From a phage: a stretch of 64,000 bases of DNA. The notes under the pieces were generated by a model. That model was not told where the DNA came from and made no database searches. It was given only the letters and a program-made list of their open reading frames with translations. The position numbers and the translations under genes were made by a program. The number at the start of each line of letters is the position of its first letter. Position 1 is the first letter of the stretch. The stretch lies in the sequence record PZ212788.1; one strand, given 5' to 3'. Positions 1 through 64,000 of the stretch are shown here, one piece after another.

Positions 1-1794
1 TTGGACGGGGAAGAAATGTGGTGTGACGCTTGTTATCAACTCTACACCTTGACAGGTGAGGAAAAGTATTACACCGCGTTTAAACAGTCTTACAACAAAT
101 TGCTTAATTTCAGTGATATAAACGCCTACGACAAACTGTTTAGGAAGACCACGTTGATTAAGGCACCGTTTACAGATGGTACTTGCCTTGTTGCAGGAAC
201 AGTTCCTGCCATGAGCAGGGACAGTGACGGGTATATCAATTTTAGAATGAACGCACGCCAGCCTTGCGAAATAATTCAAAAAGGGACTACATACAAAATA
301 GGCAGAGATGCTGAAATTGTTATGAATTTCGGAGGAGAAGGGGTTCTGTTCCAGCCACATTTCATCCTTAATGATGGCAACAATAACAAAAAACAGTACA
401 GGATAGGGGTTCCTTTTGGAGGGGCAGAGGTAACAGAAATAGTTGCCAAGGTTACTGATTTCGTAGAGGTAGTTGGTAAAGACGGTAATCCGTATCTCTT
501 ACCTAAAGAGGAAAACATTGTCGTAAGCGGTGGCGCTAGTGTTAGTATGCAGTATGATACCGACATTTACAACCACTCTGACAACTTCACCCGTTGTAAT
601 ATAGCAAGAGGTAAAGTAACTTTCAATTTTGGGAGAGAGATTTCTTTAAACTCAGTAACTTATCGATCAGATGATGAGATGGTAAGGGTCAAATTTCTTG
701 ACAAAGATAGGTGGTTATGGTATGCTGATCTATATGCCACTAATGGACAATGGATAACAGAAACTCTTACTCTAGGAGATTTCAAACTAGATCCGACACA
801 ACCTCATCACACCGAAGAAGAGATTAAACCTTTCTTTGCTAATCCTAAGGGGCTCACCTCTGTAGATTTCAGCCTAAGCGACAGGCAGATAGGTAATGGC
901 TTGTTTGATCTGTACTGCGTAAACACGCTGCCGCAGTTCTATATTGCAGATAGGGATGCTTATCTGATCTGGTTTAGCGTATGGATGGCAAGCAAGACAG
1001 AATCAACCGCTAAGGTTGGTGATTGCTATGTCAGAAACTACAAGCAAGGTGCATACAGGCACACACCAGGTGTGTTCCCTGCCGGAAAGGTGATAGATAA
1101 GGAAAACTATCTCTTAGAGGAAAGGCCAAATTGGCCCTACCCTGGCATGCAATACCCAGCAGTCTACTGCATGGGTGCAGAAAACATAGATCGCCATAGA
1201 TTGTCAAATACAATAGGCTTTCTGTATGACTCTCAAGTCTGGTATAATAATACGTTTAAGACAGAGGGTCCAGTTGCCTCACGTTATGTATGGCAGAGAG
1301 GCAATGAAGGGTTGACTGGTTGGTGGGAGATGGTAGATAACTCTAAGCTCCAGTCAAGATCTTTTGTTGCTGCGTGCCGCACAATATATGAGCTCAAGAA
1401 ACATAAAGAACCTGTTGATGAAAGACTATTCCTGTTCTGCCAGAAATGGGCATGGTTCCTCAACAGATTCCAGTCATCTCATTCAGGAAATCTGCCTACA
1501 GACTTTAACACCTCTGGGGGATATTCTTATCAGGACAGAGGAGACAGGATGTGGGTGGTAGGTGAATGGCTTGCAGGTTGCTGCTGGCTAGGTCTGTGCG
1601 GGTATTCAGAGACAATACCTCAAATAGATATTGTTGTGGAAGCCTGTGTGAAGCTACTGCAAAAGCACCACTTCATTAATGGGGATAATATTTTAAACGG
1701 CTGCTGGGCAGTTTCTGATCCGGTAGGCTATCACTCTGGCGAAATCCTTCGCGGTCTGGGCCTTTATGCTCAATACCGTGGATTGTACCTTTAA
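1..1794 (+). CDS. Tail-associated structural protein, C-terminal 597 codons (5' end outside window)
   Basis: Open frame from window edge to TAA 1792-1794, directly upstream of and co-oriented with the tail fiber gene; no catalytic motif recognised. Confidence 0.5.
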   Translation: MDGEEMWCDACYQLYTLTGEEKYYTAFKQSYNKLLNFSDINAYDKLFRKTTLIKAPFTDGTCLVAGTVPAMSRDSDGYINFRMNARQPCEIIQKGTTYKIGRDAEIVMNFGGEGVLFQPHFILNDGNNNKKQYRIGVPFGGAEVTEIVAKVTDFVEVVGKDGNPYLLPKEENIVVSGGASVSMQYDTDIYNHSDNFTRCNIARGKVTFNFGREISLNSVTYRSDDEMVRVKFLDKDRWLWYADLYATNGQWITETLTLGDFKLDPTQPHHTEEEIKPFFANPKGLTSVDFSLSDRQIGNGLFDLYCVNTLPQFYIADRDAYLIWFSVWMASKTESTAKVGDCYVRNYKQGAYRHTPGVFPAGKVIDKENYLLEERPNWPYPGMQYPAVYCMGAENIDRHRLSNTIGFLYDSQVWYNNTFKTEGPVASRYVWQRGNEGLTGWWEMVDNSKLQSRSFVAACRTIYELKKHKEPVDERLFLFCQKWAWFLNRFQSSHSGNLPTDFNTSGGYSYQDRGDRMWVVGEWLAGCCWLGLCGYSETIPQIDIVVEACVKLLQKHHFINGDNILNGCWAVSDPVGYHSGEILRGLGLYAQYRGLYL

Positions 1795-1798
1795 CATA

Positions 1799-1819
1799 GG
1801 GGGCTGTTTGCCCCCTTTC
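1799..1819 (+). terminator. Terminator-like hairpin (weak)
   Basis: GGGGGC-TGTTT-GCCCCC stem-loop followed by TTTC, between upstream stop and RBS of next gene. Confidence 0.4.
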
Positions 1820-1829
1820 AGGAGAAAGA

Positions 1830-4800
1830 ATGGCTGATATTAAAGTTGTCAGAATTGAATCTCTTCCTGCCACTACCGCAGTGACAGAGGATGATTACCT
1901 GGTTGTTCAACAACCAGACCTGACTCGTCGTGTAAAAATTGGCGATGTTGTCCATGTGGATGGGACTGTTTCTCATGTAATCTCCTTTAAGGAAGGTGGT
2001 AAGTTAAACGGCCCAATGGATTTTGCCTACTTCGAAGAGGAAGACCTCTACCTGCGTTGGAAAGGCGAATTTCCACACACTGTTCCTGCACTGTCTTCAC
2101 CGTACTCCGATGGTGGGATTACTGACGCTGCATGGATGGTATATACAGATCCGTCCTTAAGGGAGGAGCTGGAATCTACTATTGGCGCATCTATGATCAT
2201 GACAGCCGAAGGGCAGTCTGTCCAGGATGTGATGGATGTTACGGTTCAGACAGCTAACGATGCTAAAGCACTTGCACAGCGGGTAGATTTTGGTACAGTA
2301 CATACTGTAGGCGATGTTATTCACCTTGTCAACTTTGTGGGTCCTGCAGTTATTGAGGAGGGAAGAACCACCAACTACCCTTCCGTAGCAGCTGGTGAAA
2401 GATTTCTGAACGGTGTGGTATCTCGTCGTGATACTACAACTGTTGATGGTATTTTCCGTGGCGCTACCACCGGAGCCATGTACACCATTGCAGTAACCAA
2501 CGGTGTAGCAACAACGAAAAGAATAGCACTTCGTGATGAATTTAAACGCCTAGAGGCAAACAACCCAACAAGAACAGTTATCCGTGCTGGAGATGATTTA
2601 AATACGGCAGGGTACTTGCAGCTTGATGCAACAGGCCGTTGGGGTATGTGGAACCAACAAACAGCTTCGTGGCAACCTCTTGCTATAGAGCAAGGCGGCA
2701 CAGGGGCTAGAGATGCCGCTGGAGTCCGTATCAATATCGGTGCTTTCTATAAGCAACGTGCAGCCCTTGAGCCAAATTTCAATATCAATAACTTGACTGG
2801 TAATCAGGATGGTGTATACTATCAGCCAATGACTGCTTATGCAACTGAGGCGAATGGTTACCCTGCAGGTTCTGGTGCGGGTCACTTGATTGTTTGGCAG
2901 AACAATGCTAACGGCGGTACAGGTTGTCGTCAGGAATACTATCCATTCTCTAACGTAGATGTTTGGTATTTGAGAACCTATCAGGCCAACACAAATCAGT
3001 GGACTGCATGGCAGCCGATGGTCAGACCTCGTAACGATGATACCTTCAGATCTCATATTGGCCTTGGTAAAAACAACTCGCCAGCCTTCGGGCACCTTTA
3101 CTTAGCTCAATACTCGGGAGATGTTAAATCGGCCTCAGGTATTCTCCATGGAGATAAATATAATACTGACGGTGTCCTTGAGCATGGATATAGGATCTAT
3201 TCTGAGGTAAGAAACGACAATAAGGCTTGGTTGACAATCCACCTGCACAAAGGCGCAAAAGGATCTGAAACTCATAGATATTTAGGCTTCCGTGAGGATG
3301 GGGTCTTAGATTGTCCTAAATATATGCAGGTTGGTGATCTGAACGGTCAGATGGCAAACTGGGGACTTGGAGAATGGATCCGCAGTTCAGGAGCAGAAAG
3401 AGGTTTCTGGGGATCTAAGAAAGCCGCCAAGATGGTCATCTGGGATGGCGGTATGGACGAGCAAGGTGAAGGAACGCTTGAGTGGGGTGTTTATAACAAC
3501 CGGAAAGCCAAATGGGAACCACTACCGATAGCTTGTGGTGGTACCAGTGCCAGGACTGTAGGGGATGCTCAAGCACAATTCAGAATCCCTCTGGCAGCAG
3601 GTGCTAGACCATATGTAAACCTGCCTAGAACTGCAGCTATGCAGGACGGTAAGTATTATCCTATTATCGTCAGAACTGACCCCAACTTTGCAGCAACTAT
3701 CGGGACAGATTTAACCATTGTCACCAGATCTTCTTCTGGCGGCGACCCAATGAACTGTGCTACACTACAGTGTCACTACAGAACTGGTGGCTGGACAGAC
3801 AGAGGTGATTCTTTCCAAGGGGTTATTAATTTCTACCAAAACGAGAAAGCAATCCTCGGATGTGTATCTCCAACCAGAGGTAAGCAGGAGTATGTTGCAT
3901 TCTATGTAGAGGCACGTGCATTCCCTGTTACAGTATATGCTGGCGCTACTGTAATAGAAGTGTCAACCAGGGAGGCTGATTGGCAGGTAGGCAACGTGAC
4001 AGGTAACCAAGATGGTGTCAAGTTCTGTGCTCCTCTGGAATCTGCAGATTTGAGTCTTGCAATCAAAGGTGATGATGTAACAAACACCAGACCTCTGGTT
4101 GAGTTCAAAGGAACATCAGGTTTCTACACTGGTGGTGGAACTATGTGGCACTACCTGGGGACTCCTGAACGCTATGCAGTGATGAGCAAAATGAACATGC
4201 CTAAAGTCGAGCTTTGGGCAGACGGTATTGACTACATTTGTCCTGGTAGTCAGACCACTAGAAAAGCACTGTTCTCTAACGCAGGGTTCCAAGCTGCATC
4301 GGAAGGAACAGAGGATCTGATCAACAACACCTTTACCTCTAAATGTGGTAATGGTGCAAGACTGCAAGGCCAGGCAGAGTTCAGATCTACTCCGGAAGCT
4401 GGTCAAGTTATCGTTCGCGATGTTGTAGGTACAGCTCATAAGTTCTACAATTTCAACAAAGACGGCACATTTTTCCCTCCTGGAGGCTATGTTTGCCAGA
4501 CAGGTGCTGACTGGAACAATCAGTTTGGTAATACAAACCCCTCCAAGATAATGGCTGGCAATGTCAACGGGCCGGAAGGTTCGATGGTTGTTGGTGGACT
4601 GTCTGTGGCGTTTTCTGGAAACTATGCTTTCCAAATGGCTGGTCGCCTTGATCAGTTATACACTAGGTCTATCGAAGGTGGTAACCATAGGGCATGGAAC
4701 AAGGTTATTCAGCACCGTGGTCAAGGTCTGGGGACAGAAGACCTTAATGCCTACGATGGTAGCCGTGAAGGTTTCTATCACCAGGGTTCAAACGCTGACG

Positions 4801-5642
4801 CACTTGTAACAGATCGTCACTACCCTGCTCCGTACGCTGGTACACTGCTTGTTTACAAAAACACAGCTAACAGACCTCAAGGTTGTGTGCAGGAATATAT
4901 CACCTATTTTGGTGACAGATATACTCGTGCTGGTAACTACGTTGGCGATGTCTTTACTTGGGAAGAATGGAGACACGATGCTGGTAAGGGCATCCAGTTA
5001 AGACCTAATTACACTTTTGGTGAAACCAGTAATCAACTGGAAATTCATATCGGTGCTAATGGTCTTCCCTCCAACGCAGATGGCTTACCTAAGGATGATG
5101 CTGTACTCCATTATTGGGGTAACGGCAGCACAGGGGATCGTCCAAACGTGTTAGAGTTTAAGGTTCGTGACGAGTCTCAAGCAAATTGGGTATGGCATTG
5201 CGGTACCTTGCCGGATAAATCAAGATATCTTTCTGTAAACGGTGCTGTGAATTGCACATCTGTCAATCAGAGTTCTGACAGAGACCTGAAAGATAACATA
5301 GCTGTTATTCCTGATGCGTTAGAAGCTATCCGGAAGATGAAGGGTTATACTTACACTCTTAAAGAGAACGGTATGCCTTATGCAGGTGTTATAGCACAAG
5401 AGGTGCTTGAAGCGCTGCCGGAAGCAGTTAGCTCTTTCGTGCAAAGAAAGGAAATCCCAAACCCTGATCAGGATGGAACTCCTTTAGTAACAGAGGAAAG
5501 ATTCTACAGCGTGGATTACGCAGCCGTAACAGGCTTGCTTGTCCAGGTTTGCAGGGAACAGGACGATAAAATAACCGCCCTTGAGGAGCAGGTTAAAAAA
5601 TTGACAGAGGTTGTTACTGGGTTGCAAGAGAAACTTAAGTAA
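1830..5642 (+). CDS. Long tail fiber protein (1270 aa) with C-terminal intramolecular chaperone / S74-type self-cleaving domain
   Basis: RBS AGGAGA upstream of ATG; C-terminal SDRDLKDNIAVIPDALEAIRKMKGYTYTL plus coiled coil is the hallmark of autoproteolytic fiber chaperone domains; internal GGTGARDAAG and GGTSARTVGDA fiber repeats. Confidence 0.85.
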   Translation: MADIKVVRIESLPATTAVTEDDYLVVQQPDLTRRVKIGDVVHVDGTVSHVISFKEGGKLNGPMDFAYFEEEDLYLRWKGEFPHTVPALSSPYSDGGITDAAWMVYTDPSLREELESTIGASMIMTAEGQSVQDVMDVTVQTANDAKALAQRVDFGTVHTVGDVIHLVNFVGPAVIEEGRTTNYPSVAAGERFLNGVVSRRDTTTVDGIFRGATTGAMYTIAVTNGVATTKRIALRDEFKRLEANNPTRTVIRAGDDLNTAGYLQLDATGRWGMWNQQTASWQPLAIEQGGTGARDAAGVRINIGAFYKQRAALEPNFNINNLTGNQDGVYYQPMTAYATEANGYPAGSGAGHLIVWQNNANGGTGCRQEYYPFSNVDVWYLRTYQANTNQWTAWQPMVRPRNDDTFRSHIGLGKNNSPAFGHLYLAQYSGDVKSASGILHGDKYNTDGVLEHGYRIYSEVRNDNKAWLTIHLHKGAKGSETHRYLGFREDGVLDCPKYMQVGDLNGQMANWGLGEWIRSSGAERGFWGSKKAAKMVIWDGGMDEQGEGTLEWGVYNNRKAKWEPLPIACGGTSARTVGDAQAQFRIPLAAGARPYVNLPRTAAMQDGKYYPIIVRTDPNFAATIGTDLTIVTRSSSGGDPMNCATLQCHYRTGGWTDRGDSFQGVINFYQNEKAILGCVSPTRGKQEYVAFYVEARAFPVTVYAGATVIEVSTREADWQVGNVTGNQDGVKFCAPLESADLSLAIKGDDVTNTRPLVEFKGTSGFYTGGGTMWHYLGTPERYAVMSKMNMPKVELWADGIDYICPGSQTTRKALFSNAGFQAASEGTEDLINNTFTSKCGNGARLQGQAEFRSTPEAGQVIVRDVVGTAHKFYNFNKDGTFFPPGGYVCQTGADWNNQFGNTNPSKIMAGNVNGPEGSMVVGGLSVAFSGNYAFQMAGRLDQLYTRSIEGGNHRAWNKVIQHRGQGLGTEDLNAYDGSREGFYHQGSNADALVTDRHYPAPYAGTLLVYKNTANRPQGCVQEYITYFGDRYTRAGNYVGDVFTWEEWRHDAGKGIQLRPNYTFGETSNQLEIHIGANGLPSNADGLPKDDAVLHYWGNGSTGDRPNVLEFKVRDESQANWVWHCGTLPDKSRYLSVNGAVNCTSVNQSSDRDLKDNIAVIPDALEAIRKMKGYTYTLKENGMPYAGVIAQEVLEALPEAVSSFVQRKEIPNPDQDGTPLVTEERFYSVDYAAVTGLLVQVCREQDDKITALEEQVKKLTEVVTGLQEKLK

Positions 5643-5649
5643 CTGTTTT

Positions 5650-5680
5650 GCCCTCGCTTCGGCGGGGGCTTTTTGTTTGT
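5650..5680 (+). terminator. Rho-independent terminator
   Basis: GCCCTCGC-TTCG-GCGGGGGC stem-loop followed by TTTTTGTTTGT. Confidence 0.8.
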
Positions 5681-5681
5681 A

Positions 5682-5710
5682 TTGCGTATTAACTCAAAAT
5701 CTGGTAAAAT
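5682..5710 (+). promoter_or_regulatory. Sigma70-type promoter
   Basis: -35 TTGCGT, 17-nt spacer, -10 TAAAAT (TGG immediately upstream); about 30 nt before ATG 5742. Confidence 0.55.
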
Positions 5711-5741
5711 AGCTATCATGATTGTTTAACCTGGAGGCACA

Positions 5742-6332
5742 ATGTTTTTATGGGAAAGGCCTAGATACCTTCCAGATATTAGATTAGAGCTGCTGGCAGA
5801 TATTGTTACGTTTAAAAGTCCGTTTACAGGTAAAACGCAAAAAGTAACCTATGCCACACCTAACTGGAAAGGCACTTTGACGGTCTCCAATATCAGCGAA
5901 TCCCAGTTGCTAGAGCTTAAGAGCTTTGTTGATCAGGTGTATAAAGATGGGAACATCTTTCTCATTAAAACTTACGGTCACTCAGTAACAGCTAATGAGC
6001 CAATCGCCCTTGGGCCTACTGGTAACGACGATTTTTTGAAGACGGTCGGGTGGGAGCCAAACAGAGACATAGCCAGAGCTGGAGATAAAATATCTGTCAA
6101 TGATGAATTGAAAGTGGTAACAGCTCCAGTGCGTAGTGATGGTGTTGGGTCTGCTGTTATAGGCATATCTCCAAGACTTAGAAAACCTATTGCCGCAGGG
6201 GACACCATGAAGATAATAACTCAATCTCCGAAGGGTAGGTTTCATATCAGAGATATTTATAAAATTAAGCAAAAAGTCGATGCTATGCAAAAAGGTGATA
6301 ATATAGTTATCAACTTCTTTGAGGATTTCTAA
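5742..6332 (+). CDS. Minor tail/baseplate protein, hypothetical (196 aa)
   Basis: RBS GGAGG; weak resemblance of KGTLTVSNISESQLLELKSFV to lambda gpM from memory; position in tail module. Confidence 0.4.
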   Translation: MFLWERPRYLPDIRLELLADIVTFKSPFTGKTQKVTYATPNWKGTLTVSNISESQLLELKSFVDQVYKDGNIFLIKTYGHSVTANEPIALGPTGNDDFLKTVGWEPNRDIARAGDKISVNDELKVVTAPVRSDGVGSAVIGISPRLRKPIAAGDTMKIITQSPKGRFHIRDIYKIKQKVDAMQKGDNIVINFFEDF

Positions 6333-6333
6333 G

Positions 6334-6885
6334 ATGATCAGAGCGCCATTAGATAATTTATTTCTTGAAAAGCTGGAGCTTGATGGTGTTGAGATCTTAA
6401 TTGCTGCAAAGCTGGAGCTACCGACAGGAACTGTCAGGGTGTGCTCAGGCACTGGTGTTGTAGTAATTGAGGGGCAACATTTTATAGGGATAGGTGGATC
6501 AGCAACATTGACCGCTGTGTCTGAGAAAGATGCCACCAACTTCGGATCTGTGGTAGCAACATTGAACGGGTTTGATCCTAAGTATGTAGGTGATCTGCTG
6601 AAGACGGAGTATTCTGGTTGTCGTGCCACGTTGTACATTACCGCTATGGAGAATGGTTTGCCTGTTACAACTAATGGCTTGTTTGACGGACTTATAACAG
6701 ATATGGCTATTCAGACAGGCGAGAATAGTGCTTTGTCCATATCCATCTCTTCCATCTTCAACAGCTGGTTAAGAGGTTTTCCTTATCGGTACACGGAGGA
6801 AAGCCACAGCTCAAGAAACGATAACGACAGATTTTTTAAATATGTGGATCAGGTGGCGAGCCGCCCGATCATTTGGGAGGTTTAA
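6334..6885 (+). CDS. Tail/baseplate component, hypothetical (183 aa)
   Basis: ATG 6334 with RBS GAGGA chosen over ORF-track TTG 6319; stop overlaps next start (TAATG). Confidence 0.45.
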   Translation: MIRAPLDNLFLEKLELDGVEILIAAKLELPTGTVRVCSGTGVVVIEGQHFIGIGGSATLTAVSEKDATNFGSVVATLNGFDPKYVGDLLKTEYSGCRATLYITAMENGLPVTTNGLFDGLITDMAIQTGENSALSISISSIFNSWLRGFPYRYTEESHSSRNDNDRFFKYVDQVASRPIIWEV

Positions 6886-7310
6886 TGAGCACACACCCTC
6901 GTTTAGTGGATTGGCAAGAAAGATTGTGGAAAGTGTTTGACGAAGAGGCCACCATACCTTTTGAATGGGGATTCCACGATTGTTGCACCTTTGCAGCTAA
7001 GTGTGTTGATGCCCAATACGGAACAGATTTTCTTTCTAACTTTGAAGGAACGTATAAAACAGAGTTGGAAAGCAAGAGATGGTGCATGCTTCATTTCAAA
7101 ACCACACATCTGCCCACTATTTTTGATTTCTTTATGACTCGACTGGACACTCCTAAACAGGTTCAGCGTGGTGATATTGTTATTTTCGAAGGCCTGAACG
7201 GGCTCACCGCTGGTGTGTTCTGGAACAACCAGATTTGGGCGAAAGGGGATAAAGGGGTCTTTATGTTCGACATGAAAGATTCTATCGTTGTTGATGTCTG
7301 GAGGTATTAA
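6885..7310 (+). CDS. Tail tip assembly protein, NlpC/P60-like (lambda gpK-like)
   Basis: ATG 6885 with RBS GGGAGG; motifs FHDCCTF and GDIVIFEG...AGVF resemble Cys peptidase tail proteins; lies immediately before J-like gene. Confidence 0.4.
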   Translation: MSTHPRLVDWQERLWKVFDEEATIPFEWGFHDCCTFAAKCVDAQYGTDFLSNFEGTYKTELESKRWCMLHFKTTHLPTIFDFFMTRLDTPKQVQRGDIVIFEGLNGLTAGVFWNNQIWAKGDKGVFMFDMKDSIVVDVWRY

Positions 7311-10300
7311 TGCCAATTGCAATGATTGATAACATCGTTGCTTCTGCAAGATCTTCAAGTTATGACTGGAACGCATCCAAGGCAGCTCTGGCTGACAGCC
7401 TGAACACTGTTACCACCAGAACTCTGGATAAGATTTTTGAGGGCAACAAATCTTACAGAAGTCAGCAAGATAGACAAAAGCTTCTCAGATCTTCTGCTGC
7501 ACCTTGCTCTGTAGTGTATGGGAAGACACGCACATCTGGATTACTTGCGTTTTTGGAGCAGGACAGGGACAGGACCCTCCATTGTGCTATTGTTCTTGCC
7601 AATCATCCCCTGGAAGGTATAGAAGATATACTCATCGACGGTAATCCTATTTCCTCGTATGGAGATTTGATATCGTGGGAGCTACATAACGACAGAAAAA
7701 CATCTGATCCTTTCATGGGTACACACTGCCCGTCGTGGTCACCAGACATGATAGGTAGAGGGATCAGTTGGCTACGTGCCAGCTTCAGGTTTGACCCTAA
7801 CAAGTTCCCTTTTGGGTTGCCAAACGTTACACTCGTCAAGGTTGGTAAAAAATGCTATGATCCTCGTATCAGTAAAGAGGTGTATACCAATAACGCGGCC
7901 TTGGTGATTCTAGACTATTTAAGAACGTACCTTAAATGTCCTGACGAAACCATCAACTGGGAGTCCTTCAAGGAGGCTGCTAACATATGCGATGAGGCGG
8001 TAAGAAACGCGGACGGAACTAGTGAGCGCCGTTACACCATTAATGGTGAGTTCGATATGGATGAGGCCCCAGCAAGTATTATGGCAGAAATGCTGAAAGC
8101 TTGTGGTGCAGATCTCAGCTATGTAGCTGGTAAGTATGGACTGCTGGTAGGTGCATATTATGGTCCGGCAACAATGACACTGAGTGAGGACTGTGTCTGT
8201 GGTGAGGTTAAGATCTATCCGGAAGCCTCGTTTGACAAAAGATCCAACACAATAACTGGCAGATTCACCAGTCCGACTAAAGGGTATTCTGAAACAGATT
8301 TTCCATCAGTATTTGTCCCAGAGTGGATAGAGAAGGATGGAGAAAGAAAGATAATCGATATAGACTACCGCTTTGTTACCAGTCCTTACCAAGCTCAGCG
8401 TGTTTCTGCAATCTTCTTAAGACGTGCTAGAGCTGGCAGGATTATTGAAGTCACCTGCAATATGCGAGGTTTTAAATTTAAGCCTGGTAGTTACGTTACA
8501 ATGGACCTTCCAAGTATTGGTATAGTGGGCCAAGAAATGAGGGTTCTTGAGTGGGAGTTCACTAAAAAGGGTGGTGTTAAGGTAAAACTTCGCCAAGATG
8601 CTAAAGAGTGGAATGATGCCACAGGGCAACTTCCTGATTCCGGCGATGTAGATATTCCGATATCCCCGTCCGGTGTAGCTCAACCGCAAAACTTCAGATA
8701 CTCCGTTCTCCAAGCTGGGGAAGTAACTCACGGTGTTTTGGCTTGGGACAACGTTGGAACTTACGCTCAAAATATTGTGCAGGTAAGAAAGAACGGAGAG
8801 ATTGTTTGGACAGCACAGACAGTTGAGCAGTTTGTCCGAGTAGAAGGCTTGACCAAAGGGTCATACACAGCAACCGTGGTTGCAACATCTTATAAAGGTG
8901 GTGTATCTCCAGAAGCCTACTGCGAGTTCAACATTCAAGCACCTGAAGCTCCTGTTTCTGTAGAAGTTAAGCAGGGATACTTTGCTATCACCTTGATTCC
9001 GCATAGTAGGGATTTAGCAAGTGTTAGCACCCAGTATGACTTTTGGACATCCGGTATGACAAGGTTGCCAGACACCAGTGATGCAACCGTTACTTCAAAA
9101 GCCACCCGTATGGGTGTTGGTTCAACTTGGACATCTGAAGGTCTGCAGAACGATAAGATTTATTATTGGTATATTAGAACCACAAACGCTTTTGGTAGTT
9201 CTCAGTTTGTAGAATGCGCTGCACGCTGCTACACCTCTATTGAGGATTTGATGCCTCAGATAGATGCTGAATTCAAAAAGACAGAAACTTATAAAGAGTT
9301 GATGAGTACTTTGGATTCCTCTATTGAAGAGGTTGAAAATCGTGTCACAGAACTTAACAGGTACATGGATGGTAGGGTAGATGAAGCGTTCCAGCAACTT
9401 GGGGACAGAATAGGTGCGGTAGTTACAGAAACAACTCAGAAGTTTGAAGATGTCAATGGTAACATTACAGCGCTGGATAGGAAACTTGTTGCTGCACAGA
9501 ACAAATTCACCAACGATCTGAACACTGAAAGTGGCAGACTGGCATCTCTGATCGAGACAACCAATAAAGCAACTACTGATCTTCTGAACAAAAAGACAGA
9601 GGCTTTAGATGAGAAATTGGTTGCCGCCAAAGGTGAGCTGGTAGAGCAGATAGAGGGAGTTGAGAGCGGGTATTTAGCCGGAGATAAAACTCTGGATGGT
9701 AAGATCAATACTCAGAGAACAGAACTTGACGCAAGCATCTTGAGCACTAACCAGGCAACTGTGGATCTTTTGAACAGGACATCTGAAACTCTGGATCAAA
9801 AGATCAGTCAGACAAACGCGACGGTATCTAAAAACTATACCACCCTGGATGGCAAGATAACCACCGCAAAAACTGACCTCAACACCTTGATTGCCAATAC
9901 CAACAAGGCCACCACTGACTTGTTGAATCAGAAAACATCTGCACTGTCAGAGCAGATAACTTCTGCACGTGGGGAGATTTCTACCAACAAGCAGGCGATT
10001 GATGCTTTGGATGGAAAACTGACTTCCACAAAAACAGCGCTGGATGCTACAATTTCCGATACCAACAAAGCTACTGTGGACCTTATCAACGGCACAGCGT
10101 CAGCTATTCGTCAAGAACTTGCTGTTGCTAAGCAGGAGATCATTGATGATGTTGGGGATGTGTCCGAAATCAGGGCTGCAGTAGCTACAACATCTAAGGC
10201 TGTAACCGACTTAGAGGGTAAAGTAAATGCTCAATGGGGCACAAAAATACAGGTAGACTCCGCAGGGAATAAATATGTTGCAGGTATCCAGTTGGGGATG

Positions 10301-11149
10301 GAAGGGTCTGGAGGCCAAGTTCAATCCTACTTCATGGTTAGTGCAAACAATTTTGCGGTATACAACCCTGGAAATGGAACAGCAACCCTTGCTTTCGCAA
10401 TCAAGAACAACCAAGCGTTCTTGAAAGATGCTTTTATAGAGAACGGGACGATTTCATCTGCCAAGATCGCACAAGAAATTTCGTCAAACAACTACGATGG
10501 CAACGGGTACCATAAATACGGTTGGTATATTAACAAGAACGGGCACGCCCAATTTATGGATGTATGGGTGAAAGGCAACATCAACGCCAGTTCTGGTAAC
10601 TTCACAGGGGCAGTTAACGCCACTAGTGGTACCTTCCGTGGGGATGTTTATGCCAATAATGGTAGCTTTAGGGGCACCATAGATGCAACTGGAGGTACCT
10701 TCCGTGGACGTGTAGAAGCTTCCGTTATCCGTGCTAACCAGTTCGAAGGTGCAATCGTTGCACATAGGACCTACGGTGACTGTTCTCCAGTGTACAACTC
10801 GCAGCAAAGGGTTTGCCGTTGGAGGTGGAGATATGTGGACAACGTGCAAGGCCAAGGTAAGAACGTAACATTCTTCTTTAAACTGAATGGTACTCTTGCC
10901 AGCTCACAACTGAATGCATGGATAGCTGGTCATCAGATCCTTGCTGGCAAGAAGTATTTTAACGACAACAACGGCATGTGTGCGGTAGGGATAACAGGTC
11001 TGGGTGAACAAACTATAGACATTGTTATCGAGATTTACACACCGTGGTCAACGTCTAGCGTGACAGGTGTCACAATCTCCTGTCCTACTGTGATCGTTAG
11101 TCGTTCTAACTCAAGCTTCCAGGGACCTTGGAACGAGTCTCACGACTAA
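7310..11149 (+). CDS. Central tail fiber / host specificity protein J-like (1279 aa)
   Basis: Segments FDFWTSGM...YYWYIRTTNAFGSSQFVECAARC and KYVAGIQLGMEG...FMVSANNFAVYNPGNGT match recalled lambda gpJ regions; FN3-like central part. Confidence 0.8.
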   Translation: MPIAMIDNIVASARSSSYDWNASKAALADSLNTVTTRTLDKIFEGNKSYRSQQDRQKLLRSSAAPCSVVYGKTRTSGLLAFLEQDRDRTLHCAIVLANHPLEGIEDILIDGNPISSYGDLISWELHNDRKTSDPFMGTHCPSWSPDMIGRGISWLRASFRFDPNKFPFGLPNVTLVKVGKKCYDPRISKEVYTNNAALVILDYLRTYLKCPDETINWESFKEAANICDEAVRNADGTSERRYTINGEFDMDEAPASIMAEMLKACGADLSYVAGKYGLLVGAYYGPATMTLSEDCVCGEVKIYPEASFDKRSNTITGRFTSPTKGYSETDFPSVFVPEWIEKDGERKIIDIDYRFVTSPYQAQRVSAIFLRRARAGRIIEVTCNMRGFKFKPGSYVTMDLPSIGIVGQEMRVLEWEFTKKGGVKVKLRQDAKEWNDATGQLPDSGDVDIPISPSGVAQPQNFRYSVLQAGEVTHGVLAWDNVGTYAQNIVQVRKNGEIVWTAQTVEQFVRVEGLTKGSYTATVVATSYKGGVSPEAYCEFNIQAPEAPVSVEVKQGYFAITLIPHSRDLASVSTQYDFWTSGMTRLPDTSDATVTSKATRMGVGSTWTSEGLQNDKIYYWYIRTTNAFGSSQFVECAARCYTSIEDLMPQIDAEFKKTETYKELMSTLDSSIEEVENRVTELNRYMDGRVDEAFQQLGDRIGAVVTETTQKFEDVNGNITALDRKLVAAQNKFTNDLNTESGRLASLIETTNKATTDLLNKKTEALDEKLVAAKGELVEQIEGVESGYLAGDKTLDGKINTQRTELDASILSTNQATVDLLNRTSETLDQKISQTNATVSKNYTTLDGKITTAKTDLNTLIANTNKATTDLLNQKTSALSEQITSARGEISTNKQAIDALDGKLTSTKTALDATISDTNKATVDLINGTASAIRQELAVAKQEIIDDVGDVSEIRAAVATTSKAVTDLEGKVNAQWGTKIQVDSAGNKYVAGIQLGMEGSGGQVQSYFMVSANNFAVYNPGNGTATLAFAIKNNQAFLKDAFIENGTISSAKIAQEISSNNYDGNGYHKYGWYINKNGHAQFMDVWVKGNINASSGNFTGAVNATSGTFRGDVYANNGSFRGTIDATGGTFRGRVEASVIRANQFEGAIVAHRTYGDCSPVYNSQQRVCRWRWRYVDNVQGQGKNVTFFFKLNGTLASSQLNAWIAGHQILAGKKYFNDNNGMCAVGITGLGEQTIDIVIEIYTPWSTSSVTGVTISCPTVIVSRSNSSFQGPWNESHD

Positions 11150-11157
11150 CCTTTAAA

Positions 11158-11186
11158 GCCCCGCTTCGGCGGGGTTTATTTTTATG
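11158..11186 (+). terminator. Rho-independent terminator
   Basis: GCCCCGC-TTCG-GCGGGG stem-loop followed by TTTATTTTTAT. Confidence 0.8.
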
Positions 11187-11192
11187 CTCAGA

Positions 11193-11221
11193 TTGACTAT
11201 TGTTACAAAATTTGGTAAAAT
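11193..11221 (+). promoter_or_regulatory. Sigma70-type promoter
   Basis: -35 TTGACT, 17-nt spacer, -10 TAAAAT preceded by TGG. Confidence 0.6.
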
Positions 11222-11254
11222 ACCTTGTAGAGATTTTCATACCGGAGGAGTGAC

Positions 11255-12745
11255 GTGGCTAAGTATGGATTGACAGAGGCTGGTTTCGTTATACCAACCC
11301 TAAATGACCTAATCGTTGAAACTAAGCAAAGCCTGATCCGTGCTTTTGGCGAAAACTTCAACGTACAGAGTAACTCCGTTGCAGATAAGCTGACCACTAT
11401 CTTCAACGAGCGAGAGTATCAACTTATTCTTATGGCAGCATCTGTATACGCATCACAGACGCTGTATGGGGCAGAAGGTATCTACCTAGATGAGCTTCTT
11501 GGAAGACAGGGTATTTACCGAAGAGGCCGTTCTAAATCATCAGGTACCTGCCAGTTGACAATCAACACAACTGTGCCGTACAATATGATTTATGATTCCA
11601 AAACTTATACGCTGGACAGTGGCAACTTTGTTCTTAGCAACGATGTGCAAGTAGCAGGGAATCTTATTGCTCACAGAATAAATGCTCCAGACCTAAGGAT
11701 TGGGAAATACAACTTCCAAATTACCAACCAGACAGATGGAAGTATCAAAACAAAAAGTCTGGTTTTAACAGATAAGTCTCTGGACTCTTCTGATTTGCCA
11801 AGCTTTTACGGAGAGATTAAGCAATTCATTGTCGATAATACAACCCTGTTGAACGACGATTTGATTCAGGTCGATATGTTGACAGGAACGTTGTGGATAG
11901 GGTACAATTCGAATCTTGATCAAGTTGGACTTAATAGTAGAGTAGATTTCAGAGTATCCCCGATTGTAGGGGAAAGAACTATCACCCTGGATGTTATCGC
12001 TAACGAGGCTGGTGAGCTGTCAAGAGAGGCAGAAACCGTGACAACAATGTCACCTACTCCCAGTGGATTTATCAAGCTTACCAACCGAGAAAGATTCAAC
12101 GAGGGCAGGGATGTTGAGAAAGATTCCGAGTATCGCTTAAGAGCTTCCAGCACAAAACAGTTAACATCGAAGGCTACCCGTCCTGCAATCCTTAGCGCTG
12201 TAAGCGAGGTGAAAGGTGTTGAGAAAGTGAGAGTGTTCTCCAACAACACTGATAAAACTGATGCTAAAGGTATACCTCCTTACAAGTTCCAAGTGGTTGT
12301 GTTTGGTGGTGCAACGGAGGACATTTGCCAAGCACTTTACCAAACTATAGCCTGTACGAACAGGACTTATGGTAATATTTTCTACGATGTCACTACATCT
12401 GACGGTCAAACTGAAAGAATTTATTACTCCAAGGCAAATACCTACCGCCTAGATGTAAGAATTACCTATTCCGGCGCTGCGCTTTCCACAACCGAAAAAG
12501 ATGCCATTGTAGAGGCTCTTTTGCAGGTTGTTAACGGACTGGATGTTGCAGATACGTTGTACAATATCCAATTGGTCGGTGCTGCATCCGCTGCTGTGTC
12601 GATAGGTAGATTTAATAGACTGGTAATTCAAGTTAAACCAGTAGGAGCTTCTGATGAAGCTTACACTACAAACGATATTGTTGCGAACATGACCGAGGTG
12701 TTTGACCTCGACGAAAGTAATATAACTTTCCAACAAACTATTTAA
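11255..12745 (+). CDS. Baseplate J-like protein (gp47 / P2 gpJ family)
   Basis: GTG start with RBS GGAGGAG; N-terminal AEGIYLDELLGRQGIYRRGRSKSSGTCQL matches the conserved GEYLDxL...G motif of Baseplate_J proteins. Confidence 0.6.
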   Translation: MAKYGLTEAGFVIPTLNDLIVETKQSLIRAFGENFNVQSNSVADKLTTIFNEREYQLILMAASVYASQTLYGAEGIYLDELLGRQGIYRRGRSKSSGTCQLTINTTVPYNMIYDSKTYTLDSGNFVLSNDVQVAGNLIAHRINAPDLRIGKYNFQITNQTDGSIKTKSLVLTDKSLDSSDLPSFYGEIKQFIVDNTTLLNDDLIQVDMLTGTLWIGYNSNLDQVGLNSRVDFRVSPIVGERTITLDVIANEAGELSREAETVTTMSPTPSGFIKLTNRERFNEGRDVEKDSEYRLRASSTKQLTSKATRPAILSAVSEVKGVEKVRVFSNNTDKTDAKGIPPYKFQVVVFGGATEDICQALYQTIACTNRTYGNIFYDVTTSDGQTERIYYSKANTYRLDVRITYSGAALSTTEKDAIVEALLQVVNGLDVADTLYNIQLVGAASAAVSIGRFNRLVIQVKPVGASDEAYTTNDIVANMTEVFDLDESNITFQQTI

Positions 12746-12756
12746 GGCGGCGAGAT

Positions 12757-13443
12757 ATGGCAGAGATTAAGTCGGATGTTAACCACATCCACACTCTGCC
12801 AGATTTTGTTCAGGGAGGTCTTGACTACCTGCCTGGAGATTTTCTGGCTGAGAAGGTTAATTTAGTCACATTCTTAACCGTATACCTTAAAAGGTTGGAG
12901 GATGTTGATAAGATGCTGGTAGGTTTGGCTGAAGGAAGATTGCTTAACAATGCCAGCGGAAGATACCTTGACGAAGTTGGTAATCAACTTGGTATTCTTA
13001 GGAATGGACTTTCAGATGCTGATTTTCGTGCCACACTAATTATTCAGCAGGCCGCAGCATCAAGGGGCGGGACTCGCGAAGATGTCATCTCCACCTTGCG
13101 ACAATTGTTCGGAAGAGACAATTTCGATACGTGGAAAGGAGACAACTTCAGGTTTGACATAAATATTAGAAAAACTTGCTTTGACATATTGCAGTCTATC
13201 GATCAGATCTTAGATATGCTACCATTGCCTTGTCATTTGCGTCTTACAGAATCGCAAGGGCAAGCTTTTGGTTTTGAAGGGGACTCTACAGCTCTTGGCT
13301 TCGGATCAGTATGGGAAGAAAACCAGTTTGGAGTTGGTGGGCTGGCTACTTTGCTGTATGTTCCTGACGTAAGACCTGATTGGGACACCACAACCATTTA
13401 TTGTGAAAGTATTACAGTAAACGCAACTAGACAGGAGGGTTAA
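12757..13443 (+). CDS. Baseplate/tail protein, hypothetical (228 aa)
   Basis: Follows baseplate J-like gene; stop overlaps next start. Confidence 0.4.
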   Translation: MAEIKSDVNHIHTLPDFVQGGLDYLPGDFLAEKVNLVTFLTVYLKRLEDVDKMLVGLAEGRLLNNASGRYLDEVGNQLGILRNGLSDADFRATLIIQQAAASRGGTREDVISTLRQLFGRDNFDTWKGDNFRFDINIRKTCFDILQSIDQILDMLPLPCHLRLTESQGQAFGFEGDSTALGFGSVWEENQFGVGGLATLLYVPDVRPDWDTTTIYCESITVNATRQEG

Positions 13444-15515
13444 TGGCAACAGCTGTTTTTAAACCTTACCGTGATTACTCTACAATGGCTGCACGGTTTC
13501 ATTACCGAACAGTTCAGGATACTGCCGTTCCTGGTAGGGATTATGATCATGTTGAGGGCGATGTAACTATCCCAGTTGGGGCAACCAGTATTGAGATCCC
13601 CGTGGAAATTGTTGACAAATTACCCAACAGGTTGCCAAGAAGCTTCTTTATGGAGTTTTCATCAAAATCTCAAGGGGTGATGATTGGAACACAAAGGGCG
13701 AAATGTACAATAGTTTCAGATGAGAATCTTGACAGGATATCTTGGGATACTGTTGAGGAGAGAATGTTTCACCCAAGATATTGGGTTACAACCACTCAGC
13801 AGACTGAAAGTACCTGTATTGTTGCAGATAACAACTGTTGTATTAACCGTTTAGTGTCAAGAACATATGGAGGTATGGCTGGGTGCATTTGGGAAACAGT
13901 TGACAAGTATGACCATTTCGGTATTGGGTTTGATGATCACTATGAGATGAGAAACACCAAGCTTTGGTTCAGAATGTCAATAACCAATGCCAGCAACTTC
14001 TCCACCCCTGAAAAGATGATTATGACTGTAGACCTTGTTGATGGCACAATCATCTATGTTCCTTTAGCTCAATATGCTGTCAGCATCTCAGAGGATAAGA
14101 ATGTTGCAGAGATTCATATTGATTTCGAGGACTGCGTCGGGATGGATCAGAACAACAACATGATGGGTGTTGATCCTCGACAGGTGAGAAGGATTTTAAT
14201 ACCGCTTATGCCTAAAGACTGGGTAAGTAATAGCACAGACCCGAGAACGGAAAATGTAGAGTGTGAGTTGCGCCTAGATCTGCTCCAGCCAGACACAGGC
14301 TGGAAAATGATGCAACTTAACAATATTCAGGTTAAAGAGCACGACGTTGGGATCTGCACCGCATATGACGATATGTGGAACGTATCTCCTTTAAGGGTGT
14401 TGAACAATATCAAGCGTCTGGGCTATACCGGAACCATAAACCATTATGTTGGTATGAGTCATTATTATGACTACACATGGTCAGGAACCCAATGGTCTAT
14501 AAACAGAACAGGGGCGCTAAACGCTGCAGCTTATAAATGGCATGATGATTTTATGTACAATGCCAAACGACATAACTTCGACGTTATGCAATCTGTAAGT
14601 TTTGAGCTTTTCAGCGATGCCTGCCCGTTGGAATGGACCCAAAGAGACTGGAACGATAACTACGCTAAAACAGGGTATACACCCTGTAGCTACCTCCTGT
14701 CTCCAACCATTGAAGAGGGTATGAATTTCCTTACTGCAGTATTTAAGAATTTTGCATCAGCCGCTATGAGAAACAACCTGCCAGTGATTATGCAGGTTGG
14801 TGAACCGTGGTGGTGGTACAATACCGATACTCGTAGACCTTGTATTTATGATTACCCTACAAAGCAGGCGTTTTATGATGAGACAGGTGAGTATGCATTA
14901 GATATTGGGACTATTGACGATCCTAAAACTGGCGGTGTTTACGACAAGTATGTAGCATTTTGTCGTGGTAAGCTTGGCGCTCGTATTGCGGCTATTTCAA
15001 AGGCAATAAAGGCACACGCTGCATCAGCTCAGATGACAGCTTTGCTGTTTTTCCCAACCATCATGGAAACCGAGCTTACGCAAAAGCTGAACCTTGCTGA
15101 CCAATATAAAAAGGAAGCAGGTGCTCTTGATTTCTTCTGCACCGAGTGCTACGATTGGGTGATGCAGGGAGGTATTGAAAAGGCAAAAGAGTCTGTAAAC
15201 ATACCTATCGTTAAGTTAGGTTGGCAACCGTCTGAAATACAATACCTTGCAGGGTTCGTTCCTAGTAAAGAGCTTGCTCCGGTATATGGCTACGACCCAA
15301 CCAGGAATTACCAAGAATTTTTATGGAGATGTATCTGCGGAAACATGGCAACCATAGAGTATAGATACCCTGAGGTAAAACAGTATGTGTGGGCATACCC
15401 GCAAGTAATGTCTGACAGCATCACTGTTACAGCCAGAGATTCTACCGTGCTTCATATGGGGCAGGTTGCTCTGAAAGGGTATGTAGAAGATGTTGTCCCT
15501 CCAGACTTCTCATAA
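13443..15515 (+). CDS. Tail fiber / tailspike-like protein (690 aa)
   Basis: Large Trp/Tyr-rich protein in fiber cluster; possible carbohydrate-active domain, unverified. Confidence 0.4.
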   Translation: MATAVFKPYRDYSTMAARFHYRTVQDTAVPGRDYDHVEGDVTIPVGATSIEIPVEIVDKLPNRLPRSFFMEFSSKSQGVMIGTQRAKCTIVSDENLDRISWDTVEERMFHPRYWVTTTQQTESTCIVADNNCCINRLVSRTYGGMAGCIWETVDKYDHFGIGFDDHYEMRNTKLWFRMSITNASNFSTPEKMIMTVDLVDGTIIYVPLAQYAVSISEDKNVAEIHIDFEDCVGMDQNNNMMGVDPRQVRRILIPLMPKDWVSNSTDPRTENVECELRLDLLQPDTGWKMMQLNNIQVKEHDVGICTAYDDMWNVSPLRVLNNIKRLGYTGTINHYVGMSHYYDYTWSGTQWSINRTGALNAAAYKWHDDFMYNAKRHNFDVMQSVSFELFSDACPLEWTQRDWNDNYAKTGYTPCSYLLSPTIEEGMNFLTAVFKNFASAAMRNNLPVIMQVGEPWWWYNTDTRRPCIYDYPTKQAFYDETGEYALDIGTIDDPKTGGVYDKYVAFCRGKLGARIAAISKAIKAHAASAQMTALLFFPTIMETELTQKLNLADQYKKEAGALDFFCTECYDWVMQGGIEKAKESVNIPIVKLGWQPSEIQYLAGFVPSKELAPVYGYDPTRNYQEFLWRCICGNMATIEYRYPEVKQYVWAYPQVMSDSITVTARDSTVLHMGQVALKGYVEDVVPPDFS

Positions 15516-15527
15516 TCAGGAGATAAA

Positions 15528-16568
15528 ATGTCAAAACCTAGTTTTCCATTAGAGATTTGGGCAGAGGAGGATCAGGTTCTGCCTAACACCCACAGACAGA
15601 ACAGGCTACGCCCGATTGATGATTTGTGGAGAAAAGGTTGGGATCTTGGTCAAAAGCCATCCTGTGAAGAACTTAACTATATTTTCAATATGCTCGGAAC
15701 TTGGGCAAAATACATTGCTGACGAGCAGATCCCCGCTCAAGAAGGCCGTTATCTGGTACGTGATAATAACTTGAGCGATCTTTTGAACATCCCTGTTGCC
15801 CGTAGAAACCTTGGGATTATCACTAAGGAAGAGGCAGACGCCAGGTATGTAAAAGTTACAGGTGATACAATGACAGGCCCCTTGGGGTTGCAACGTATCA
15901 ACTTTAAAGCTGCCGAGACAGATAAGGCTTGGATAGAGACAACTATTGGCCCAGATAAGACAACTCTCGACTTTGGGTTAAGTGATAATACCGGGTCGTT
16001 TGATGATGGTGGTACATCTACAGTAGATGCGTTTCGTTGGAGATTCCAGCCAACTCAGCCGGATATTAATCCAGAGTTCACTTTGATGTACCTTAACGCG
16101 ATCACGGCTAATCGTGCGCTGTTGAAAGTGGTAGGCAATGTTGAAGTTGTCGATAACATGAGGTGCAATAACCTTACTATCAGCAATACAGCAACATTCA
16201 CCAACTGTAATGTGGCTAGTCAGTTGACGGCTGGGTCAGTATATGTTAATGGTGGTGCAAGTTGTGACAGTATGGTTGTAAGAAGCCAGCACTGTGTTGT
16301 CGGTAACAGAAATGTGGTGCGCTCCGTGAATGGAGTGACGGCTAACGGTAACGGTGATGTAACGATCACTATCCCGCAGACAGGTGTGCAAGACATCAGA
16401 ATCGGTGCAAGACTTGTGGACGGCGTTTCTGAATCTCCAATCCGCAACGGCTACGTTGTCACAGGCTGGCATTTCGGTGACAAAAAAGAGATGCGTGGTT
16501 CAACCTACTGGGCAGGACCTTTACAAAAACTTGTAAATGGTCAATGGATCACTGTTAATTATGCATAG
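15528..16568 (+). CDS. Receptor-binding tail fiber protein, paralog A (346 aa)
   Basis: RBS AGGAGA; paralogous to 17583-18626 (shared NAITANRA, GNRNVVRSVNG, C-terminal KLVNGQWIT); followed by Tfa chaperone gene. Confidence 0.55.
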   Translation: MSKPSFPLEIWAEEDQVLPNTHRQNRLRPIDDLWRKGWDLGQKPSCEELNYIFNMLGTWAKYIADEQIPAQEGRYLVRDNNLSDLLNIPVARRNLGIITKEEADARYVKVTGDTMTGPLGLQRINFKAAETDKAWIETTIGPDKTTLDFGLSDNTGSFDDGGTSTVDAFRWRFQPTQPDINPEFTLMYLNAITANRALLKVVGNVEVVDNMRCNNLTISNTATFTNCNVASQLTAGSVYVNGGASCDSMVVRSQHCVVGNRNVVRSVNGVTANGNGDVTITIPQTGVQDIRIGARLVDGVSESPIRNGYVVTGWHFGDKKEMRGSTYWAGPLQKLVNGQWITVNYA

Positions 16569-16582
16569 ATCGGAGGACTAGC

Positions 16583-17167
16583 ATGAAAATACTTCAAGAG
16601 TTTAAACTTTACCAACCGGGATCTGGCGAATACCACTCCAACAAGGAAACCAAGGAGCTGACCCCTCAAGAGGTCGAGGATTACACCGCATACACTGGGT
16701 ATTTTTTACGTAATGATGATGGTGATTGGTATGTGCAGTCACGAACATTACGACAAGAAAATCCAGGGTGTATCTTCCTACTTGTTGACGAGAAGGGAAT
16801 TCTTAAGACATCTACAGAAGAACCTGATGCCTTATGGCCTGCTCCAGGTCTTCGTGTGGTTATCGCCAAAAAAGAAGAGGTACCAGAAAACATTATGCTT
16901 CACCACGACGCTTTGCGTTTAGTTGGTGATGAATTTGTCACAGACAATGAATTCTTTGTTCAACAGGCAGAGGGTGTCATAGAGACAGAACTTGCTTGGG
17001 CTACTGCTAGAATTGGTGCCTATCAAGACATGATTGACCTTGAATATGATCTTACTGATGACCAGAAACGTAACATCAGAGATTTGAAAATGTACAGGGT
17101 AAAACTTCTTGAAATAGATACATCTAAAGCCCCTGACATTTTCTTCCCGGAGCGACCTACCCTCTAA
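16583..17167 (+). CDS. Tail fiber assembly chaperone (Tfa family)
   Basis: C-terminal KMYRVKLLEIDTSKAPDIFFPERP matches the conserved Tfa C-terminal signature (YRV..L...DTS.APDI.WP). Confidence 0.7.
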   Translation: MKILQEFKLYQPGSGEYHSNKETKELTPQEVEDYTAYTGYFLRNDDGDWYVQSRTLRQENPGCIFLLVDEKGILKTSTEEPDALWPAPGLRVVIAKKEEVPENIMLHHDALRLVGDEFVTDNEFFVQQAEGVIETELAWATARIGAYQDMIDLEYDLTDDQKRNIRDLKMYRVKLLEIDTSKAPDIFFPERPTL

Positions 17168-17178
17168 GAGGAGGTGTT

Positions 17179-17493
17179 GTGGAGTTGGATTTGGCGGCAT
17201 TGTACGGTATCTGCATGGGTACCGTTGTCCCGATCTGTGTATGGGCTTTCAACCAGTGGCACACCAAATGGAAAGGCATTTCCAAGAGGTTGGATGAGCT
17301 GGAGAAAGACCTCATCTTAGTGAAAAACAGTATGGTTACAAAAGATAGACTTGATTCCGTTATCGAGACTCGGTTAAGCAAGCTAGAGGCCGATATTAAC
17401 GACCTTAAGCAGGATGTCAGGACAGATGTCTCCGGCATCCGAGCTGATGTACAAAAGATTTTGCACATGCTCGTAGAGCATAGTAAAAGGTAA
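17179..17493 (+). CDS. Membrane-anchored coiled-coil protein (104 aa)
   Basis: GTG start with RBS GAGGAGG; N-terminal hydrophobic segment LAALYGICMGTVVPICVWAF then heptad-rich region. Confidence 0.4.
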   Translation: MELDLAALYGICMGTVVPICVWAFNQWHTKWKGISKRLDELEKDLILVKNSMVTKDRLDSVIETRLSKLEADINDLKQDVRTDVSGIRADVQKILHMLVEHSKR

Positions 17494-17502
17494 ACAAAGG
17501 TC

Positions 17503-17536
17503 AGAACGGAAAGGACTCCGTTCTTGCATTTTGTTC
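17503..17536 (+). terminator. Rho-independent terminator
   Basis: GAACGGA-AAGGAC-TCCGTTC stem-loop followed by TTGCATTTTGTTC. Confidence 0.6.
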
Positions 17537-17552
17537 TCTAAAGTGTTAAAAT
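17524..17552 (+). promoter_or_regulatory. Sigma70-type promoter for fiber paralog B
   Basis: -35 TTGCAT, 17-nt spacer, -10 TAAAAT; overlaps terminator 3' arm. Confidence 0.55.
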
Positions 17553-17582
17553 AGTCCTAAGGAATTTTCTCAGGAGAACGTG

Positions 17583-18626
17583 ATGACTAAACCAGTTATC
17601 CCTCTTGATATTTGGGCCAATCAGGATGTTGTGCTTGAAAATACGGGAGAGTTGAATAAGTCTCAACCAAAAAAAGAAGAGAGATTGAAAGGTTGGGATA
17701 TGACACAAAGAATGGCATGTGAAGTTGTTAACTTTGAACTTCACATGCTTTCTGCGTGGTTGAAGCATTTAACAGAAGATGTTGTCCCAGGATGGGATAA
17801 TAGATTCTTAAAGGTCACTAATAATCTAGCAGACGTTCCAGACAAAGCTGCTGCACGTCAAGTTCTCAATGTATACTCACCTGAAGAAATGGACGATCTA
17901 TATGTTGACAAGTCTGGAGACATAATGACTCAGACTCAAACTTTAGGTCTCCAAAGAATCGAGTTTGCATCTGCGTCAACAGACAGTGCGGCAATATATA
18001 CCACCATAACGCCAGACAAGACGACGATGGATTTCTGGATTATGGACAACATCGGTGGTGCTGACGGCACAGACCTTGATGATCCTTCTCACCAAATAGA
18101 CGGGTTCCGTTGGAGATTTCAACCTTCTGGTGGGCAGCCTGTGTTTTCGGCTATGAAGCTCAATGCTATAACTGCCAACCGTGCAAGACTGGCTATCCAA
18201 GGAAATCTTGAATGCAACGATGCAAAAAGTTCCTCTGCAAATGCCAATGCGGTCACGATACCAAGAGCCACTGTTAACGGACAACAATCCTGCGGAAGCG
18301 CTCAAATAGGTGGAAGAGTTGATTGTAACGATGAAACCGTTAGAGGCCAATATGCAACCGTTGGTGGAAGAAACGTGGTCCGCAGGGTAAACGGTAACAG
18401 CGCAGACGGTAGTGGTAACCTTACTGTCCCTATGCCCAGTAGAGGGGTTGACGATGTAAGGATAGCAAACCGTTTCAAAACCACCTACAGAGAGTCAAGA
18501 GTCTACCCTGGACATGTGATGTGCTCTGGTAACTACGCTTATAAACACCCTTATCAAGGTGATTACTGGACAGGTGCTATCCAAAAACTTGTAAACGGTC
18601 AATGGATCACTATATCTTATGCTTAA
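17583..18626 (+). CDS. Receptor-binding tail fiber protein, paralog B (347 aa)
   Basis: ATG 17583 with RBS AGGAGA; paralog of 15528-16568; last 30 nt nearly identical to paralog A 3' end. Confidence 0.55.
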   Translation: MTKPVIPLDIWANQDVVLENTGELNKSQPKKEERLKGWDMTQRMACEVVNFELHMLSAWLKHLTEDVVPGWDNRFLKVTNNLADVPDKAAARQVLNVYSPEEMDDLYVDKSGDIMTQTQTLGLQRIEFASASTDSAAIYTTITPDKTTMDFWIMDNIGGADGTDLDDPSHQIDGFRWRFQPSGGQPVFSAMKLNAITANRARLAIQGNLECNDAKSSSANANAVTIPRATVNGQQSCGSAQIGGRVDCNDETVRGQYATVGGRNVVRRVNGNSADGSGNLTVPMPSRGVDDVRIANRFKTTYRESRVYPGHVMCSGNYAYKHPYQGDYWTGAIQKLVNGQWITISYA

Positions 18627-18637
18627 AAAGAGGGTAA

Positions 18638-18904
18638 ATGAAACTAACTCAGTTTTTATGGGGACTGGTTGCGGCATCTGATGACCCTACGAAAGTATCC
18701 CAATCTAAGCTATGGTCGAACATAGGCATGGCGGTGATGACTGGGGTGTTTATTCATATGGGGTATAATGATACGCTTCCTGAATGGTATGCGTGGATAT
18801 ATGCACCTTCAGTAGCCTGCCCCCAGCTTATTAGCAAATTCATCTCGCTCCGGTGGGGTTGCCAGCACCCTGACCACGTTAAAAACGAAGAGCAAAAAGC
18901 TTAA
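18638..18904 (+). CDS. Small hydrophobic protein (88 aa)
   Basis: RBS AGAGGG; hydrophobic core IGMAVMTGVFIHMGY; sits where a fiber chaperone or accessory gene would be expected. Confidence 0.35.
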   Translation: MKLTQFLWGLVAASDDPTKVSQSKLWSNIGMAVMTGVFIHMGYNDTLPEWYAWIYAPSVACPQLISKFISLRWGCQHPDHVKNEEQKA

Positions 18905-18913
18905 GGAGAAATC

Positions 18914-20659
18914 ATGGCGCAAGACATGACAAGCTTCGAGCAGGCGGTAGATCAAGTAATTGTTGATTCTGAACGTTTGCACTTGATTGTCAACGGTAAC
19001 GCTGTGGATGAAGTTGTCGTAGAGGATGGGACCACTATCCCTACGGTACGAAAAGCCATGCTTGACACCCTTTATTTTAAAACGCCACCAATCCCTTGGG
19101 CGTATGGTGCATCCACAACAGTTTTTAACCAGTTGTATGAGTTTAAAGGGGATACAGGCACTCAGTGGTGGTACGCCCCAGCAGCATCAAAATCTAACCC
19201 GGTTAGAATGCCAGCAGATCCTTCACAATCTCCAAACTGGAGATTATACACCGACTCTGCAGTAATGGCAAAATACTACGCAAAACTTAACAGCCCAAGG
19301 TTCGAAGGTGACCCGCGAGTACCTACACCTCCAATGGACGACAAATCCGAGTCTATAGCAAACACAGAGTTTGTTGTTGACTATGTGGATAGCATATTTG
19401 AAGCCATGGAGGGAATGAAAGTTACTGTAGGGTCTTTGGTGGTAAAAGGTCTTACAGAACTTGCTAACACTATAGTTGGTGGCACACTCACCTTACATGG
19501 GCCTGTTAATGGAGCAGATTCTACTGCACGCTTCAGGAACCTAATCCTCACGGCAAATACTTCTACACTTACTTTTGCGTGGAGTGATCCTAAGCATGCA
19601 GACTGGAGAAGCACAGAGCTGCAACCTCATGAAGTGTCCACCCACAGGGTTATAGCTGACACTATAACTTCTGGGAAACCAGTGGCTAATAATAACGATG
19701 TGCATTTTGATGGTCTAGGTAATAACTTTTTTGACTACGTGTACATTCGTGGTAATGCCATGAAGGCAGCAACCGAACCGACATTGCAGGTAGATGGAAC
19801 CACCAGGGTTAAGAACCTTGAGGTGACAGGCACTGTTACAGGGATAACCTACTCTGTCGATGGCACCATGATTTACCCTAGCTATATTGAAAGCACGGGG
19901 GACGCATTAATAAATGGTGATTTAGAAGTTGGCGGATCTGTAGTTATTCGAGGTACAGCCTCTATCCAAAACATAGCTCTGAATACCCTAAGAGTCAATG
20001 AGCGTGCAACTTTTGAAGGGGAAGGGCTTACAGCCAACAAAGGTGTAATTACCGAGCTGACAACCACTACTTTAACTGCAACAACTGCAAACTCTGAAAA
20101 CTGCAACGTTACCAGAAACTTGCAGGTAAATGGAGATGTTAGTTTAAACGCAGCAGGGACGGGCACCACCTACCTTCACAACCTTGAAATATCCGGCACA
20201 GTGACTGGGTGGCTGCCAGACTTCTCTAATGTCAACTTTGTTTGTAATGGCATTAACTCCAGTGGCAAGATAACCACCTCTCAAGAAATTGAGGCGGGTA
20301 AAACCATTACTGCCCCTACTTTCCACGCAGGAAAGGTAGATTTTGATTTAGAGGAGGTTGACGCGTCCAGTGGGACATGGACACCTAACGGGCAGGCCAG
20401 TATGTATGTTGTCCACGCGAAAGGGGATTTTACAATAGGACAATGGCCTGGTACATCAGCGGAAGATAAACCTTATCCATTCACTGCGGTTATCTATGTC
20501 ATTCAGGATGCTGTAGGTCACAACGTGACTTTGCACGATAAGTATGCTATCCTGTCGGCAACGCCTGTTATTAATAACAAGGCTAATAGTGTTACCTTGC
20601 TGCAATTAACATATTGTGGTGTTGGTGATATCGTAGACGTAGTAATTGCACAACGTTAA
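18914..20659 (+). CDS. Tail fiber protein (581 aa)
   Basis: RBS AAGGAGA; N-terminal LNSPRFEGDPRVPTPPMDDKSESIANTEFV resembles the conserved SPxFxGxPxAPT...IANTxFV motif of T4 gp34/37-type fibers. Confidence 0.6.
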   Translation: MAQDMTSFEQAVDQVIVDSERLHLIVNGNAVDEVVVEDGTTIPTVRKAMLDTLYFKTPPIPWAYGASTTVFNQLYEFKGDTGTQWWYAPAASKSNPVRMPADPSQSPNWRLYTDSAVMAKYYAKLNSPRFEGDPRVPTPPMDDKSESIANTEFVVDYVDSIFEAMEGMKVTVGSLVVKGLTELANTIVGGTLTLHGPVNGADSTARFRNLILTANTSTLTFAWSDPKHADWRSTELQPHEVSTHRVIADTITSGKPVANNNDVHFDGLGNNFFDYVYIRGNAMKAATEPTLQVDGTTRVKNLEVTGTVTGITYSVDGTMIYPSYIESTGDALINGDLEVGGSVVIRGTASIQNIALNTLRVNERATFEGEGLTANKGVITELTTTTLTATTANSENCNVTRNLQVNGDVSLNAAGTGTTYLHNLEISGTVTGWLPDFSNVNFVCNGINSSGKITTSQEIEAGKTITAPTFHAGKVDFDLEEVDASSGTWTPNGQASMYVVHAKGDFTIGQWPGTSAEDKPYPFTAVIYVIQDAVGHNVTLHDKYAILSATPVINNKANSVTLLQLTYCGVGDIVDVVIAQR

Positions 20660-20667
20660 TATATCTA

Positions 20668-20693
20668 ACCGCTCCTGACGGGGCGGTTTTCTT
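20668..20693 (+). terminator. Rho-independent terminator
   Basis: CCGCTCC-TGAC-GGGGCGG stem-loop followed by TTTTCTT. Confidence 0.65.
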
Positions 20694-20707
20694 ATCTGGA
20701 GAACACA

Positions 20708-23700
20708 ATGCTTCCAATCCCTTTGCTAAAACTTGGTCGTCATTTCCTCGATAAGAGGGGTGGAATTAAGGAACTTGCTGTTCTGTCATACCCAATAGAC
20801 AACAGTGATGGTACAAGCAACACAGTATCCTATGTAAATAGCTTAGCTATACTTTTTGATGATGGTCAGCTTAATATTACTGGCTATAATAGGTTCGGAG
20901 AGTGTCGGACTGGAGATCTTGATACAATAAACTATCCTAATGAGGCAGCTTGGAACGTAGACCATGTTTGGAGAGCTGACCGTGCATTTGTAATCCGCAC
21001 ATTCGATAATAAATTTTTCTATATTGGTTGCACAGCTGGTCTTATCGGATCGGAGGCAGCAGGTGGAAACGATGTTTGTGTCAGAGAGTGGACACCTTTG
21101 CCGGAACAGATCGTAACAGGGTTGCATTTGGACACCCATCCTGAGAGACTTGTTGAAGTAATGGGTGGCGTAAACAATACCGTGTGGGTAATTGCTGCAC
21201 CAGAGGCTGATGGTATGCTTCACCTGTACGGCTCTGGCAATAATACTTACGGCTCTCTTCATGTTGACAAAAGTCAACACGCTACTCCAGTTAAGATCGG
21301 TGAAACATCTGAAAGTCCAGAGACAGGTCCTTGGAAAAATCCAAGAATTAATTGTGAAGTTCATGACAACTCGGTTATTTTTGGTGGTCCTAACGGATTC
21401 TGGATTGCAGGTTACGACTTTCTGAGAAATAACAGTAGAAACGACCTTGTTTGGCCTCCTGTGCAGATTACTCGTAACGATTTGAGGGGCATTCCTGCAG
21501 ATGAGGAGTGGAAAGGGTTTATGTGTGGTCCTAACGGGGCAGTAATTGCTACACAGAGGATGCATAGACCCGATGACCAGCAGCTTGTTAACGTATTTTA
21601 TGGTCAAAACATTTGGGGAGATGATACATGGCGGGAACTGAATATCACCTACACCCATGAGGTAATGATGGCTCGTGGGTACGGCACAAGTGGCATTTTC
21701 TTCAATAATGGCACCAAGCAGTATCGTGGATTCTCTCGCAACTTGTGTAATGATATTGGTGCACAATCTGCAAACAATAGTCCTAGGTCCGATTTTATCC
21801 ACTATCAAGCTCTTGCTACAGCTAAATATGTTGAGCAACGCCTGCCAGTTAGCTGGACAGAGAGTGTTTATTTCCAAGGCATCCATAGAGAAGGTTTCTT
21901 AGGGACCTTTACTGTTGTTAATGGTAAACTTTGGTGGTCAGGCATCCCAAGGGGAAGTTTTGCAGGCTCTAACAACCTGTTTGGAGGCAGACTTAATAGC
22001 CAGGGGTTCACAGAGGTTCCTGAGAATTGGTATAAAAATGTCCCGGTAGACAGTTGGGGTGTTGAGGATATTTTCGACGTTAACGGTGTTAGCAGCGTTA
22101 GCAATATTTACATTGGTGACACGGTCAAGATGAAGTTGAAGCCTCAGCCAGAGGGGGCTACGTTCATTATTGACAAGATTGAACTGGTAAATGCTGCAGG
22201 TACGGTTGTTACAGATGCAAATTACCAATTCTCCACCAACTGGAACCACGGAGGGGCCAATGAAGTTGTTGTCACCCAGTATAACAGAAATGTTAACAGA
22301 CGTGGCCTGTACTCTGTAAAAATAACCTATCATGACAAGCATGGCACAGGCAGAACCCATACGACAAGGACTTTGAACTGGAACACCATAGTTCCTGCGT
22401 ACCCGTCTGATGGTAAATGGCATACTGTCGGTAGAAACAAACAGTTCCATGTCAACGATACTGTATACTTTGGGTTGAATGCGGCTCAGCCTGCAGTAGA
22501 AGGGGATACATCGTATATGGTCAGACTCCATAGAATGGATGCCGGATCAGTAACTTATGATGTTACCCAAGAGATTTATAATCAGCGACGAAATACCTAT
22601 GATAACTTGGTGCAGACACAGGCCTTATGGGAGTTCAACCCAAACGGCAGAGGTGGTAAAATGTTGCAGGTCAATGAACAAAACGGGACATCGTTAACTG
22701 TTCACGAACACCCAAACCCTTGGCCTGATCCTGGAAAACCTAACTCTGGTGCTCGTACACTGAAAATTGTCAGCCATGATGTAGGATATTTCGGAATACG
22801 CTGGGAAGCTACAGTAAGATATGCCGACGGGACAACAAACAACATAGGGATCACTCTTGGTGGCACTAGTGAGGATAACTCACTGAAAATTGCCTACACC
22901 CCTAGAGGCATCTCTATTGACAATATGGATGTTGTTCGCAACGGTTACGGCGATGTGAATGTCAAAGTTACTCTTGGCGAACATCTTGGTGGGGAAAGGA
23001 TCATCATGTATGCCTTTGATCATGACCCTCGCACCAACGGAACCTATGCAGACCAGGCGTGGAGCTACCTGATAAGCGCACCTGAGCCAAATACTAAAGA
23101 GTTCTACTACGGTATGAAGCGAGATGTGTGCAAGAAAACAGGAACACATGACTGGATTGCTATCTGCGTTAAAGATGAGCGCACAGCTTGGGACGAGCCT
23201 GTTAACAGATGGTTCATAGGGATTCCTACCAGAAGTGATAAATACGTTGAAGACTATATCGTGTGTATGGGCGGCACCAACCTCAACATGTGTTGGAACG
23301 AGGATGCTGCAAACAAATACTCTGACTATGACTATATGAGGGACTACTCTTGCAATCAATGGTTTAACCAATCCGGATATGCTAATCGACAGTCAAGAGT
23401 AAATCCTGCAATCTTTACAGATACGCAGGTTTTCTTGTTGAAACAGGCAAACGAGGTTCAGACCTTCAAGAATAACTATGACCCTAATAAGTGGTTCTAC
23501 AACTGTTACGGGGCATACTTTTGGGGACCTGCTGAACTGCCTGACAGCGGCTCTTGCTTCGAGGCTGCAACCTACGGCAGCGACTATATCATGGGACAGG
23601 TCAAGAAGTACAAGATGATCCCAGGGCCTGAAACTTTAGGTAACGCTGTTGACCCATACATAAATTTCGCAGCTTTGCATGCGAATATGGATGGTGCAAG

Positions 23701-26335
23701 GTATCCGTTCAACGTTCCAGTCGCCAATGGGTACAGACGTGTCGTGATGATTATCAAATGCGATCTGATCGGAAAGCAAGTTCTTGCAGAAAACGGAACA
23801 TCCACACATCCTTTTGAAGTTGCTCTGCACTACCAGTTTGCAGACTCACCATATGCGGGAGATAAAAGAATCTCCGACACAGACTCTAAGCGCTGTAAGA
23901 AAGTTTTACTTGGAGCCGGGTGGTGGTGGTACGAGTTTGATTTAACAGATAAGTTCACAGATGATACCAAAACTCTCACAGGTATCCGTCTGGACCTTGG
24001 TGAGAACATGCACAAAGCTGTTTGTGATGGCACCTACGGTGATCCTACAGTATACTTGAAGTATGTCTCTCTTGAGCATCCAGAGGATGCCGTAATCGGT
24101 CCTAAACTGAAATTGTTCGGCTCATGGATTGCCAAGGATAGAGTAGGAATGGGTAAGAAAGTGAGAGGATTCCTGATAGACGCAGGGACAGAGGACATGC
24201 TGGTTAATGCAGTGTGGCCTACGCTAGAAGGCACTGCCTACAACAATGCAGCTAGGTCTATAAATTGGTTCAACATTCACAGAGCTATGTGGACCACTAA
24301 CTGCTACTTGTGGAGAGAGCTTAACGATCAGGCCTTTGGCTTTAGTGACGGCAGAAGGATGGCGATCATTTGCTGGACAACACTGCAAAGATGTTATGAC
24401 CATGACTACGAGATTGGCGGTAGAGCATGGAAAGATATCAGAGATAGAATCATATACAATTTTGCAGATGATAATGGTGGCGGGGCATATAACTTTGGCA
24501 CAAGCCGACTTATCCACTTGAACGGATCTTTAGCCTACAAGAAAGAAGGTTACTCTGGGTCCATGATCGAGTGGGGCCTGGTAAAAGATGCTCGTATATT
24601 GATGGGCCAGCAACTTGCTGCCGCAATAGGACCTAGCGCAGTGCAGTCTGTTAAACCAGCGTGGTTCGATATTCCATTGTGGTCACCTGGAACACCAGGA
24701 ACTGCTGCAATCAACCCTACCACTGGGGATCTAGAAATCTCATGGGAGGACTTGAAGCAGGTCGGTGGTTGGGATAAAACAGGGTATCAGGTTCAGTGGT
24801 GGAGGCCTGATGGATCTTTAGCCGCTGATGAGTTTGTTAAGGACAATTTCTACACTATGTCTTCTGCAAAAGCACAGCAATTGTTCGGTCAGGCCACTCC
24901 GTCAACGATCACCATGTCTATGTGCTGTAAAGACAACAGGACTGGAGCTCTGGGACCGAGGGTTGCTAAGGTTTTCTCAGGTATTAAATGGAATCTTCCT
25001 GTTCAAAGTGTTTCATGGAAGCAAATAGGTGATAACAAGCTGCTGGTTACCCCTGCCTGTCAGTTCAACGCAACTCTTAACGTTGATCCTGCTGTTGCGG
25101 CAAACTCAGCTAAAGCTTCTGACTTCTCTGTGTCTAACACTGCTATGGCAGATGTGAGGAAGATTGACACACTGAACGCCAGAATTACCTGTAAAAACAC
25201 TTATGGCACATTCCAAATCATCAACAACTTCACAGATGCTGATTCTAAGGTAGTAAGGACAGCAAGCCAGACTCTGAGTTTAGGGACTCTGGCCTATGCG
25301 GCCCTGATCACCGAGCAGTCGGCAACACTCCAAGGAGGTGGTGTAGGCAAGTCCATTGCAACACCTGTGTGGAAGCCAAATGAGTGGGTTGTGTTTGATT
25401 TGACTGTGGACTTCTCCAGCGATAATAACTGGACATGGGTAAGGAATTGTTTGTCACAATTGATGGGAGGTCCAAGCTCCGTTAGTGATAGTCACGACTC
25501 TACTGACCCGAGTGTGTTCCAGGTAGGTAAAACTCACCCAGAGACTGGAGAAACGTTGCCTGACAGGAAGTATGCGTTGGTTTGCATCTCTTACGGGAAG
25601 GCAGATGTCACCTTCTCGGGGACACACACTTATAACGGAACATACAATTTCTCAAGGAAGTATAGTCTCAAAGCAGGGAACATTATAGACGAGGTTGGTG
25701 CACTGTATAATCCTGGAAACGGCATAGGGATTGTGGGTGGTCAACTGCAGATGCAGGAACCTTCTATTACCCCTTCCAACGTATCTGGGATTAGAAAGAC
25801 TTGGGAAAGTAGCAATACCAACATTGCAACAGTGGATGCTACCACAGGGCTGGTAACATTTAAAGCTACTGGGAATGTCACCATAAAGTTTGTAGTTACA
25901 GATGATGCAGGCCGCAAAACGTCCTCAACATCATTCACTGTCAAACAGATGGCACCTCAGTGGTTTATTTGGGAAGGAAATCCTCTTGACGGGGCCTACC
26001 CTAGACCTGCAGGAACGTCTAATATGAGGGTCTTTACCGGTCCGGTAATGAACAATCCGACCACAACCACCAACCCTACATTTTTTGGTGCTTACATACC
26101 TGAAATTATTGGCCTACCAAGGAACCAGATACAACTGCTTTTCGGAGCAGGTGTTGATGGTCTAGCCACTTTTGGGTACAGTGACAACATTGATGCAGCC
26201 AGAAGCTCTGGTTGGATTGGATTTAAGTTTCAGTGGAACCCTGGTGGTAGAACATTAGGTATTGCAAGCATAGGTGTTATGCTACCTGGTAACCAGCAAT
26301 ACCATCTCGAAGCTTATACAAACTTCCCTAGTTAA
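20708..26335 (+). CDS. Giant tail-associated adhesin/fiber protein (1875 aa)
   Basis: RBS GGAGAA; N-terminal RCC1-like repeat signature HLYGSGNNTYGSLH; C-terminal Ig-like Big_2-type segment NIATVDATTGLVTFKATGNVTIKFVVTD. Confidence 0.6.
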   Translation: MLPIPLLKLGRHFLDKRGGIKELAVLSYPIDNSDGTSNTVSYVNSLAILFDDGQLNITGYNRFGECRTGDLDTINYPNEAAWNVDHVWRADRAFVIRTFDNKFFYIGCTAGLIGSEAAGGNDVCVREWTPLPEQIVTGLHLDTHPERLVEVMGGVNNTVWVIAAPEADGMLHLYGSGNNTYGSLHVDKSQHATPVKIGETSESPETGPWKNPRINCEVHDNSVIFGGPNGFWIAGYDFLRNNSRNDLVWPPVQITRNDLRGIPADEEWKGFMCGPNGAVIATQRMHRPDDQQLVNVFYGQNIWGDDTWRELNITYTHEVMMARGYGTSGIFFNNGTKQYRGFSRNLCNDIGAQSANNSPRSDFIHYQALATAKYVEQRLPVSWTESVYFQGIHREGFLGTFTVVNGKLWWSGIPRGSFAGSNNLFGGRLNSQGFTEVPENWYKNVPVDSWGVEDIFDVNGVSSVSNIYIGDTVKMKLKPQPEGATFIIDKIELVNAAGTVVTDANYQFSTNWNHGGANEVVVTQYNRNVNRRGLYSVKITYHDKHGTGRTHTTRTLNWNTIVPAYPSDGKWHTVGRNKQFHVNDTVYFGLNAAQPAVEGDTSYMVRLHRMDAGSVTYDVTQEIYNQRRNTYDNLVQTQALWEFNPNGRGGKMLQVNEQNGTSLTVHEHPNPWPDPGKPNSGARTLKIVSHDVGYFGIRWEATVRYADGTTNNIGITLGGTSEDNSLKIAYTPRGISIDNMDVVRNGYGDVNVKVTLGEHLGGERIIMYAFDHDPRTNGTYADQAWSYLISAPEPNTKEFYYGMKRDVCKKTGTHDWIAICVKDERTAWDEPVNRWFIGIPTRSDKYVEDYIVCMGGTNLNMCWNEDAANKYSDYDYMRDYSCNQWFNQSGYANRQSRVNPAIFTDTQVFLLKQANEVQTFKNNYDPNKWFYNCYGAYFWGPAELPDSGSCFEAATYGSDYIMGQVKKYKMIPGPETLGNAVDPYINFAALHANMDGARYPFNVPVANGYRRVVMIIKCDLIGKQVLAENGTSTHPFEVALHYQFADSPYAGDKRISDTDSKRCKKVLLGAGWWWYEFDLTDKFTDDTKTLTGIRLDLGENMHKAVCDGTYGDPTVYLKYVSLEHPEDAVIGPKLKLFGSWIAKDRVGMGKKVRGFLIDAGTEDMLVNAVWPTLEGTAYNNAARSINWFNIHRAMWTTNCYLWRELNDQAFGFSDGRRMAIICWTTLQRCYDHDYEIGGRAWKDIRDRIIYNFADDNGGGAYNFGTSRLIHLNGSLAYKKEGYSGSMIEWGLVKDARILMGQQLAAAIGPSAVQSVKPAWFDIPLWSPGTPGTAAINPTTGDLEISWEDLKQVGGWDKTGYQVQWWRPDGSLAADEFVKDNFYTMSSAKAQQLFGQATPSTITMSMCCKDNRTGALGPRVAKVFSGIKWNLPVQSVSWKQIGDNKLLVTPACQFNATLNVDPAVAANSAKASDFSVSNTAMADVRKIDTLNARITCKNTYGTFQIINNFTDADSKVVRTASQTLSLGTLAYAALITEQSATLQGGGVGKSIATPVWKPNEWVVFDLTVDFSSDNNWTWVRNCLSQLMGGPSSVSDSHDSTDPSVFQVGKTHPETGETLPDRKYALVCISYGKADVTFSGTHTYNGTYNFSRKYSLKAGNIIDEVGALYNPGNGIGIVGGQLQMQEPSITPSNVSGIRKTWESSNTNIATVDATTGLVTFKATGNVTIKFVVTDDAGRKTSSTSFTVKQMAPQWFIWEGNPLDGAYPRPAGTSNMRVFTGPVMNNPTTTTNPTFFGAYIPEIIGLPRNQIQLLFGAGVDGLATFGYSDNIDAARSSGWIGFKFQWNPGGRTLGIASIGVMLPGNQQYHLEAYTNFPS

Positions 26336-26343
26336 CAGGAGGA

Positions 26344-26379
26344 AAATAAAAAAGGGGCCAAACGGCCCCTTTCTTTTTA
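26344..26379. terminator. Bidirectional rho-independent terminator
   Basis: A-tract, GGGGCC-AAAC-GGCCCC, T-tract; lies between convergent genes ending at 26335 (+) and 26383 (-). Confidence 0.85.
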
Positions 26380-26382
26380 TAA

Positions 26383-26583
26383 TTAGTAATATTCCCAACA
26401 TGCCCCATCTTCAGACGGCTTGACGCGCTTACCTTTATGGTCAACATAGGTATAGCCACAACCTTCACAAATAACAGGTGCTGCATAGCCTTCCTTCCAC
26501 TGATCCTCAGTGATCAGACCTTCCAAATCTTTGCAGTCAAAGCCAAACAACTCTTCAGAGCAATCTTTACAAAAATCAGCCAT
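26383..26583 (-). CDS. Small zinc-ribbon-like protein (66 aa)
   Basis: Cys pairs CKDC and CEGC; RBS GAGGA on minus strand. Confidence 0.45.
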   Translation of the reverse strand: MADFCKDCSEELFGFDCKDLEGLITEDQWKEGYAAPVICEGCGYTYVDHKGKRVKPSEDGACWEYY

Positions 26584-26586
26584 TTC

Positions 26587-26994
26587 TCAGTCCTCGCATT
26601 TAACAAATTTTTCTATAGATCCACCAAGCACAGCTTGTTGTTTGATGGCACTTTCTTCATCATAGTGGATAGACTTATGTTCCGTACCTCCAAACTTACC
26701 TGTGTGGAAGGTGTGCACCCAAATCTCTTTAGGAAGGGATTTATTCTCTTCCTCCACCAACTCCCACATACCCCACAAGTGATCTGTGATATCTCTGATG
26801 AAATATCCCTCGCCGAGGTTTGTATTCACACTGTAAGCTGATTCGTGATCTCCGCAAATATAACGGAAGGCAGTGTACTCTTTACCTGGTGTGAAGTGAG
26901 TATCCATTAGTATGGCTGTTAAAGAATAAGGGTCTCGAAAGCCCAAGAACTTTAGTTTAACAATTTCGACATTTACATCTGCAAGATTATCCAT
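26587..26994 (-). CDS. Hypothetical protein (135 aa)
   Basis: ATG at 26994 with RBS GAGGAG 6 nt upstream preferred over ORF-track TTG at 27051. Confidence 0.45.
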   Translation of the reverse strand: MDNLADVNVEIVKLKFLGFRDPYSLTAILMDTHFTPGKEYTAFRYICGDHESAYSVNTNLGEGYFIRDITDHLWGMWELVEEENKSLPKEIWVHTFHTGKFGGTEHKSIHYDEESAIKQQAVLGGSIEKFVKCED

Positions 26995-27155
26995 GACGAT
27001 CTCCTCTGTTTGGTTGGTGAGAATTATATATAGATCTGGTGGTGGTGTCAAGCTTAATTTTAAGAGATCTGAGAGGGTATTTTATTCAGGAAGGCAATCG
27101 CACAGGGTGGAGAAATTTATGAAGGCACAGGCCTCGTTTGAGGCCTTAAATTCTA

Positions 27156-27536
27156 TTATGACACTTTGACATAGCGCTCTGACAAAGCTGGGAAGCCAAA
27201 AGTAGTGCCTATACTACCATAGGCTATCCACCATTGGAGTTCATCGTGACACCATTTTCCGATCAGGAAGGTGCTGGGATAGCGGGTCAGTATTTTGGCA
27301 TAAGCTTTAGGATCTGCATCTTCTGGGATAATGATGCTTGGAATATCTTTGTTATGACCACAGCAGCAGTTTAGCGTTTTCAAACCTGCTGCCCACAAAC
27401 TCATGATAGGCTTAGCCATACACTTATCAAGGCACACACGTTTTTTGCCGTCACGAAGATTTTTAGGCACATCAACGATAACATTTGGATGCTTGGCACC
27501 TTTCACTTTCCAATTATAGGATTTACACTTGCACAT
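27156..27536 (-). CDS. Cys-rich hypothetical protein (126 aa)
   Basis: RBS GGAG; motifs CKCK, CLDKC, NCCCGHN suggest metal binding; family not recognised. Confidence 0.45.
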   Translation of the reverse strand: MCKCKSYNWKVKGAKHPNVIVDVPKNLRDGKKRVCLDKCMAKPIMSLWAAGLKTLNCCCGHNKDIPSIIIPEDADPKAYAKILTRYPSTFLIGKWCHDELQWWIAYGSIGTTFGFPALSERYVKVS

Positions 27537-27586
27537 TTAATCAGTCTCCGTCTAGAAAGCCGCACTATACGTTTTTGAGGTATACT

Positions 27587-27757
27587 TTACTTAAAGTCTT
27601 TATCACCTGCCACGATTGCATGAATCCACTCATTGTGATGCTCAATAGCGGTGAGATGTAACATGATGTAGTGATCGTCATTGCCAAACATGATATGATA
27701 GGCTTTGGCAGCATTTTGATATAACTTCCACATCAGGTAATGATATCTTCGCCTCAT
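27587..27757 (-). CDS. Small protein (56 aa), translationally coupled
   Basis: ATG 6 nt after the stop of the HAD gene with RBS GGAG; below ORF-track length cut-off; fills a 226-bp gap. Confidence 0.25.
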   Translation of the reverse strand: MRRRYHYLMWKLYQNAAKAYHIMFGNDDHYIMLHLTAIEHHNEWIHAIVAGDKDFK

Positions 27758-27762
27758 GGCTC

Positions 27763-28233
27763 TTACTCCGGTGCAGGATCTGGGTAATCTTCAATAATAA
27801 AGGGCCATCCGTTCCGCTTAGCCTCAGACTTATACTCAATCTCCTTCATTGCAAACTCTAACTGATTCTTAGCCGGAATACATGCCGGAGAATCATCAAT
27901 CCAGATATCTGGGTAGATATCAAACTGCGCCAGGTAGGCTGCCTTCTGAACACCACCTGTGTAGAACACACCAACATCGAGCTCCTTGCGCCAATACTCA
28001 ATGTCTACATTGTCTTGAGTAATGAATCGGAAAGTCACAAGGTAGACTGTCCACCCCTCCTTCTTCAGATCCCTGATCAGGCGGGAGAAGATGAAAGGGC
28101 TCGCATTAAACGTTCCATCAAAGTCGATGGCAATGATGTGCGTGCCGTGGCGAGTCTCATATGGATTGCTCGTGGTAAGATTGCTGTAATTAAAAGGGAC
28201 TTCTTCCCCGCAGTAGCTGTAGTCCATATTCAC
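27763..28233 (-). CDS. HAD-superfamily phosphatase, putative 5'-(deoxy)nucleotidase
   Basis: HAD motif I IIAIDFDGTF, motif II VYLVT, Lys in GGVQK, motif IV IWIDDSP. Confidence 0.55.
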   Translation of the reverse strand: MNMDYSYCGEEVPFNYSNLTTSNPYETRHGTHIIAIDFDGTFNASPFIFSRLIRDLKKEGWTVYLVTFRFITQDNVDIEYWRKELDVGVFYTGGVQKAAYLAQFDIYPDIWIDDSPACIPAKNQLEFAMKEIEYKSEAKRNGWPFIIEDYPDPAPE

Positions 28234-28505
28234 ACCTTCTCGTTGATAAATTTACGGGCGGTTTGGTGAGTTGTTTCTGCTGTCTTCAGAATGATATTAA
28301 TTTTATCGTCAAGATCATTCATCTCGGCAGTTAATTCAGGAATCTCTCCGGCATGCATGGTGAAATCATACATAGACATGCCCAAGATCTCATTGATGCG
28401 GCGGTTGCATTCTGCAGCACGCTGGTTCATTTTCCAAGCTAACACCAAAGCCTCCTGCGTAGCCTCTAGTGCAAAATCTAATACGTCGGCCTCTTCTTTC
28501 GTCAT
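28230..28505 (-). CDS. Hypothetical protein (91 aa)
   Basis: ORF with RBS AGGAGAGA; stop overlaps the start of the next gene in the operon. Confidence 0.4.
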   Translation of the reverse strand: MTKEEADVLDFALEATQEALVLAWKMNQRAAECNRRINEILGMSMYDFTMHAGEIPELTAEMNDLDDKINIILKTAETTHQTARKFINEKV

Positions 28506-28562
28506 CTTAGTCTCTCCTGTTGTATTGTTGGTAGGTGTATGAATACCTTATAACTCACCTTT

Positions 28563-29129
28563 TTATTCAAACTGCAATAGTAAGTCCACCACCGCGCTAG
28601 GTCTGTCAACAAATTCCCCAGGTCCACATGCCCACAGAGGGTATCCGTCTACATACCGCCAAATCCAACCTGCAGTGTGGAGTTCGAGCAGGGCAGTACC
28701 GTCCTTACTGTCAACCACTCTTTCCCACAGTGTCGGGCAGCGAAGCTTGAGGATCGGATCCCCTCCCTTATACCCATCCATGTAGATACCCATTGCAAAG
28801 TTCAGCATCATCTTTTTGTGCACTGATCTTTTACTGAGGGTACTCATCACTTCCTCTTTGTGAATGTTTGTAAGCTTCTCCTTGGCTACCCGCAGATCGT
28901 TGCAACCATTGTTCAGCAGATCTTCCAGACACTTGATCCGAAGGTCGTGAATGTCTTTGTCGTGTACCGTTGGCACAGGGTCGTAGCGGTATAGCACTGT
29001 TGATACAAGGTTGCTCGGGTGTGGGTCTGACAGCAACCCATAACCCCAATACTCTTCTGTATCTGAAAGGACAAGACACCCAATGTCTCTGTCAAGCTTT
29101 CCTGTGTTGTAAGCCACATTGACCGCCAT
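28563..29129 (-). CDS. Hypothetical protein (188 aa)
   Basis: Co-oriented ORF in minus-strand block. Confidence 0.45.
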   Translation of the reverse strand: MAVNVAYNTGKLDRDIGCLVLSDTEEYWGYGLLSDPHPSNLVSTVLYRYDPVPTVHDKDIHDLRIKCLEDLLNNGCNDLRVAKEKLTNIHKEEVMSTLSKRSVHKKMMLNFAMGIYMDGYKGGDPILKLRCPTLWERVVDSKDGTALLELHTAGWIWRYVDGYPLWACGPGEFVDRPSAVVDLLLQFE

Positions 29130-29131
29130 GA

Positions 29132-29377
29132 CTATAGCTCCACTAGCAAAGTGCTTTCAAAGTGCCGTTCATGCAAACCGTTGTAAGGGACCACTTCTAC
29201 AACGCCATCACGGACATATGGGGCCATCATGGTGGTATAATCTCCAAACGGGTTGGTATTGTCACTAACCACAACCACCTTCTGCCCTTCCTTGGCAGAG
29301 TGCCAAATAGATCTGCACTTCATCAGGTGTTCGAGAGCTCCAGGTAAAATTTTGTTACGTTCTTTACGGGTCTTCAT
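29132..29377 (-). CDS. Hypothetical protein (81 aa)
   Basis: Tightly packed ORF, 2-nt gap to neighbour. Confidence 0.4.
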   Translation of the reverse strand: MKTRKERNKILPGALEHLMKCRSIWHSAKEGQKVVVVSDNTNPFGDYTTMMAPYVRDGVVEVVPYNGLHERHFESTLLVEL

Positions 29378-29823
29378 AACAGATATAGCTCCTTATGAAA
29401 GTGGTCTTTTAATTTCTCACTGAGAAACTTCTTGATACCTTCCTCTAAAGTGTTTTCGATGTAGTCCAGCTTAACTGCTTCGATGGACATATCATAGATC
29501 GCCAGCTCTAAGCTGTCAAGTCCCATCATAGCATGAACCATAAGATTTTCATCTTCAGATACATTCAGGGGGCTTCCTATAACATCTGGAGGCAGAATAG
29601 TTTCCCAATTATTCTGGGCGGTAGTTCTCCCTCCCTCTACTTTACGGCGCAGTTCGAATGTGTTCTTAGTGTAGAACACTTCATAAGAAACGATACGACT
29701 GTCGCTCTCGTAATAAACGAAGTTCAGGTAGGAGCCTAGCCGCAGTCGGCAAACTTCTACCCCAAACCATTGTTTCTTATAAGAATTCAGGCTAATGCTG
29801 TCGCATTCACGTTTGCTCAACAC
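29374..29823 (-). CDS. Hypothetical protein (149 aa)
   Basis: ORF overlapping neighbour by 4 nt. Confidence 0.45.
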   Translation of the reverse strand: MLSKRECDSISLNSYKKQWFGVEVCRLRLGSYLNFVYYESDSRIVSYEVFYTKNTFELRRKVEGGRTTAQNNWETILPPDVIGSPLNVSEDENLMVHAMMGLDSLELAIYDMSIEAVKLDYIENTLEEGIKKFLSEKLKDHFHKELYLL

Positions 29824-29839
29824 GGCTCTCTCCTTTTTG

Positions 29840-30076
29840 TTAATCTTCGTAAATCAGGATTTCTGCTTTAGGTTTTCGTGCTTTCATGTCCAGCTCTATC
29901 CAGTGCACCATAGCTGTTTCAAGAAAAACAGCCTGGATGCATCCGTCCTCAGCAGCGTGTCCTAGCAGCATAACAAGATCTTCTCCTTCGTCATCTGCAT
30001 CACGAACATACAGAATCTCCCCGGGTTCAAAATCTTTAACAACCTGATTGTTGGATAATTTACGAATTTTCGCCAT
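29840..30076 (-). CDS. Small hypothetical protein (78 aa)
   Basis: One of three consecutive small ORFs of 78-88 aa. Confidence 0.4.
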   Translation of the reverse strand: MAKIRKLSNNQVVKDFEPGEILYVRDADDEGEDLVMLLGHAAEDGCIQAVFLETAMVHWIELDMKARKPKAEILIYED

Positions 30077-30077
30077 A

Positions 30078-30341
30078 TCAGAAACCCTCTAAAAAGCTCT
30101 TGTAGAAAACAATCTCAGTATCCACACCAGTCACAATCTTGTCGTTCCTGATTTCATCGGTAAGATAGGTGTCAAAACGCAGAACCTGTGTGGTGTTGTC
30201 ACACATCCACTCAGCTGTGACCATTGCGAAAATCTTAGCATCTTCATTATCTGGTGTGAATGTTACCACCTCACCGCACTTAAACTTTTCGATAGGCTGA
30301 GTGTTAGCTTTCGGTTCTGCGATAGTGATTTTTGTGGTCAT
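30078..30341 (-). CDS. Small hypothetical protein (87 aa)
   Basis: Tightly packed small ORF. Confidence 0.4.
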   Translation of the reverse strand: MTTKITIAEPKANTQPIEKFKCGEVVTFTPDNEDAKIFAMVTAEWMCDNTTQVLRFDTYLTDEIRNDKIVTGVDTEIVFYKSFLEGF

Positions 30342-30607
30342 TACTCTTCCTCCATAGTTTCACCAAATACTTCGATACGAGCATCGAGCTCGGTTGCTTT
30401 CAGCTCCCCAACAAAATCTTTTAGTTCTTTCTCGTCCAGATCGTAAGCCCACACACAAGAAGAACATGCAGATTTCACAATCAGTAGAGTAGATACACGA
30501 CCTGACTCTGTGATCATGCTCACAATGGTCCCCACAGGGAACGTGTTGATAGCTTTTTTAACTGGGCGTTCAGCTTTAATTACTACCTCTGTTGCCATAA
30601 ATAACAT
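30341..30607 (-). CDS. Small hypothetical protein (88 aa)
   Basis: Tightly packed small ORF, overlap ATGA. Confidence 0.4.
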   Translation of the reverse strand: MLFMATEVVIKAERPVKKAINTFPVGTIVSMITESGRVSTLLIVKSACSSCVWAYDLDEKELKDFVGELKATELDARIEVFGETMEEE

Positions 30608-30613
30608 CCTCTC

Positions 30614-32095
30614 TTACTTAGCGTACTCGATTAATTCCACAGTTTTACCAAAGCTAGGGATATAATTTTTATTATACCCTTCGGTGAGAACCCATAAAGT
30701 ATCGTACTTTTTCCACCTGTTGTCAACAGCCTTTTGTTCAAAGTTATGCTCAAAGTATAGGTCGGTCAGGACGATGACATCTTTTGCATTTGGTATGTTG
30801 GCATCCAGATACTCGAACACGCAAGCAGCTGTTGTGCCCCATGTTGAGTGGACCTCATAGTTGATCATCTCGTCTATGTTGCCGCGAGTATATACTTTAA
30901 CCTCTCCGACTTCAGTTGACCAACAGAACATTGTAACCTTAAACTCTTTATACAGGTTGCACAATCCGGTGATTTCATTGAACATTTTCTTTAAAGTTCT
31001 TTGAGAGATCGAGCCAGAAACGTCTAAAGCCACCACAATATCTATAGTGTTTTCCGGATTACGACCCGGAACAATAACGTGTTGGTTCTTGTTTATAGCT
31101 CCAACTTTTCGCATTGTGCTGGTCAAAGACCCAGATCGGCGACCAGGTTTTCTGTAGGTCAGTTCGGCCTTTCGTTTAGACAACATGCGTTGCTTGATGA
31201 TGTCTATATAATTGATTACAGGCTTACCTCTGTTCTTGACAAACTCACGAACCGCCTCAGGGCAACGACCTCCGGAAGCTTGCATTGCTGCCTCCAGCAT
31301 GTCACCAGAGTCCTGCATGGCCTGATCTTTATCAGATTGGCTGATTACAGGTTGTGGCTGATCATACCCCATAGCCTTTCCAAGATCATCACTAGTGCCA
31401 CCGTTCCCACTCATGTGATCATCGGTTTGTCGCTTATCACCTTGAAAGTTCTCACCTTTACCGTTCTTACTTTTACCGTTATTTTGATCTCTTTGCTTAT
31501 CAAGAACTGCATAAACGTTCTCAGCAATCCATCCATGAAACTTCATGTCGCAGTAGCAGCTGGCTAAGAAGCCAAAAGGCTTACCTTTTACGAACGTAGT
31601 GCTTTTCCCTTTTGGGAAGAAAACACAAGGAGGCTTGCTAAAGTCAACCACAAGGCCTGTGTTGATGACGTGATCACAAGCAATGTTGAACAGTTCCGGT
31701 TCAAAGCTTTTACCACGGACCAGGTGATCACAGATAATATGCCCCACCTCATGTGACAGAAGAAAGGCCACCTCTTTCACAGATTTGGGGGAATAGAAAA
31801 CCTCAGCCATCTCAAACTGCTCGTCAGTTAGAGAAGCCTTAAGAATAGCCTTGCGTTCATCAGCCAACCCCATAATGAACTCAGGACTGTAATAGATGCG
31901 TTTATGGTCGGTTGCCATGGTGGAGCACCATGTGTGGTTTTCTACGAACTGCAACCCTGACAGTAGTGTGCCATAAAACGGCAGCTTTTCAAGGAGATAC
32001 ATACGTGCAGCCTGCAACATTCTCAGGGCATCATCTTTCTGTGAGGCAATGATTTCTGAACTTCTGCTATCCATTAAAACTCCAGAAGGGGACAA
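30614..32095 (-). CDS. vWA-domain protein with N-terminal putative metallopeptidase domain (DUF2201-like, 493 aa)
   Basis: HExxH-type HEVGHIICDH in N-terminal half; MIDAS-type DIVVALDVSGSIS in C-terminal half. Confidence 0.65.
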   Translation of the reverse strand: MSPSGVLMDSRSSEIIASQKDDALRMLQAARMYLLEKLPFYGTLLSGLQFVENHTWCSTMATDHKRIYYSPEFIMGLADERKAILKASLTDEQFEMAEVFYSPKSVKEVAFLLSHEVGHIICDHLVRGKSFEPELFNIACDHVINTGLVVDFSKPPCVFFPKGKSTTFVKGKPFGFLASCYCDMKFHGWIAENVYAVLDKQRDQNNGKSKNGKGENFQGDKRQTDDHMSGNGGTSDDLGKAMGYDQPQPVISQSDKDQAMQDSGDMLEAAMQASGGRCPEAVREFVKNRGKPVINYIDIIKQRMLSKRKAELTYRKPGRRSGSLTSTMRKVGAINKNQHVIVPGRNPENTIDIVVALDVSGSISQRTLKKMFNEITGLCNLYKEFKVTMFCWSTEVGEVKVYTRGNIDEMINYEVHSTWGTTAACVFEYLDANIPNAKDVIVLTDLYFEHNFEQKAVDNRWKKYDTLWVLTEGYNKNYIPSFGKTVELIEYAK

Positions 32096-32107
32096 TGGCC
32101 CCTGTCA

Positions 32108-33085
32108 TTATTTAACGTGTTTGAAAATACCTGCCAACTCGGTCATTGTCATGCGGGTGGTCTTCATAAGATCTGTCATAGCTTTCTCCATAATTGGAGA
32201 TACTACCATAAAGTTTCCTTTAGTGAAACCTTTATTCCAGTCGGTCACCAACAGTGGTTTAAGTCCAGCTCCGAGACGTTCACCAGTTAAAGCACAGCAT
32301 TTGCGAATATACGAACTCTTAAATTGGCTGAACGACAGATCAACTTTCATACCTGCATCGTAGAACGTTTGACAATAGAAAGTGTAAGCCTTAGCAATCT
32401 CAACATCATCAGGCAGTGCAGGAACTTCTTCTGTAATATCCTCTTCGACCTCCTGAGGATCTTTTTCCTCTTCAGAGTTCTGTTCTTCAATTTCTTCTGT
32501 CACAGTCTCGTTTACGATGTCTGAAATGTGTTTGTTGGCTGCACGATCAGCCATGAAATTTTTAAAGTCCTGCATTGGTGACATATCTTCCTCCTCTTCG
32601 TCAAATAGTGCTAGTTTATCTTCTTCTGTCCCGTATTGCAAGATGAAATCTTCAAAAGTATAATCACCTTTCAATTTCTCCATACGCTCTTCGCTCAGGT
32701 GGAGCATCATCTGCTGGACAATTTTTCGATCAGTTTTATCTTTTATCAAGATTGCAGTCTTTTTATCTACCAGACAGTCCTTCAGAGCGTTGCACCTCAA
32801 TCCCACCACACAACAATTATCAATTGAGTAAGGACCTTCATCATCTATCCGCTCCAGAGATGGATAGAAAGGATTTCCCAGCCCGTTTTCATCTGTGTGC
32901 ATGTCAAAAGGTATAAGGGTGTAATCGCACACTCCATCTCCTAAAAGTTTTTTACCAAATAGGAGGTATTCTTCCCATGACAGGTTGAACTCTATATCCC
33001 GTTTCCGTGCATTATTCTGTTTGCGTCTATATTTTTTGAGCAGGCGCTCTAACTCTTCTGGTGTATAATATTTTTCAAGATTCAT
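32108..33085 (-). CDS. HNH-like (His-Me finger) protein with acidic linker
   Basis: ATG 33085 with RBS AAGAGA preferred over TTG 33151; motif CDYTLIPFDMHTDENGLGNPFYPSLERIDDEGPYSIDNCCVVGLRCNALK; acidic EEEEDM and EEQNSEEEKDPQEVEED stretch. Confidence 0.45.
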   Translation of the reverse strand: MNLEKYYTPEELERLLKKYRRKQNNARKRDIEFNLSWEEYLLFGKKLLGDGVCDYTLIPFDMHTDENGLGNPFYPSLERIDDEGPYSIDNCCVVGLRCNALKDCLVDKKTAILIKDKTDRKIVQQMMLHLSEERMEKLKGDYTFEDFILQYGTEEDKLALFDEEEEDMSPMQDFKNFMADRAANKHISDIVNETVTEEIEEQNSEEEKDPQEVEEDITEEVPALPDDVEIAKAYTFYCQTFYDAGMKVDLSFSQFKSSYIRKCCALTGERLGAGLKPLLVTDWNKGFTKGNFMVVSPIMEKAMTDLMKTTRMTMTELAGIFKHVK

Positions 33086-33116
33086 GAGTTGTCTCTTGTG
33101 CTCTGTAGGTGAAGAA

Positions 33117-33145
33117 ATCTTATCAAGTGCCTCAACAGATGTCAA
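33117..33145 (-). promoter_or_regulatory. Sigma70-type promoter for minus-strand block
   Basis: On minus strand: -35 TTGACA, 17-nt spacer, -10 TAAGAT, about 30 nt upstream of ATG 33085. Confidence 0.6.
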
Positions 33146-33158
33146 CCTCAAAAACGTG

Positions 33159-33187
33159 TTGACTTTACCCTAAATCCACGATATAGT
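33159..33187 (+). promoter_or_regulatory. Sigma70-type promoter for plus-strand early block
   Basis: -35 TTGACT, 17-nt spacer, -10 TATAGT; divergent from the minus-strand promoter. Confidence 0.65.
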
Positions 33188-33227
33188 GCACCCATTCGAA
33201 AGAAAACGAACACAGGAGTACTTAATC

Positions 33228-34127
33228 ATGGCAAATCTTAACAGCTTTAGCACTCGGTGGAAACAAGATATCACAACCAATCTCTCAGCAGGCGATATCC
33301 TTTCTGCAATTTACGAGGCTTTGGATGATAAAGCTACTTCAAAAGCGGTTTGTACCAACCCACTAATTCCTGTAGTGATGAAGGTTATTGAGCGTAGATT
33401 GGTATCCGGGTCTGATAAGTGGACATATTTAGATAATGAAGGACACACCTATTCCAATGGGTACGTCGATATAAAAGTAGAATACGCGGTATCATACCGC
33501 CGGAGCGGTTCTGTAACTTTCAACTTCTCTGGAGGTTTTCGATCTCTGGCTACCTCACCTTTTGTTTCCTCAGAGGAGAAGTATGAGCTTCCATTTCTTT
33601 GGATGATGGCTAACGCGACAGGAAAAACCCCCGTTAGCATCCGAGTAAAATACAACTACAACGGATCTAGTAAGATCTATGCCGAGAGTGTCTCAGCAAG
33701 TTTTTATTTTGTGATGGGGGATGGAATCCTCAAACATATAAAGATGTGCGATATGCATGATGTTATAAATGAAGTGACTGATAAGAATGTTCTGGTGAAG
33801 GATCTCAACAATTTTTATACACCCGGAGACTATTACGTCAGCCGTCCACTGTGCATCTTTAATGCCGCACACCCTCTAGGTGAGTATTTGATCGCCAATA
33901 GCGATATTGCCAATAACCGCTTCGAGGTAGCAAGAGTACAGAATGAGGTATTGACATCTTGCAAGAGCGGTGATAAGTTTACCGAAGAAGAGATGGGTGT
34001 TTTAGAAATGATGGGATATAAGTGTAGCCTTTGGGTAGATGAGGTGTTTAATGATTGCATCTATGGACAGGATATTTACCCATTAAAGAAGTATACTGAT
34101 TCCAGTTTAATTTACGCGGAGATTTGA
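33228..34127 (+). CDS. Hypothetical early protein (299 aa)
   Basis: ATG 33228 with RBS AGGAG preferred over GTG 33186, which lies inside the -10 hexamer. Confidence 0.5.
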   Translation: MANLNSFSTRWKQDITTNLSAGDILSAIYEALDDKATSKAVCTNPLIPVVMKVIERRLVSGSDKWTYLDNEGHTYSNGYVDIKVEYAVSYRRSGSVTFNFSGGFRSLATSPFVSSEEKYELPFLWMMANATGKTPVSIRVKYNYNGSSKIYAESVSASFYFVMGDGILKHIKMCDMHDVINEVTDKNVLVKDLNNFYTPGDYYVSRPLCIFNAAHPLGEYLIANSDIANNRFEVARVQNEVLTSCKSGDKFTEEEMGVLEMMGYKCSLWVDEVFNDCIYGQDIYPLKKYTDSSLIYAEI

Positions 34128-34129
34128 CT

Positions 34130-34402
34130 ATGATGAAGTCATGTGGTAGTGTATATTATGTTGGTGAGAATGTTCAGGCAGATAGTGTGTGGAAATCCAT
34201 TAAGTCCACCACCGATGATGCCTTTCTGAGCGGGTTATGCTTTCCCAGCCCAGGGGACACTCTCCCTTACCCTGGAGATTTTGTTGTCAACAAGATGGAC
34301 GGTTATACCGTGTGCCTGATGGTTGAAAAAATCTTTTTAGACACTAGACACAATCACCGTCTTGTGTTAAAATTTCAAGAATGTAAAATGACAATTTCCT
34401 AA
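34130..34402 (+). CDS. Hypothetical protein (90 aa)
   Basis: ATG 34130 with RBS GGAGA preferred over TTG 34124. Confidence 0.4.
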   Translation: MMKSCGSVYYVGENVQADSVWKSIKSTTDDAFLSGLCFPSPGDTLPYPGDFVVNKMDGYTVCLMVEKIFLDTRHNHRLVLKFQECKMTIS

Positions 34403-34415
34403 GGAGACCTTGCCG

Positions 34416-34772
34416 ATGTCTAAAGTTACTTATCGTGCAGCTATTTACTGCAATGAACACCCAATCTATAATGATGGTCACTGCCTTTTTAAAGAAAATC
34501 AATTGGGCTGTATTGTCCTACCTGATGAAGGGAAAGGTTATCTGATTGCATTGACAGGGTTCGAGCCTGAAGCTCTGGAAGCCAATCTGGACTATCTGGT
34601 AGAAGAGGGTGCTGCAGACCTGGTTTCCAATGGCCTCGCCATAAGCCTTGACGAGGTGGAGCGCTTCATGGGCAATTACCGTGTAGTGCGTGAGTTTACT
34701 ATCGAGGTGGAAACTCCAGAGTGGGGTAGCACTGAAACTAACGCCGAAGAAAAAGAAGAGGAGGCAGAATAA
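34416..34772 (+). CDS. Hypothetical protein with acidic C-terminus (118 aa)
   Basis: ATG 34416 with RBS AAGGAGA; C-terminal ETNAEEKEEEAE. Confidence 0.45.
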   Translation: MSKVTYRAAIYCNEHPIYNDGHCLFKENQLGCIVLPDEGKGYLIALTGFEPEALEANLDYLVEEGAADLVSNGLAISLDEVERFMGNYRVVREFTIEVETPEWGSTETNAEEKEEEAE

Positions 34773-35029
34773 TGAAAGTGCAGATCTTGACTAATGCCGA
34801 GAAGATGTTTATTGAAGATACACCTTTTGAAGCTGGTGAGCTACAGTTCGTTTATTTTGTTGACTTAGATAAGGTGTTCCCTGCACTGAATCTGGGTCTG
34901 GATGAAGTCCCTCATAAAGTTTTGTGCCAAGTTGTTCGTGCCTTAGCGGCAGATGGGGATTTCCACACCCTTGAAGATATCCAGACCTACGGGTATCTTG
35001 AACTGCAACGAGAAGAAGAGGTGGACTGA
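34772..35029 (+). CDS. Hypothetical protein (85 aa)
   Basis: RBS GAGGAGG; start overlaps upstream stop. Confidence 0.4.
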   Translation: MKVQILTNAEKMFIEDTPFEAGELQFVYFVDLDKVFPALNLGLDEVPHKVLCQVVRALAADGDFHTLEDIQTYGYLELQREEEVD

Positions 35030-35031
35030 TA

Positions 35032-35412
35032 ATGGCCCGGTGGAAGACAACAGTTGACCTTCATGATCAGTGGTTAGGACGCATCGCTGAAGACGGGAAA
35101 CTAGTAGAGTGGGACAATAAGCATGTTAGCGAGTTGGCAAGCATTGTGGCTGGCAAGTTACGCTCCAAGTTCCCTGAACAACTGGATCCTGATAATTCAA
35201 AGTTCGATCCTGAGTTGGAGGATGTTGTATACTACTTCGATACCGTGGATGACTACGATGCGTGGCTTGCAGCACGGGAGCTTTACCCACAAGGCTCTGC
35301 TATGCGCCAGATGGAAGAAGATTATCCTCCGTGTGAGCAATTCAATAGCGCAATGACTTGCCTCTATGATTGGGCAGATAAGAACCTTGTCTGGATTCGG
35401 ACTGCATTTTAG
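35032..35412 (+). CDS. Hypothetical protein (126 aa)
   Basis: ORF in co-oriented early operon. Confidence 0.45.
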   Translation: MARWKTTVDLHDQWLGRIAEDGKLVEWDNKHVSELASIVAGKLRSKFPEQLDPDNSKFDPELEDVVYYFDTVDDYDAWLAARELYPQGSAMRQMEEDYPPCEQFNSAMTCLYDWADKNLVWIRTAF

Positions 35413-35456
35413 TGGGCAGGAATGGCGGCAAGGATGCCGCTTAAGGAGTAGTAGAG

Positions 35457-35726
35457 ATGTTATACCAGCAATATGAACTTCGTGCAGAAAAAGAGTTAAA
35501 TTTTGACAAAGATATTCACAGATATTATTATGGGAAAGTTAGAGGGCAAGCAAGAAAGTGTACTCCAACACTCTTTTATGCCAGCAGACGACTAGCGCCA
35601 GAAGAGGCAACAGCAGAAAGGGTTGCGTACAACTGGAGAGTCACGTATGATATTGACAGATTCGATGTGATATCTGTTTTGGAAAACTTTGAAAACACTT
35701 ACACACAAGTAGAGGACTTTTACTAA
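35457..35726 (+). CDS. Hypothetical protein (89 aa)
   Basis: RBS AAGGAG. Confidence 0.45.
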   Translation: MLYQQYELRAEKELNFDKDIHRYYYGKVRGQARKCTPTLFYASRRLAPEEATAERVAYNWRVTYDIDRFDVISVLENFENTYTQVEDFY

Positions 35727-36910
35727 TGTCAAGAAACGTATTCGAAAGTGGTCAAATCACTGTCCGTGAGTTGCCAGCTATTATTCAGTTTGCCCAACGT
35801 CATAGCCGATCTGTCCTAATTTTGGGACCAATGGGTGTGGGTAAAAGCCAGGTGATGAAGCAGATCGCTGATAATATGTTCGGTGAGCGAGATGACAACC
35901 TTGTTGACGTGCGACTGTCAGATAAAGATCCTGCCGACTTATCTGGGCTACCTATCCCTGTAGAAGCGGATGGAACTACACGTACAGTGTTTGCAATTCC
36001 AGAATTTTGGCCTGCGGATCCTGACTGGAGCGGAATTATCTTTCTGGATGAGCTCACTCATGCAGATAACTACCTGCAAAAGGTTGCAATGCAAATTATG
36101 CTTGACCACAAGTGCGGCACCTATGCATTCCCTAAGGGTTCTGTTTTTGTGGCTGCGGGTAACCGTTCTACAGATGGTGCGGTTCTTTCGGCGCTCGAAG
36201 CCCCTCTGGCTAACCGTTTTATCATTGTAGAGGTTACAAGCAATGCAGAGGTGTTTATTGAGGACTACGCATTCCTCAACGGGGTTCACTCCTCTGTAAT
36301 TGGGTATCTGAAAAGAGTTCCATCAGCTATTGATAATTATGAGGCTATGGCTGAGATTAATTGTCCATCTTTTGCCACACCACGATCTTGGGTTGCTGCA
36401 TCTGACATCTTGCACGATTTTGACAGCGGTATTATTTCTGACGCTATGGCCCGTGTTCTTCTGCAAGGTGCTATTGGTCACACTGCAGCGGTAGAGATCT
36501 GGACATACCACACCAAGAAACGCAATTTACCGGAAATCGGTCGGATTATGGCAGGTGGCTGCAAAGAATACGTAGGTCCTAAGCAGCCAGACATTTTGTG
36601 GATTCTTGGATCTGAAGGTTGTATCGCTATTCGTAATATGATGGAAAATGCAAGTATCTCAGACGAAGATCTTGTCAGCTGTGTGGCAAACTTCCTCGAT
36701 TTCCTTTGGGAAAACTTCAAGGACGAGAACCGAGATTTTGTATTCTCAGTCTTTATGGCGATGATGAAACCTAATGCCTTAGGAAATGCCTTGCTTATCG
36801 GTAAAGGGCGTGACAAGATTGTTGCTCAGCTGATCAAAGCATACCCAAACCTGATGAAGATTGTAAAAGAGTTTGGTGAAGAGTTTAGCGCCATTTTGGC
36901 TAAAGCTTAA
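35726..36910 (+). CDS. AAA+ ATPase, MoxR/CbbQ-like (AAA_5 type, 394 aa)
   Basis: Walker A GPMGVGKSQ, Walker B IIFLDELTHA, sensor region VFVAAGNRS. Confidence 0.7.
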   Translation: MSRNVFESGQITVRELPAIIQFAQRHSRSVLILGPMGVGKSQVMKQIADNMFGERDDNLVDVRLSDKDPADLSGLPIPVEADGTTRTVFAIPEFWPADPDWSGIIFLDELTHADNYLQKVAMQIMLDHKCGTYAFPKGSVFVAAGNRSTDGAVLSALEAPLANRFIIVEVTSNAEVFIEDYAFLNGVHSSVIGYLKRVPSAIDNYEAMAEINCPSFATPRSWVAASDILHDFDSGIISDAMARVLLQGAIGHTAAVEIWTYHTKKRNLPEIGRIMAGGCKEYVGPKQPDILWILGSEGCIAIRNMMENASISDEDLVSCVANFLDFLWENFKDENRDFVFSVFMAMMKPNALGNALLIGKGRDKIVAQLIKAYPNLMKIVKEFGEEFSAILAKA

Positions 36911-36920
36911 GGGGGGTTGT

Positions 36921-37301
36921 ATGGCTAAAGTAGGTAAGCGGGGAAACTACCTGGTGGTATTGACCGAGGAGCCGGAGAAGGAGTACGAATGCAGCTCCAC
37001 TTGCGTGATCGATATCCGAGAAAAAGATGTAGATGAAATCTGGTTTAAAATATTGGACGCTTGCGATAGCAGTGATTATTTCTTCATTTATGTCAACGAT
37101 AAGGCTGGATTCTTCCATGACGACGGAGAGTTGCCGTATGAAATCTATGAACTTGTAGAGGCTTGCCATCGTGGAGATGCGGAGTTGTTTGGCCTACGGC
37201 TGAAAAGCGGTAAATTCTTCTATCAAGATGAGTGCATGAATCTTCATAACTTTGTAGAGGGAACTTGCAACGATGGAGAGATTTTGGCACACTACGATTA
37301 A
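36921..37301 (+). CDS. Hypothetical protein (126 aa)
   Basis: ATG 36921 with RBS AAGGGGGG preferred over TTG 36873, which overlaps the ATPase gene. Confidence 0.45.
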   Translation: MAKVGKRGNYLVVLTEEPEKEYECSSTCVIDIREKDVDEIWFKILDACDSSDYFFIYVNDKAGFFHDDGELPYEIYELVEACHRGDAELFGLRLKSGKFFYQDECMNLHNFVEGTCNDGEILAHYD

Positions 37302-37312
37302 TTTCTAAGACC

Positions 37313-37340
37313 TCCCCCGCTTCGGCGGGGATTTTCTATT
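37313..37340 (+). terminator. Rho-independent terminator
   Basis: CCCCCGC-TTCG-GCGGGG stem-loop followed by ATTTTCTATTT. Confidence 0.7.
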
Positions 37341-37350
37341 TGGAGTCATT

Positions 37351-37851
37351 GTGAAAATTAAGATCTTTGCTATTATTTTGAGCGCACTTTTATCGCTGCC
37401 TGTTGTTGCAGCACCAAAACAAAAAGTATATCATACTTGCAAGCCCTCAGATACTAAGGAAAACATTCTGGCATGCAATATCTACAGGGAGGCTAGAGGG
37501 GATGGCACGATGGGTATGCTGGCATCAGGGTTTGCCACACTAAACAGGAAATCTCACCCCAAATACCCAGACACTATAAGAAACATTGTCTACCAACCTA
37601 ACCAGTTTTCGTGGACAAACCACGGCAAAACTTTTAAGGTGACAGAAAAAGATTCATGGGATCACGCTAAAAGTCTTGCAAAGATGCTTCTAAAGGTCTA
37701 TAATAACAACCATGTTGCATACATGGCTATGGACATAACAGGTGGAGCAACACACTACCATACAACCAAAGTACGACCGAAATGGGCAAAAAAGATGCAG
37801 AGGACAGCTCAATTCGGGAGTCATATCTACTACAAGGAGCGCAATAAATGA
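37351..37851 (+). CDS. SleB-like cell wall hydrolase with N-terminal signal peptide (candidate endolysin)
   Basis: GTG start with RBS GGAG; signal peptide MKIKIFAIILSALLSLPVVAAP; Hydrolase_2 motifs NIYREARGDG, ATLNR, YQPNQFS. Confidence 0.65.
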   Translation: MKIKIFAIILSALLSLPVVAAPKQKVYHTCKPSDTKENILACNIYREARGDGTMGMLASGFATLNRKSHPKYPDTIRNIVYQPNQFSWTNHGKTFKVTEKDSWDHAKSLAKMLLKVYNNNHVAYMAMDITGGATHYHTTKVRPKWAKKMQRTAQFGSHIYYKERNK

Positions 37852-39830
37852 TTGTAAACAGTAATGAAACTAAAGCAGTACTAACCGGAAATATGGAGGT
37901 CACCAGGGGCTCAATTTCTCTGAACAAAGAGACTTTTGGGCTAATCATTAAAGGGATTTACGAAGATAAGGTGCTGGCAAGCTGCCGTGAACCAATCTTC
38001 AATGCTGTGGACTCCCATGTTGAGTCTGGACGGGGTGATGTACCTATCATCATTCACTCTCCTACAGACCTTGAACCATACTTCTTTGTGCAGGACGTTG
38101 GATTGGGCATGTCAGAAGAGATGGTCCGCAACACTTTCATGAATCTCGGGGAGTCAACCAAGCGCAACAGCAACGCTCTGGTAGGTAATAAAGGTGTTGG
38201 TTCAAAGGCTCCGTTCAGTATGGTGGACACTTTCGATGTTATCAGTGTGCACAATGGTGTTGAAAGCACATATCTATTGTTCTTGGATCAGGGTATCCCA
38301 AACGTTACCAAGATCCGCGAGCGAAAGACTGAAGAGCACAACGGGGTAAAAGTTCAGTTCCATGTTAAGAAAGAGCATGTTCTGAAATATCGCACTGCTA
38401 TTGCGTCATGCCTACGCTATGCAAAGTTTCCGTTTACCGTTACCGACCCTATGACCAGTAAGATGCTGGAAGGTGACAAGGTTGAGGCGCAGTATCGCTA
38501 CGAGAAAGATGGTTGGAAAATGACTATCCTGAAAGGTTATACCAGCTCTGATGAGAGCCGTGTGGTGATGGGACACCAACCTTACCGCTCTAAGTTTCTG
38601 GAAACATTGACAGACTACCCTGCAATCTGTGTAGAGATCCCTATCGGGGATTGCAATATTAACCCTGGGCGCGAATGGACCATAGAGGGGCACGACGATG
38701 GTGGATTCCAGGATCGCCTGGAGGCCTTTGTCAAAGAAGGTATACGTCTTCGTGGGGCAGAAGTTGTTGCGGAATTGGAGACAGCAAAAACATCCTCAGA
38801 AGCACGTGAGATGATGAAGAACAGTGGAGTGTTCGGACACATCTTCGGCAAAAACTTTATGTGGAACCGTTGGGAAGAAACAGGGCTTGGCGACTTAGGC
38901 GATTGTGAAATTTTCGCTGGCGGCTTAAATAAAGGCCGCATAGGCTATGCTCGTTACGGAAAGTCGGAGTTCTTACGAGGTGTATACCTTGTATTTAACG
39001 ACGGAGACGGCAAATATAACCGAAATAAGTGTAACTACTTAAGCGAGATCACCGGACGCAACGTTTTCTATTGCCGTAACACGGATCTGATGGAAGAGTT
39101 TAAAGAAGCGGCACACCACCCGTTCTTTGCAGATACGGTCAAATTGTTATCAGAGCTCCCTCGCCGTCCTGTAAAGAAAGGTGAAACAAAAACTCACTAT
39201 GAGCCAGGGTATTGGGTTAAAAAACTTGAGAAAGATGGTTACTTCCGTCGTGAGCGTATTACTAAGGCAGAGTTCAAGAAGATTAAGCACTGCATTCCTT
39301 ATGAGGGTGATATCCAACGTGGAAGTTGTTGGCTGGGACAGCTAAGTAACATCTACCAGCAAAATTATGACCGTGTGCGTGCGGCACTCAAGATTCCTGA
39401 AGGGGAAGATCTGTACCTGGTATCAGAATCTCGTCTGCTTTGGACTGATCCTGATTGCCAGTATGTTACAGAGAAAAATGTGGAACATTTGTTGAAAGAG
39501 GACGCCTGGAAATTCTTACTGACTCGCGCAGCAAATGAAACTTCATATGACAGCCTGTATAGACAATTAGGGAAAATTATCCCCATGCAAGATTTTGGAA
39601 ATTATCGGCCACATTTCCACAAGTGGGAAGGTAACACCGCGTGGAAGCACAGTGAGCTAAATCATCGTGCCAAAATCTTAATCGCCAACCGAGTCAAGTG
39701 CGGGAAGGCCTATATTGCAAGATTGGAAAAGAAATATCCACTTTTGAAGCATGTGGGCTTGAAATATTGGGACACTCCTGCTATGATTGAATACCGTGAA
39801 CTGATCGACGCAAAGAATAACACCAAATAA
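37848..39830 (+). CDS. rIIA: rIIA-like protein with N-terminal GHKL ATPase fold (660 aa)
   Basis: GHKL boxes EPIFNAVDSH, QDVGLGMSEE, GNKGVGSKAPFS; N-terminal region aligns with recalled T4 rIIA (ETK..GN, DFG.GMS, SKSPFS.TDTF). Confidence 0.75.
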   Translation: MIVNSNETKAVLTGNMEVTRGSISLNKETFGLIIKGIYEDKVLASCREPIFNAVDSHVESGRGDVPIIIHSPTDLEPYFFVQDVGLGMSEEMVRNTFMNLGESTKRNSNALVGNKGVGSKAPFSMVDTFDVISVHNGVESTYLLFLDQGIPNVTKIRERKTEEHNGVKVQFHVKKEHVLKYRTAIASCLRYAKFPFTVTDPMTSKMLEGDKVEAQYRYEKDGWKMTILKGYTSSDESRVVMGHQPYRSKFLETLTDYPAICVEIPIGDCNINPGREWTIEGHDDGGFQDRLEAFVKEGIRLRGAEVVAELETAKTSSEAREMMKNSGVFGHIFGKNFMWNRWEETGLGDLGDCEIFAGGLNKGRIGYARYGKSEFLRGVYLVFNDGDGKYNRNKCNYLSEITGRNVFYCRNTDLMEEFKEAAHHPFFADTVKLLSELPRRPVKKGETKTHYEPGYWVKKLEKDGYFRRERITKAEFKKIKHCIPYEGDIQRGSCWLGQLSNIYQQNYDRVRAALKIPEGEDLYLVSESRLLWTDPDCQYVTEKNVEHLLKEDAWKFLLTRAANETSYDSLYRQLGKIIPMQDFGNYRPHFHKWEGNTAWKHSELNHRAKILIANRVKCGKAYIARLEKKYPLLKHVGLKYWDTPAMIEYRELIDAKNNTK

Positions 39831-39840
39831 GGAGACAGCT

Positions 39841-40422
39841 ATGATTTTCATCTACGAACATTTCAAAACTCGTAAAGAAGCACGCGACCGCCGTGCAGAA
39901 CTTGAGAAGAAGGGTTTCACATGTGCTATTGAGAAAGGTACTACAACATGGACACTGGCAGTAGGTGCCCCAGAGCTGTTTGATCCTGACCGAGACAGTG
40001 TCTGCTATACCCGTGAGGATTTTGAAACCCGCGAAGAGGCCCGTTTATTCCGCTACGGACTGGAAGACAACGGTAAGTACGCCATGATCTTAGATTCAGG
40101 TGAAGGTTCCGTTAAACGTTGGGGCGTGGTATACCCACTGTGTGTTGTTCACGGTGTGGGGGTCACTGGGGTAGCAATCAAGTCAGAAGAACCTTTAGTA
40201 GAAGTCAAAGATCCGGTGCTGGAAGTGGTGAGCAGTGTGTCTCAGCAACAGTCTCGAAGCATCGAGCCTTTGGTAGTTATTTGCGGGGAACTCCTCCAGA
40301 TCACCTGCAACGAAGGCATTTTTGAAATTCGCCGCAGCGAAAGTGAGGAAGTTTACCAGAAAGTCTTCGACCATATTTCTGTTCAGGAATATGATGAGGC
40401 AATTGGTGAAATCCTTGTCTAG
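39841..40422 (+). CDS. rIIB: rIIB-like protein, N-terminal portion ending at in-frame TAG (193 aa)
   Basis: RBS AAGGAGA; same reading frame as 40468-41046; C-terminal YQKVFDHISVQEYDEAIGEI resembles the T4 rIIB mid-region. Confidence 0.5.
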   Translation: MIFIYEHFKTRKEARDRRAELEKKGFTCAIEKGTTTWTLAVGAPELFDPDRDSVCYTREDFETREEARLFRYGLEDNGKYAMILDSGEGSVKRWGVVYPLCVVHGVGVTGVAIKSEEPLVEVKDPVLEVVSSVSQQQSRSIEPLVVICGELLQITCNEGIFEIRRSESEEVYQKVFDHISVQEYDEAIGEILV

Positions 40423-40467
40423 CTGGAACGCAAGAATGAGTTCACCACACTTGCAGACAACCTGATC

Positions 40468-41046
40468 ATGAAAGATGGTAAGCTCTACTACTACGGTGTA
40501 GAGATGCGATCCACCATTGCAAAGAAAATTGAGAAAGATTATGCAGACGGAACGCTGGATGACCGCTATGTGAAATTCCTCGTTCGCCTGCTACGCAATC
40601 CTTCTGCAAAATCTGTAAACATGCTCTACGATTTTATGCAGGCCAACGATATCCAGATTGCAGAAGATGGTCGAATCATTTGCTACAAAGGGGTTCAGTT
40701 TAACGGCAGCAAGTGGGTAGATTGGCACAGTGGTAAAGTTCCACAATACCAGGGTGCTTTTGTATCCATGCCTCGTAACTTTGTAGAGGATGATCCGGAA
40801 GCTGCGTGCTCCTATGGCTTACACTGCGCCAGCAAAGAGTATGCAAAGAGCTACGGCACTGTAATGACTGTCATGGTTGACCCTGCAGATGTGGTTAGTG
40901 TGCCATACCAACACAATAGCGCCAAGTGCCGTGCATGCCGCTATGAGATTGTGGTAGCTCCGGAAGCACGCAAAGATGGAGACCCTATTGAATATGTAGT
41001 TGATCGTGACGGTAACACTATCGACATTCTTTACGAGGAGGCGTAA
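40468..41046 (+). CDS. rIIB: rIIB-like protein, C-terminal portion (192 aa from first ATG after the TAG)
   Basis: FLVRLLRNPSAKSVNMLYDFMQANDIQIAEDG, CSYGLHCASKEYAKSYG and DPADVVSVPYQHNSAKCRACRYEIV match the recalled T4 rIIB C-terminal domain. Confidence 0.7.
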   Translation: MKDGKLYYYGVEMRSTIAKKIEKDYADGTLDDRYVKFLVRLLRNPSAKSVNMLYDFMQANDIQIAEDGRIICYKGVQFNGSKWVDWHSGKVPQYQGAFVSMPRNFVEDDPEAACSYGLHCASKEYAKSYGTVMTVMVDPADVVSVPYQHNSAKCRACRYEIVVAPEARKDGDPIEYVVDRDGNTIDILYEEA

Positions 41047-42416
41047 TGGAAAAAGGGCAGTATGATGTAGGCACAGATGCTGCCCTCGTTGCAATCATGA
41101 GCGGTGAGAATGTCTTCGTTTCAGGACCTGCAGGTTGTGGGAAGACGTATCTCATCAACATGATCCAGTCGATGTATGGAGACTCTTGCATAACGGTTGC
41201 CCCGACAGGGGTAGCCGCTTTAAACGTTAATGGAGCAACAGCACACCGAACCTTCGATCTTGCAGCAGGTGTGAGCATGGAGTCAGACTGGACCGCAATA
41301 AGGGCAAAAACAGCAAAGCCTTTGAAAAGCAAGGCATTTACCATCCTAATTATCGATGAAATCTCTATGATCCGTGCTGATAAGTTTATAGAGATGGATA
41401 GGAAACTCCGCTTCCTTCGAAAAAATGACAAACCTTTCGGAGGCATACAGGTCATATTGTTTGGCGATTTTTACCAGGCACCTCCTGTTGTCTCTTCTAT
41501 GGAGAAGGAAGCCTACTTCAACTTCTACCATACGGACCTGTGTTGCTATACCGAATCTTGGAAAGAGCTTGACCTCCACAACATAGCCCTAATAGATCAG
41601 TTCCGACAGGAGTCTATTCGATTTGCTACAATGCTCAACTGTGTTCGTGAGGGTCGTCGCATAAAAGAGGTTGTAGCAGAACTTAATGCTCGCTGTTACA
41701 AAGGAGGTGTACCAACAGACGCTCTCACAATTTGCGCCACCAACAAACAAGCAGAGGAAGTGAACAGAAGGTTCTATGATGCCATCAACGCCCCAGAGAA
41801 GGTATACACTGGTGAAATGAAGGGTAAGTTTCCCTCCACCCTGCCAGTTGAGCAGGAGATGAAGTTGAAAATTGGCATGAAAGTTATGATAACCGCCAAC
41901 GATGTTGACCCGACGCACAAAGTACCTTATTATGTTAACGGAACACGTGCTACAATTGTTAAATTTAAGAACAAGGCGGTGGTGGTAGAGCTTGAAGATG
42001 GAACACAGGTTGACATAGAGCAGAGGTTGTGGGAGAATAACGAGTATAAGCCATCCCAGAGATACAACATTGCAGAAAGGAAGATGGAGAAGTTTATAGA
42101 GAGGGTAGTGATTGGGTCATACAAGCAACTTCCTCTGAAATCTGGGTACGCTGTAACATCTCATAAAAGTCAAGGACTTACACTAGATTGTTACAACCTA
42201 GACCTTGGAAAGAACGGAGCTTTCTCTCCTGGGATGACGTATGTCGCTTTGAGTAGAGTTAAGACAATACAAGGAATAAACTTGTTGCGTCCACTAAGAG
42301 AGGTTGACATTATTGTTGACCCGCGAGTCGTAGAGTTTTACAATACAACATTCCCTGACTTAGACAAAATTGTCAGGAAAGATTTTGAAACCAGAGCAGA
42401 AGAGGGGGACGTATGA
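41046..42416 (+). CDS. Dda/Pif1-like superfamily 1 DNA helicase
   Basis: Walker A VSGPAGCGKTY, Walker B ILIIDEISM, C-terminal TSHKSQGLT motif. Confidence 0.8.
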   Translation: MEKGQYDVGTDAALVAIMSGENVFVSGPAGCGKTYLINMIQSMYGDSCITVAPTGVAALNVNGATAHRTFDLAAGVSMESDWTAIRAKTAKPLKSKAFTILIIDEISMIRADKFIEMDRKLRFLRKNDKPFGGIQVILFGDFYQAPPVVSSMEKEAYFNFYHTDLCCYTESWKELDLHNIALIDQFRQESIRFATMLNCVREGRRIKEVVAELNARCYKGGVPTDALTICATNKQAEEVNRRFYDAINAPEKVYTGEMKGKFPSTLPVEQEMKLKIGMKVMITANDVDPTHKVPYYVNGTRATIVKFKNKAVVVELEDGTQVDIEQRLWENNEYKPSQRYNIAERKMEKFIERVVIGSYKQLPLKSGYAVTSHKSQGLTLDCYNLDLGKNGAFSPGMTYVALSRVKTIQGINLLRPLREVDIIVDPRVVEFYNTTFPDLDKIVRKDFETRAEEGDV

Positions 42417-42754
42417 GTTTGTGGAGAAATATCGTTAACTACGTGTGCGGCAATCCAACTCCTGAAGAGAAGGATGTTGTGATTCACGATTTTACTAAAA
42501 GATCTCGTGAAAAAGATCTACTGCTAACAAAGGTGACTGATAAAGATCCTGCAGTAGGGGACTGGGCAGGTTTTGCGTTTACATCGGACAAATACACCTT
42601 TAACAAAGGTGACTACCTTGTTGTGGATTTTAACGAAGACATTGAGGGTGCTGAACCTTACTATCAAACCCTTATTGTTGCAGGGTGTGTTGATCTCTCT
42701 GCAGGCATGCACAGTTTGATTCTTTTTGAGCTTGACTCTGAAGACCTTGAGTAG
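42413..42754 (+). CDS. Hypothetical protein (113 aa)
   Basis: Overlapping start ATGA; RBS GAGGGGGA. Confidence 0.45.
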   Translation: MSLWRNIVNYVCGNPTPEEKDVVIHDFTKRSREKDLLLTKVTDKDPAVGDWAGFAFTSDKYTFNKGDYLVVDFNEDIEGAEPYYQTLIVAGCVDLSAGMHSLILFELDSEDLE

Positions 42755-42770
42755 TAAGATGTGAGTATAA
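42742..42770 (+). promoter_or_regulatory. Sigma70-type promoter
   Basis: -35 TTGACT, 17-nt spacer, -10 TAAGAT, spanning the stop of the upstream gene. Confidence 0.5.
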
Positions 42771-42781
42771 AGGGGAGGCAC

Positions 42782-42799
42782 TCCTCCCCACAAAAACTA
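42782..42799 (+). promoter_or_regulatory. 5'-proximal mRNA stem-loop
   Basis: GGGGAGG-CACT-CCTCCCC with no U-tract, about 5 nt downstream of the predicted start site. Confidence 0.45.
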
Positions 42800-42814
42800 A
42801 GGAAGCACTAAACG

Positions 42815-43117
42815 ATGAAACGTTATAAACCATACACTTTTGAAATCGATTTCGAACTTGACGATATGTTTACTGTGGAAGCTCAGGCAGTTGTCCAGTT
42901 GCCAGACTCGGAGTGCCGTGACTCTGATGTTGACTATTACGGGTTTAGACAAATTACCGATGTGCGTGTTTACCACAACGGTGAAGAGGTGGACTTCCAC
43001 CAACTGCCAAACGATATGCGCCACTCAATTTACAAACGTGCAGCCCGTGAACTAGAGTCCTATCTGGATGCAGCGACGACAGCAGCTGCATTTGCTGAAG
43101 AAGTGGGAGGTTTCTGA
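42815..43117 (+). CDS. Hypothetical protein (100 aa)
   Basis: RBS AAGGAAG. Confidence 0.45.
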   Translation: MKRYKPYTFEIDFELDDMFTVEAQAVVQLPDSECRDSDVDYYGFRQITDVRVYHNGEEVDFHQLPNDMRHSIYKRAARELESYLDAATTAAAFAEEVGGF

Positions 43118-43512
43118 TGATTACAGGTGTGAAGATTATCCAATACCACTTAACCAAATTGGAAGATGCTGAAAAAGAGCTTGCAGAAGTTCTGAATAGT
43201 GGATATACTTTGCTATCATGCGCCTGCTCAGACACATACGCTGTGTGGACACTTATCCGGAAGGAAGAGCCTGCGGGGATCTTGGTGCCAAACCCTAAGA
43301 TCATTAGTGAGGTGGATGACTACGCTCAGGACGGCCTGCCAGAAGGCTGGGAAGTATGGGAAGGTGGTGAAAACCCTGCACCAGGTAAGTGGGTAAAATA
43401 CAAACTGCGTAGTGGCGCACAGTACGCTGACTATTCTGATGACCTGGACTGGAGTCATTCTTCACCAGAATCATCTGCAAGTTCCTATGATATCATAGCT
43501 TTTAAGGAATAA
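43117..43512 (+). CDS. Hypothetical protein (131 aa)
   Basis: RBS GGAGG; overlapping start. Confidence 0.45.
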   Translation: MITGVKIIQYHLTKLEDAEKELAEVLNSGYTLLSCACSDTYAVWTLIRKEEPAGILVPNPKIISEVDDYAQDGLPEGWEVWEGGENPAPGKWVKYKLRSGAQYADYSDDLDWSHSSPESSASSYDIIAFKE

Positions 43513-43524
43513 GGAGAAGGTGGT

Positions 43525-44007
43525 ATGTCAGATTTTATGTGGAAAGTTGGTTATTCCTCCCCTGAAATGTGTAAGGCCTGTTTTGTGAAAATAGGTCGCG
43601 AGGATATCGACAAAGTGATTCTTAAGTTTCGTGATGTGGCTGTAATCGGCAACCGAGTGCTTAAGCACTTAAAGAATCTGAAGCTCACCAAAAAGAAGTT
43701 CTTTGGACTTTTCGAAGAGAAGGTTGATGCTTGGACCCATTGCATTCAGGAAGCTAAATCTCACTACAGTGCTATCATTACCCCAGAACGGGTAGCCAAG
43801 ATGGAAGGATTCATCAACAGCACAGAGTTTGAGTGCCTGAAAGCTGCACTTGATAGTTATCCGAAATGCCTCAAGCACTTGGACAAGTATGTAGAAAAGG
43901 ATGGGGAAATGTACCTAACCCTGGACGCATATTATGAGATGCAAGAAATTTTAAATTTAGATTTGACATTGGTATCCACCGAGTATACAATAGGTATCCA
44001 GGTTTAA
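43525..44007 (+). CDS. Hypothetical protein (160 aa)
   Basis: RBS AAGGAGAAGG. Confidence 0.45.
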   Translation: MSDFMWKVGYSSPEMCKACFVKIGREDIDKVILKFRDVAVIGNRVLKHLKNLKLTKKKFFGLFEEKVDAWTHCIQEAKSHYSAIITPERVAKMEGFINSTEFECLKAALDSYPKCLKHLDKYVEKDGEMYLTLDAYYEMQEILNLDLTLVSTEYTIGIQV

Positions 44008-44013
44008 CACTAG

Positions 44014-44041
44014 GCCCTGCCCGAAAGGGTGGGGCTTTTTG
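44014..44041 (+). terminator. Rho-independent terminator
   Basis: GCCCTGCCC-GAAA-GGGTGGGGC stem-loop followed by TTTTTG; same hairpin recurs at 55519. Confidence 0.75.
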
Positions 44042-44058
44042 CATTAGGAGACAGCAAA

Positions 44059-44823
44059 TTGAAATTCATCTACAAAGAACACTACCACAAAGGTGTTGTG
44101 TGGAGTCTATTTGACGGGTCTGGTGGTGCAGTTATTGACTGGGCAAAAGCTGGGTACCTGTGCCTGTGCTTTAATGCAGAAGGTGCTGACCACGGCAGTT
44201 ATGCAGAGGTGATAACCGATCATCCTAACATTCACTATGTGGATTATTGGATTGACCCATGGTTCCCTCAGGAAACTTTTTGCATGTATCCAGCTCCAGA
44301 CTTTATTCTTGCATTTCCTCCGTGCACGCATTTAGCGGTATCAGGTGCTGCACATTTTAAGAAAAAGCTGGCTAAGGATCCTTTGATCCAAATTAATGCT
44401 GTAAAGGATGCTCGGGTTGCGGAAGAGTTGGGAGAGATTTACGATTGCCCGTGGCATGTAGAGAATCCTGTAGGGGTTATGTCCACACTGTGGCGAAAAC
44501 CTGATTACCGTTTTCATCCTTCGGATTATGGTGGGTATTTACCGGAGGATGATGTAAACCCCTGGTTTCCTGAATTTATAGCTCCACGTGATGCCTATCC
44601 AAAAATAACTTGCGGCTGGATAGGCAATGGATTTATAATCCCGGCCACAAAACCTGTCCCGCAAATAGTTGACGCGGTTAGCGGGTATTCCATGCAACAC
44701 GCCAAGCTGGGTGGAAAGAGTGCAAGAACGAAGATGATCCGAAGCCTCACGCCACGTGGCTGGGCAAAAGCCGTATTCTTAGCAAACGAGCCTGTAGTAA
44801 GGAGCAGAATTAATGGGAAGTAA
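44059..44823 (+). CDS. C5-cytosine methyltransferase-like protein, atypical and short (254 aa)
   Basis: TTG 44059 with RBS AGGAGA preferred over GTG 44029 inside the terminator stem; motif I-like LFDGSGG, motif IV-like FPPCT, motif VI-like VENPVG. Confidence 0.4.
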   Translation: MKFIYKEHYHKGVVWSLFDGSGGAVIDWAKAGYLCLCFNAEGADHGSYAEVITDHPNIHYVDYWIDPWFPQETFCMYPAPDFILAFPPCTHLAVSGAAHFKKKLAKDPLIQINAVKDARVAEELGEIYDCPWHVENPVGVMSTLWRKPDYRFHPSDYGGYLPEDDVNPWFPEFIAPRDAYPKITCGWIGNGFIIPATKPVPQIVDAVSGYSMQHAKLGGKSARTKMIRSLTPRGWAKAVFLANEPVVRSRINGK

Positions 44824-46891
44824 ATTTATGGCATCTGCATACAACCGTTTCGGTGAGCCAAACCCGAAAGCAACTAAGTATAAAAGTGGGGGAAGTGTGA
44901 AACGAGACTATCGTGATGAAAAAGAGGTTGAAACTGTAGAGACTGTTTTAGAAAATACTAAAATTGTCCCTGTCCCACAACAAAATATCGGTCTGATGGC
45001 TGCACAATATTTTGGTGTGCGATCAGCATTGTCACAAGAAGACGGTGTGACAGTCACTGCAACATATTTCCCATATTACGACCGCTACGGAAATCTGTCC
45101 GGTTTCAAAAAGCGTGACTGGACTATTCCTAAAGAACAAAGGGGCCACTTCTCCGTTGTTGGCATCGTAAAGGCCAACTCCCAGATGTTTGGTCAAAAGC
45201 TGTGTGCATCTTCCAACAACCGTAAGCAGATTAACGTTTGTGAGGGAGAAGGTGATGTTATTGCAGCATGGCAGGCTGCATATCAGATACAAGTAAAAGG
45301 GATTCTCACCAACGCTAAAGCCCCGGCAAAGGTGAAGCAGTGGGCTAAAGAGGTCCAGGACGGGATCGACGCAGTTATCAACGGTGGTGATCTGGCAGGA
45401 AAACCCTGCCTGCCTTTTGTTGGAATTAACTGTGGATGTGCAAACGCAGTAGATACTTTTGCAAACAATGAGAAGTTTATCCGTAGCTATGGAACAGTTG
45501 TGCTGGCAATGGATAACGATGCAGCTAACGAGGTAGAGAAGCAAAAACACGTCATTAAAGGTGTTGAGGCCACGCACAATATCGCAGCATTTTTGATGGC
45601 TGATAACGTTTACCACGTAGAATACCCTGGTGAAGTAAATGACCCTGACGGGGTAAAAGATATCCGTGACATGCTGAAGGCTAAAAAGCTGGAAGATATT
45701 GTCAACATGTTCCGGCATCCTGTTAAATATGTGCCTGATGCTGTGTCGGACTTAGAAGACTTCTCTATCGAGTCTTTGCGGAAAAAGACTTCCAACGGGG
45801 TAGATATCAGCGCAGAGTTCCCAAAACTGCAAAAAATGCTAAAAGGCTTGCACAAAGGGACACTCGTAATGCTTACAGGTCCATCAGGCGGTGGTAAAAC
45901 AACCGTGGCTAAAAAACTGGAACACTGTATTGCAAGATATCTAATGGACCCGACATGCCCGAAGGCTGATGACTATGAAGAGGATGATCGTCTATGTATG
46001 ATCCATCTTGAGGAGGACCCAGAGGAAGCAATTAACTCCTTGTATGCAAACCAGTTAGGGTTTGATGTTAAAGAGTTTGTTGAAGATCCTAGCCAGTTTT
46101 TAACTGATCAAGAACACGCAGAGATTCACCAATCATGGGCAAAAGCTGGAAAAATCAAAGTGTTCAAACATTTCGGATCTATTCCGGTGGACGAGTTGAT
46201 TACTAAGCTTAAGCAAATGGTTTGCCTGTACCATTGTCGTTATATTGTGCTGGATCACCTGTCCATGGTAATTTCAGGGCTTAATGTTAAAGATGAGCGA
46301 AAAGAACTGGACATGGCTATGACCCAACTGGCTGCGTTTTGTAAGCAGTTTAACGTGTTTATCTTGGTGATCGCTCACCTCAAACGTACAGAGATTGTGC
46401 CTCCTAAGGACAAGGATGGTAACCCATTACCTTTCTGGTATCCTGTGCGAAAAGAGAATTTGCGAGGATCGGCTGGGCTTGAACAGTTGAGTTGGGTAGT
46501 CATAGGTGTCGAGGCCGAAGAAATGGTGGATCGTTCTCGTGGGCGTGTCCGTCTGGTAGGTCTTAAAAACCGTCCAGCAAAAACTTTAGGTATTGCTGAC
46601 ACTTTAGTTATGGATCCGCATACAGGTAAGTTCCATGATGCCAGTAATTGGTACTGGGACAAAGAAATGCAGATGTTTACAGACGGAGAAGGTGGGGAGG
46701 TTGTTTGGAGACCTCAGGCCATGTTTGAGGACCAAGAGCATGCAGTTGTAGAAACACCTATGGGCAAGGTTGTAGCCGATAAGGTTGTAACTCCTACTAT
46801 TAAGCCTGTTGACACGCAGGAAGACCTCCAGTACGATGATCCATCCTCTGACCCGGTCCCTGGTTTTGAGGATGATGAAACGCCTTTTTAA
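44813..46891 (+). CDS. Primase-helicase, T7 gp4-like (Toprim plus RecA-type hexameric helicase)
   Basis: Toprim VCEGEGDVIAAW and LAMDNDAAN; Walker A GPSGGGKTT; Walker B and arginine finger region IVLDHLSMV...IAHLKR; no N-terminal zinc ribbon seen. Confidence 0.8.
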   Translation: MGSKFMASAYNRFGEPNPKATKYKSGGSVKRDYRDEKEVETVETVLENTKIVPVPQQNIGLMAAQYFGVRSALSQEDGVTVTATYFPYYDRYGNLSGFKKRDWTIPKEQRGHFSVVGIVKANSQMFGQKLCASSNNRKQINVCEGEGDVIAAWQAAYQIQVKGILTNAKAPAKVKQWAKEVQDGIDAVINGGDLAGKPCLPFVGINCGCANAVDTFANNEKFIRSYGTVVLAMDNDAANEVEKQKHVIKGVEATHNIAAFLMADNVYHVEYPGEVNDPDGVKDIRDMLKAKKLEDIVNMFRHPVKYVPDAVSDLEDFSIESLRKKTSNGVDISAEFPKLQKMLKGLHKGTLVMLTGPSGGGKTTVAKKLEHCIARYLMDPTCPKADDYEEDDRLCMIHLEEDPEEAINSLYANQLGFDVKEFVEDPSQFLTDQEHAEIHQSWAKAGKIKVFKHFGSIPVDELITKLKQMVCLYHCRYIVLDHLSMVISGLNVKDERKELDMAMTQLAAFCKQFNVFILVIAHLKRTEIVPPKDKDGNPLPFWYPVRKENLRGSAGLEQLSWVVIGVEAEEMVDRSRGRVRLVGLKNRPAKTLGIADTLVMDPHTGKFHDASNWYWDKEMQMFTDGEGGEVVWRPQAMFEDQEHAVVETPMGKVVADKVVTPTIKPVDTQEDLQYDDPSSDPVPGFEDDETPF

Positions 46892-46894
46892 TGT
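46866..46894 (+). promoter_or_regulatory. Putative weak sigma70-type promoter
   Basis: -35 TTGAGG, 17-nt spacer, -10 TAATGT overlapping the primase-helicase stop codon. Confidence 0.3.
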
Positions 46895-46906
46895 TTAACA
46901 AAGAGT

Positions 46907-46932
46907 GGGAGGGGTAGTACAACCGCCTCCCC
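46907..46932 (+). promoter_or_regulatory. Stem-loop upstream of the HNH gene
   Basis: GGGAGG...CCTCCC arms with a 13-nt loop followed by only TTT; weak terminator or 5' hairpin. Confidence 0.3.
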
Positions 46933-46949
46933 TTTAAGGAGAACACTTT

Positions 46950-47684
46950 ATGAACGAGTTCAGAGATCACTGTGTAGCCAATCACTTGTGGTCAGAAATA
47001 TTGGAGTATGACGGTCAAAATCTTTTTTGGAAGATAGACATTCTGGCAGGTAGCGGTGTAGGATATGTTAAAACTTCAGCAGGCTCCAGAGCCGACAAGG
47101 GGCAAGATGCTGATGGCAGGCCTGTGGTTAGCCTAGGAAAGCATTGCACTAAAGGTGCCCACGTCATAATTTGGGAAATGTTTAACGGTCCTGTACCGGA
47201 AGGGTATGAGGTTGACCACATCAAGGAGATAAGGGAAACAGGTGGTGTGGCTGATAACAGTATTCAAAATTTGCAACTACTCGAGCCCACAGATAACAAA
47301 AAGAAAAGTTGCAAGATACCTCGTAGCAACAACAAATCTGGCAGGGTCGGGGTGCACTATTCTGAAGAAAGAGAGGCATGGGTAGCTCAAGGCACAGACT
47401 CTGTAGGGGAAAGGGTCTGGCTAGGCCAGTACAGAACTTTCGAAGAGGCAGAGTGGGCAAGAAAGTTCTTCGAAGATAATGGTTTTTCGCACAAGAGTGG
47501 AAGAGCCGTGCAGTATAATAACACCAGCGGTTGCTCAGGGGTGAATTGGGATAAAACCCATGAGAGATGGGTAGCCAGAATTTATGTAGATGGTAAAAGG
47601 AAATGCCTTGGGTATTTCAAGAATAGGGACGATGCAATAGCTGCAAGAAAGAATGCTGAGAAGAAACAGGAGGAGACAGTATGA
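46950..47684 (+). CDS. HNH homing endonuclease with AP2-type DNA-binding domains
   Basis: HNH core EGYEVDHIKE...NSIQNLQLL; two AP2-like repeats SGRVGVHYSEEREAWVAQ and SGCSGVNWDKTHERWVARIY; inserted between primase-helicase and polymerase. Confidence 0.8.
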   Translation: MNEFRDHCVANHLWSEILEYDGQNLFWKIDILAGSGVGYVKTSAGSRADKGQDADGRPVVSLGKHCTKGAHVIIWEMFNGPVPEGYEVDHIKEIRETGGVADNSIQNLQLLEPTDNKKKSCKIPRSNNKSGRVGVHYSEEREAWVAQGTDSVGERVWLGQYRTFEEAEWARKFFEDNGFSHKSGRAVQYNNTSGCSGVNWDKTHERWVARIYVDGKRKCLGYFKNRDDAIAARKNAEKKQEETV

Positions 47685-50458
47685 GTAATTGGTGCTTCGA
47701 TCTGGAGGCCTCCGGGCTTTTGGAAGACCCAGATCTTTATTATCACTGCGGCCTGTTTAAAGAGCTGAATAAGAACCGTTTTATGCTGTTCCTTCCTCTA
47801 AATGACCGCACACACTACTCCGAGGAGGATATAGAAAAGGCTAAGAACTTCATTCTGGCAAAGAAAACTCTTTATAAAGATTTTGAAGTTCGCATAGCAG
47901 ATTTTTCAGAGTTGGAAGGTTGGCTTACAGGAAATTCTGACTGGTCACCAACAGCTTTGAACTGCCATAACTGCTACAGTTATGACTTTATGCTGATGGA
48001 AAGATTATCTGGTATTCATTTTGATATGTTCCGTGATCCTAAATGTATGGGGACTATCAACGATCACCAGGTTAACCTGTTTGATACGTTGGCGATGAGC
48101 CGAATCTTGTGGCCTGATCGCCCTTTACCAAAAGGTTGTCCGGACTCTGTATTCAACCCGGTTACTAAGAAAATGCAACCTGTTGGTCCTCACGGCCTTA
48201 TGGCATGGGGCTACGCCCTTGGTAACCAGAAAGTTCAAATTGATGACTGGCGCGATCTTCCGTTGTGGAAGTATGTGGATCGTGTATTCGAGGACGTTAT
48301 CATCCAGGAGCTGCTCTGGAAAGAGCTGGTAGCGGAATCAAAAGGTGTATTCTACGGCAAATCTGACATGCAGAACTTTATGTACGATCCAGCCAAAGAG
48401 AAGCCGAAAGGGTTCAAGAAAATCACCTGGAAGAACGCATTACGCCGAGGCATGCTGCAGCACTTCCTGATGGAGCTGCAGGCCCGTCAGGGTGTGTATT
48501 TCGACATAGATGGGGCTATTGCTTTACGTGACCGTTGCGATGCGTGGATGAAAGAGATCGCTGATCGTGTTGAACCTCAACTTCCTTTAAAAGAGTTGTC
48601 AATGTCTCAGCGGCCCAAGTTCCCTGAAAAGCCGTTTAACCAAGATGGGACAATCTCCAATAATGGTTGGAAATGGTTAAAAGATAAGCTTGGCTATCCT
48701 GTAGACATGAGCGCTTTAGAATTCAAAGCCCCGCCTAAGCGAGCATTTACCTCCACAGGAGATGTCAGCAAGATGGGGATAAAATGGTGCGAAGAGATGG
48801 GCTGCAAAGACCCCGACAAGATGGCTGATTTCTTGAGAGGTTATATTAAGGGCACCTCCACACCACAACCTTTACCTAAAGAGCTGATGGATCAGGCAAT
48901 AAGTGATCTGCAGCAGAAGCGAATGCCTGACTGCAAGATACCTATGAAAATCAGCAATCAGGACGACATTAAGCGATACCTGATCAGTGCTGGTTGGCTC
49001 CCAACAATGTGGAGAACTAAGGATGTAACTAAAGACAGCAAGAAGAAAGCTCTACCTGATGCAGATGTTGATGCACGAGTGTATGCATATATGGACGAGC
49101 TTTTAGAGTCAGAGTATTGTGACCTAATTATCAACTTCTGGAACAAAACTGATGCTAAGTTCCAGACAACCGTGCACAAGTTCCGAAGCTTTCCTAACTC
49201 CGAAAGGATTAAAAAGGAAGTATTCGGGAAAATACGTAGAAAAGCTAGGGCACTTATTACTTCTCCGCAACTGAAAGATACGTTTGGACACCTATGCCCG
49301 AATCTTGAAAAATTGAACGGAGAGATGGCTAAAGATATCGTCTTGTGGTTATCATTGCGAAACCGCAGATCGGTCCTTGATCCAATTAAGGAGGATAAGG
49401 TTGATACTGGTCTTCTTAATCACCCACGTTTGAAGATTGACCATAAGCTTCCTGCTAAAAGCTCTGGATTAACAAACACTTCCAGACAGAAACACAGTAT
49501 TTGTGCAAACATGCCTAAACCATCTCCTAAAGTGGTTATGGGTAAAGAGATGCGTAGTCTGTGGGGTGTTCCTCCGGGATACTTTGAGATCGGTATTGAC
49601 GGGTCCAACTTAGAGCAGCTTATCGGGGCTTGGGGTGCCTTTGAGTTCGACAACGGCTTGTATTATGATGTTGTAAGTAACGGAGACGCACACCAAAACA
49701 ATGCTGAGGCATATACAAAAGTGGCAGGCAGAGAGGTGTCCCGTAACGACGGTAAACCTATCACGTATGGGGTTATGTACGGGGCACAAAAAGATAAAGT
49801 TGCAGATATGCTGGACATCTCCCCAGAGTTGGGACAAAGGGTAATCGATGCACTCTGGGATGCCAACCCAGGTCTTAAGGGGCGCAAAGAGGATCTGGAG
49901 AAATTCTGGGAAGCAACAGGTAAGAAGTTTATCTACTCTTTTGATGGTCATGCTATCTGGACCCGATCTAAACACTCTTTACTTAATGCATACCAACAAA
50001 ATGGCGGTGCATCGTTGTGTGACTTAGTTGGAATACTCATGCACCACCAGATGGTGAAGCGTGGGTGGTACGATGAAGGTGTTCGTCGTATTATCTATTA
50101 CCATGACGAATATCAGCTTCAAGTCCCTGACACACCGAAGTATAAGACTGTGTACACCTTCGACACAATCGAAGAACTGGAAGCATTTAAGGCAGAGCAG
50201 GAGGCCAAACTTCATGTGTTCGACGGTCATAAGTACAAAAAGGCACGCAAGGATGAGGACGGAAACGAAGTGGTTGACAGAGACGGAAACACGGTGTACG
50301 ATCCTATCCTGAATGATGACGGAAAGCTTGAACTTATCTGGAGCCCTGTGGGTGAAATGGTGGTGCATTGCTTCTGGCAAGCTTCTAAAATGATGGGCGT
50401 CCCGTTCCAGATCACAGGTGAATACTTGTGTGGTCGTAATTGGGGCGATTGTCACTAA
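47681..50458 (+). CDS. Family A DNA polymerase, T7 gp5-like with 3'-5' exonuclease domain (925 aa)
   Basis: Exo I CFDLEASGL; GPHGLMAWGYALG resembling T7 gp5; motif B ITYGVMYGAQ; motif C YYHDEYQLQV; C-terminal NWGDCH. Confidence 0.9.
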   Translation: MSNWCFDLEASGLLEDPDLYYHCGLFKELNKNRFMLFLPLNDRTHYSEEDIEKAKNFILAKKTLYKDFEVRIADFSELEGWLTGNSDWSPTALNCHNCYSYDFMLMERLSGIHFDMFRDPKCMGTINDHQVNLFDTLAMSRILWPDRPLPKGCPDSVFNPVTKKMQPVGPHGLMAWGYALGNQKVQIDDWRDLPLWKYVDRVFEDVIIQELLWKELVAESKGVFYGKSDMQNFMYDPAKEKPKGFKKITWKNALRRGMLQHFLMELQARQGVYFDIDGAIALRDRCDAWMKEIADRVEPQLPLKELSMSQRPKFPEKPFNQDGTISNNGWKWLKDKLGYPVDMSALEFKAPPKRAFTSTGDVSKMGIKWCEEMGCKDPDKMADFLRGYIKGTSTPQPLPKELMDQAISDLQQKRMPDCKIPMKISNQDDIKRYLISAGWLPTMWRTKDVTKDSKKKALPDADVDARVYAYMDELLESEYCDLIINFWNKTDAKFQTTVHKFRSFPNSERIKKEVFGKIRRKARALITSPQLKDTFGHLCPNLEKLNGEMAKDIVLWLSLRNRRSVLDPIKEDKVDTGLLNHPRLKIDHKLPAKSSGLTNTSRQKHSICANMPKPSPKVVMGKEMRSLWGVPPGYFEIGIDGSNLEQLIGAWGAFEFDNGLYYDVVSNGDAHQNNAEAYTKVAGREVSRNDGKPITYGVMYGAQKDKVADMLDISPELGQRVIDALWDANPGLKGRKEDLEKFWEATGKKFIYSFDGHAIWTRSKHSLLNAYQQNGGASLCDLVGILMHHQMVKRGWYDEGVRRIIYYHDEYQLQVPDTPKYKTVYTFDTIEELEAFKAEQEAKLHVFDGHKYKKARKDEDGNEVVDRDGNTVYDPILNDDGKLELIWSPVGEMVVHCFWQASKMMGVPFQITGEYLCGRNWGDCH

Positions 50459-50507
50459 TGTAAACTATCAACACATGGAAGTGTTGTTGAGCAAAGAGGA
50501 GACTTTT

Positions 50508-50792
50508 ATGGTAGTAGAGCCAACAAAAACATTTACATCCATGACCATTCCTGTTATTATGCAGGTGGAGTGTGTTCAGGTATCTCAAGTGTGGCCTGGC
50601 ACCAAAATCCCAACAGGGCCTGATTTCTTTCAGGTTGGGAAAGTGTACAATGTCTGGAAGGCACCAGATTGTTACCCTTTCATTAAAGATGACCGTGGGA
50701 TGCTGTGGTATCTTGGAAATGACTTGACACTGCACCTTGGGAATGCTATTATTGCAGTATTCAGACTTAACAAGAAGGAGACCGATCAATGA
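50508..50792 (+). CDS. Small early protein, member of bipartite-motif family (94 aa)
   Basis: ATG 50508 with RBS GAGGAG; motif FFQVGKVYNV...IKDDRGMLWYLG. Confidence 0.45.
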   Translation: MVVEPTKTFTSMTIPVIMQVECVQVSQVWPGTKIPTGPDFFQVGKVYNVWKAPDCYPFIKDDRGMLWYLGNDLTLHLGNAIIAVFRLNKKETDQ

Positions 50793-51016
50793 CGACTTTG
50801 GTTAAAGCTACCTTTGTAGAAGAAAAGATGACAGACCTGTCATTCTTTAAAGAAGGAAAGACCTACGAGGTTTATTACGATAAAGCTCGTGCAAACAAAA
50901 TGATTAAAGACGAGGAAGGGGTTGCCTGGTATATCTCTCACCTGGCAAACGGTGAGTATCATATCTACGGAACCACTTTGCTTGCCAAGTTTGTAGTTGT
51001 TGAAGAGGACCTATGA
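50789..51016 (+). CDS. Small early protein, member of bipartite-motif family (75 aa)
   Basis: RBS AAGGAGA; motif FKEGKTYEV...IKDEEGVAWYIS. Confidence 0.45.
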   Translation: MTTLVKATFVEEKMTDLSFFKEGKTYEVYYDKARANKMIKDEEGVAWYISHLANGEYHIYGTTLLAKFVVVEEDL

Positions 51017-51207
51017 AAGTAAAGTATCTTGCTGAAGGTATGAATAGGTATTTTACCCTTGGGGAAGAATATTGGCCCTTTACAAACAACGGTGATGTCT
51101 ACGTGAAAGATAATTTCGGCACGCCGTGGTTTCTGCACTCTAATGGGCTGGGATACTCCATTTACTGCGGTGCAGTGAACAACACAACTCTTGCAGAGTT
51201 CGTTTAG
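51013..51207 (+). CDS. Small early protein, member of bipartite-motif family (64 aa)
   Basis: RBS GAGGA; motif FTLGEEYWP...VKDNFGTPWFL. Confidence 0.45.
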   Translation: MKVKYLAEGMNRYFTLGEEYWPFTNNGDVYVKDNFGTPWFLHSNGLGYSIYCGAVNNTTLAEFV

Positions 51208-51217
51208 AGGAGGTAGG

Positions 51218-51589
51218 ATGTTAGTAAAAGGTACCCACACAGTCAAACAACGTATTGAAGTTGAGATTGATGATTGTGAGCTGAAGCATATTTTACGGTC
51301 ATGCTCCAACGTTTTGCTCCTTAGTATTCTTCAGGAGCGAGCGGAGAACGAGTTCTTAAATGCATTGGCAGGCCGTCCCGGTGACTTCTGTGTGCGTAAG
51401 CGTGGTGACAACAAGTCGTGGTTGTGGGAGATCGATGCCGACTGGGATTACCACAAAAATGAGGGTATAGATGAGCCTATTCGTGAACTGACGGACAAAG
51501 AGATTCAGATGTACAATGAAGTTTGTCATTGGGCAACACGCCAACAAATTTACCTAGACCCTGTGTGGCTGATTGAAAATAGTCGTTGA
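51218..51589 (+). CDS. Hypothetical early protein (123 aa)
   Basis: ATG 51218 with RBS GAGGAGG preferred over ORF-track start 51191. Confidence 0.45.
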   Translation: MLVKGTHTVKQRIEVEIDDCELKHILRSCSNVLLLSILQERAENEFLNALAGRPGDFCVRKRGDNKSWLWEIDADWDYHKNEGIDEPIRELTDKEIQMYNEVCHWATRQQIYLDPVWLIENSR

Positions 51590-51614
51590 CAAGAAGTAAG
51601 GTTAGATGTAAGAT
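51586..51614 (+). promoter_or_regulatory. Sigma70-type promoter
   Basis: -35 TTGACA, 17-nt spacer, -10 TAAGAT; upstream AAAATAGTCG shared with promoters at 60208 and 63497. Confidence 0.6.
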
Positions 51615-51665
51615 ACTCCTCACAAACAGAGTATTGATTGTTAAATAATTAAGGAGACCTCTAAG

Positions 51666-51920
51666 ATGAAAATCATGTTGAAACCAGAATGCGTTGCAAA
51701 CGACCGAGCTTTTAAAGATTGCACACTTGGCGCTACTTATGAAGCAGAGTTTTGTGAGAACCCTTTGGTAAAAGCCCTTTTGGAAGAAGGGGCCCCTCTA
51801 TCACAAGAAGAGCTTGATGAGCTGGAAAACTCAGCACAGTGCCTTACCTTTAAAGATGATGAAGGAGACTCTGTCTGGTGCACTGTTAACGAAGTAGTTT
51901 TTGTAAAAACTGAACATTAA
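51666..51920 (+). CDS. Small early protein, paralog of 51984-52244 (84 aa)
   Basis: RBS AAGGAGA; KPECVANDRAFKDCT and FKDDEGDSVWCT align with KPDYLEKDSAFRDCT and IEDDNGDCVFCT. Confidence 0.5.
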   Translation: MKIMLKPECVANDRAFKDCTLGATYEAEFCENPLVKALLEEGAPLSQEELDELENSAQCLTFKDDEGDSVWCTVNEVVFVKTEH

Positions 51921-51923
51921 TAC

Positions 51924-51952
51924 TTGACAACAGCGATAGGACCTAATACAAT
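51924..51952 (+). promoter_or_regulatory. Sigma70-type promoter
   Basis: -35 TTGACA, 17-nt spacer, -10 TACAAT. Confidence 0.6.
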
Positions 51953-51983
51953 GGTCCTATCAAAACGAAAGGGGACCACAGCA

Positions 51984-52244
51984 ATGACCAAACAATATCA
52001 ACGAATTAAAGCCAAGGTTAAGCCAGACTATCTAGAGAAGGACTCTGCTTTTCGGGACTGCACAGCTGACAAAGTTTACACAGGGGCCGTCCTGTTGAAC
52101 GATAAACTTGAAGTAGATGTGCTGGGTAAAGAGGCCGTTATCGAGGATGACAACGGTGACTGTGTTTTCTGCACCACACGAGAGCTAGAAGTCTTAGAAT
52201 ATTTCGGTGAAATCTTCAACTCCTTAGACGACGAGGAAGCGTGA
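51984..52244 (+). CDS. Small early protein, paralog of 51666-51920 (86 aa)
   Basis: ATG 51984 with RBS AAAGGGGA preferred over ORF-track start 51924, which overlaps the promoter. Confidence 0.5.
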   Translation: MTKQYQRIKAKVKPDYLEKDSAFRDCTADKVYTGAVLLNDKLEVDVLGKEAVIEDDNGDCVFCTTRELEVLEYFGEIFNSLDDEEA

Positions 52245-52633
52245 TGAAAAATATTTGGGATATCGATATCTTTGAAGCCTCTAAGCTTGACGGTGCTGAT
52301 GGAGTGATTATGGTGTCTGATGGCAAGGCAACACTAACTTCCGGAGATATCATCTATGCCTTGGACGAGCTGGCGCTTCTGAAATCTACCGGTAACACTT
52401 TGGAGGAGCGTCTTCAGGGATTCGCTTTCAAAGAAGGTACAAATACAGCCATGATGTGCACCACACGGACAGTTCAGGTTGGTAACGGTGTCTATATGAT
52501 TATTGCTGTGTGTCCTAAATTCAGCAACGTCAACAAAGATGATGCTGACGCGGTCAACGATGTGGTTGTTCTCTTCGTGGGTGACGCTATGGCAGATCTG
52601 ATGAATGCAGGAGAAGCAGCAAATGAAGACTGA
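52244..52633 (+). CDS. Hypothetical early protein (129 aa)
   Basis: ATG 52244 overlapping upstream stop (TGATG), RBS GAGGAAG. Confidence 0.45.
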   Translation: MKNIWDIDIFEASKLDGADGVIMVSDGKATLTSGDIIYALDELALLKSTGNTLEERLQGFAFKEGTNTAMMCTTRTVQVGNGVYMIIAVCPKFSNVNKDDADAVNDVVVLFVGDAMADLMNAGEAANED

Positions 52634-52925
52634 AAACATCACCCCAGCAGGGTTCTTAAAAGTATACCGTGAACTGCTATATACTACAGAGGACAGTGTT
52701 CTAGAGTATCCAGAATATCTTTTGCTGTATAAGTATCTGCAGGAGGCTGGTGAAAATCTGCCAGTTAGTGCAGAAGGTGGTCCAAACTGGATATACAGCG
52801 CATGGAGAAAGGTTGACATTCTCCCAGACCCAGGTAAAGATATGGTAGTTTGGCAGCTTATCAACAACATCGGGATTCCAATCTTTGATGAAGCTGTTAA
52901 AATCTATTTTGAACTTGACGATTAA
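52623..52925 (+). CDS. Hypothetical early protein (100 aa)
   Basis: ATG 52623 with RBS AGGAGA preferred over 52605. Confidence 0.45.
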   Translation: MKTENITPAGFLKVYRELLYTTEDSVLEYPEYLLLYKYLQEAGENLPVSAEGGPNWIYSAWRKVDILPDPGKDMVVWQLINNIGIPIFDEAVKIYFELDD

Positions 52926-52942
52926 TATCAGGAGACCTTAAG

Positions 52943-53188
52943 ATGACTGAAGCAGTTGCTCGCGCAGGACAGAAAGTACGTTGTGTTGAAGTAGGTTTTG
53001 GTGGCAAAGGGTGTCAAAACTTGACTCAAGGCAAGGAATATGCTGTTATCTCTGGTGGTGGCGACGAAAGTATTGTGTTCGAGGGCCACATCCTGGATGC
53101 TGAAAACTTTGAAATCTTTGACGACGATGGGGATCCGATCACCTGCCTGCTGGACGGGAATTGGGGAACTTTCGAAGTGATTGGCTAA
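52943..53188 (+). CDS. Small early protein, member of bipartite-motif family (81 aa)
   Basis: RBS CAGGAGA; motif LTQGKEYAV...FDDDGDPITCLL. Confidence 0.45.
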   Translation: MTEAVARAGQKVRCVEVGFGGKGCQNLTQGKEYAVISGGGDESIVFEGHILDAENFEIFDDDGDPITCLLDGNWGTFEVIG

Positions 53189-53198
53189 CAAATACCTA

Positions 53199-53227
53199 TT
53201 GTAATTTACAGAAGGGGATGCTAAAAT
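53199..53227 (+). promoter_or_regulatory. Sigma70-type promoter
   Basis: -35 TTGTAA, 17-nt spacer, -10 TAAAAT. Confidence 0.5.
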
Positions 53228-53271
53228 AGTGTCTCCTTCTATGTTGTTCAAATAAAATCGGAGATTCCATA

Positions 53272-53640
53272 ATGGAACAAATGAACGATCAAGAGTCGGT
53301 TGCGATGAACGAGCAAGAACAACCTCAAGAATTTTTCTTAGGGTTAAGTAAAGATCAAGTGTCTCTTTTGCTAGTGCTTTCTTCTTTCATGGGAAGACTT
53401 CAGGAGCTCACACAACAACCGGAGGCTGAACAATTATTTCAGGCTCTGCGTGAAGAAGAAAAATATCGTCGTTTGGACTATGCCTTAGGTTGGGTAGCTC
53501 AACAACGAGATATGTTGATGGCCCTCTCTGGGACCACAAGTTTTGCAATGGGCCTGTTGGCTCAAGTTCAGGACAAATTAATTCAAGCAGGGTTTGCACA
53601 CACGGCAAACACTAACGAAGAACAAGGAGACAAAGAATGA
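53272..53640 (+). CDS. Hypothetical protein, Gln/Glu-rich N-terminus (122 aa)
   Basis: RBS GGAGA; start overlap ATGA with the next gene. Confidence 0.45.
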   Translation: MEQMNDQESVAMNEQEQPQEFFLGLSKDQVSLLLVLSSFMGRLQELTQQPEAEQLFQALREEEKYRRLDYALGWVAQQRDMLMALSGTTSFAMGLLAQVQDKLIQAGFAHTANTNEEQGDKE

Positions 53641-54908
53641 GCGTTATTCAACAATTCGCTAACCCGATGAATCCGCGTGAAACTGTTTTACTGGCTCACG
53701 GCATGATTAAACGCGTCAGCATCAAGCCTATCAAAGGTGCTGATCCTACAACAGGTATTAAAACCACTGTGTGGCAAGGTAAGAAAATTGAGTCCAGCCA
53801 CACCATCTCTTTACTGATTTCTGAACTGGATTCCTCTGATAACCTACTTCAAGGTGGTGAAGAAGTTTGGATCAGTATGGGCGATAAGCTGCTTAAACCG
53901 GGTCATCAAGACTCTGTCTCTGTTAAAATTGATGACAAGTGGGAAACCGTAACGCCAGGATGGATCGTAAATATCCCTTTGAAGGCAAACGAGCATAACG
54001 GTAAGACCTACTACAAAGGCTCACTGGCTAAGATGGTTAAGCTGGGTGCAGGAGAGGCTCCAGCAGCGACTCAGCAGCAAAAACAGCAACAAGGTGCACA
54101 ATCACAAGGCCAGAAGCAGAAACCTCAGCAGAATGCCAATCAGGACGTTTTACGCATCTATGGTGATGTGACTCAGATTGTTGGCAACGTGGTTACTGTT
54201 AATGACCACAAGATTGGCGAAGGTGCTATGGTTGTAACTGATGAGCAGCTTAAAGACCTGGTGGTAGGTGGTCGTGTTGCAGCCATTGTTGACAAAGACA
54301 CCGGAAACATTATCAGTGGTTTCAAAGCCTATCCTCCTAAGGCAGAGAACGGCACTCAAGGCTCTGGTGGCAAGCGTAAATCCTCTTACGACCCTATCGG
54401 TGTGGAGACGGGACATAGCATCAATGCGTTGCAGATCATCCTGGATCGCGGGTTTAAGGTAGACGACCCACTGGGCGTGGCTAAAACACTGCACGTAGTC
54501 ACCATTGAGCTTAAGAAAGAGTATGCTCAAGCCACCAACCGAACTGAAGATGAAGTAGGTGCCAGTGTCGGTAATGCGGTGTTGAACGCTTGTCGCCGTA
54601 TTGACAAGAAAACGAAAGTTGATGATTTTGCAGTGGCAATTACTGCAGAAGCAAAAGATGTCTTGACTAATCTAGCTGAGCCGTTGTACGATTGGATCAA
54701 GAACGGTGCTGAGTCCACTGACCATCAAGAACCTCAGGCTGCCAAACAGGAAGCAGCTCCACAGCAAAACACTGTAGACGCTCCTCCTGTAAATGATGGG
54801 GAAGATGACCCGATGGATCAGAATCCAGCACAGTATGACTTCTGTGATGACATACCTTTCGCTCCGGTGGGTTTGCAATATGGAAAAAGCAGAATCCACG
54901 CATTGTAA
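53637..54908 (+). CDS. Two-domain protein with Gln-rich linker and acidic SSB-tip-like motif; possible ssDNA-binding protein (423 aa)
   Basis: RBS GGAGA; linker [20 protein letters not shown]; near C-terminus [19 protein letters not shown] resembles the E. coli SSB tail DFDDDIPF; no enzymatic motif. Confidence 0.35.
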
Positions 54909-55503
54909 GAGGTGCATCAAGTGCGGAGAGGTGAAAAACCTCTCCGAGTTCTACAAACACCCAAAGATGTCTGACGGTCATCTTAATAAGTGCAAAGAGT
55001 GTTGCAAGAAGGCCAGCAGGGAGGCTGACAGGTTTTCCCACGACTCTTCAGAAAAAGGTGTAATACGCGTGCTGTACAAGGCTCAAAAGTGCAACAGCAA
55101 GCAAAGAGGCCACCCTCCTCCGACTTACACCAAAAAAGAGTTTAAGGAGTGGCTATACCTGAACGGTTACAAAGAGTTGTATGATCAGTGGGTAGCCAGC
55201 GGATACGACAAAAGGAAAAAGCCTTCTTGTGACAGGATAGATGATTTCAAAGGGTACTCTTTTGATAATATCCGTTTAACGACTTGGGGAGAAAATAAAG
55301 ACAAGCAGACGGAGGATATTCTGTTGCATAGAAGCACCAGCGGTAGACGGTGTAAAAATGTAAGAAGGCTGGACATGAATGGAAACGTTCTTAAAGAATG
55401 GGTATCCCACAATTCTTGTAGAAGAGAAACCGGAATATGTGTTGATTACTACATTCATGAAAAAATTCCAGCCCCCGATGGATACCTCTATGAATACTTT
55501 TAG
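54880..55503 (+). CDS. Zinc-finger / HNH-like endonuclease-like protein (207 aa)
   Basis: ATG 54880 overlaps the upstream gene by 29 nt; [10 protein letters not shown]...CKECCKK zinc finger; [25 protein letters not shown] resembles the HNH DHID...N motif with His replaced by Arg. Confidence 0.4.
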
Positions 55504-55518
55504 CACCTAACTAACATA

Positions 55519-55547
55519 GCCCTGCCCGAAAGGGTGGGGCATTTTTG
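55519..55547 (+). terminator. Rho-independent terminator
   Basis: GCCCTGCCC-GAAA-GGGTGGGGC stem-loop followed by ATTTTTG; same hairpin as at 44014. Confidence 0.75.
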
Positions 55548-55565
55548 TATAAGGAGATCTGAAAA

Positions 55566-55982
55566 ATGACATTAGAAGATATCATTGTTAAACCTGAGAA
55601 CTATGACCAATACAACCTGTCAACTCAATCTGTAGACCTTGGATGCGCCACAGTTAGTGCGTGGCTGGTTAACGGAAAAGAGCTGGACAAGTGCTTAGAA
55701 GCTCACATGTCTGTTAACAAGTTTCTGGATGAAAATACTCACTGGCTTGAGGGTGCAGGAGTATATGCTTCATGGTTGGAAAGTATGGGATTCGACTACC
55801 AATCTGAAGAAGGGTGGTGGAGCTATTTAGCTATCTGCCCAGAGACGCTGCAATGCTTCATGAAATATTCTGAAGATTTGGAGTACCGGGCGGTGGTTGA
55901 TAGTGCTATTGCCCGTTATAGCCGTAAACCTTTTTCCCACGACATTAAAACTGTGGAAGAGTTTGTTGAAGTTTTCTGTTGA
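55566..55982 (+). CDS. Hypothetical protein (138 aa)
   Basis: RBS AAGGAGA. Confidence 0.45.
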   Translation: MTLEDIIVKPENYDQYNLSTQSVDLGCATVSAWLVNGKELDKCLEAHMSVNKFLDENTHWLEGAGVYASWLESMGFDYQSEEGWWSYLAICPETLQCFMKYSEDLEYRAVVDSAIARYSRKPFSHDIKTVEEFVEVFC

Positions 55983-56008
55983 CACAGGTGGAAAGGTGTG
56001 CAATTATA
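55979..56008 (+). promoter_or_regulatory. Sigma70-type promoter
   Basis: -35 TTGACA overlapping the upstream stop, 17-18 nt spacer, -10-like AATTATAAC. Confidence 0.45.
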
Positions 56009-56078
56009 ACTTCATAGAACGGGAGGACGTGATGAACGAAGAAAACTGGGATGTATAACTAACAGGAGGCCACTGCCC

Positions 56079-56276
56079 ATGATTTATCGAATCCGTGTAA
56101 GAGAAGATGCACCAGGCTGTTACTTTGACTGGCGTGGGTGGTGGTTTCTCCACCCAATGGATGGACTCACAGATAGAATGCTGGATGCTGCCCTTTATAC
56201 AGATACCGACATAGAATATAATCTCTATCTGAAGGACGGTATAGATAACGGCCTGTTTGAAGCAATTCCTGTGTAA
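56079..56276 (+). CDS. Small hypothetical protein (65 aa)
   Basis: RBS CAGGAGG. Confidence 0.4.
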   Translation: MIYRIRVREDAPGCYFDWRGWWFLHPMDGLTDRMLDAALYTDTDIEYNLYLKDGIDNGLFEAIPV

Positions 56277-56344
56277 GAGACTGTGATAGCTATGTTTTAT
56301 GATCTTCCTGTAGCACCACCACCTGTTGAACCCGGAGAACTAAG

Positions 56345-56770
56345 ATGATCTATGAAATGCCAAAACTGATTCGTGACGATGCCCAAAACGCCCACACCTT
56401 TATCATGGGCAAGCGCATGGATATTATTTGTCATAAAGATTTCTGGGAAGGTAGTTACTTCACAGAATATTTTGGTAAACTGGATAATGGTCTGCTGATC
56501 CAGTTCTACACCGATGCGGAAAACAATATCTGCTGGGAGTTCGAAACTGAAGATATCCATAAACTTTTCACCTTCCTAGGTATTAAGGTTGAGGCCAAGT
56601 TTGAAGAAGGCGAGTGCGACGATTGTGGATTCTACGAGGTAACAGATTTCTATCTCCCAAGTGGTGAGAACCTTTACTATGAAAGCCACTTCGGCAACTC
56701 AAATATGCCACAAGGTTGGGATGAGTTTTTTGAAATTGCGGAAGAGGAGCTGACATACCGTGATTATTGA
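56345..56770 (+). CDS. Hypothetical protein translationally coupled to the Macro-like gene (141 aa)
   Basis: RBS GGAGAA; 3' end overlaps the GTG start of 56760. Confidence 0.45.
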   Translation: MIYEMPKLIRDDAQNAHTFIMGKRMDIICHKDFWEGSYFTEYFGKLDNGLLIQFYTDAENNICWEFETEDIHKLFTFLGIKVEAKFEEGECDDCGFYEVTDFYLPSGENLYYESHFGNSNMPQGWDEFFEIAEEELTYRDY

Positions 56771-57218
56771 TACTGTAGCGGGAGATTTAATCTCCCTTTT
56801 TAAGAGCGGTGCTGGTCACCTGATCCACGGTTGTAACTGCTTTCATACAATGGGTGCAGGCATAGCGAAAGATATTGCCCGTGAGTTCCCTCAAGCACTG
56901 GCAGCCGACAAAGAGACTGCCTATGGTAATCTGGACAAGCTGGGTATGTTTTCTTGTTGGGAGCATTTTGCCAAGAACAGGGTCGTATATGGAATCAACC
57001 TGTATACCCAGTTCTACCCAGGGCCCAATGCTGAATACTTCTCAATAATGAAAGGTTTTGAGCGAGTCAACGAGGTATTCAAAGGTGTGTCATTGCCGTT
57101 CTACATTCCTAAAATTGGATGCGGTATTGGCGGTCTAAAGTGGGAACATGTAGAAGATGTAATTAATCTTGCAACCACAGATATTGATGTGGTTGTAGTA
57201 GAGTACAAAAAGTGTTGA
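56760..57218 (+). CDS. Macro-domain-like protein (Macro_2 type), putative ADP-ribose binding or hydrolase
   Basis: Motif HLIHGCNCFHTMGAGIAKDIAREFP matches the N-C...MG.GIA...F.P signature of bacterial Macro_2 domains; second Gly-rich site KIGCGIGGL. Confidence 0.55.
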   Translation: MIIDTVAGDLISLFKSGAGHLIHGCNCFHTMGAGIAKDIAREFPQALAADKETAYGNLDKLGMFSCWEHFAKNRVVYGINLYTQFYPGPNAEYFSIMKGFERVNEVFKGVSLPFYIPKIGCGIGGLKWEHVEDVINLATTDIDVVVVEYKKC

Positions 57219-57243
57219 CGACCATCTTCTGAGGTGATATAGT
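57215..57243 (+). promoter_or_regulatory. Sigma70-type promoter
   Basis: -35 TTGACG overlapping the upstream stop, 17-nt spacer, -10 TATAGT. Confidence 0.6.
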
Positions 57244-57272
57244 TTCCACAACAACTAAGAGAGGAGAGCACT

Positions 57273-57443
57273 GTGGAGACTAAAATCTTAATTCTTGCTG
57301 TGGTAGATACAACCGAAGGAGCTATATTCGAATCTGCAGGGGGGTATTTCTACCTACCATACGGAAAAAGAACTTCCGAGCCAAGTAAAGATTCAATCCT
57401 CAAGGTGTTCCCGTGTGCTTTCTGGCTGGAGATTTTGGTATAA
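57273..57443 (+). CDS. Small protein (56 aa), below ORF-track cut-off
   Basis: GTG start with RBS GAGGAG 7 nt upstream; uninterrupted frame to TAA 57441-57443; fills promoter-to-gene gap. Confidence 0.25.
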   Translation: METKILILAVVDTTEGAIFESAGGYFYLPYGKRTSEPSKDSILKVFPCAFWLEILV

Positions 57444-57469
57444 GATTGCAGAGGATTTGGGAGAGAATT

Positions 57470-57664
57470 ATGAGAAACAAGAAAGAGCTTTACTCTGGTG
57501 AGTGGATCAACGATCAACAGGTGGGAGAGGTAACCTGCTTCCGATGTTTTACCAGGTACAATCTTAAAACTGCACCAAAAAGTGTTCCAAAGACTGATGG
57601 TTATTACATAAAAGAACCTCATTGCCCAAAATGTAAATGCCGATTATACTGGAGTAACCTGTAA
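57470..57664 (+). CDS. Small zinc-ribbon protein (64 aa)
   Basis: ATG 57470 with RBS GGGAGAGA; Cys pairs CFRC and CPKCKC. Confidence 0.45.
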   Translation: MRNKKELYSGEWINDQQVGEVTCFRCFTRYNLKTAPKSVPKTDGYYIKEPHCPKCKCRLYWSNL

Positions 57665-57668
57665 AAGA

Positions 57669-57696
57669 TTGACATCTGAAAACTGCAGTGTATAAT
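57669..57696 (+). promoter_or_regulatory. Sigma70-type promoter, near consensus
   Basis: -35 TTGACA, 16-nt spacer, -10 TATAAT. Confidence 0.7.
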
Positions 57697-57727
57697 ATAT
57701 GCATAAACTAACAGAGAGTGATGTATT

Positions 57728-57919
57728 ATGGTAATTTTTAACCGGGATGGTATCATAGTTAGACAGCACCCCTTCCTTGAATACTATCAAATTGAGCAAT
57801 GGTGCTACGGGGATTGCAGTCACTCCTACGGGCAAAGTTGGGGATATCGCACAGTTTTTGAATCAACAGATCTTGATAAAGTAAAACAGAAAGTTTTAGA
57901 ACTTCTTAACAACAAGTGA
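57728..57919 (+). CDS. Small hypothetical protein (63 aa)
   Basis: RBS GAGAGTG. Confidence 0.4.
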   Translation: MVIFNRDGIIVRQHPFLEYYQIEQWCYGDCSHSYGQSWGYRTVFESTDLDKVKQKVLELLNNK

Positions 57920-57929
57920 GTATCGTGCC

Positions 57930-58262
57930 ATGGTAACTTTGGAAAGACGTAAAGCTATCGCCGCCACACTGGCAGACATCTTTTGGGATTGCAACTTAAA
58001 AGATACCCGAAATTGTGGTGCATCTGTAGATGTATTATTCCCACGGCCTACTATTGTTGCAATGGGCAACCTGCTCGATGTGGTATATGGAGCATGGGAC
58101 AAGGAAGGTGGATTCTATATCTGGCAACCTGACTACGGGACTTGGAAAGAGGTTAGTGGTTCTTCGGACTTCACTCCTGCAGTGGCTAAAATGGATGGCT
58201 GGAAAATCTATGTCGGTAACGACATGGAACTGAAAGGCGAAATTGTTTACTGGTTACCTTAA
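57930..58262 (+). CDS. Hypothetical protein (110 aa)
   Basis: ORF in co-oriented early operon; weak RBS. Confidence 0.4.
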   Translation: MVTLERRKAIAATLADIFWDCNLKDTRNCGASVDVLFPRPTIVAMGNLLDVVYGAWDKEGGFYIWQPDYGTWKEVSGSSDFTPAVAKMDGWKIYVGNDMELKGEIVYWLP

Positions 58263-58283
58263 GAAAGTCCAGGAGATAAAGTT

Positions 58284-58529
58284 ATGAACAAAGGGTGGAC
58301 ATTTGTAGACGGCGTTAAAAACATGCCTCTAGGAAAGTATATTGTAGCCATGGCAGATGAGAATGGAAAGGTTGATTTCGGAGTTTGCGAGGTTGTTCTT
58401 GCAGGATCTGGTGACTATGCTCACAAAACTGGGATAATTAACGGTCATTTCTACTTTGATTACAACCCTGTTGTGGCGTATATGGCTATGCCAGAGTTCG
58501 AGCTCCCAAAGGAAGGTGCAGATGTTTAA
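58284..58529 (+). CDS. Small early protein, possible bipartite-motif family member (81 aa)
   Basis: RBS CAGGAGA; motif MPLGKYIVAMADENGKVDFGVCEV. Confidence 0.45.
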   Translation: MNKGWTFVDGVKNMPLGKYIVAMADENGKVDFGVCEVVLAGSGDYAHKTGIINGHFYFDYNPVVAYMAMPEFELPKEGADV

Positions 58530-58719
58530 GCTTAAATCTGCATGGAACATCGCTGTGGGGGACGAGATCCGTATCCCAGGTGGAAAGACCATTATGAAAA
58601 TATCTCGTATCGAGTACGAAGGTGATCGTGTATTTCATATCTTTGCAGAAGATGGTCGAGAGATTTATATACAGGCAGGATCTCACATCTATATTCGTAA
58701 GAAAGAGGAGGACAAATGA
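58522..58719 (+). CDS. Small hypothetical protein (65 aa)
   Basis: ATG 58522 with RBS AAGGAAGG, overlapping upstream stop; preferred over ORF-track 58456. Confidence 0.4.
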   Translation: MFKLKSAWNIAVGDEIRIPGGKTIMKISRIEYEGDRVFHIFAEDGREIYIQAGSHIYIRKKEEDK

Positions 58720-59045
58720 CAGAGATCATCATTTCAACTGCAGGGTATGTATTCCTGACAATCATTGCACTGGCTATTTTGGTGACAGTGTATGGGTTTG
58801 TTATCCTTCCTATCCTTGAGACATTTAGTTTGTGTCGGTGTTGGAGAAAAGCTTACGGTCCACAACCATGGAAGGACTGGCCCCACCTGGTGCGCTTAGC
58901 GTTCTCTTATGCTTACGATCACTCCAGTAGTGCATGCATAACCGGATACCACGCCCACAACTGGAGCTGGGAAGGGTTGAGGAAATGGAATGTTACAAAG
59001 ACCATACCTCTGCGCATGTACAAACCTAAAAACAAAGACAACTGA
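58716..59045 (+). CDS. Small membrane protein (109 aa)
   Basis: RBS GAGGAGG; N-terminal hydrophobic segment TAGYVFLTIIALAILVTVYGFVILPIL. Confidence 0.45.
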   Translation: MTEIIISTAGYVFLTIIALAILVTVYGFVILPILETFSLCRCWRKAYGPQPWKDWPHLVRLAFSYAYDHSSSACITGYHAHNWSWEGLRKWNVTKTIPLRMYKPKNKDN

Positions 59046-59074
59046 TACTTGAAAATTCCTGGCATATCAAGTAT
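59046..59074. repeat. Inverted repeat at the start of the noncoding region
   Basis: ATACTTGA ... TCAAGTAT arms separated by 13 nt, immediately after the last small gene. Confidence 0.4.
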
Positions 59075-59086
59075 AAGGGGGATTTC

Positions 59087-59181
59087 TAAAATGGATTTCC
59101 TCCTTTTGATATTTCACCGGGCTGGATATTTTAAAATTCTTAGAAAATCAGAAAATGGATCGAAAACTAAAATGGATTTTT
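59087..59181. repeat. Cluster of three AAAATGGAT(T/C) motif copies
   Basis: TAAAATGGATTT at 59087, GAAAATGGATCG at 59151, TAAAATGGATTTTT at 59168; a fourth copy at 59521. Confidence 0.5.
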
Positions 59182-59355
59182 CAGAGTAGGCGCGACAAGC
59201 TGAATAACTCATCCTATCGTTTGCACCATATTCCAGGCCACCATTATAGATTTCCCACACATGCTAACCTCTCTCTACTAGAACTTCCTCCACTTACCCT
59301 TGACCTTCTATGGTAACAATCTAACCGCTATCTTGAAGTTGCGGTGCAGCTTTCC

Positions 59356-59535
59356 AGGTACTCGATCTACTTTTCATTTCAGGGCTTGGATTTTCTGAAA
59401 ATTTTTCTCGATAAATTTCTCAGTACTCGATCTGTTTTTCGTTTTCTGAATCGGATTTTCTGGAAATCGTTCCGGCTCTCAACCTGAAATTTTTGGGGAC
59501 GAAATCGATTTTTCGTTTTCAGAAATGGATTTTTA
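59356..59535. repeat. Imperfect tandem direct repeats, about 65-bp period
   Basis: AGGTACTCGATCTACTTTTCATTTC (59356) versus CAGTACTCGATCTGTTTTTCGTTTTC (59421); GGATTTTCTGAAAAT (59388) versus GGATTTTCTGGAAAT (59453); partial third unit 59491-59513. Confidence 0.6.
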
Positions 59536-59649
59536 AAATTTCTATATGGGAATATTTTAGTGGATACTATTTTATAGTAAATTGTTACGGAGGGTAATTA
59601 GCGTGCTAATTAAATTTATTAAATGCGAGGAGTTCTCATTTAGAATTTT

Positions 59650-59666
59650 GAATGATAATCATTCTC
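59650..59666. promoter_or_regulatory. Fur-box-like motif, copy 1
   Basis: GAATGATAATCATTCTC matches the 3' two-thirds of the Fur consensus GATAATGATAATCATTATC at most positions. Confidence 0.3.
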
Positions 59667-59780
59667 GTTTGCAGAATAACGGGCAGGCCCGGTGATTGTC
59701 TCCCGGCCCCTGTTGCCCCGGCTTGTTATTATAGTATCACACAGGACAAAGAAAGCAAGGATTTTTTGCATAAATTTTTA

Positions 59781-59802
59781 AATGATAATGATAACCGTTC
59801 TC
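59781..59802. promoter_or_regulatory. Fur-box-like motif, copy 2
   Basis: AATGATAATGATAACCGTTCTC contains GATAATGATAACCGTTCTC, about 16 of 19 matches to the Fur consensus. Confidence 0.3.
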
Positions 59803-60207
59803 ATTTTATGCAGCGCCCATCCCCAGTGGTTGTCTCCCCCGTCACCGGTGCCTGCCGTCCTTTCGATAGGTATATTGTGCCACCTGGCGGGGCCGCTGTC
59901 AACACCTTTCAAAAAAAAAAAATTATAACCAGGTGCGCCCACTGCCAGGACCTGGCGGGGGAGAGTGAAAGCTTGCAAACCTGGTAGGGCTATGCTATAG
60001 GGTAGGCAACAACTGGAGAGGAGGTACAAAAATGAAAGGTAATATAATCCCCTGGAAAATGTAGCGACTAATGACGCTGAGGCTATCGCCATGGTTGAAA
60101 AGGCTATGGCGGGAGCGTTGGAACATAAAGAAGAGTACGAAAAAATGGTGGTTAACCTGGCGGGGGCGGCAGGTGGATTCTATCATAAAAATAATTTAAA
60201 ATAGTCG

Positions 60208-60235
60208 TTGACAACAAGGTTAATCATGGTATTAT
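60208..60235 (+). promoter_or_regulatory. Sigma70-type promoter
   Basis: -35 TTGACA, 16-nt spacer, -10 TATTAT; preceded by AAAATAGTCG. Confidence 0.6.
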
Positions 60236-60285
60236 TACCCTACAAGGTGAACAACACCGCACTAACCAGTAAAGAGGATAAATTT

Positions 60286-60483
60286 ATGAACGCATACGGG
60301 ATCAAAGTACGTCGCAACACTCGCCAGGTGGTCACCAATCAAGTGATTTGCCGGGTGGATGTAACCATCAACAACGGGCAAGGCCTTTATAAATTTCGTC
60401 GCGGTCATAGCTATACCCTGCAACAGCTTAATCGTTGCGCCCTGACAAAAGGTCAGATCAACCACTGGTTTAATAAAAAATAA
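60286..60483 (+). CDS. Small basic protein (65 aa)
   Basis: ATG 60286 with RBS AAGAGGA preferred over ORF-track 60208, which coincides with the -35 hexamer. Confidence 0.45.
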   Translation: MNAYGIKVRRNTRQVVTNQVICRVDVTINNGQGLYKFRRGHSYTLQQLNRCALTKGQINHWFNKK

Positions 60484-60486
60484 GTA

Positions 60487-60515
60487 TTGACATACAGTCA
60501 GACACCAAATACACT
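60487..60515 (+). promoter_or_regulatory. Sigma70-type promoter
   Basis: -35 TTGACA, 17-nt spacer, -10 TACACT. Confidence 0.6.
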
Positions 60516-60547
60516 AAAAGCACAAAAGACACTAAGAGGATAAAATC

Positions 60548-60946
60548 ATGAAAACCACTACCTTTAATTTTGATAATGCAGACTTTTCTTTTTCTGATGT
60601 CAAGAACTGCCGCCGTGATCGTGGATTTTACAAGGCTTATAATCTGGTGGGCCTGGACGATGACAATAATTTGCACGAAGTAGCTGAGATCCGGTATTAT
60701 GCCGCCGCCAGCGGGAACACTTACTACTGCGTTTTTTGGATACACGACAACAAGAACAACAAGTACGGCTATACTGGCGGCAAGGCGAGCGGTCACGGTT
60801 ATGATAAAGCTAACGCAGCACTTGAGAGCGCATTAAATGCTATGGGGATCACTGCCGACGGCTGGATCTACGAAGAAGAGTTTTTGTCGGCACTTGCTGA
60901 CCACCTAGGCTATAAAAAGCACATTGTAACATGCGCCCACGAATAA
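60548..60946 (+). CDS. Hypothetical early protein (132 aa)
   Basis: RBS AAGAGGA; Gly/Tyr-rich YGYTGGKASGHGYDKANAALESAL; family not recognised. Confidence 0.5.
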   Translation: MKTTTFNFDNADFSFSDVKNCRRDRGFYKAYNLVGLDDDNNLHEVAEIRYYAAASGNTYYCVFWIHDNKNNKYGYTGGKASGHGYDKANAALESALNAMGITADGWIYEEEFLSALADHLGYKKHIVTCAHE

Positions 60947-60952
60947 AAATCA

Positions 60953-60980
60953 TTGACACGCTGCAAAATTTAAGTAAACT
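60953..60980 (+). promoter_or_regulatory. Sigma70-type promoter
   Basis: -35 TTGACA, 16-nt spacer, -10 TAAACT. Confidence 0.55.
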
Positions 60981-60990
60981 AGACACAAAA

Positions 60991-61009
60991 GGCGGGAATG
61001 TTTCCCGCC
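60991..61009 (+). promoter_or_regulatory. 5'-terminal mRNA stem-loop
   Basis: GGCGGGAA-TGT-TTCCCGCC, about 5-10 nt after the predicted start site, no U-tract; same arms as the hairpin at 63535. Confidence 0.5.
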
Positions 61010-61028
61010 AGCACAAAGGAAAAAGATC

Positions 61029-61424
61029 ATGAATAAGAACGTACGCCGCATCATGAACGAACTGGCAAACGATGAAAAAATTATTGACATGCATTTAGTC
61101 AACATTTGCCGCCGTTGTGTAACATATAACAACCGCGCCGCAAAAGCGCGTGAGATGAACGCAAAAGGCACCTTAAAGCCCTTTCAGGTGGTTGTAAAAT
61201 CTATAACCAGTGCAGCAGGCCAGGCGCATGACCACAACAACGGGAGCACTAATATTGATCCGTCTTACGTAATGAAACGGATCCGGACTTGCAAGAATAA
61301 AGAGCAGGTGTATAATGTCATAGACTGGTTGGATTCTATGGGCGATGTGGTTTACAATAGGTTTTCTGCAGCTATCGAGATCCAGCTTGACAGGTTGGAC
61401 GGTAAAGTACTGAAAACTTACTAA
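61029..61424 (+). CDS. Hypothetical early protein (131 aa)
   Basis: RBS AAAGGAAAAAG. Confidence 0.5.
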   Translation: MNKNVRRIMNELANDEKIIDMHLVNICRRCVTYNNRAAKAREMNAKGTLKPFQVVVKSITSAAGQAHDHNNGSTNIDPSYVMKRIRTCKNKEQVYNVIDWLDSMGDVVYNRFSAAIEIQLDRLDGKVLKTY

Positions 61425-61435
61425 GATTATTTTTA

Positions 61436-61472
61436 GATGGCCTTGACTTCAGGGCCATCAATAAAGTAAACT
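61436..61472 (+). promoter_or_regulatory. Repeated palindrome-promoter element, copy 1
   Basis: GATGGCC-TTGACTTCAG-GGCCATC inverted repeat bracketing the -35 TTGACT, then -10-like TAAACT; 45-bp core is near-identical to the element at 62067. Confidence 0.55.
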
Positions 61473-61504
61473 AATCCCAGTTAAGCGAAAAAGGAGGCTT
61501 GAAG

Positions 61505-61624
61505 ATGAGCACTACACGCCAACACGCAAAGGTAACGATTATCGTTTGCATCATTGGTTACATTCTGGCGCAAATGTTGATGGGTAGCGCCAATGATTTC
61601 GCAAAATTTTTCTTAGACTTTTAA
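61505..61624 (+). CDS. Small hydrophobic peptide (39 aa), below ORF-track cut-off
   Basis: RBS AAGGAGG 6 nt upstream of ATG; predicted single transmembrane helix VTIIVCIIGYILAQMLMG. Confidence 0.35.
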   Translation: MSTTRQHAKVTIIVCIIGYILAQMLMGSANDFAKFFLDF

Positions 61625-61652
61625 TTGACAAGATAACTTAAATCAGTATAAT
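61625..61652 (+). promoter_or_regulatory. Sigma70-type promoter, consensus
   Basis: -35 TTGACA, 16-nt spacer, -10 TATAAT. Confidence 0.7.
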
Positions 61653-61666
61653 ACTAAGCACATAAA

Positions 61667-61682
61667 CGGGAAAACTTCCCAG
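61667..61682 (+). promoter_or_regulatory. 5'-terminal mRNA stem-loop
   Basis: CGGGAA-AAC-TTCCCAG, the same AAC loop and GGGAA/TTCCC arms as the 63535 hairpin. Confidence 0.4.
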
Positions 61683-61704
61683 AACACCAAAAGGAGAAAA
61701 CATT

Positions 61705-62055
61705 ATGAATACTTCCATCACTATGACCGCCGAAGAAAAAGCCCTGCAGATCGCCGCTCTGAAAAAACAGATCGCAGACCTTGAGAATAAGATCGACAAT
61801 TTTGAAATCGACGAAGACAAGTACGACGATAAATATGATGAATGGTTAGACGAGATCTACGGCGAAATCATGATCGGAAACATTTCTTTTCTTCCGTCGC
61901 GTATCCTCAAGGAGCTAGATCCTATCGCTTACCGCTGCGGATTTAGCGACTACATCGACAGCCTGGATATTGAGGACGATGAAGAATACCAGGAATTACA
62001 GACAGAGTTAGAAGAAGCAAAAGAAGAGCTTGCGGAGCTGGAAGAAAACGAGTAA
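61705..62055 (+). CDS. Highly acidic coiled-coil protein (116 aa)
   Basis: RBS AAGGAGA; acidic runs EIDEDKYDDKYDEWLDE and DIEDDEEYQELQTELEEAKEELAELEENE. Confidence 0.5.
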   Translation: MNTSITMTAEEKALQIAALKKQIADLENKIDNFEIDEDKYDDKYDEWLDEIYGEIMIGNISFLPSRILKELDPIAYRCGFSDYIDSLDIEDDEEYQELQTELEEAKEELAELEENE

Positions 62056-62066
62056 GCTTATTTTTA

Positions 62067-62103
62067 GATGGCCTTGACACCAGGGCCATCAATAAAGTAA
62101 ACT
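62067..62103 (+). promoter_or_regulatory. Repeated palindrome-promoter element, copy 2
   Basis: GATGGCC-TTGACACCAG-GGCCATC inverted repeat bracketing the -35 TTGACA, then TAAACT. Confidence 0.55.
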
Positions 62104-62144
62104 TTATACTGTTAACACTGAACTAATGCATAGGAGTTAAAACC

Positions 62145-62390
62145 ATGGCAGCACTAATCACCAAATATTATGCCCCTACCAACACCAAAAGCGCCCGTAT
62201 CATGGTAAAAGGCTTCGGACGTAAAAAGGTGTACACCTGGGATTATGCCTTAGACACGGAAGACAACTACACCAACGCAATGACCGATTTTATTAATGAA
62301 CTAAATAAGCAGATCTTGACAAGTTATAAAGTGACCGATATTGCTTATATAGGTGAAGGCGGGATCTGTTTTGTAGGCATTGTGAAATAG
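62145..62390 (+). CDS. Hypothetical early protein (81 aa)
   Basis: RBS AGGAG. Confidence 0.45.
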   Translation: MAALITKYYAPTNTKSARIMVKGFGRKKVYTWDYALDTEDNYTNAMTDFINELNKQILTSYKVTDIAYIGEGGICFVGIVK

Positions 62391-62400
62391 TTATTTTTTC

Positions 62401-62440
62401 GGTGGTCCTGGTTGCAGGGCCATCTATAAAGATAATTTAT
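62401..62440 (+). promoter_or_regulatory. Degenerate third copy of the palindrome-promoter element
   Basis: GGTGGTCC-TGGTTGCAG-GGCCATC followed by TATAAAGATAAT; same arm and -35 layout but diverged. Confidence 0.35.
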
Positions 62441-62464
62441 TAACACCATGAAAGGAGAAAGTAC

Positions 62465-62818
62465 ATGATCAGCGGGGCAAGTTTTATTATTGGCGCTATT
62501 GCTACGGCTTTAATTGTAAATAAGATCCAGGATAAAAAGGAAAGAGGAAGTACCGCCCTTGCAGAATATCCATTTTGGGCATTCAACGATAACGAAGATT
62601 ATATTATAAAGTATAAAAATAAAGAAGGTGACCAAGTAACACCGCGACCGATCCCGGCTTACAAAATGCAGGAAACACTATACCGCCTGGAGGCGGGAGG
62701 CGCAAAAATTGTAGACTTTTGGGGATACGACCACACAGATCAGGAAGTTATAAAGCGCCGTATCCGGGCTATTCAGGCCAATATTGAAGTTAGCAAGGGG
62801 GGAATATATGAAAATTAA
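62465..62818 (+). CDS. Membrane protein with N-terminal transmembrane helix (117 aa)
   Basis: RBS AAAGGAGA; hydrophobic SGASFIIGAIATALIV. Confidence 0.45.
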   Translation: MISGASFIIGAIATALIVNKIQDKKERGSTALAEYPFWAFNDNEDYIIKYKNKEGDQVTPRPIPAYKMQETLYRLEAGGAKIVDFWGYDHTDQEVIKRRIRAIQANIEVSKGGIYEN

Positions 62819-63005
62819 TTTCGAGAAAATTGTAAAGCGCCCTCATGATTCCGAAGAGCTGCCAGAACGCCGCCAGCGTAACAATAAACTGAATAAGCCA
62901 AAAAGGTTTGGGAAGATCTGGCGTAATCATTATGATCGTAAATTGCCCGGCCTACTTTTGGAACGTGAACGACAGGCAGAACGATACCGCCATAAAGACA
63001 AATAA
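62808..63005 (+). CDS. Small basic protein (65 aa)
   Basis: ATG 62808 with RBS GGGGGAA; Arg/Lys-rich PERRQRNNKLNKPKRFGKIWRNHYDRK. Confidence 0.4.
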   Translation: MKINFEKIVKRPHDSEELPERRQRNNKLNKPKRFGKIWRNHYDRKLPGLLLERERQAERYRHKDK

Positions 63006-63013
63006 CAACCAAC

Positions 63014-63043
63014 GCCCCGCCATTGTGCGGGGCTTTTTATTTC
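63014..63043 (+). terminator. Rho-independent terminator
   Basis: GCCCCGC-ATTGT-GCGGGGC stem-loop followed by TTTTTATTTCT. Confidence 0.8.
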
Positions 63044-63186
63044 TATCCTACGAATAGCGCCCCTGGTTGGCCCCACAAACGCCACAAAAGCCCCTACCTA
63101 TGCAATCCCCTTTCTTGACCTGAAAACAACGTCTAGGGCCGTTTTATGGCGTTAAAAATATTATTGACAGTGATTTTATTCAAAGC

Positions 63187-63215
63187 TTGACACCTTGGAA
63201 TAGTCCGGATATACT
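63187..63215 (+). promoter_or_regulatory. Sigma70-type promoter, second TTGACA 23 nt upstream
   Basis: -35 TTGACA, 17-nt spacer, -10 TATACT; another TTGACA at 63164. Confidence 0.65.
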
Positions 63216-63246
63216 AACCACATCAAAGCAAGAAGGAGTAAACGCC

Positions 63247-63507
63247 ATGCGTAAATTAAAAAATTTTGATAAAGTAGATGTTGTCCTGAATAATTTTTAC
63301 TACTGCAATAATAAAGCCGTTTGGTGGCGTGATAGTTCCACCGATAAAGTTAAAGCGCGCTTTCTCCAAGGGCACTGGCAAGGCCGCCCAGTGATTAAAA
63401 TCTTAGGGCAATTGGTAGCGTTTAAAAATTGCCACCGTGTTGACGACTTTGAAGATATTTTGAACATTTTACGCCACAATAATTTAAAAAATAGTGTTGA
63501 CAAGTAA
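63247..63507 (+). CDS. Hypothetical early protein (86 aa)
   Basis: ATG 63247 with RBS AAGGAG preferred over ORF-track 63187, which coincides with the -35 hexamer. Confidence 0.45.
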   Translation: MRKLKNFDKVDVVLNNFYYCNNKAVWWRDSSTDKVKARFLQGHWQGRPVIKILGQLVAFKNCHRVDDFEDILNILRHNNLKNSVDK

Positions 63508-63524
63508 GCCTCAATAAGTATACT
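63497..63524 (+). promoter_or_regulatory. Sigma70-type promoter
   Basis: -35 TTGACA overlapping the upstream stop, 16-nt spacer, -10 TATACT; preceded by AAAATAGTG. Confidence 0.65.
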
Positions 63525-63534
63525 TAAACACACA

Positions 63535-63553
63535 GGCGGGAAAACTTCCCGCC
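63535..63553 (+). promoter_or_regulatory. 5'-terminal mRNA stem-loop
   Basis: GGCGGGAA-AAC-TTCCCGCC; same 8-bp arms as the hairpin at 60991. Confidence 0.5.
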
Positions 63554-63581
63554 ACTAACAAAGAAAATAGGAGAAAATATC

Positions 63582-64000
63582 ATGACCACCGTTAACATTA
63601 CTACAGGTTACAATTTATCTTTCGACGTGCTGACCGACGAACAAAAAGAAAAAGCCGTTGAAATGGTCCGCGAAAGAGAAGAACACAGCGGGGATAATTT
63701 TTTTGCAGAAAGTGTAATTGAATACTATAAAGAATATGTTTTTCCAGAGTATGGCCTTGAAGATACCGAAGTACATTGGTCAGGCTTTTGGTGCCAGGGT
63801 GACGGCGCGTCAATCAGTGCGGAAAACGTGGATTTAGAAAAATTCTTGCGTAAAGTAAAGGCCCTGACCAAGTTCCGATCAATTCGTCACTTGTTCGGCA
63901 CAATGCACGATGGCGAGCTATCCGCAAGTGTTGAGCGTGATCCATATAGCCGCTATAGTCACGAAAACACTGTAAGCGGGTACATCGATACTACATGGCT
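63582..64000 (+). CDS. Hypothetical early protein, N-terminal 139 codons (3' end outside window)
   Basis: RBS AGGAGAAAA; no stop to window edge; motif VHWSGFWCQGDGASIS, family not recognised. Confidence 0.45.
   Translation, partial: MTTVNITTGYNLSFDVLTDEQKEKAVEMVREREEHSGDNFFAESVIEYYKEYVFPEYGLEDTEVHWSGFWCQGDGASISAENVDLEKFLRKVKALTKFRSIRHLFGTMHDGELSASVERDPYSRYSHENTVSGYIDTTW

Follow-up and report, generated by a model that had tools for sequence, protein, structure and literature searches.

Gene content of the locus

The analysed window, a 64,000-nt stretch of sequence record PZ212788.1, comes from a Vequintavirus, an rV5-like E. coli myovirus. A cluster of small genes adjoins the DNA polymerase gene and sits within the replication-gene block. 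Six of its open reading frames, all on the plus strand, are considered here: g1 (50508–50792), g2 (50789–51016), g3 (51013–51207), g5 (51666–51920), g6 (51984–52244), and g9 (52943–53188), encoding proteins of 94, 75, 64, 84, 86, and 81 aa, respectively. They had been described in a preliminary description as adjacent members of one tandem family of small early proteins sharing a bipartite motif. All six frames are indeed present, but they are interrupted by the unrelated genes g4 (51218–51589), g7 (52244–52633), and g8 (52623–52925; DUF7238), and they fall into three groups (g1–g3, g5–g6, and g9) rather than one family of six.

All six are genuine genes, found throughout the genus and each of them conserved. 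They are carried by 115 of 118 Vequintavirus records, as well as by every locus fetched, and all are under purifying selection, with dN/dS of 0.01–0.27 at dS up to 0.8 (for g1, about 0.01 at dS about 0.7). Diversifying selection as the cause of the tandem copies is ruled out by the same values. The view of these genes as small, conserved, promoter-proximal accessory genes within the replication block thus stands. The literature searched yielded no expression, functional, or interaction data on these genes and no gene-timing data for Vequintavirus; among genome-wide knock-down or transcriptome data sought for rV5-like phages, the CRISPRi-ART paper covers only capsid and rII targets of EdH4.

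The claim that several members possess their own near-consensus sigma-70 promoter is borne out in part. A site ahead of g5 (51586–51614, +; TTGACA-17-TAAGAT, 10/12) corresponds to P220 in the rV5 annotation, and another precedes g6 (51924–51952, +; TTGACA-17-TACAAT, 11/12). A third, sigma-70-like site (50724–50752, +; TTGACA-17-TATTAT with TG, 11/12) precedes g2 from within the 3′ end of g1 and is a consensus match only. Nothing convincing precedes g9, g1, or g3. In other records, g6 begins at 51951, a position that precedes the expected start of transcription from the 51924 promoter.

Two sets of tandem paralogues: g1–g3 and g5–g6

Genes g1, g2, and g3 (50508–51207) are translationally coupled tandem paralogues in which the g2 start overlaps the g1 stop and the g3 start overlaps the g2 stop (ATGA in both cases). 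g1 is preceded by a GAGGAG ribosome-binding site and encodes the motif as FFQVGKVYNV ... IKDDRGMLWY; the rV5 annotation begins this gene upstream, at a GTG at 50430. The paralogy of g1 and g2 is supported by a Smith-Waterman z of 11 and a phmmer E-value of 9e-5, and g3 is the best outsider for an HMM built from g1 and g2 (E = 0.002); phrog_3249 is matched by both g2 and g3. The own family of g1 is phrog_12922. An IMG/VR scan with a degenerate pattern derived from the g1–g3 alignment returned Vequintavirus orthologues alone.

The paralogy of g5 and g6, proposed earlier from their similar sequences, is firmly upheld (Smith-Waterman z = 11.5, phmmer 1e-6, reciprocal PHROG matches at 4e-5), with g5 carrying a helical-looking insertion relative to g6. 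Unlike g9, both g5/g6 and g1–g3 fall outside phrog_4927 by PHROG scores, and their PHROGs are genus-specific (12544, 11936, 12922, 12623, and 12802). Word-indexed homology searches started from g2, g9, and g5/g6 returned nothing beyond Vequintavirus orthologues.

g9 and the phrog_4927 family

g9 belongs to phrog_4927 with a full-length match (E = 1e-27 over residues 3–81); this family is distributed among diverse uncultivated Caudoviricetes. An exhaustive HMM search gave 19 matches at E < 1e-3, and all 13 aligned members match phrog_4927. The consensus of the family reads LTxGKxYxV ... FEIxDDxGDxIYC ... WExV, and its conserved core is the bipartite motif itself. The outside relatives of g9 cross-match the neighbouring PHROGs 18403, 6261, 10169, 3523, and 15694, which together with phrog_4927 comprise phage proteins of 69–86 aa with the common blocks LTxGKxYxV, DDxGDxIYC, and WExV; all six are annotated as "unknown function". 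Aeromonas phage phiA050 has three copies in about 2 kb.

A candidate seventh member was found outside the cluster, at 26743–26904 (−), as the N-terminal domain of a 135-aa protein encoded at 26587–26994 (−). The whole protein is phrog_15992, and its N-terminal domain matches phrog_30425. Against the g9-family profile, hhalign gives it a probability of 68% (score 31.5) with four conserved blocks, and an HMM built exclusively from non-Vequintavirus relatives of g9 (the outside-only HMM) detects it at E = 0.0096. This domain probably belongs with the groups described here. The frame at 58284, previously listed as a possible member, does not belong to the family and receives no support from PHROG cross-matches, HMM, or hhalign tests. 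Its assignment to DUF551 (PF04448) was also rejected, as it has no Pfam match at E ≤ 1 and its hhalign probability with the DUF551 protein of phage 4MG is 0.7%.

Searches of Pfam, NCBIfam, and PDB sequences returned nothing significant for any member, and neither Pfam nor NCBIfam holds a model for phrog_4927-type, g1–g3, or g5/g6 proteins. A match of g9 to DUF7244 (E = 0.039) is below threshold and is not reproduced by g9 relatives. As regards known anti-defence proteins, no annotated family was matched in Pfam, PHROGs, or NCBIfam.

The bipartite motif and sequence links between the groups

As originally written (a hydrophobic residue, G[KE]xY, a gap of 10–30 residues, [DE][DE]xG, and an aromatic residue), the motif fits g1 alone of the six, whereas a looser form of it marks a relationship that is real and non-random. 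Among the 89 window genes, the pattern G[KE]xY...[DE][DEN]xG is confined to g1, g2, g3, and g9, against a shuffle expectation of 0.19 for small genes; with further relaxation, it covers five of the six members and none of the 83 other genes. Because these patterns were defined after the sequences had been seen, a test with the outside-only HMM, run against all 89 window genes, carries more weight than the motif counts. After g9, this HMM ranks g6 (E = 0.0011), g3 (0.0021), and g5 (0.0031), followed by the 26587 protein, while g1 (0.061) and g2 (0.12) are individually non-significant. Calibration on 200 shuffled proteomes indicates that HMMER E-values at such scores are about 3-fold too optimistic; nevertheless, E ≤ 0.01 is attained by four genes in addition to g9, as compared with at most one in any shuffled proteome. 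The cross-group links are therefore jointly significant, with none of the 200 shuffled proteomes matching the observed result, and singly marginal; for g1–g3, they depend on g3 (E about 0.002–0.007). Since profile searches connect members above chance, the refutation envisaged in the preliminary description, namely a failure of such searches, did not materialize.

The cross-group matches are short (10–45 columns) and centred on the motif. Several third-party families are common to the groups in the same register: phrog_3523 is matched at columns 153–191 by g1/g2 and at columns 141–206 by the g9 relatives, and phrog_10169 and phrog_3249 are shared in the same way. Moreover, on Drexlerviridae contigs, motif-bearing ORFs located beside homologues of Gp54 (see below) are matched by both the g1–g3 HMM and the g9-family HMM. 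A jackhmmer search started from such a bridging ORF did not expand at an inclusion E of 0.01 in a small local database.

Predicted folds and the resemblance to Gp54 of phage Bas11

Structure prediction for g2 and g6, suggested earlier as a check for a shared fold, yields related barrels that are not identical. The AlphaFold model of g2 is a six-stranded barrel with a prominent strand 1–2 loop, like that of Gp54, while g6 (pLDDT 82.5) is modelled as an SH3-like barrel of the generic type, from which Gp54 is not retrieved; a Gp54-like six-stranded fold was not found for g5/g6. Both models match the SH3 domain of RecD (5LD2_D), which the Gp54 authors themselves cite as a structural neighbour (PMC11578894) and which belongs to the SH3-like small β-barrels along with, e.g., the InlB SH3-like domain, Sho1 SH3, and KOW domains. 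The two models agree in the succession of secondary-structure elements and in where the motif lies, with its first half placed where strand 2 begins and its second half in the strand 3–4 hairpin. Many phage proteins of 60–80 aa in BFVD have the predicted g2 fold. One of them, a 78-aa "putative minor capsid protein" of Vequintavirus isim, is absent from the isim region that matches most of the window.

Gp54 of Escherichia phage Bas11 (PDB 9AXB; complex with CapRel(SJ46) 9ERV; phrog_7421) is, like g2 in its predicted form, a small phage protein (66 aa) with a six-stranded β-barrel and a long strand 1–2 loop (Zhang et al., Nature 2024, PMC11578894). Its gene likewise lies among other tiny hypothetical genes. 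Gp54 is non-essential and triggers the bacterial immune sensor CapRel, which it binds through partial unfolding and strand pairing (PMC11578894). Residues F20, G23, G44, and W47 of g2 align with F21, G24, G40, and W43 of Gp54 (F-x-x-G at the loop end and G-x-x-W in the strand 3–4 region). The G23 and W47 positions are invariant across g1–g3, and their counterparts in Gp54 are the sites of the CapRel-escape mutations G24D, at the loop/strand-2 junction, and W43*, in strand 4 (PMC11578894).

At the sequence level, identity to Gp54 is 16%, with no significant similarity. Comparisons of g1–g3 by hhalign did not establish homology either to Gp54 (E = 0.28) or to a Gp54 family of five sequences (E = 0.22); even so, the alignments follow the structurally expected register, and the deeper Gp54 profile (five sequences, 67–95% identical) did not improve the link. 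For g2 alone against Gp54, the Smith-Waterman z is 3.3 (p = 0.008). Neither phrog_7421 nor PDB sequences are matched by g1–g3, which belong to PHROGs different from that of Gp54. The two systems also differ in that Gp54 is present as a single copy in Bas11, a Drexlerviridae siphovirus, as opposed to the translationally coupled triplet in a Vequintavirinae myovirus. Close homologues of Gp54 fail to activate CapRel (PMC11578894), so activation of CapRel by g1–g3 is not to be expected by default.

Interpretation

The reading that we hold to be somewhat probable is that the proteins of the region form three groups (g1-g2-g3, g5-g6, and g9), all of them small (64–94 aa), mostly acidic, single-domain SH3-like β-barrels that share the motif as a structural signature and may act as accessory protein binders. 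According to the models, the first half of the motif (F/L-x-x-G-K-x-Y) would close the long strand 1–2 loop and open strand 2, and the second (D-D-x-G and an aromatic residue) would form the tight turn of the strand 3–4 hairpin, followed by a core aromatic residue in strand 4. g1–g3 would represent the rare six-stranded variant known from Gp54. A relationship between g5/g6 and g9 is probable, as is a more distant one of both with g1–g3.

This common ancestry has to be weighed against the possibility, which we regard as unlikely, that two lineages are involved: g1–g3 as very distant Gp54 homologues and g5/g6/g9 as a separate SH3-like family, with the motif arising convergently from hairpin geometry. 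In favour of two lineages, the g1–g3 profile compares with the g5/g6 or g9 profiles at noise level, and in hhalign the g9 family reaches a probability of 62% with g5/g6, covering both motif halves, which is clearly above the 7.5% obtained with g1–g3. However, the g3 match in the outside-only HMM spans strand 1, the loop, and strand 2, i.e., it extends beyond the short motif; the same phrog_3523 columns are matched by g1/g2 and the g9 relatives, the Drexlerviridae bridging ORFs are recognized by both HMMs, and the element order and motif positions agree between the g2 and g6 models. It is improbable, in turn, that within-group paralogy alone is real, with the motif being alike in different groups by chance or through low information content, as common β-turn strings picked by eye. 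The poor fit of the strict form, the abundance of each half taken singly (G[KE]xY in 14 and [DE][DE]xG in 26 window genes), the optimism of the E-values, and the noise-level result of shallow profile–profile comparisons with orthologue-only alignments among the three groups would all be expected of chance, yet it would not account for the absence of the combined pattern from the other 83 genes, for the excess over shuffled proteomes of an HMM that contains no Vequintavirus sequence, for the fact that a family defined independently has this motif as its conserved core, or for the equivalent positions of both halves in two independent models.

A different function for the same barrels, that of nucleic-acid-binding regulators of transcription or translation similar to KOW, Tudor, or Sm-like small barrels, appears very improbable. 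Five of the six proteins are acidic (pI 4.1–5.0), and the net charge is −2 to −12 in all but g1, which is unfavourable for contacts with RNA or DNA and argues for protein binding over nucleic-acid binding; besides, Gp54, the sole characterized structural relative, binds a protein.

The three groups may be non-structural accessory proteins whose genes are transcribed by the host RNA polymerase alongside the replication genes, each paralogue being a small protein-binding module with its own host or phage target. Docking would proceed through the long loop and the edge strands, in the way Gp54 clamps CapRel, and the outcome might be host takeover or counter-defence, with sensing by defence sensors as a side effect. 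The early timing and the targeting of host functions or defence put forward earlier are likewise inference. T7 Ocr, which inhibits one defence and triggers another and is likewise small and acidic, as well as non-essential and early-expressed, was proposed as an analogy by the Gp54 authors (PMC11578894); it has no fold or sequence relation to the proteins considered here, and the likeness is pure analogy.

Implications for small phage proteins

A still broader view, which we consider rather doubtful, would unite these proteins and Gp54(Bas11) in a large, uncurated phage superfamily across many PHROGs, consisting of modular binders that neutralize host or defence factors by strand pairing via the long strand 1–2 loop and for that reason are recurrent patterns sensed by CapRel-type immune proteins. 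If so, Vequintavirus would carry an expanded set of seven or more copies, phiA050 three, and Bas11-like phages several, and what has been described as a fold "very rare in nature" would turn out to be one of those common in the small-protein "dark matter" of phages.

Gp54 is one of the few small "dark matter" phage proteins for which a crystal structure is available and an interaction with a bacterial immune sensor has been defined, and a conserved coupled triplet predicted to have its fold in an rV5-like phage offers a concrete, testable set of candidates. A phage 99.7% identical (Bas57, MaxTheCat) is held in the public BASEL collection; therefore, genetics is feasible. Motif-sharing relatives occur in several phage groups, some of them beside Gp54 homologues. 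The result also speaks for the possibility of combining several PHROGs in a single domain family marked by a recognizable signature. Such a merger would improve the annotation of many small phage ORFs.

Genomic context and constraint

Across 50400-53700, this rV5-like phage DNA (PZ212788.1) shares 97-99.7% identity with over 100 rV5-like phages of Escherichia (Vequintavirus), e.g., MaxTheCat/Bas57 and SophiaRose. This region directly adjoins, on the same strand, the upstream genes for primase/helicase and a 925-aa T7-like DNA polymerase. The cluster comprises g1 (50508-50792, +), g2 (50789-51016, +), g3 (51013-51207, +), g5 (51666-51920, +), g6 (51984-52244, +), and g9 (52943-53188, +), interspersed with g4 (51218-51589), g7 (52244-52633), and g8 (52623-52925, +), and it is followed by g10 (53272-53640). 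A DUF7238 protein (E=5.5e-7) with no relationship to the motif family is the product of g8, the gene that separates g7 from g9. All ten genes are annotated in related genomes and present in 115 of 118 matching records. ATGA overlaps join g1 to g2 and g2 to g3, and therefore translation of these three genes is probably coupled.

Mydovirus and Seunavirus relatives keep g4, g8, and g10 and lack g1-g3, g5-g7, and g9, the candidate genes being genus-specific. In other genera of the Vequintavirinae, the slot after the polymerase holds a DUF551 gene (4MG, locus L003, 11729-11932) or a DUF2158 gene (EspYZU12, locus L004, 11714-11911), and it looks like a hot spot for the exchange of small genes. Compared codon by codon with seven further Vequintavirus loci, the genes gave dN/dS values of 0.01-0.27, with dS up to 0.8. 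The constraint on g1 equals that on the polymerase: its protein is 98-100% identical across Vequintavirus despite a synonymous divergence of about 0.7 in five of the seven loci (dN/dS ~0.01), while its paralogues g2 and g3 are far less constrained. Every copy is under purifying selection, which speaks for separate functions that are being maintained and does not fit a "diversifying" array driven by an arms race.

Near-consensus sigma-70 promoters precede three of the genes: those of g5 (P220 of rV5) and g6 (51924) are in the spacers before them, and that of g2 is inside the 3' end of g1. A weaker promoter and a hairpin follow g9. Many annotations begin g6 with the ATG at 51951, but transcription from the 51924 promoter would start downstream of that codon, so that 51984 is favoured as the g6 start. 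A literature search found no transcriptome or knock-down data on the g1-g9 candidates.

Several other features of the DNA deserve mention. Between primase/helicase and the polymerase there is a 244-aa HNH_3 + AP2 homing-endonuclease ORF (46950-47684, +), which shares an ATGA overlap with the start of the polymerase gene. The polymerase itself is a single uninterrupted ORF, whereas those of rV5, FV3, and isim are split by an HNH insertion. The rIIB gene (39841-41046, +) bears an in-frame TAG at codon 194 (40420-40422), where MaxTheCat has TGG (Trp), reflecting either an amber mutant or a sequencing error.

The bipartite motif and relationships between the genes

Six small genes (g1, g2, g3, g5, g6, and g9), possibly with an ORF at 58284, had been proposed to share a hydrophobic residue with G(K/E)xY and, further on, (D/E)(D/E)xG with an aromatic residue. 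As written, this motif fits g1 only. Among the 89 window genes, the two-part form G[KE]xY...[DE][DEN]xG is confined to g1, g2, g3, and g9, and a relaxed form is found in five of the six candidates and nowhere else in the window. Because these patterns had been tuned to the sequences themselves, independent tests were sought.

Smith-Waterman scores against shuffles linked g1 with g2 (z=11.0) and g2 with g3 (z=5.1), with nothing notable for the remaining pairs other than g5-g6, and g3 was the best outsider of a g1+g2 HMM among the 89 window genes (E=0.002). Residues F20, G23, Y26, D41, G44, W47, and H51 (g2 numbering) are invariant in g1-g3. The suggested paralogy of g5 and g6 is confirmed by z=11.5, the shared AF[KR]DCT and DD[EN]GDxV[WF]CT sequences, and reciprocal PHROG matches, the latter also being found for g1/g2. 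Third-party matches are shared as well: phrog_3523 (g1, g2), phrog_3249 (g2, g3), phrog_10169 (g2, g9), and phrog_17459 (g5, g6). PHROG scans gave zero cross-matches for g4, g7, g8, and ORF 58284, and the latter, linked to nothing by HMMs or hhalign either, drops out as a member.

Profiles built from orthologues only fail to retrieve the three groups (g1-g3, g5-g6, and g9) from one another above noise. An exhaustive HMM search with g9 uncovered a wider protein family (69-86 aa) encoded on metagenomic contigs of phage size, with a homologue also in Aeromonas phage phiA050; the conserved core of the family, LTxGKxYxV...FEIxDDxGDxIYC...WExV, is exactly the proposed motif. In profile-profile comparison, this family aligned with g5/g6 at 62% probability (P=7.5e-5, 44 columns over both motif halves) and with g1-g3 at 7.5% only. 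An HMM made exclusively from non-Vequintavirus members of the g9 family ranked the 89 window genes as follows, with E-values about three-fold optimistic as judged by 200 shuffled proteomes: g9 (1e-27), g6 (0.0011), g3 (0.0021), g5 (0.0031), a protein encoded at 26587 (0.0096), and g1 (0.061), with g2 (0.12) below one unrelated gene that follows g1. Besides g9, four real genes reached E<=0.01 versus at most one per shuffled proteome. In the multi-repeat profile phrog_3523, g9-family members and g1/g2 match identical columns. Together, the between-group results indicate that the shared motif is not a chance resemblance; common ancestry of g5/g6 and g9 is likely, and that of g1-g3 with them is plausible but unproven.

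A candidate seventh member and relatives in other phages

The 26587 protein (26587-26994, -; ORF 26587-27051(-) in the HMM ranking) lies far outside the cluster on the opposite strand. It is a 135-aa two-domain protein (phrog_15992), whose N-terminal domain matches the g9-family profile in four aligned blocks (FTPGKEYTA, CGDHE, LGEGYFI, and WGMWELVEE), and it is therefore a plausible seventh member, judging from this alignment. Tandem paralogues of 87-88 aa at 30078-30607 (-) share an F-x-x-G-x-V-V motif; two copies are present here, as against three, each of 264 nt, in MaxTheCat and isim. This may be a further array of small barrels, and no link to the g1-g9 motif family was found.

Among 2,242 ORFs, the sole extra matches of the g9-family HMM were two phiA050 paralogues, Bas11 gp79 (L014, 8502-8954), and an ORF immediately beside homologues of Gp54 (see below) in two Drexlerviridae contigs (L018, 501-704; L019, 501-713). 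The unrelated phage phiA050 has three paralogues within ~2 kb (L009, 2848-3111, 3983-4237, and 4479-4769), so the g9 family forms tandem arrays elsewhere too. The Gp54-adjoining ORF (...KLVCTK...NFTEGKEYKL...HVFDDNGQSLWLF...) is also the top outside match of the g1-g3 HMM, which matches Bas11 gp48 (L013, 13579-13944, -) as well. Used as a query, this ORF matches g9 orthologues best, followed by gp48 and, after it, g2/g3 orthologues. All three, this ORF, gp48, and gp79, bear the FTxGKxY...DDxG-aromatic motif.

Predicted structure and likeness to Gp54

The AlphaFold2 model of g2, built from the g1-g3 alignment, is confidently all-beta (pLDDT 89.5, pTM 0.76). It comprises six strands, and the long connection of strands 1 and 2 contains a short helix. 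In this model and in that of g6, the first motif half opens or immediately precedes strand 2, and the D-D-x-G half makes the turn between strands 3 and 4, the aromatic residue being part of strand 4. The g2 model resembles Gp54 of Bas11. According to Zhang et al. (Nature 2024, PMC11578894), Gp54 is a non-essential 66-aa protein whose function is unknown and which activates the defence protein CapRel(SJ46) by direct binding; in the complex, its barrel is partly unfolded, with the loop between strands 1 and 2 paired to a sheet of CapRel, and escape mutations are G24D and W43*. Gp54 F21, G24, G40, and W43 align with the invariant F20, G23, G44, and W47 of g2. The sequence score is non-significant (hhalign E 0.2-0.3; Smith-Waterman z=3.3, g2 only), and the PHROGs differ; therefore, the predicted link is structural, supported by motif register, with no demonstrated sequence homology. 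A Foldseek search of BFVD matched the predicted g2 fold (TM 0.6-0.8) to many uncharacterised proteins of 60-80 aa from enterobacterial phages, Drexlerviridae among them, and thus the fold appears common among small proteins of such phages. A g2/Gp54-like fold (TM 0.68) is also predicted for another Vequintavirus protein, the 78-aa "putative minor capsid protein" A0A6B9X1Z6 of Escherichia phage isim; its gene was not found in the isim genome segment equivalent to most of the window.

No Pfam or NCBIfam model covers the candidate genes, and no description of this motif family or of a connection between Vequintavirus genes and Gp54 was found in the literature searched. According to the best-supported reading, they are small, mostly acidic (pI 4.1-5.0) SH3-like beta-barrel accessory proteins of three groups, with the g1-g3 triplet modelled as a Gp54-like six-stranded variant and the motif being the structural hallmark of two sites, the junction of the loop with strand 2 and the hairpin of strands 3 and 4. 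By analogy with Gp54, such barrels may serve as protein-binding modules that act on host or defence proteins.

Follow-up and report, generated by a model that had tools for sequence, protein, structure and literature searches.

In phage T4, tk.4 is the only gene that is conditionally essential on a host carrying DarTG2, and a clean tk.4 knockout sensitises the phage to this system; the product was named AdfM, for anti-DarT factor Macrodomain, and the authors inferred that it removes ADP-ribose (preprint 10.1101/2025.11.20.689424). The AdfM of phage PhiKZ (gp104) strips ADP-ribose from thymidine of DarT2-modified TNTC DNA in vitro, neutralises the toxicity of DarT2 and is imported into the phage nucleus (PMC13309987, Cell Rep 2026). 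SCO6735, a cellular protein that confers protection against DarT, releases ADP-ribose from thymidine in DNA, is inactive as the Q85A variant, and also processes protein substrates (PMC9411070). The substrates of ALC1-like macrodomains also include proteins and small ADP-ribose derivatives (PMC9503650). Here, we compared with these systems a pair of overlapping genes found in a window of 64,000 nt of phage DNA (PZ212788.1), the source of both being a Vequintavirus, i.e. an rV5-like coliphage. Our literature search found no paper testing the macrodomain of a Vequintavirus or the family of its upstream partner.

The upstream partner gene (56345-56770, + strand) starts with ATG and encodes 141 aa, while the downstream gene (56760-57218, + strand), hereafter the macro gene, starts with GTG and encodes a stand-alone protein of 152 aa, which is homologous to T4 Tk.4/AdfM and is predicted from its sequence to be a DNA ADP-ribosylglycohydrolase. 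Both reading frames were confirmed at the positions originally proposed for them, as was the overlap of the GTG with the end of the upstream gene. The two genes share 11 nt (56760-56770, + strand), in which the GTG lies 8 nt 5' of the partner's TGA and the overlap takes in the partner's last codons and stop, making it a possible site of translational coupling. The Shine-Dalgarno sequence of the macro gene, GAGGAG (56744-56749, + strand), is located within the partner coding sequence 10 nt 5' of the GTG, and a ribosome-binding site is annotated at the matching position in the Murica record. The GTG is the correct start of the macro gene; residue 1 pairs with residue 1 of T4 Tk.4 in the BLASTP alignment, the same start is called in the GenBank records of close relatives and in the Bas54 gene table (HIDEN-SEQ supplement), and a start at M31, the next in-frame Met, would truncate the ADP-ribose-binding loop. 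The partner matched phrog_8157 (E 4e-81), the macro ORF matched phrog_335 (E 1.4e-59, profile positions 54-205), and the region is conserved in phage records, with 90-99% identity in 113 of the 122 matching ones, indicating that both ORFs are real genes and not chance ORFs. The overlapping arrangement is also annotated in JLBYU08, Murica, magaca and Bas54. Scans for tRNAs and Rfam families near the locus gave no match, nor did the flanking genes match anything in PADLOC, Pfam or NCBIfam.

The original prediction had read a glycine-rich signature in the macro protein as that of a Macro_2 domain and had suggested a Pfam search as a check. In the Pfam scan (E <= 0.1), Macro (PF01661) alone was reported, above its gathering threshold (25.9 against 22 bits, E 1e-5) and with a match spanning only residues 22-53, equivalent to profile positions 1-32; Macro_2 gave no match, so the macrodomain assignment held while the Macro_2 label did not. 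Precomputed PF01661 matches are also listed for most relatives of the protein. The AF2 model of the macro protein (pLDDT 96.5, pTM 0.91) is predicted to adopt the three-layer alpha/beta/alpha macro fold. Foldseek searches with this model returned 162 PDB chains at E <= 0.001, and those listed were macrodomains together with a few designed hydrolases. The best fold matches in the PDB (probability 1.00, TM 0.72-0.78) were all ALC1-like, namely TARG1, Poa1p, DarG from T. aquaticus and M. tuberculosis, DarTG from T. africanus, SCO6735 and BT1257. At the sequence level, the family profile recovered BT1257, SCO6735, DarG and TARG1 among PDB sequences at E 3e-14 to 7e-14. The DarG model was the top match of the macro protein in NCBIfam (E 1.7e-12, the sole other match having an E of 0.11) and its only match in PADLOC (E 1.4e-13). 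Thus, we are confident that the macro ORF encodes a macrodomain.

Loop 1 of the macrodomain (residues 20-44, HLIHGCNCFHTMGAGIAKDIAREFP; 56817-56891, + strand), recognised from the Pfam stretch and the alignments, holds the motif on which the original prediction was built. In an alignment of 70 relatives with 35-95% identity, H23 of this loop was near-invariant and N26, which aligns with N22 of DarG, was invariant, and both are followed by the Gly-rich stretch M31-G32-A33-G34. The diphosphate-binding loop 2, G120-C-G-I-G-G125 (57117-57134, + strand), was placed by the family and PDB-profile alignments. N26, G32, G34, G120, G122 and G125 were invariant or nearly so among the 70 relatives and align with the loops of DarG, TARG1 and SCO6735; the ADP-ribose-binding loops are thus present, loop 1 with its Asn and Gly-rich turn and loop 2 with the pattern G-x-G-x-G-G.

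The catalytic lysine of DarG and TARG1 is absent from the macro protein, where pairwise and profile alignments place Gln84 (codon 57009-57011, + strand) and G124 at the corresponding positions. Gln84 was invariant in 70/70 relatives, as was N26, and it aligns with Gln85 of SCO6735, with the Gln of N-M-I-G-Q in 5E3B and 2FG1, with Lys80 of DarG and with Lys84 of TARG1; Poa1p has a Ser at this position. With G124 standing where TARG1 has Asp125, the macro protein has no Lys/Asp dyad. The loop that follows Gln84, FYPGPNAEY, is short and contains no Lys. An invariant Gln where DarG, TARG1 and PhiKZ AdfM have a catalytic Lys suggests lysine-independent chemistry, and by analogy we predict an SCO6735-type catalysis that uses Gln84 and an activated water, rather than the lysine type found in DarG and TARG1. 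This invariant Gln in the T4/rV5 branch of AdfM is the one point, a mechanistic one, at which the analysis goes beyond the literature consulted. We also considered an inactive, binding-only macrodomain left by loss of the lysine, and rejected it on three grounds: the Gln does not vary within the family, SCO6735 needs its Gln for activity, and T4 AdfM, which carries the same Gln, shows a DarTG2 phenotype.

The macro protein aligned with T4 Tk.4 over its full length (BLASTP, residues 1-150 against 1-152, 39% identity, E 1e-43), T4 Tk.4 falls into phrog_335 at the same profile positions, and the gene is named Tk.4 in the original rV5 record DQ832317. Both proteins are single domains (155 aa in T4 and 152 aa here) with an NLYTQF-PGPN-EY loop and a Gln at the catalytic position, and both are encoded by non-essential accessory genes of large lytic coliphages. 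The surroundings of the two genes differ, as tk.4 lies between vs and tk.3, whereas the rV5-like macro gene follows an acidic orphan and belongs to a set of small genes located 3' of a 423-aa gene annotated in JLBYU08 as a putative ssDNA-binding protein. In Bas54, the orthologues of both genes are non-essential on E. coli K-12, with disruptions at 21 of 23 TA sites for bas54_0091 (the partner) and at 31 of 31 for bas54_0092 (the macro gene) (HIDEN-SEQ supplement), and the macro gene was not among the main-text hits when Bas54 was screened on clinical isolates (HIDEN-SEQ preprint). Like AdfM, the macro protein is therefore a stand-alone single domain of a lytic phage that is dispensable in a host lacking the defence system. 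From these comparisons, we put at about 0.7 the probability that the macro ORF is an AdfM-type counter-defence enzyme, i.e. a stand-alone, DarG-related macrodomain of a lytic rV5-like coliphage.

Among the activities that had originally been proposed, reversal of DarT-type DNA ADP-ribosylation is best supported, by the full-length homology to Tk.4/AdfM, and we infer that DarT2 would be the target and thymidine-linked ADP-ribose the substrate. In such a mechanism, infection would release the host toxin DarT2, which would ADP-ribosylate thymidines of single-stranded phage DNA and thereby block replication. The macrodomain would then bind the ADP-ribose through loop 1 (H23, N26, G32-G34) and loop 2 (G120-G125) and hydrolyse the thymine-ribose bond, with Gln84 and an activated water as the putative catalytic elements, so that the DNA is restored. 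The DarTG2 phenotype itself belongs to the AdfM of T4, to which the Vequintavirus protein is likened by sequence, and to those of PhiKZ/PhiPA3.

Differences from each of the described systems were evident. PhiKZ AdfM resembles the macro protein in that it comes from a lytic phage, consists of a lone DarG2-like macrodomain and has the conserved Asn in loop 1, but it keeps the DarG-type lysine (K78) where the macro protein has Gln84. It is also the sole AdfM assayed in vitro, so the assayed member is of the lysine type, unlike the macro protein. Vequintaviruses are not known to form a phage nucleus. The work on T4 AdfM is a preprint, and the macro protein is only 39% identical to T4 Tk.4. SCO6735 (5E3B) and BT1257 (2FG1) scored best (E 3e-14 to 4e-14) when the family profile was run against PDB sequences, and they share the Gln and the absence of a Lys/Asp dyad; they are cellular housekeeping or repair proteins, whereas the macro protein is encoded by a phage. 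After the Gln, their mobile loop, an extension of five residues relative to DarG/TARG1, exceeds by 5-6 residues that of the macro protein, which lacks the equivalents of Lys89 and Lys94, residues implicated in DNA binding by SCO6735, with Lys89 being important for its activity on DNA (PMC9411070); furthermore, Val25 of SCO6735 corresponds to Gly24. DarG of DarTG2 (5M31/5M3E, 5M3I, 7OMU) matched the macro fold at TM 0.75-0.78, but the macro protein has no C-terminal DarT-binding domain (152 against ~340 aa), has Gln84 in place of Lys80, and covers positions 4-144 of the 338 in NCBIfam NF048014. Against this equivalog model it scored 47.3 bits and T4 AdfM 30.3, where the cut-off is 250. In addition, darT adjoins the DarG gene in the toxin-antitoxin operon, and no darT is adjacent to the phage gene.

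Variation at the locus was found within the genus. Two alleles of the macro gene exist, about 76% identical at the nucleotide level in the gene body and 95-100% identical in the flanks, a pattern which would fit a gene that has been exchanged or has diversified under selection. A 10-nt direct repeat, CCAGTTCTAC, occurs at 56500-56509 (+ strand) in the partner gene and again at 57008-57017 (+ strand), where it spans the Gln84 codon, and a natural deletion/fusion allele (P0004) is attributed to recombination between the two copies; its existence speaks, like the Bas54 data, for accessory genes. A terminator-like hairpin (7-bp stem GGGAGAT/ATCTCCC, 3-nt loop, T5) lies at 56780-56801 (+ strand) within macro codons 7-14, the stem covering codons 7-13 and the tail extending to codon 14. 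It is annotated as a terminator in Murica and was among 3 sites found by a terminator scan in which 1.7 were expected; its fold z-score was -0.46, and it offers no covariation because its sequence is fully conserved in relatives. A role of this hairpin in termination is doubtful.

The substrate of the macro protein is not fixable by sequence alone, and two other readings direct it away from DNA. It may act on small soluble ADP-ribose derivatives, either as a Poa1p-like phosphatase of ADP-ribose-1''-phosphate and O-acetyl-ADP-ribose or as an enzyme that breaks down NAD-derived immune signals or toxic metabolites, examples being Thoeris-type cyclic ADP-ribose isomers and ADPr-1''P. Poa1p (6LFQ-6LFU) ranks with the best matches in both sequence and fold and, with TARG1/OARD1 (4J5R/4J5S), heads the Foldseek results (E 3e-9 and 6e-10, respectively, TM 0.71-0.75), these being proteins with soluble or protein-linked ADP-ribose derivatives as substrates; two Poa1p residues that have been examined in mutants, H23 and S30, correspond in the alignment to H23 and T30 of the macro protein. 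The family carries the label 'phosphatase' or 'Poa1p-like' in GenBank and PHROG, and Iyer et al. argued for low-molecular-weight ADP-ribose derivatives as the targets of most phage macrodomains that stand alone (PMC9503650). The 'phosphatase' name, however, stems from an old A1pp motif annotation and not from an assay of a phage protein, the scores against DarG models were significant, and the only known genetic phenotype of the family is against the DNA-modifying DarTG2. The DNA hydrolase SCO6735 and its structural homologue BT1257 also carry a Gln at the position of the invariant Gln84, where Poa1p has a Ser. We regard a soluble substrate as unlikely. CmdTAC-type systems ADP-ribosylate mRNA, and the macro protein might strip ADP-ribose from protein or RNA modified by these or other host defence ADP-ribosyltransferases, with activity on DNA being secondary or absent. 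The top Foldseek match, TARG1, is a protein glutamate/aspartate ADP-ribosylhydrolase, and SCO6735 also acts on proteins, yet the Lys84/Asp125 dyad of TARG1 is replaced by Q84 and G124, the phenotype of the T4 homologue is specific to DarTG2, and no data tie the AdfM family to protein or RNA, which leaves this reading quite unlikely.

Two further readings concern the partner; the overlap had suggested a functional pair in the original prediction. The macro gene and an acidic partner could form a split analogue of DarG, co-expressed through the overlap, in which the macrodomain erases the modification and the partner, as a mimic of single-stranded DNA, binds DarT and thereby blocks it, like the C-terminal domain of DarG or AdfB of ICP1. 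The partner has a net charge of -21, a pI of 4.2 and 19% aromatic residues, the overlap of start and stop shows, like the junction, strict conservation throughout the genus Vequintavirus, and in Krischviruses the partner gene adjoins dam, another counter-defence gene concerned with DNA modification. However, the small proteins next to the partner are acidic too, overlaps make up 6 of 17 same-strand junctions in the 9 kb around the pair, T4 tk.4 likewise overlaps vs and tk.3, and the macro gene of Krischvirus JK32 overlaps another, different downstream gene. Full-length DarG models gave no match to the partner at E <= 1, and its fold had no match in the PDB or BFVD, though the DarTG complex 7omu was in the PDB collection searched. 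Macro homologues were found in 2,831 phage records and the partner in 177, so that more than 2,600 records, T4 included, have the macro gene without the partner. In Krischviruses, the macro gene sits at the T4 tk.4 locus (in JK32 as a 69% identical copy between vs and tk), away from the partner, and in a 138-kb contig, L007, the partner is in its usual place with no macro gene within 3 kb. The adjacency is thus lineage-specific and confined to the genus Vequintavirus. Because the genes are unlinked in Krischvirus and L007 and overlaps are common, we rejected the functional pair; the 11-nt overlap reflects the usual tight packing of phage genes, and although it may couple translation, it is no sign of shared function. 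A split DarG is accordingly very improbable. A broader version, in which the partner is a new anti-defence, DNA-mimic-like binder whose fold has no known relative, forming with the Gln-type macro protein a split DarG (eraser plus DarT blocker) in Vequintaviruses and standing beside Dam in Krischviruses, while separately the T4/rV5-type AdfM represents a lysine-independent, short-loop catalytic variant of DNA ADP-ribosylglycohydrolase that differs from DarG as well as from SCO6735, is improbable. A writer/eraser arrangement, in which the partner or another phage gene is an ADP-ribosyltransferase whose mark the macro protein reverses or limits, in the manner of T4 Alt/ModA/ModB, had also been put forward from the overlap, and T4 does possess such transferases alongside Tk.4 (PMC9503650). 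It found no support here: the partner protein, 141 aa long and rich in beta structure, showed neither an ART motif nor a match to an ART fold, its family is small where that of the macro protein is very widespread, and a Pfam scan of 20 other mid-sized, non-structural ORFs of the window, beyond which the genome extends for a further ~73 kb, found no ART or NADAR domain. We therefore consider it extremely unlikely.

The partner is best described as a separate accessory gene encoding an acidic protein, possibly another anti-defence factor. It had no match in Pfam, NCBIfam or PADLOC and none in the PHROG function categories, and a conserved core of C91-D-x-C94-G ... H115-F-G-N ... P122..W125.EFF was recognised among its relatives. 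A word-index search gave 4 matches and a profile search 8, while an exhaustive search with its HMM gave 18 among 1.84 billion representatives, about a dozen of which make up the family. Five of the 18 were judged spurious, being eukaryotic repeat proteins (VWD/TIL, Ig, HA repeats) and an F-box protein. The possibilities that the partner is an ADP-ribosyltransferase, a DarT or a DarG C-terminal domain were rejected, as neither the profile libraries nor the fold searches gave a match.

The AdfM-type reading of the macro gene makes it an ordinary member of a known anti-defence family, which will not surprise a specialist, since the gene was already annotated as macro-domain/Tk.4 and its T4 homologue was already named and given a phenotype. 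rV5-like phages have a broad host range and are candidates for therapy. If the reading is true, these phages would hold a ready-made countermeasure to DarTG2, and the gene would be of use in forecasting which DarTG2-positive E. coli fall within their host range. More generally, it would add one more example to the view that orphan copies of antitoxin enzymes are a routine possession of large lytic phages, with AdfN directed against DarT1 and AdfM against DarT2.

Both open reading frames (ORFs) of the original prediction were present at exactly the coordinates it gave, on the plus strand of a window from the genome of a Vequintavirus (rV5-like) coliphage; the 55500-58600 region shares 99.3% identity with Escherichia phage JLBYU08 (Vequintavirus murica) and was matched by 122 phage records in the phage collection search. 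The partner ORF (56345-56770) starts with ATG and encodes 141 aa, and the macro ORF (56760-57218) starts with GTG and encodes 152 aa. Their very strong matches to phrog_8157 (E = 4e-81) and phrog_335 (E = 1.4e-59), respectively, indicate that both are genes rather than chance ORFs. The predicted overlap was also confirmed, as the GTG lies 8 nt ahead of the partner TGA, giving an overlap of 11 nt, with a GAGGAG Shine-Dalgarno sequence (+) 10 nt upstream of the GTG. The same starts are called in GenBank records of relatives and in the Bas54 gene table (HIDEN-SEQ supplement), and the N-terminus aligns residue for residue with that of T4 Tk.4. A 7-bp stem followed by T5 forms a terminator-like hairpin at 56780-56801 (+), 10 nt past the partner stop. 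Within the macro gene, its stem occupies codons 7-13 and its T tail reaches codon 14; the phage Murica record lists it as a terminator. The terminator scan gave 3 sites against 1.7 expected, the fold z-score was -0.46, and the relatives compared showed 98% identity across the junction, leaving no covariation to assess. Conserved and statistically unremarkable, the hairpin is a weak terminator candidate.

The motif quoted in the original prediction corresponds to residues 20-44 of the macro ORF. In the Pfam scan, Macro scored above its gathering threshold (25.9 vs 22 bits) with a match confined to the N-terminal loop; Macro_2 gave no match, so that this label was dropped while the macrodomain assignment stood, in agreement with structural modeling. 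The AlphaFold2 model, built from an alignment of 70 sequences (relatives at 35-95% identity), reached a pLDDT of 96.5 and a pTM of 0.91. Foldseek matched it in the PDB to TARG1, Poa1p, DarG from Thermus aquaticus and Mycobacterium tuberculosis, a T. africanus DarTG fusion, BT1257 and SCO6735, all with a probability of 1.00 and TM scores of 0.72-0.78. The family profile likewise retrieved BT1257, SCO6735, M. tuberculosis DarG and TARG1 from PDB sequences at E values of 3e-14 to 7e-14. DarG models were the top NCBIfam match (1.7e-12) and the sole PADLOC match (1.4e-13) of the macro protein, with a score (47 bits) far below the NCBIfam equivalog cut-off of 250 bits. [quoted passage not shown]

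Relatives of the macro gene were found by tblastn in 2,831 phage records, including T4-like phages, which carry it beside vs under the name tk.4; 'Tk.4' is also the label given in the original rV5 record (DQ832317). T4 Tk.4 and the macro protein share 39% identity over the whole length (E = 1e-43), a common PHROG and the same profile positions. In a HIDEN-SEQ preprint, the only significant T4 hit for conditional essentiality on a host with the DarTG2 defence system was tk.4, and a clean knockout made T4 more vulnerable to DarTG2. Its authors called the gene adfM (anti-DarT factor Macrodomain), enzymatic ADP-ribose removal by T4 AdfM being inferred there rather than assayed (10.1101/2025.11.20.689424). 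The chimallivirus AdfM, PhiKZ gp104, takes ADP-ribose off DarT2-modified TNTC DNA in vitro; it also neutralises the toxicity of DarT2 and is required on hosts carrying DarTG2 (PMC13309987). An anti-DarT role is therefore already in the literature for this family, of which the macro ORF is a member as an AdfM/Tk.4-type orphan antitoxin-like macrodomain; our literature search for Vequintavirus data on DarTG2 found none. Among the options originally proposed, reversal of DarT-type DNA modification is the best supported because of the T4 tk.4 phenotype and the independent activity of PhiKZ AdfM. Accordingly, we predict with a probability of about 0.7 that the macro protein would strip DarT2-installed ADP-ribose from thymidines in phage DNA.

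The catalytic Lys80 (PTK motif) of M. tuberculosis DarG corresponds to Gln84 of the macro protein in a pairwise alignment. In profile alignments, N-l-Y-t-Q of the macro family lies over N-F-P-T-K of DarG and L-I-T-K of TARG1, and over N-M-I-G-Q of SCO6735 and BT1257, while Asp125 of TARG1 is replaced by Gly124. None of the 70 relatives deviates at Gln84 or Asn26. SCO6735, which has Gln85 at the aligned position, hydrolyses the link between ADP-ribose and thymidine in DNA and confers protection against DarT; the Q85A mutation abolishes its activity, and the authors proposed a water-mediated, lysine-independent mechanism (PMC9411070). Since this type of glutamine is catalytic in SCO6735, the absent lysine is no sign of an inactive domain. 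T4 AdfM has the same NLYTQF-PGPN-EY loop as the macro protein, and the alignments would group the T4/rV5 AdfM branch with enzymes of the Gln type; PhiKZ AdfM, in contrast, retains the lysine (K78) (PMC13309987). Compared with SCO6735, however, the loop after the glutamine is 5-6 residues shorter and without the DNA-binding lysines, and Val25 of SCO6735 is Gly24 in the macro protein. Action on soluble ADP-ribose derivatives is the main rival reading and is regarded as unlikely; the phosphatase label is weakened, as its source, Poa1p, carries Ser at the Gln84 position. Protein or RNA targets come next and are somewhat less likely again.

The suggestion that the overlap marks a functional pair was not borne out. 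Overlaps are common, occurring at 6 of the 17 same-strand junctions within the surrounding 9 kb; T4 tk.4 overlaps both of its neighbours, and in Krischviruses the macro gene shares 11 nt with a different gene downstream. Krischviruses hold both genes at separate loci, the partner directly upstream of dam and the macro gene, 69% identical to that of the window, in the vs-tk.4-tk locus. More than 2,600 phage records contain the macro gene without the partner. Conversely, a 138-kb metagenomic contig encodes a 71% identical partner in its syntenic place after the phrog_4477 gene, followed by other genes, with no macro homologue within 3 kb. It is improbable that partner and macro protein form a split DarG. 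A phage writer/eraser pair, as also proposed, is very improbable, no ART or NADAR domain being found in 20 other mid-sized ORFs of the window.

Relative to phages magaca and A147, the macro gene body shows 76-77% nucleotide identity and the partner and flanks 89-100%. The drop spans 56860-57218, with 95-100% identity in the surroundings (both sides in magaca; upstream only in A147), and most relatives carry an allele at 80-90% protein identity. These comparisons indicate two macro alleles in Vequintavirus, the gene body having been replaced or diverged on its own, consistent with the identity bands of the macro and partner homologue searches; this, too, speaks against a functional pair.

The partner is very acidic (31 Asp+Glu vs 10 Lys+Arg, pI 4.2) and 19% aromatic, and had no match in Pfam, NCBIfam or PADLOC. 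Its family is tiny: 177 phage records (Vequintaviruses and, at 37% identity, about 59 Krischviruses), 8 clusters from a search of 5.8 billion proteins and 18 hits among 1.84 billion representatives, 5 of which are eukaryotic repeat proteins judged spurious. The conserved core reads C91-D-x-C94-G ... H115-F-G-N ... P122..W125.EFF. Based on its charge and its position by counter-defence genes (adfM here, dam in Krischvirus), our best guess is that it acts independently, as an acidic factor in anti-defence or host takeover.

Several features of the neighbourhood were also recorded. At 54793-55503 (+), an HNH homing-endonuclease ORF (phrog_1035, E = 4.5e-41) shares 116 nt with the 3' end of the 423-aa phrog_4477 gene (53637-54908), whose Bas54 orthologue was scored essential (supplement of 10.1101/2025.11.20.689424). 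JLBYU08, the closest relative, lacks the endonuclease and has a 408-aa phrog_4477 gene; the insertion has apparently altered the C-terminal end of this gene. A 142-aa metagenomic protein joins an N-terminus of the same HNH-endonuclease type to the conserved C-terminal half of the partner family, and homing endonucleases seem to invade this neighbourhood repeatedly. A strong GC-rich terminator-like hairpin (55519-55540) was detected past the HNH gene, and a perfect-consensus (12/12) sigma-70 promoter (TTGACA, 16 nt, TATAAT; 57669-57696, +) just upstream of ORF 57728-57919. The 83-aa ORF at 57413-57664 (+) matches Phage_zn_bind_2 (Pfam, E = 1.6e-22) and phrog_4864; its true start is probably downstream of the listed GTG, because the gene annotated in GenBank relatives is shorter (195 nt). 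The region of about 59050-60200 holds only short doubtful ORFs, with no tRNA and no Rfam family at the gathering threshold. Further away are a DUF2201 metallopeptidase/VWA-like protein (30614-32095, -) and an AAA-type ATPase (35726-36910, +); in Bas54, the MoxR ATPase bas54_0063 is reported as an anti-defence gene against system DS-28 (10.1101/2025.11.20.689424). Sixteen 'Campylobacter phage' records match 55500-58600; one that was checked is flagged UNVERIFIED, and two are listed without annotation and are about 96-97% identical to E. coli Vequintaviruses, so these host labels are probably wrong.

Gene order and the 11-nt overlap recur in Bas54, also a Vequintavirus (bas54_0087 to 0092), and on E. 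coli K-12 both orthologues were scored non-essential, with 21 of 23 TA sites disrupted in the partner and 31 of 31 in the macro gene (supplement of 10.1101/2025.11.20.689424). In a natural allele (P0004), partner residues 1-56 are joined in frame to residues 87-152 of the macro protein. This join corresponds to a 508-bp deletion between copies of the 10-nt direct repeat CCAGTTCTAC (56500-56509 and 57008-57017, +), by which the N-terminal half of the macro protein is lost, with N26 and the stretch as far as Q84. Both genes are thus destroyed in a single, otherwise full-length Vequintavirus-sized contig (135.5 kb). Together, dispensability and this deletion fit accessory, condition-specific genes.

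Follow-up and report, generated by a model that had tools for sequence, protein, structure and literature searches.

What is the gene-free, repeat-rich DNA at positions 59046–59640 of the window (the 64,000-nucleotide stretch of phage record PZ212788.1 analysed here) for? The window belongs to a Vequintavirus (rV5-like coliphage), a genus for which no origin is known and the literature offers neither a transcriptome nor a mapped origin, nor any hit in a host factor (fur, rho, hns, dnaA); a skew analysis of rV5 found no origin (PMC3606486). A first-pass annotation, made from the sequence alone, had proposed that the region is a replication origin with iterons, a pac/cos region, or the junction of the physical genome ends. 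We read it as making up the left two-thirds of a noncoding locus of about 59046–59930 that is composite, genus-wide and has two proposed jobs. Its left edge carries a transcription terminator, as the sequence shows, and, beyond that, we infer a needed cis-acting element, most likely a replication origin.

Extent, conservation and coding potential of the locus

The region follows the gene at 58716–59045 and precedes a sigma-70 promoter at 60208 that matches at 11 of 12 positions, which confirms its earlier placement after an array of small genes and before strong promoters. Its AT-richness was also described correctly (about 35% G+C, against 44% for the whole window). All flanking genes lie on the + strand, and the primase-helicase and polymerase genes are 7–8 kb upstream. 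The gene-free stretch of about 1 kb that contains the region is co-linear in 117 phage records at 82–99.8% identity, so that the conserved position for which the annotation had asked was found. In a search for deeper relatives, the flanking protein and the locus DNA were restricted to the genus (the same 117 records), and IMG/VR added two relatives. Plasmids and E. coli chromosomes showed no similarity to the locus, save for one mislabelled phage record. Rfam 15 at a permissive threshold gave best scores of 13–20 bits, which is chance level against thresholds of 95–126 bits, and no tRNA or tmRNA genes were found.

The region and its neighbours are a mosaic of differently evolving elements. Those within 59046–59640 are:

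59046–59075, no strand: variable linker after the stop codon of gene 58716–59045; diversity 0.289, at or above neutral
59076–59114, + strand: Rho-independent terminator of the upstream gene array; hairpin 59076–59105, then UUUUGAUAUUU
59126–59183, no strand: block B, invariant, unstructured and A-rich, with two AAAATGGAT copies and an inverted GATTTTCT
59184–59358, + strand: spacer with a neutral substitution rate (diversity 0.285), of fixed length, C-rich and G-poor
59359–59556, + strand: block C, three degenerate direct repeats of 65–74 bp, T-rich (43% T)
About 59348/59359–59412, 59413–59486 and 59487–59556, + strand: units 1, 2 and 3 of block C (repeat family D1)
59557–59640, no strand: AT-rich stretch; with unit 3 it makes up the 160 bp of lowest stability in the locus

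Against a neutral level of 0.19–0.29, diversity was only 0.023–0.039 in blocks B and C and in the adjoining 59641–59900, while the spacer reached 0.285 and third codon positions 0.188. The repeat block 59359–59556 and 59641–59900 stand 6–10 times below neutral sites, with values of 0.039 for unit 2 and 0.025 for unit 3. Block B has a diversity of 0.023, and its core (59140–59179) is 100% conserved among 18 sequences. The AT-rich stretch is partly variable at 59557–59592 (0.183) and conserved at 59593–59640 (0.057).

That the region has no credible ORF, as the annotation had noted, is confirmed. Every candidate ORF, on both strands, lacked the third-codon-position excess of the flanking genes: diversity at the three codon positions was, for example, 0.229/0.251/0.192 and 0.077/0.068/0.092 in candidates, against 0.079/0.048/0.188 and 0.023/0.033/0.077 in the flanking-gene controls. 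The ORF at 59493–59597 has an in-frame stop in relative L006, and no minus-strand ORF had a coding signature. Small ORFs annotated here in several GenBank records were rejected as genes, since the records differ in which ORFs they call, codon bias is lacking, and the ORFs have interruptions in relatives.

Nor do the genome ends lie here. The region corresponds to positions 11619–12213 of the EdH4 genome (99–99.8% identity), 11.6 kb inside a record that begins at the virion end, as its opening 60 nt are found again 459 nt before the end of the record (a 459-bp terminal repeat). This agrees with a reported terminal redundancy of 458 bp (PMC6563267) and with the 459-bp repeat between convergent transcripts in phage LL12 (PMC6658697). 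The terminus is located about 7.3 kb past the end of the window, and no part of 59046–59640 recurs in the terminal 1.5 kb, as a terminus within a direct terminal repeat would. The proposed junction of genome ends is thereby refuted, and a pac/cos region is unlikely in a phage with short fixed terminal repeats and a locus away from them. We therefore consider it highly improbable that the region is a physical end, a cos/pac junction, or a set of decayed or unrecognized small genes without cis function. While the repeat-rich, gene-poor character that it shares with termini and the inconsistent annotation of small ORFs would suit such a reading, the ends map elsewhere, the ORF calls fail as described, and conservation is far above neutral.

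The left part: terminator, block B and spacer

The inverted repeat that had been reported at the start of the region is present, with 11-nt arms at 59042–59052 and 59067–59077 that are 91% complementary, but its significance is not upheld. Because it occupies the most variable stretch (0.289) and is absent from the alternative allele, it is lineage-specific and probably a product of chance.

The hairpin that follows is of a different kind. At 59076–59105 it has a dG of −14.9 kcal/mol (z −2.4), and among 11 distinct relatives 99.2% of alignment cells were paired, with three pairs changed on both sides (GC to AU). None of 500 shuffles reached this covariation score, controls slid along the alignment were 52–72% paired, and G-U pairs assign the structure to + strand RNA. 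A stable G+C-rich hairpin with an adjacent U tract thus lies on the transcribed strand after a gene, and by these features of sequence it is a terminator that ends transcription of the upstream replication and small-gene array. In its G+C-rich stem, U tract, covariation and location 30 nt past a stop codon, 59076–59114 resembles the Rho-independent terminators of enterobacteria and their phages. It differs from typical ones in its larger loop region (15 nt with an inner 4-bp stem), and a simple scanner missed it. The first 70 bp or so of the region are thus no more than a terminator.

This bears on the four-copy motif of the annotation. Three copies of AAAATGGAT are exact (59088, 59152 and 59169), whereas the fourth, GAAATGGATT at 59522, is one letter off. 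Across the 136 kb of the EdH4 genome, the motif AAATGGATTT has just three occurrences, which share one strand and all fall in this region, and the first AAAATGGATTT copy forms the loop and 3′ arm of the terminator hairpin. The other two exact copies are in block B, which folds worse than shuffled sequences on both strands (z +1.0 and +1.5) and is a candidate protein-binding site.

The spacer has a length of 174–177 nt and a C/G ratio of 1.73–2.65 in all 18 relatives compared, and it contains the top 150-nt C/G window of the whole 64 kb (2.72; 99.97th percentile). This C-rich, G-poor composition is that of Rho-dependent (rut) sites, although the terminator upstream would already stop most rightward transcripts.

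Such features invite the reading that the locus is a transcription boundary and nothing else, in which an intrinsic terminator is joined by a Rho-dependent one (the rut-like spacer, then the T-rich pause and hairpin units of block C) to form an insulator that bars read-through of the upstream array from the strongly promoted early-gene cluster. The covariation of the terminator, the retention of the extreme C/G ratio in all relatives despite neutral drift, the + orientation of all flanking genes and a second hairpin with a U-rich tail at 59489–59540 are all in keeping with it. This second hairpin lies in unit 3 (59489–59526, then GGAUUUUUAAAAUUU; dG −15.9, z −2.3), and the changes G59498A and A59521G in its stem preserve + strand pairing. 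However, near-invariant sequence over 400 bp or more is not something that a terminator needs, such an element should accept insertions given that the downstream genes are all dispensable, and a conserved inward-pointing promoter and Fur-like boxes (both described below) are left unexplained. We judge a boundary function alone to be distinctly unlikely.

The insertion-poor zone and its leftward promoter

A published preprint provides gene-level tables of a transposon map for the related phage Bas54 (MaxBurger), the coordinates of which we transferred by alignment (90.6% identity). They define one further feature:

59341–59928, no strand: nearly insertion-free zone in Bas54, reaching past the right edge of 59046–59640

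Within it, insertions were found at one of three TA sites of bas54_0100 (window 59341–59487), at none of the 11 of bas54_0101 (59493–59597; called ‘Essential’) and at five of the 15 of bas54_0102 (59652–59928; called ‘Strong fitness defect’), as opposed to 86–100% of TA sites in the flanking genes 0099 and 0104–0109. Mean reads were 0–13 in the zone and 150–800 in its neighbours. Polarity is excluded as the cause of the missing insertions, since the 15 surrounding genes are dispensable, and an artefact of a silent region is unlikely because the transposon has its own promoter. The left half of the region, 59047–59340, which corresponds to Bas54 positions 81181–81474 with 22 TA sites, may be dispensable. 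The only other insertion-free noncoding DNA in Bas54 is the terminus region, which is the natural packaging site.

To the right of 59640 the zone holds a second group of elements:

59648–59666, − strand: Fur-box-like site 1, GAGAATGATTATCATT, a perfect 7-1-7 palindrome (GAATGAT-A-ATCATTC)
59680–59858 (about 59680–59720 and 59822–59858), − strand: two GC-rich elements whose outer arms form a long-range inverted repeat (repeat D8)
59784–59802, − strand: Fur-box-like site 2, GAGAACGGTTATCATT, with 16 of 19 matches, 136 nt from site 1
59874–59902, − strand: leftward sigma-70 promoter, TTGACA-17-CACAAT with TG and an upstream A/T tract (10/12 match)

The promoter, predicted from sequence, is directed into the insertion-free zone, and no leftward ORF follows it. 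Among 18 relatives its −35 is invariant, its spacer length is fixed, and its −10 varies at position 3 only (CACAAT, CAAAAT, CATAAT). Inside blocks A–C the search for sigma-70 promoters yielded matches at 59581 and 59482 alone, both weak and on the minus strand.

A conserved promoter with no ORF behind it, at which the insertion-poor zone begins and from which it stretches leftward, might instead make an essential noncoding RNA that acts in trans or as an antisense regulator of neighbouring early genes. It would be a transcript of about 800 nt, or else a structured RNA of about 190 nt whose end is the GC hairpin near 59675. The repeats would then belong to the transcript and not to a DNA site. 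On the one hand, the leftward strand of 59636–59910 folds better than shuffles (z −2.3, against −0.8 for the + strand), and 10 of 13 variable pairs keep pairing via G-U on the minus strand, compared with two of seven on the plus strand. On the other hand, these 10 changes are one-sided and wobble-preserving, three others break pairs and none is compensated on both sides; one arm of the long-range stem carries a CC to GG change; and neither an Rfam match nor a clear terminator was found. Moreover, minus-strand RNA of blocks B and C shows no structure (z about 0 to +1.5), although these blocks are the most conserved and least insertion-tolerant DNA; a structured RNA was likewise rejected for block B and for units 1 and 2 (z 0 to +1.5). 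An essential leftward RNA is an unlikely explanation, but it weakens the case for an origin in that it would give the same insertion pattern.

The two Fur-box-like sites are the only loci in the window that match GATAATGATAATCATTATC at 15 or more of 19 positions, where 0.36 were expected. Both candidate sites are close to a Fur box by sequence, and neither clearly overlaps a promoter. Site 1 (15/19) is invariant in all relatives, and the spacing between the sites is identical in 18 of 18. Genome-wide, GAGAAYNNNTATCATT is confined to this locus and to the terminal repeats, each of which has two copies, and its orientation never varies. This motif, just right of 59046–59640, is what remains of a link to a pac/cos region. 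A third, compact hairpin copy of the GC-rich element lies 2.2 kb from the EdH4 genome end (BLAST, EdH4 2205–2262) and folds with a z of −4.1.

A candidate replication origin and the genome ends

We tentatively favour, as quite possibly correct, the reading that the locus is a transcription-activated replication origin shielded by a terminator. What favours it is that the right half of the region and the adjacent 300 bp are nearly free of insertions and under strong purifying selection without coding, that they contain AT-rich phased tracts, and that a gene-less promoter points into them. The motifs are unique to the locus within the whole EdH4 genome. The predicted promoter leads into an AT-rich region with no gene, the AT-rich part lying 230–390 nt downstream, and G+C content is 20–33% across 59481–59640, an AT-rich stretch of the kind that adjoins iterons for unwinding.

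The imperfect tandem units described in the annotation are indeed present, as three copies starting at 59348, 59413 and 59487 (spacing 65 and 74 nt). They are 70–74% alike over 47 nt, a self-BLAST aligned them at 69% over 111 nt (E 1e-5), and TRF did not detect the 65-bp units, which fall below its threshold. AA/TT periodicity in block C is 10.75–11 bp (99th percentile). Two short likenesses may be recorded here as side observations. An H-NS motif, TCGATAAATT at 59408–59417, is unique in the genome but was picked post hoc, and GATCTGTTTTTCG partially resembles the oriC 13-mer (nine of 11 positions), the exact pattern of which occurs once in the genome, elsewhere.

In this proposed origin, the leftward host-type promoter (59902–59874) would fire into the two GC-rich elements, which are G-rich in the RNA, and transcription would then reach the most AT-rich, intrinsically bent 160–200 bp (unit 3 and 59557–59640) and the repeat units, rich in T. 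At this point either the transcript or the opening of the duplex could let the phage's T7-like primase-helicase and PolA polymerase start, with block B and the repeat units serving as putative binding sites for a phage or host factor. The terminator, and perhaps also the rut-like spacer, would shield the origin from rightward read-through.

Of the origin with iterons that had been suggested, it is therefore the origin that survives, as the best-supported reading, and the classical iterons that do not. Spacings of 64, 17, about 215, 65 and 74 nt and units of 65–74 bp are irregular where iterons are regular sites of 17–22 bp, and no DnaA boxes (TTWTNCACA) were found in the locus. The flanking genes belong to no known family and no adjoining initiator gene was identified; a nearby essential protein of 423 amino acids was set aside as a candidate initiator, having no Pfam or PDB match and a single-sequence AlphaFold model too poor to use (pLDDT 36). 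With iteron origins (lambda ori, P1 oriR, theta plasmids) the locus does share direct repeats in one orientation beside an AT-rich stretch, and phased A/T tracts that suggest bending. Its repeats are nonetheless long and diverged, and it lacks the overlapping or adjoining initiator gene. A more iteron-like array sits elsewhere in the genome, beside the left terminal repeat: it has five (T/G)TT(T/C)ACA(C/T) repeats, of which four keep a spacing of exactly 16 bp. It falls within the second insertion-free region, and the origin could lie there rather than at the locus.

Parallels are also found among origins that are activated by transcription. The primary origin of T7 consists of promoters (phi1.1A and phi1.1B) followed by an AT-rich region, has relatives (phiOL and phiOR) near the genome ends, and is dispensable. 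Like T7, the phage studied here has short direct terminal repeats, a gp4-type primase-helicase and a PolA polymerase, an internal noncoding site about 8–15% from one end at which one or more promoters lead into an AT-rich stretch, and a sequence element common to the internal site and the terminal region. Unlike T7, it uses a promoter of host sigma-70 type and has no RNA polymerase of its own; its locus is much larger, with 65–74 bp repeats, a fixed-length spacer and Fur-box-like sites; and its zone, unlike the dispensable T7 origin, tolerates almost no insertions. There is no sequence similarity between the two. In the R-loop origins of T4 (oriF, oriG) and ColE1 a promoter again lies upstream of an easily unwound region, and the transcript predicted here is G-rich near its 5′ part, which would favour persistent RNA-DNA hybrids. 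The T4 origins are redundant, however, the promoter here stands 230–390 nt from the AT-rich part, and its R-loop is a prediction.

A further comparison is offered by T5, whose injection stop signal (Repeat Region 3, in the left terminal repeat) is 1.2 kb of untranslated DNA situated at 7.9% of the genome; it is packed with repeats and palindromes and conserved above the neighbouring ORFs (bioRxiv 10.1101/866236). The locus is also conserved, repeat-rich and untranslated, and, counted from the left end, it lies 8–9% into the genome, as the inner limit of about 30 small host-takeover genes with their own strong sigma-70 promoters. It might then be a terminus-linked cis site, either accessory to packaging or concatemer processing or, as in T5, a pause site for DNA entry at the inner edge of a first-entering 11–12 kb host-takeover segment, with the shared Fur-box-like sites as the link. 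The confinement of GAGAAYNNNTATCATT to locus and terminal repeat, the position in the genome, the comparable T5 region and a daunorubicin sensitivity common to Vequintaviruses and T5-like phages (PMC13250531) all point this way. Yet no homologues of the T5 A1/A2 genes were found in the terminal segment, the 10 largest proteins of which match only families of unknown function; the locus lies outside any long terminal repeat (that of this phage being only 459 bp) and is without DnaA boxes; two-step DNA transfer has never been reported for the genus; and no other sequence is common to the locus and the terminal noncoding DNA. We regard a terminus-linked site as improbable.

A broader idea, which we consider quite doubtful, is that the terminal repeats belong to a single system with the internal locus, as the same Fur-box-like sites occur in one orientation only at two insertion-intolerant noncoding regions. 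The sites would recruit one protein, perhaps a phage protein whose site resembles that of Fur, or host Fur itself in an architectural role. Through this protein the internal site might be tied to the ends, be it to initiate replication, to process concatemers or to bring in the first 11–12 kb of the genome in a staged, T5-like manner. If true, a host regulator that senses iron, or a mimic of the site that it binds, would take part in core DNA transactions of a lytic phage. In any case, the connection among Fur-box-like sites, locus and genome ends is flagged here as an unexplained link.

The rV5-like phages are among the commonest coliphage isolates and are used in typing sets and therapeutic cocktails, and for them no origin, regulatory RNA or cis-acting site has been described besides the terminal repeat. 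Two Bas54 ‘hypothetical proteins’, for which insertions had been scored as lethal or strongly deleterious (‘Essential’ and ‘Strong fitness defect’), are not genes but conserved noncoding DNA, which alters the reading of the first transposon map for such a phage. For phage engineers this is a region to avoid, and one that would be usable if the origin proves true. The question of where replication starts in these phages is thus narrowed to a defined 600-bp target.

Genomic position and coding content

The window belongs to a Vequintavirus, an rV5-like coliphage of ~137 kb. When 58700-60300 was searched by megablast, 122 phage records matched, the best being O157 typing phage 14 (97.7%) and EdH4. 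The comparison with related genomes called for by the first-pass annotation revealed a conserved position: of 117 matching records, 116 contain the repeat-rich region 59046-59640 at full length, with 82-99.8% identity and usually as 595 nt against 595 nt. By sequence, 16 GenBank 'Campylobacter phage' records (MG0656xx) and a 137.6 kb E. coli 'plasmid' (PLSDB CP057073.1) are also Vequintavirus genomes, and are probably mislabelled or co-assembled.

In the orientation of the window, the annotation of relatives runs from tail-fibre genes through a short minus-strand block to a long plus-strand array (rIIA/B, helicases, methylases, primase-helicase, DNA polymerase and ~25 small genes), then a gene-free stretch, and finally ~30 small genes up to the genome end, each with its own strong sigma-70 promoter and terminator. 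The genes flanking the region belong to families of unknown function confined to the genus. Elsewhere in the window, an HNH/endonuclease VII-like gene (54793-55503, phrog_1035) follows a 423-aa gene of unknown function (53637-54908, phrog_4477) whose orthologue in Bas54 (phage MaxBurger) is essential; judged by gene spacing rather than alignment, the endonuclease gene appears to be missing at the corresponding position in RudolfGeigy. Near-identical intergenic cassettes, TTATTTTTAGATGGCCTTGAC..CAGGGCCATCAATAAAGTAAACT, each a hairpin plus promoter-like site, lie at 61427-61484 and 62058-62115 and recur between early genes.

Physical genome ends or a pac/cos site had been offered as explanations of the region. 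Vequintavirus terminal repeats are short and fixed: 458 bp in EdH4 and HdK5 (PMC6563267) and 459 bp, between convergent transcripts, in LL12 (PMC6658697). The EdH4 record, a complete 136-kb genome beginning at the virion end, has its first 60 nt again 459 nt from its end, and an IMG/VR relative carries the terminal-repeat motif pair at the matching distance. The region maps to EdH4 11619-12213 and so is internal, 11.6 kb from the genome end; the terminus is ~7.3 kb past the window end. The ends-junction reading is therefore refuted, and a pac/cos region is unlikely.

The absence of a credible ORF was borne out. Candidate ORFs on both strands lacked a third-position excess of variation, which two flanking genes used as positive controls did show (0.079/0.048/0.188 and 0.023/0.033/0.077). 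The ORFs annotated here differ from one GenBank record to the next, and we rejected all of them as coding. In one relative a candidate is interrupted by an in-frame stop.

Constrained and drifting blocks

Three direct repeats (70-74% alike, self-BLAST E 1e-5) begin at 59348, 59413 and 59487, with spacings of 65 and 74 nt, in agreement with the tandem units first described. Of the four motif copies proposed, three are exact (AAAATGGAT) and the fourth, at 59522, has a single mismatch; AAATGGATTT occurs three times in the complete EdH4 genome, every time in this locus. The proposed inverted repeat was also recovered, at 59042-59077. Since it falls in the most variable 30 bp (diversity 0.289) and an alternative allele lacks it, we regard it as chance.

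Pairwise diversity among 18 aligned relatives, from left to right
59046-59078, linker: 0.289
59079-59117, block A: 0.083
59126-59183, block B: 0.023
59184-59358, spacer: 0.285
repeat unit 1 (block C): 0.103
repeat unit 2 (block C): 0.039
short linker between units 2 and 3: 0.154
repeat unit 3 (block C): 0.025
59557-59592: 0.183
59593-59640: 0.057
59641-59900, right of the region: 0.033

With the upstream gene's third codon positions (0.188) as the yardstick, drift in the spacer and linkers is neutral; blocks B and C and 59641-59900 are under 6-10 times the constraint of synonymous sites.

Block A contains a hairpin (59076-59105, dG -14.9, z -2.4) followed by UUUUGAUAUUU. Across 11 distinct sequences 99.2% of cells were paired, with both-sided changes in three pairs (GC to AU); none of 500 shuffles reached the covariation score, and sliding the partner lowered pairing to 52-72%. 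The most divergent relative retains an 8-bp stem of different sequence, and G-U pairs assign the structure to plus-strand RNA. By these sequence comparisons block A is shown to be a Rho-independent terminator of the upstream array, and the first 'AAAATGGATTT' copy is the loop and 3' arm of its hairpin.

Block B does not vary, but on either strand its folding is poorer than that of shuffled sequence, which points to a candidate recognition site at the level of DNA or single strand. The spacer, which has the window's highest C-over-G richness over 150 nt, keeps its length (174-177) and C/G ratio (1.73-2.65) in every relative despite sequence drift; a rightward transcript of it would match a Rho loading site in composition, and a leftward one would be G-rich. 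Block C is T-rich (43%), and the phasing of its A/T tracts ranks at the 99th percentile. In its unit 3 a 16-bp hairpin precedes a U-rich tail (z -2.3), and two of three stem substitutions preserve plus-strand pairing. The most AT-rich part is 59481-59640 (20-33% G+C). A single copy per genome of TCGATAAATT, which we take to be the high-affinity H-NS nucleation motif, lies at 59408-59417 inside repeat unit 1/2.

Right-hand elements and transposon insertions in Bas54

The locus continues to ~59930, with two ~135-bp repeats (families D5 and D8), each bearing a Fur-box-like site and a GC-rich element.

Elements right of the region, with related copies elsewhere
59648-59666, Fur-box-like site 1, 15/19 consensus matches
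59784-59802, Fur-box-like site 2, 16/19 consensus matches
EdH4 129-144 and 147-162, GAGAAYNNNTATCATT copies in the terminal repeat
L025 (another sequence) 9070-9103, Fur-box-like motif pair
59680-59720, 59822-59858 and EdH4 2205-2262, GC-rich element with core GGAGACAAYCAC, three copies per genome
59902-59874, minus strand, strong sigma-70 promoter (TTGACA-17-CACAAT; perfect -35, TG, upstream A/T tract)

Only the two Fur-box-like loci in the window reach 15 Fur-consensus matches (0.36 expected). Both carry GAGAAYNNNTATCATT, which all 18 relatives keep unchanged at the same 136-nt spacing; in EdH4 it is found only here and twice per 459-bp terminal repeat, in constant orientation. The sites look like generic Fur boxes, given that three IMG/VR phage contigs unrelated to the window have arrays of near-identical boxes in noncoding DNA (2-5 copies of TGAGAAT(C/G)ATTATCATT; L020 4494-4637, L022 347-490, L023 2652-2803), and such arrays may be a recurrent phage feature. 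The boxes common to locus and terminal repeat would suit a terminus-linked site, possibly a T5-like entry-pause site, as would the position at 8-9% of the genome, a likeness to T5 Repeat Region 3 and the daunorubicin sensitivity in common with T5-like phages. However, the locus lacks the A1/A2 genes, DnaA boxes and long repeats of T5, and we think this reading quite improbable.

The two GC-rich copies within the locus form a long-range inverted repeat; the third, in inverted orientation, folds as a compact hairpin (z -4.1) at 2.2 kb from the genome end. The leftward promoter opposes all surrounding genes. In 18 relatives its -35 is invariant and its spacer length fixed, with variation in the -10 only at position 3, the least important. 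No leftward ORF lies behind it, as judged by codon-position signal in ORFs of both strands. Beyond it, identity to EdH4 is 99.1% left of 59916-59949 and 95.3% right of it, a drop that suggests a recombination breakpoint at the length-variable A tract 59910-59922. Indels cluster in 59960-60030, and a 58-aa gene of relatives (60032-60204; bas54_0103) has a premature stop at 60063-60065 in the window phage, leaving only the C-terminal 37 codons open, where codon-position bias is still present.

Bas54 has been mapped with Himar1 insertions (HIDEN-SEQ; bioRxiv 10.1101/2025.11.20.689424). The authors comment only on a ~2 kb insertion-free intergenic region flanked by convergent genes; this is the terminus region.

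TA sites hit in Bas54 (Extended Data Table 8, bioRxiv 10.1101/2025.11.20.689424), placed on the window by alignment (90.6% identity)
bas54_0099: 18/21, Non-essential
bas54_0100 (59341-59487): 1/3, not classified (NA), mean reads 5
bas54_0101 (59493-59597): 0/11, Essential, mean reads 0
bas54_0102 (59652-59928): 5/15, Strong fitness defect, mean reads 12.7
bas54_0103: 12/14, Intermediate
bas54_0104-0109: 91-100%, Non-essential

bas54_0100-0102, whose neighbours average 150-800 reads, coincide exactly with stretches found noncoding here. Marker silence in an untranscribed region does not explain the gap, because the transposon has its own promoter (BBa_J23110), and polarity is excluded by the dispensable neighbours. 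Thus a ~600-bp zone is required, either in cis or as RNA; it runs from the repeat units through the AT-rich and Fur/GC parts up to the leftward promoter. A pure transcription boundary would account for the terminator and spacer but leaves the constraint and the insertion gap unexplained, and we think it quite improbable. An essential leftward RNA predicts the same insertion pattern as an origin; the predicted RNA folds better than shuffles (z -2.3), and its changes are one-sided and wobble-preserving, with no double compensation. We consider it unlikely.

A candidate replication origin

For a lytic phage, essential, non-terminal, noncoding functions are few. We tentatively favour a replication origin as the best fit for the locus beyond the terminator, given its AT-rich bent core, motifs unique to it, a conserved gene-less promoter directed into it, its location downstream of the replication genes, the T7-type replisome, and packaging as the natural role for the other insertion-free region (terminus plus repeat). 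Against this, the repeats are not true iterons and DnaA boxes are absent from the locus. Immediately inside the left terminal repeat of EdH4, five direct repeats (T/G)TT(T/C)ACA(C/T) occupy 495-581; one is a consensus DnaA box, and four follow an exact 16-bp spacing. This iteron-like, DnaA-box-like array sits in the other insertion-free noncoding region and is a competing candidate for origin or packaging site.

In the literature searched, neither this locus nor a replication origin or transcriptome for the genus is described; the rV5 paper sought an origin by skew analysis and obtained strand-switch signals only. No similarity links the element to known origins, plasmids, E. coli DNA or Rfam families. 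If it is an origin, it would add to the transcription-activated origins, and what could prove unusual is the link that the Fur-box-like sites make between the locus and the terminal repeats.
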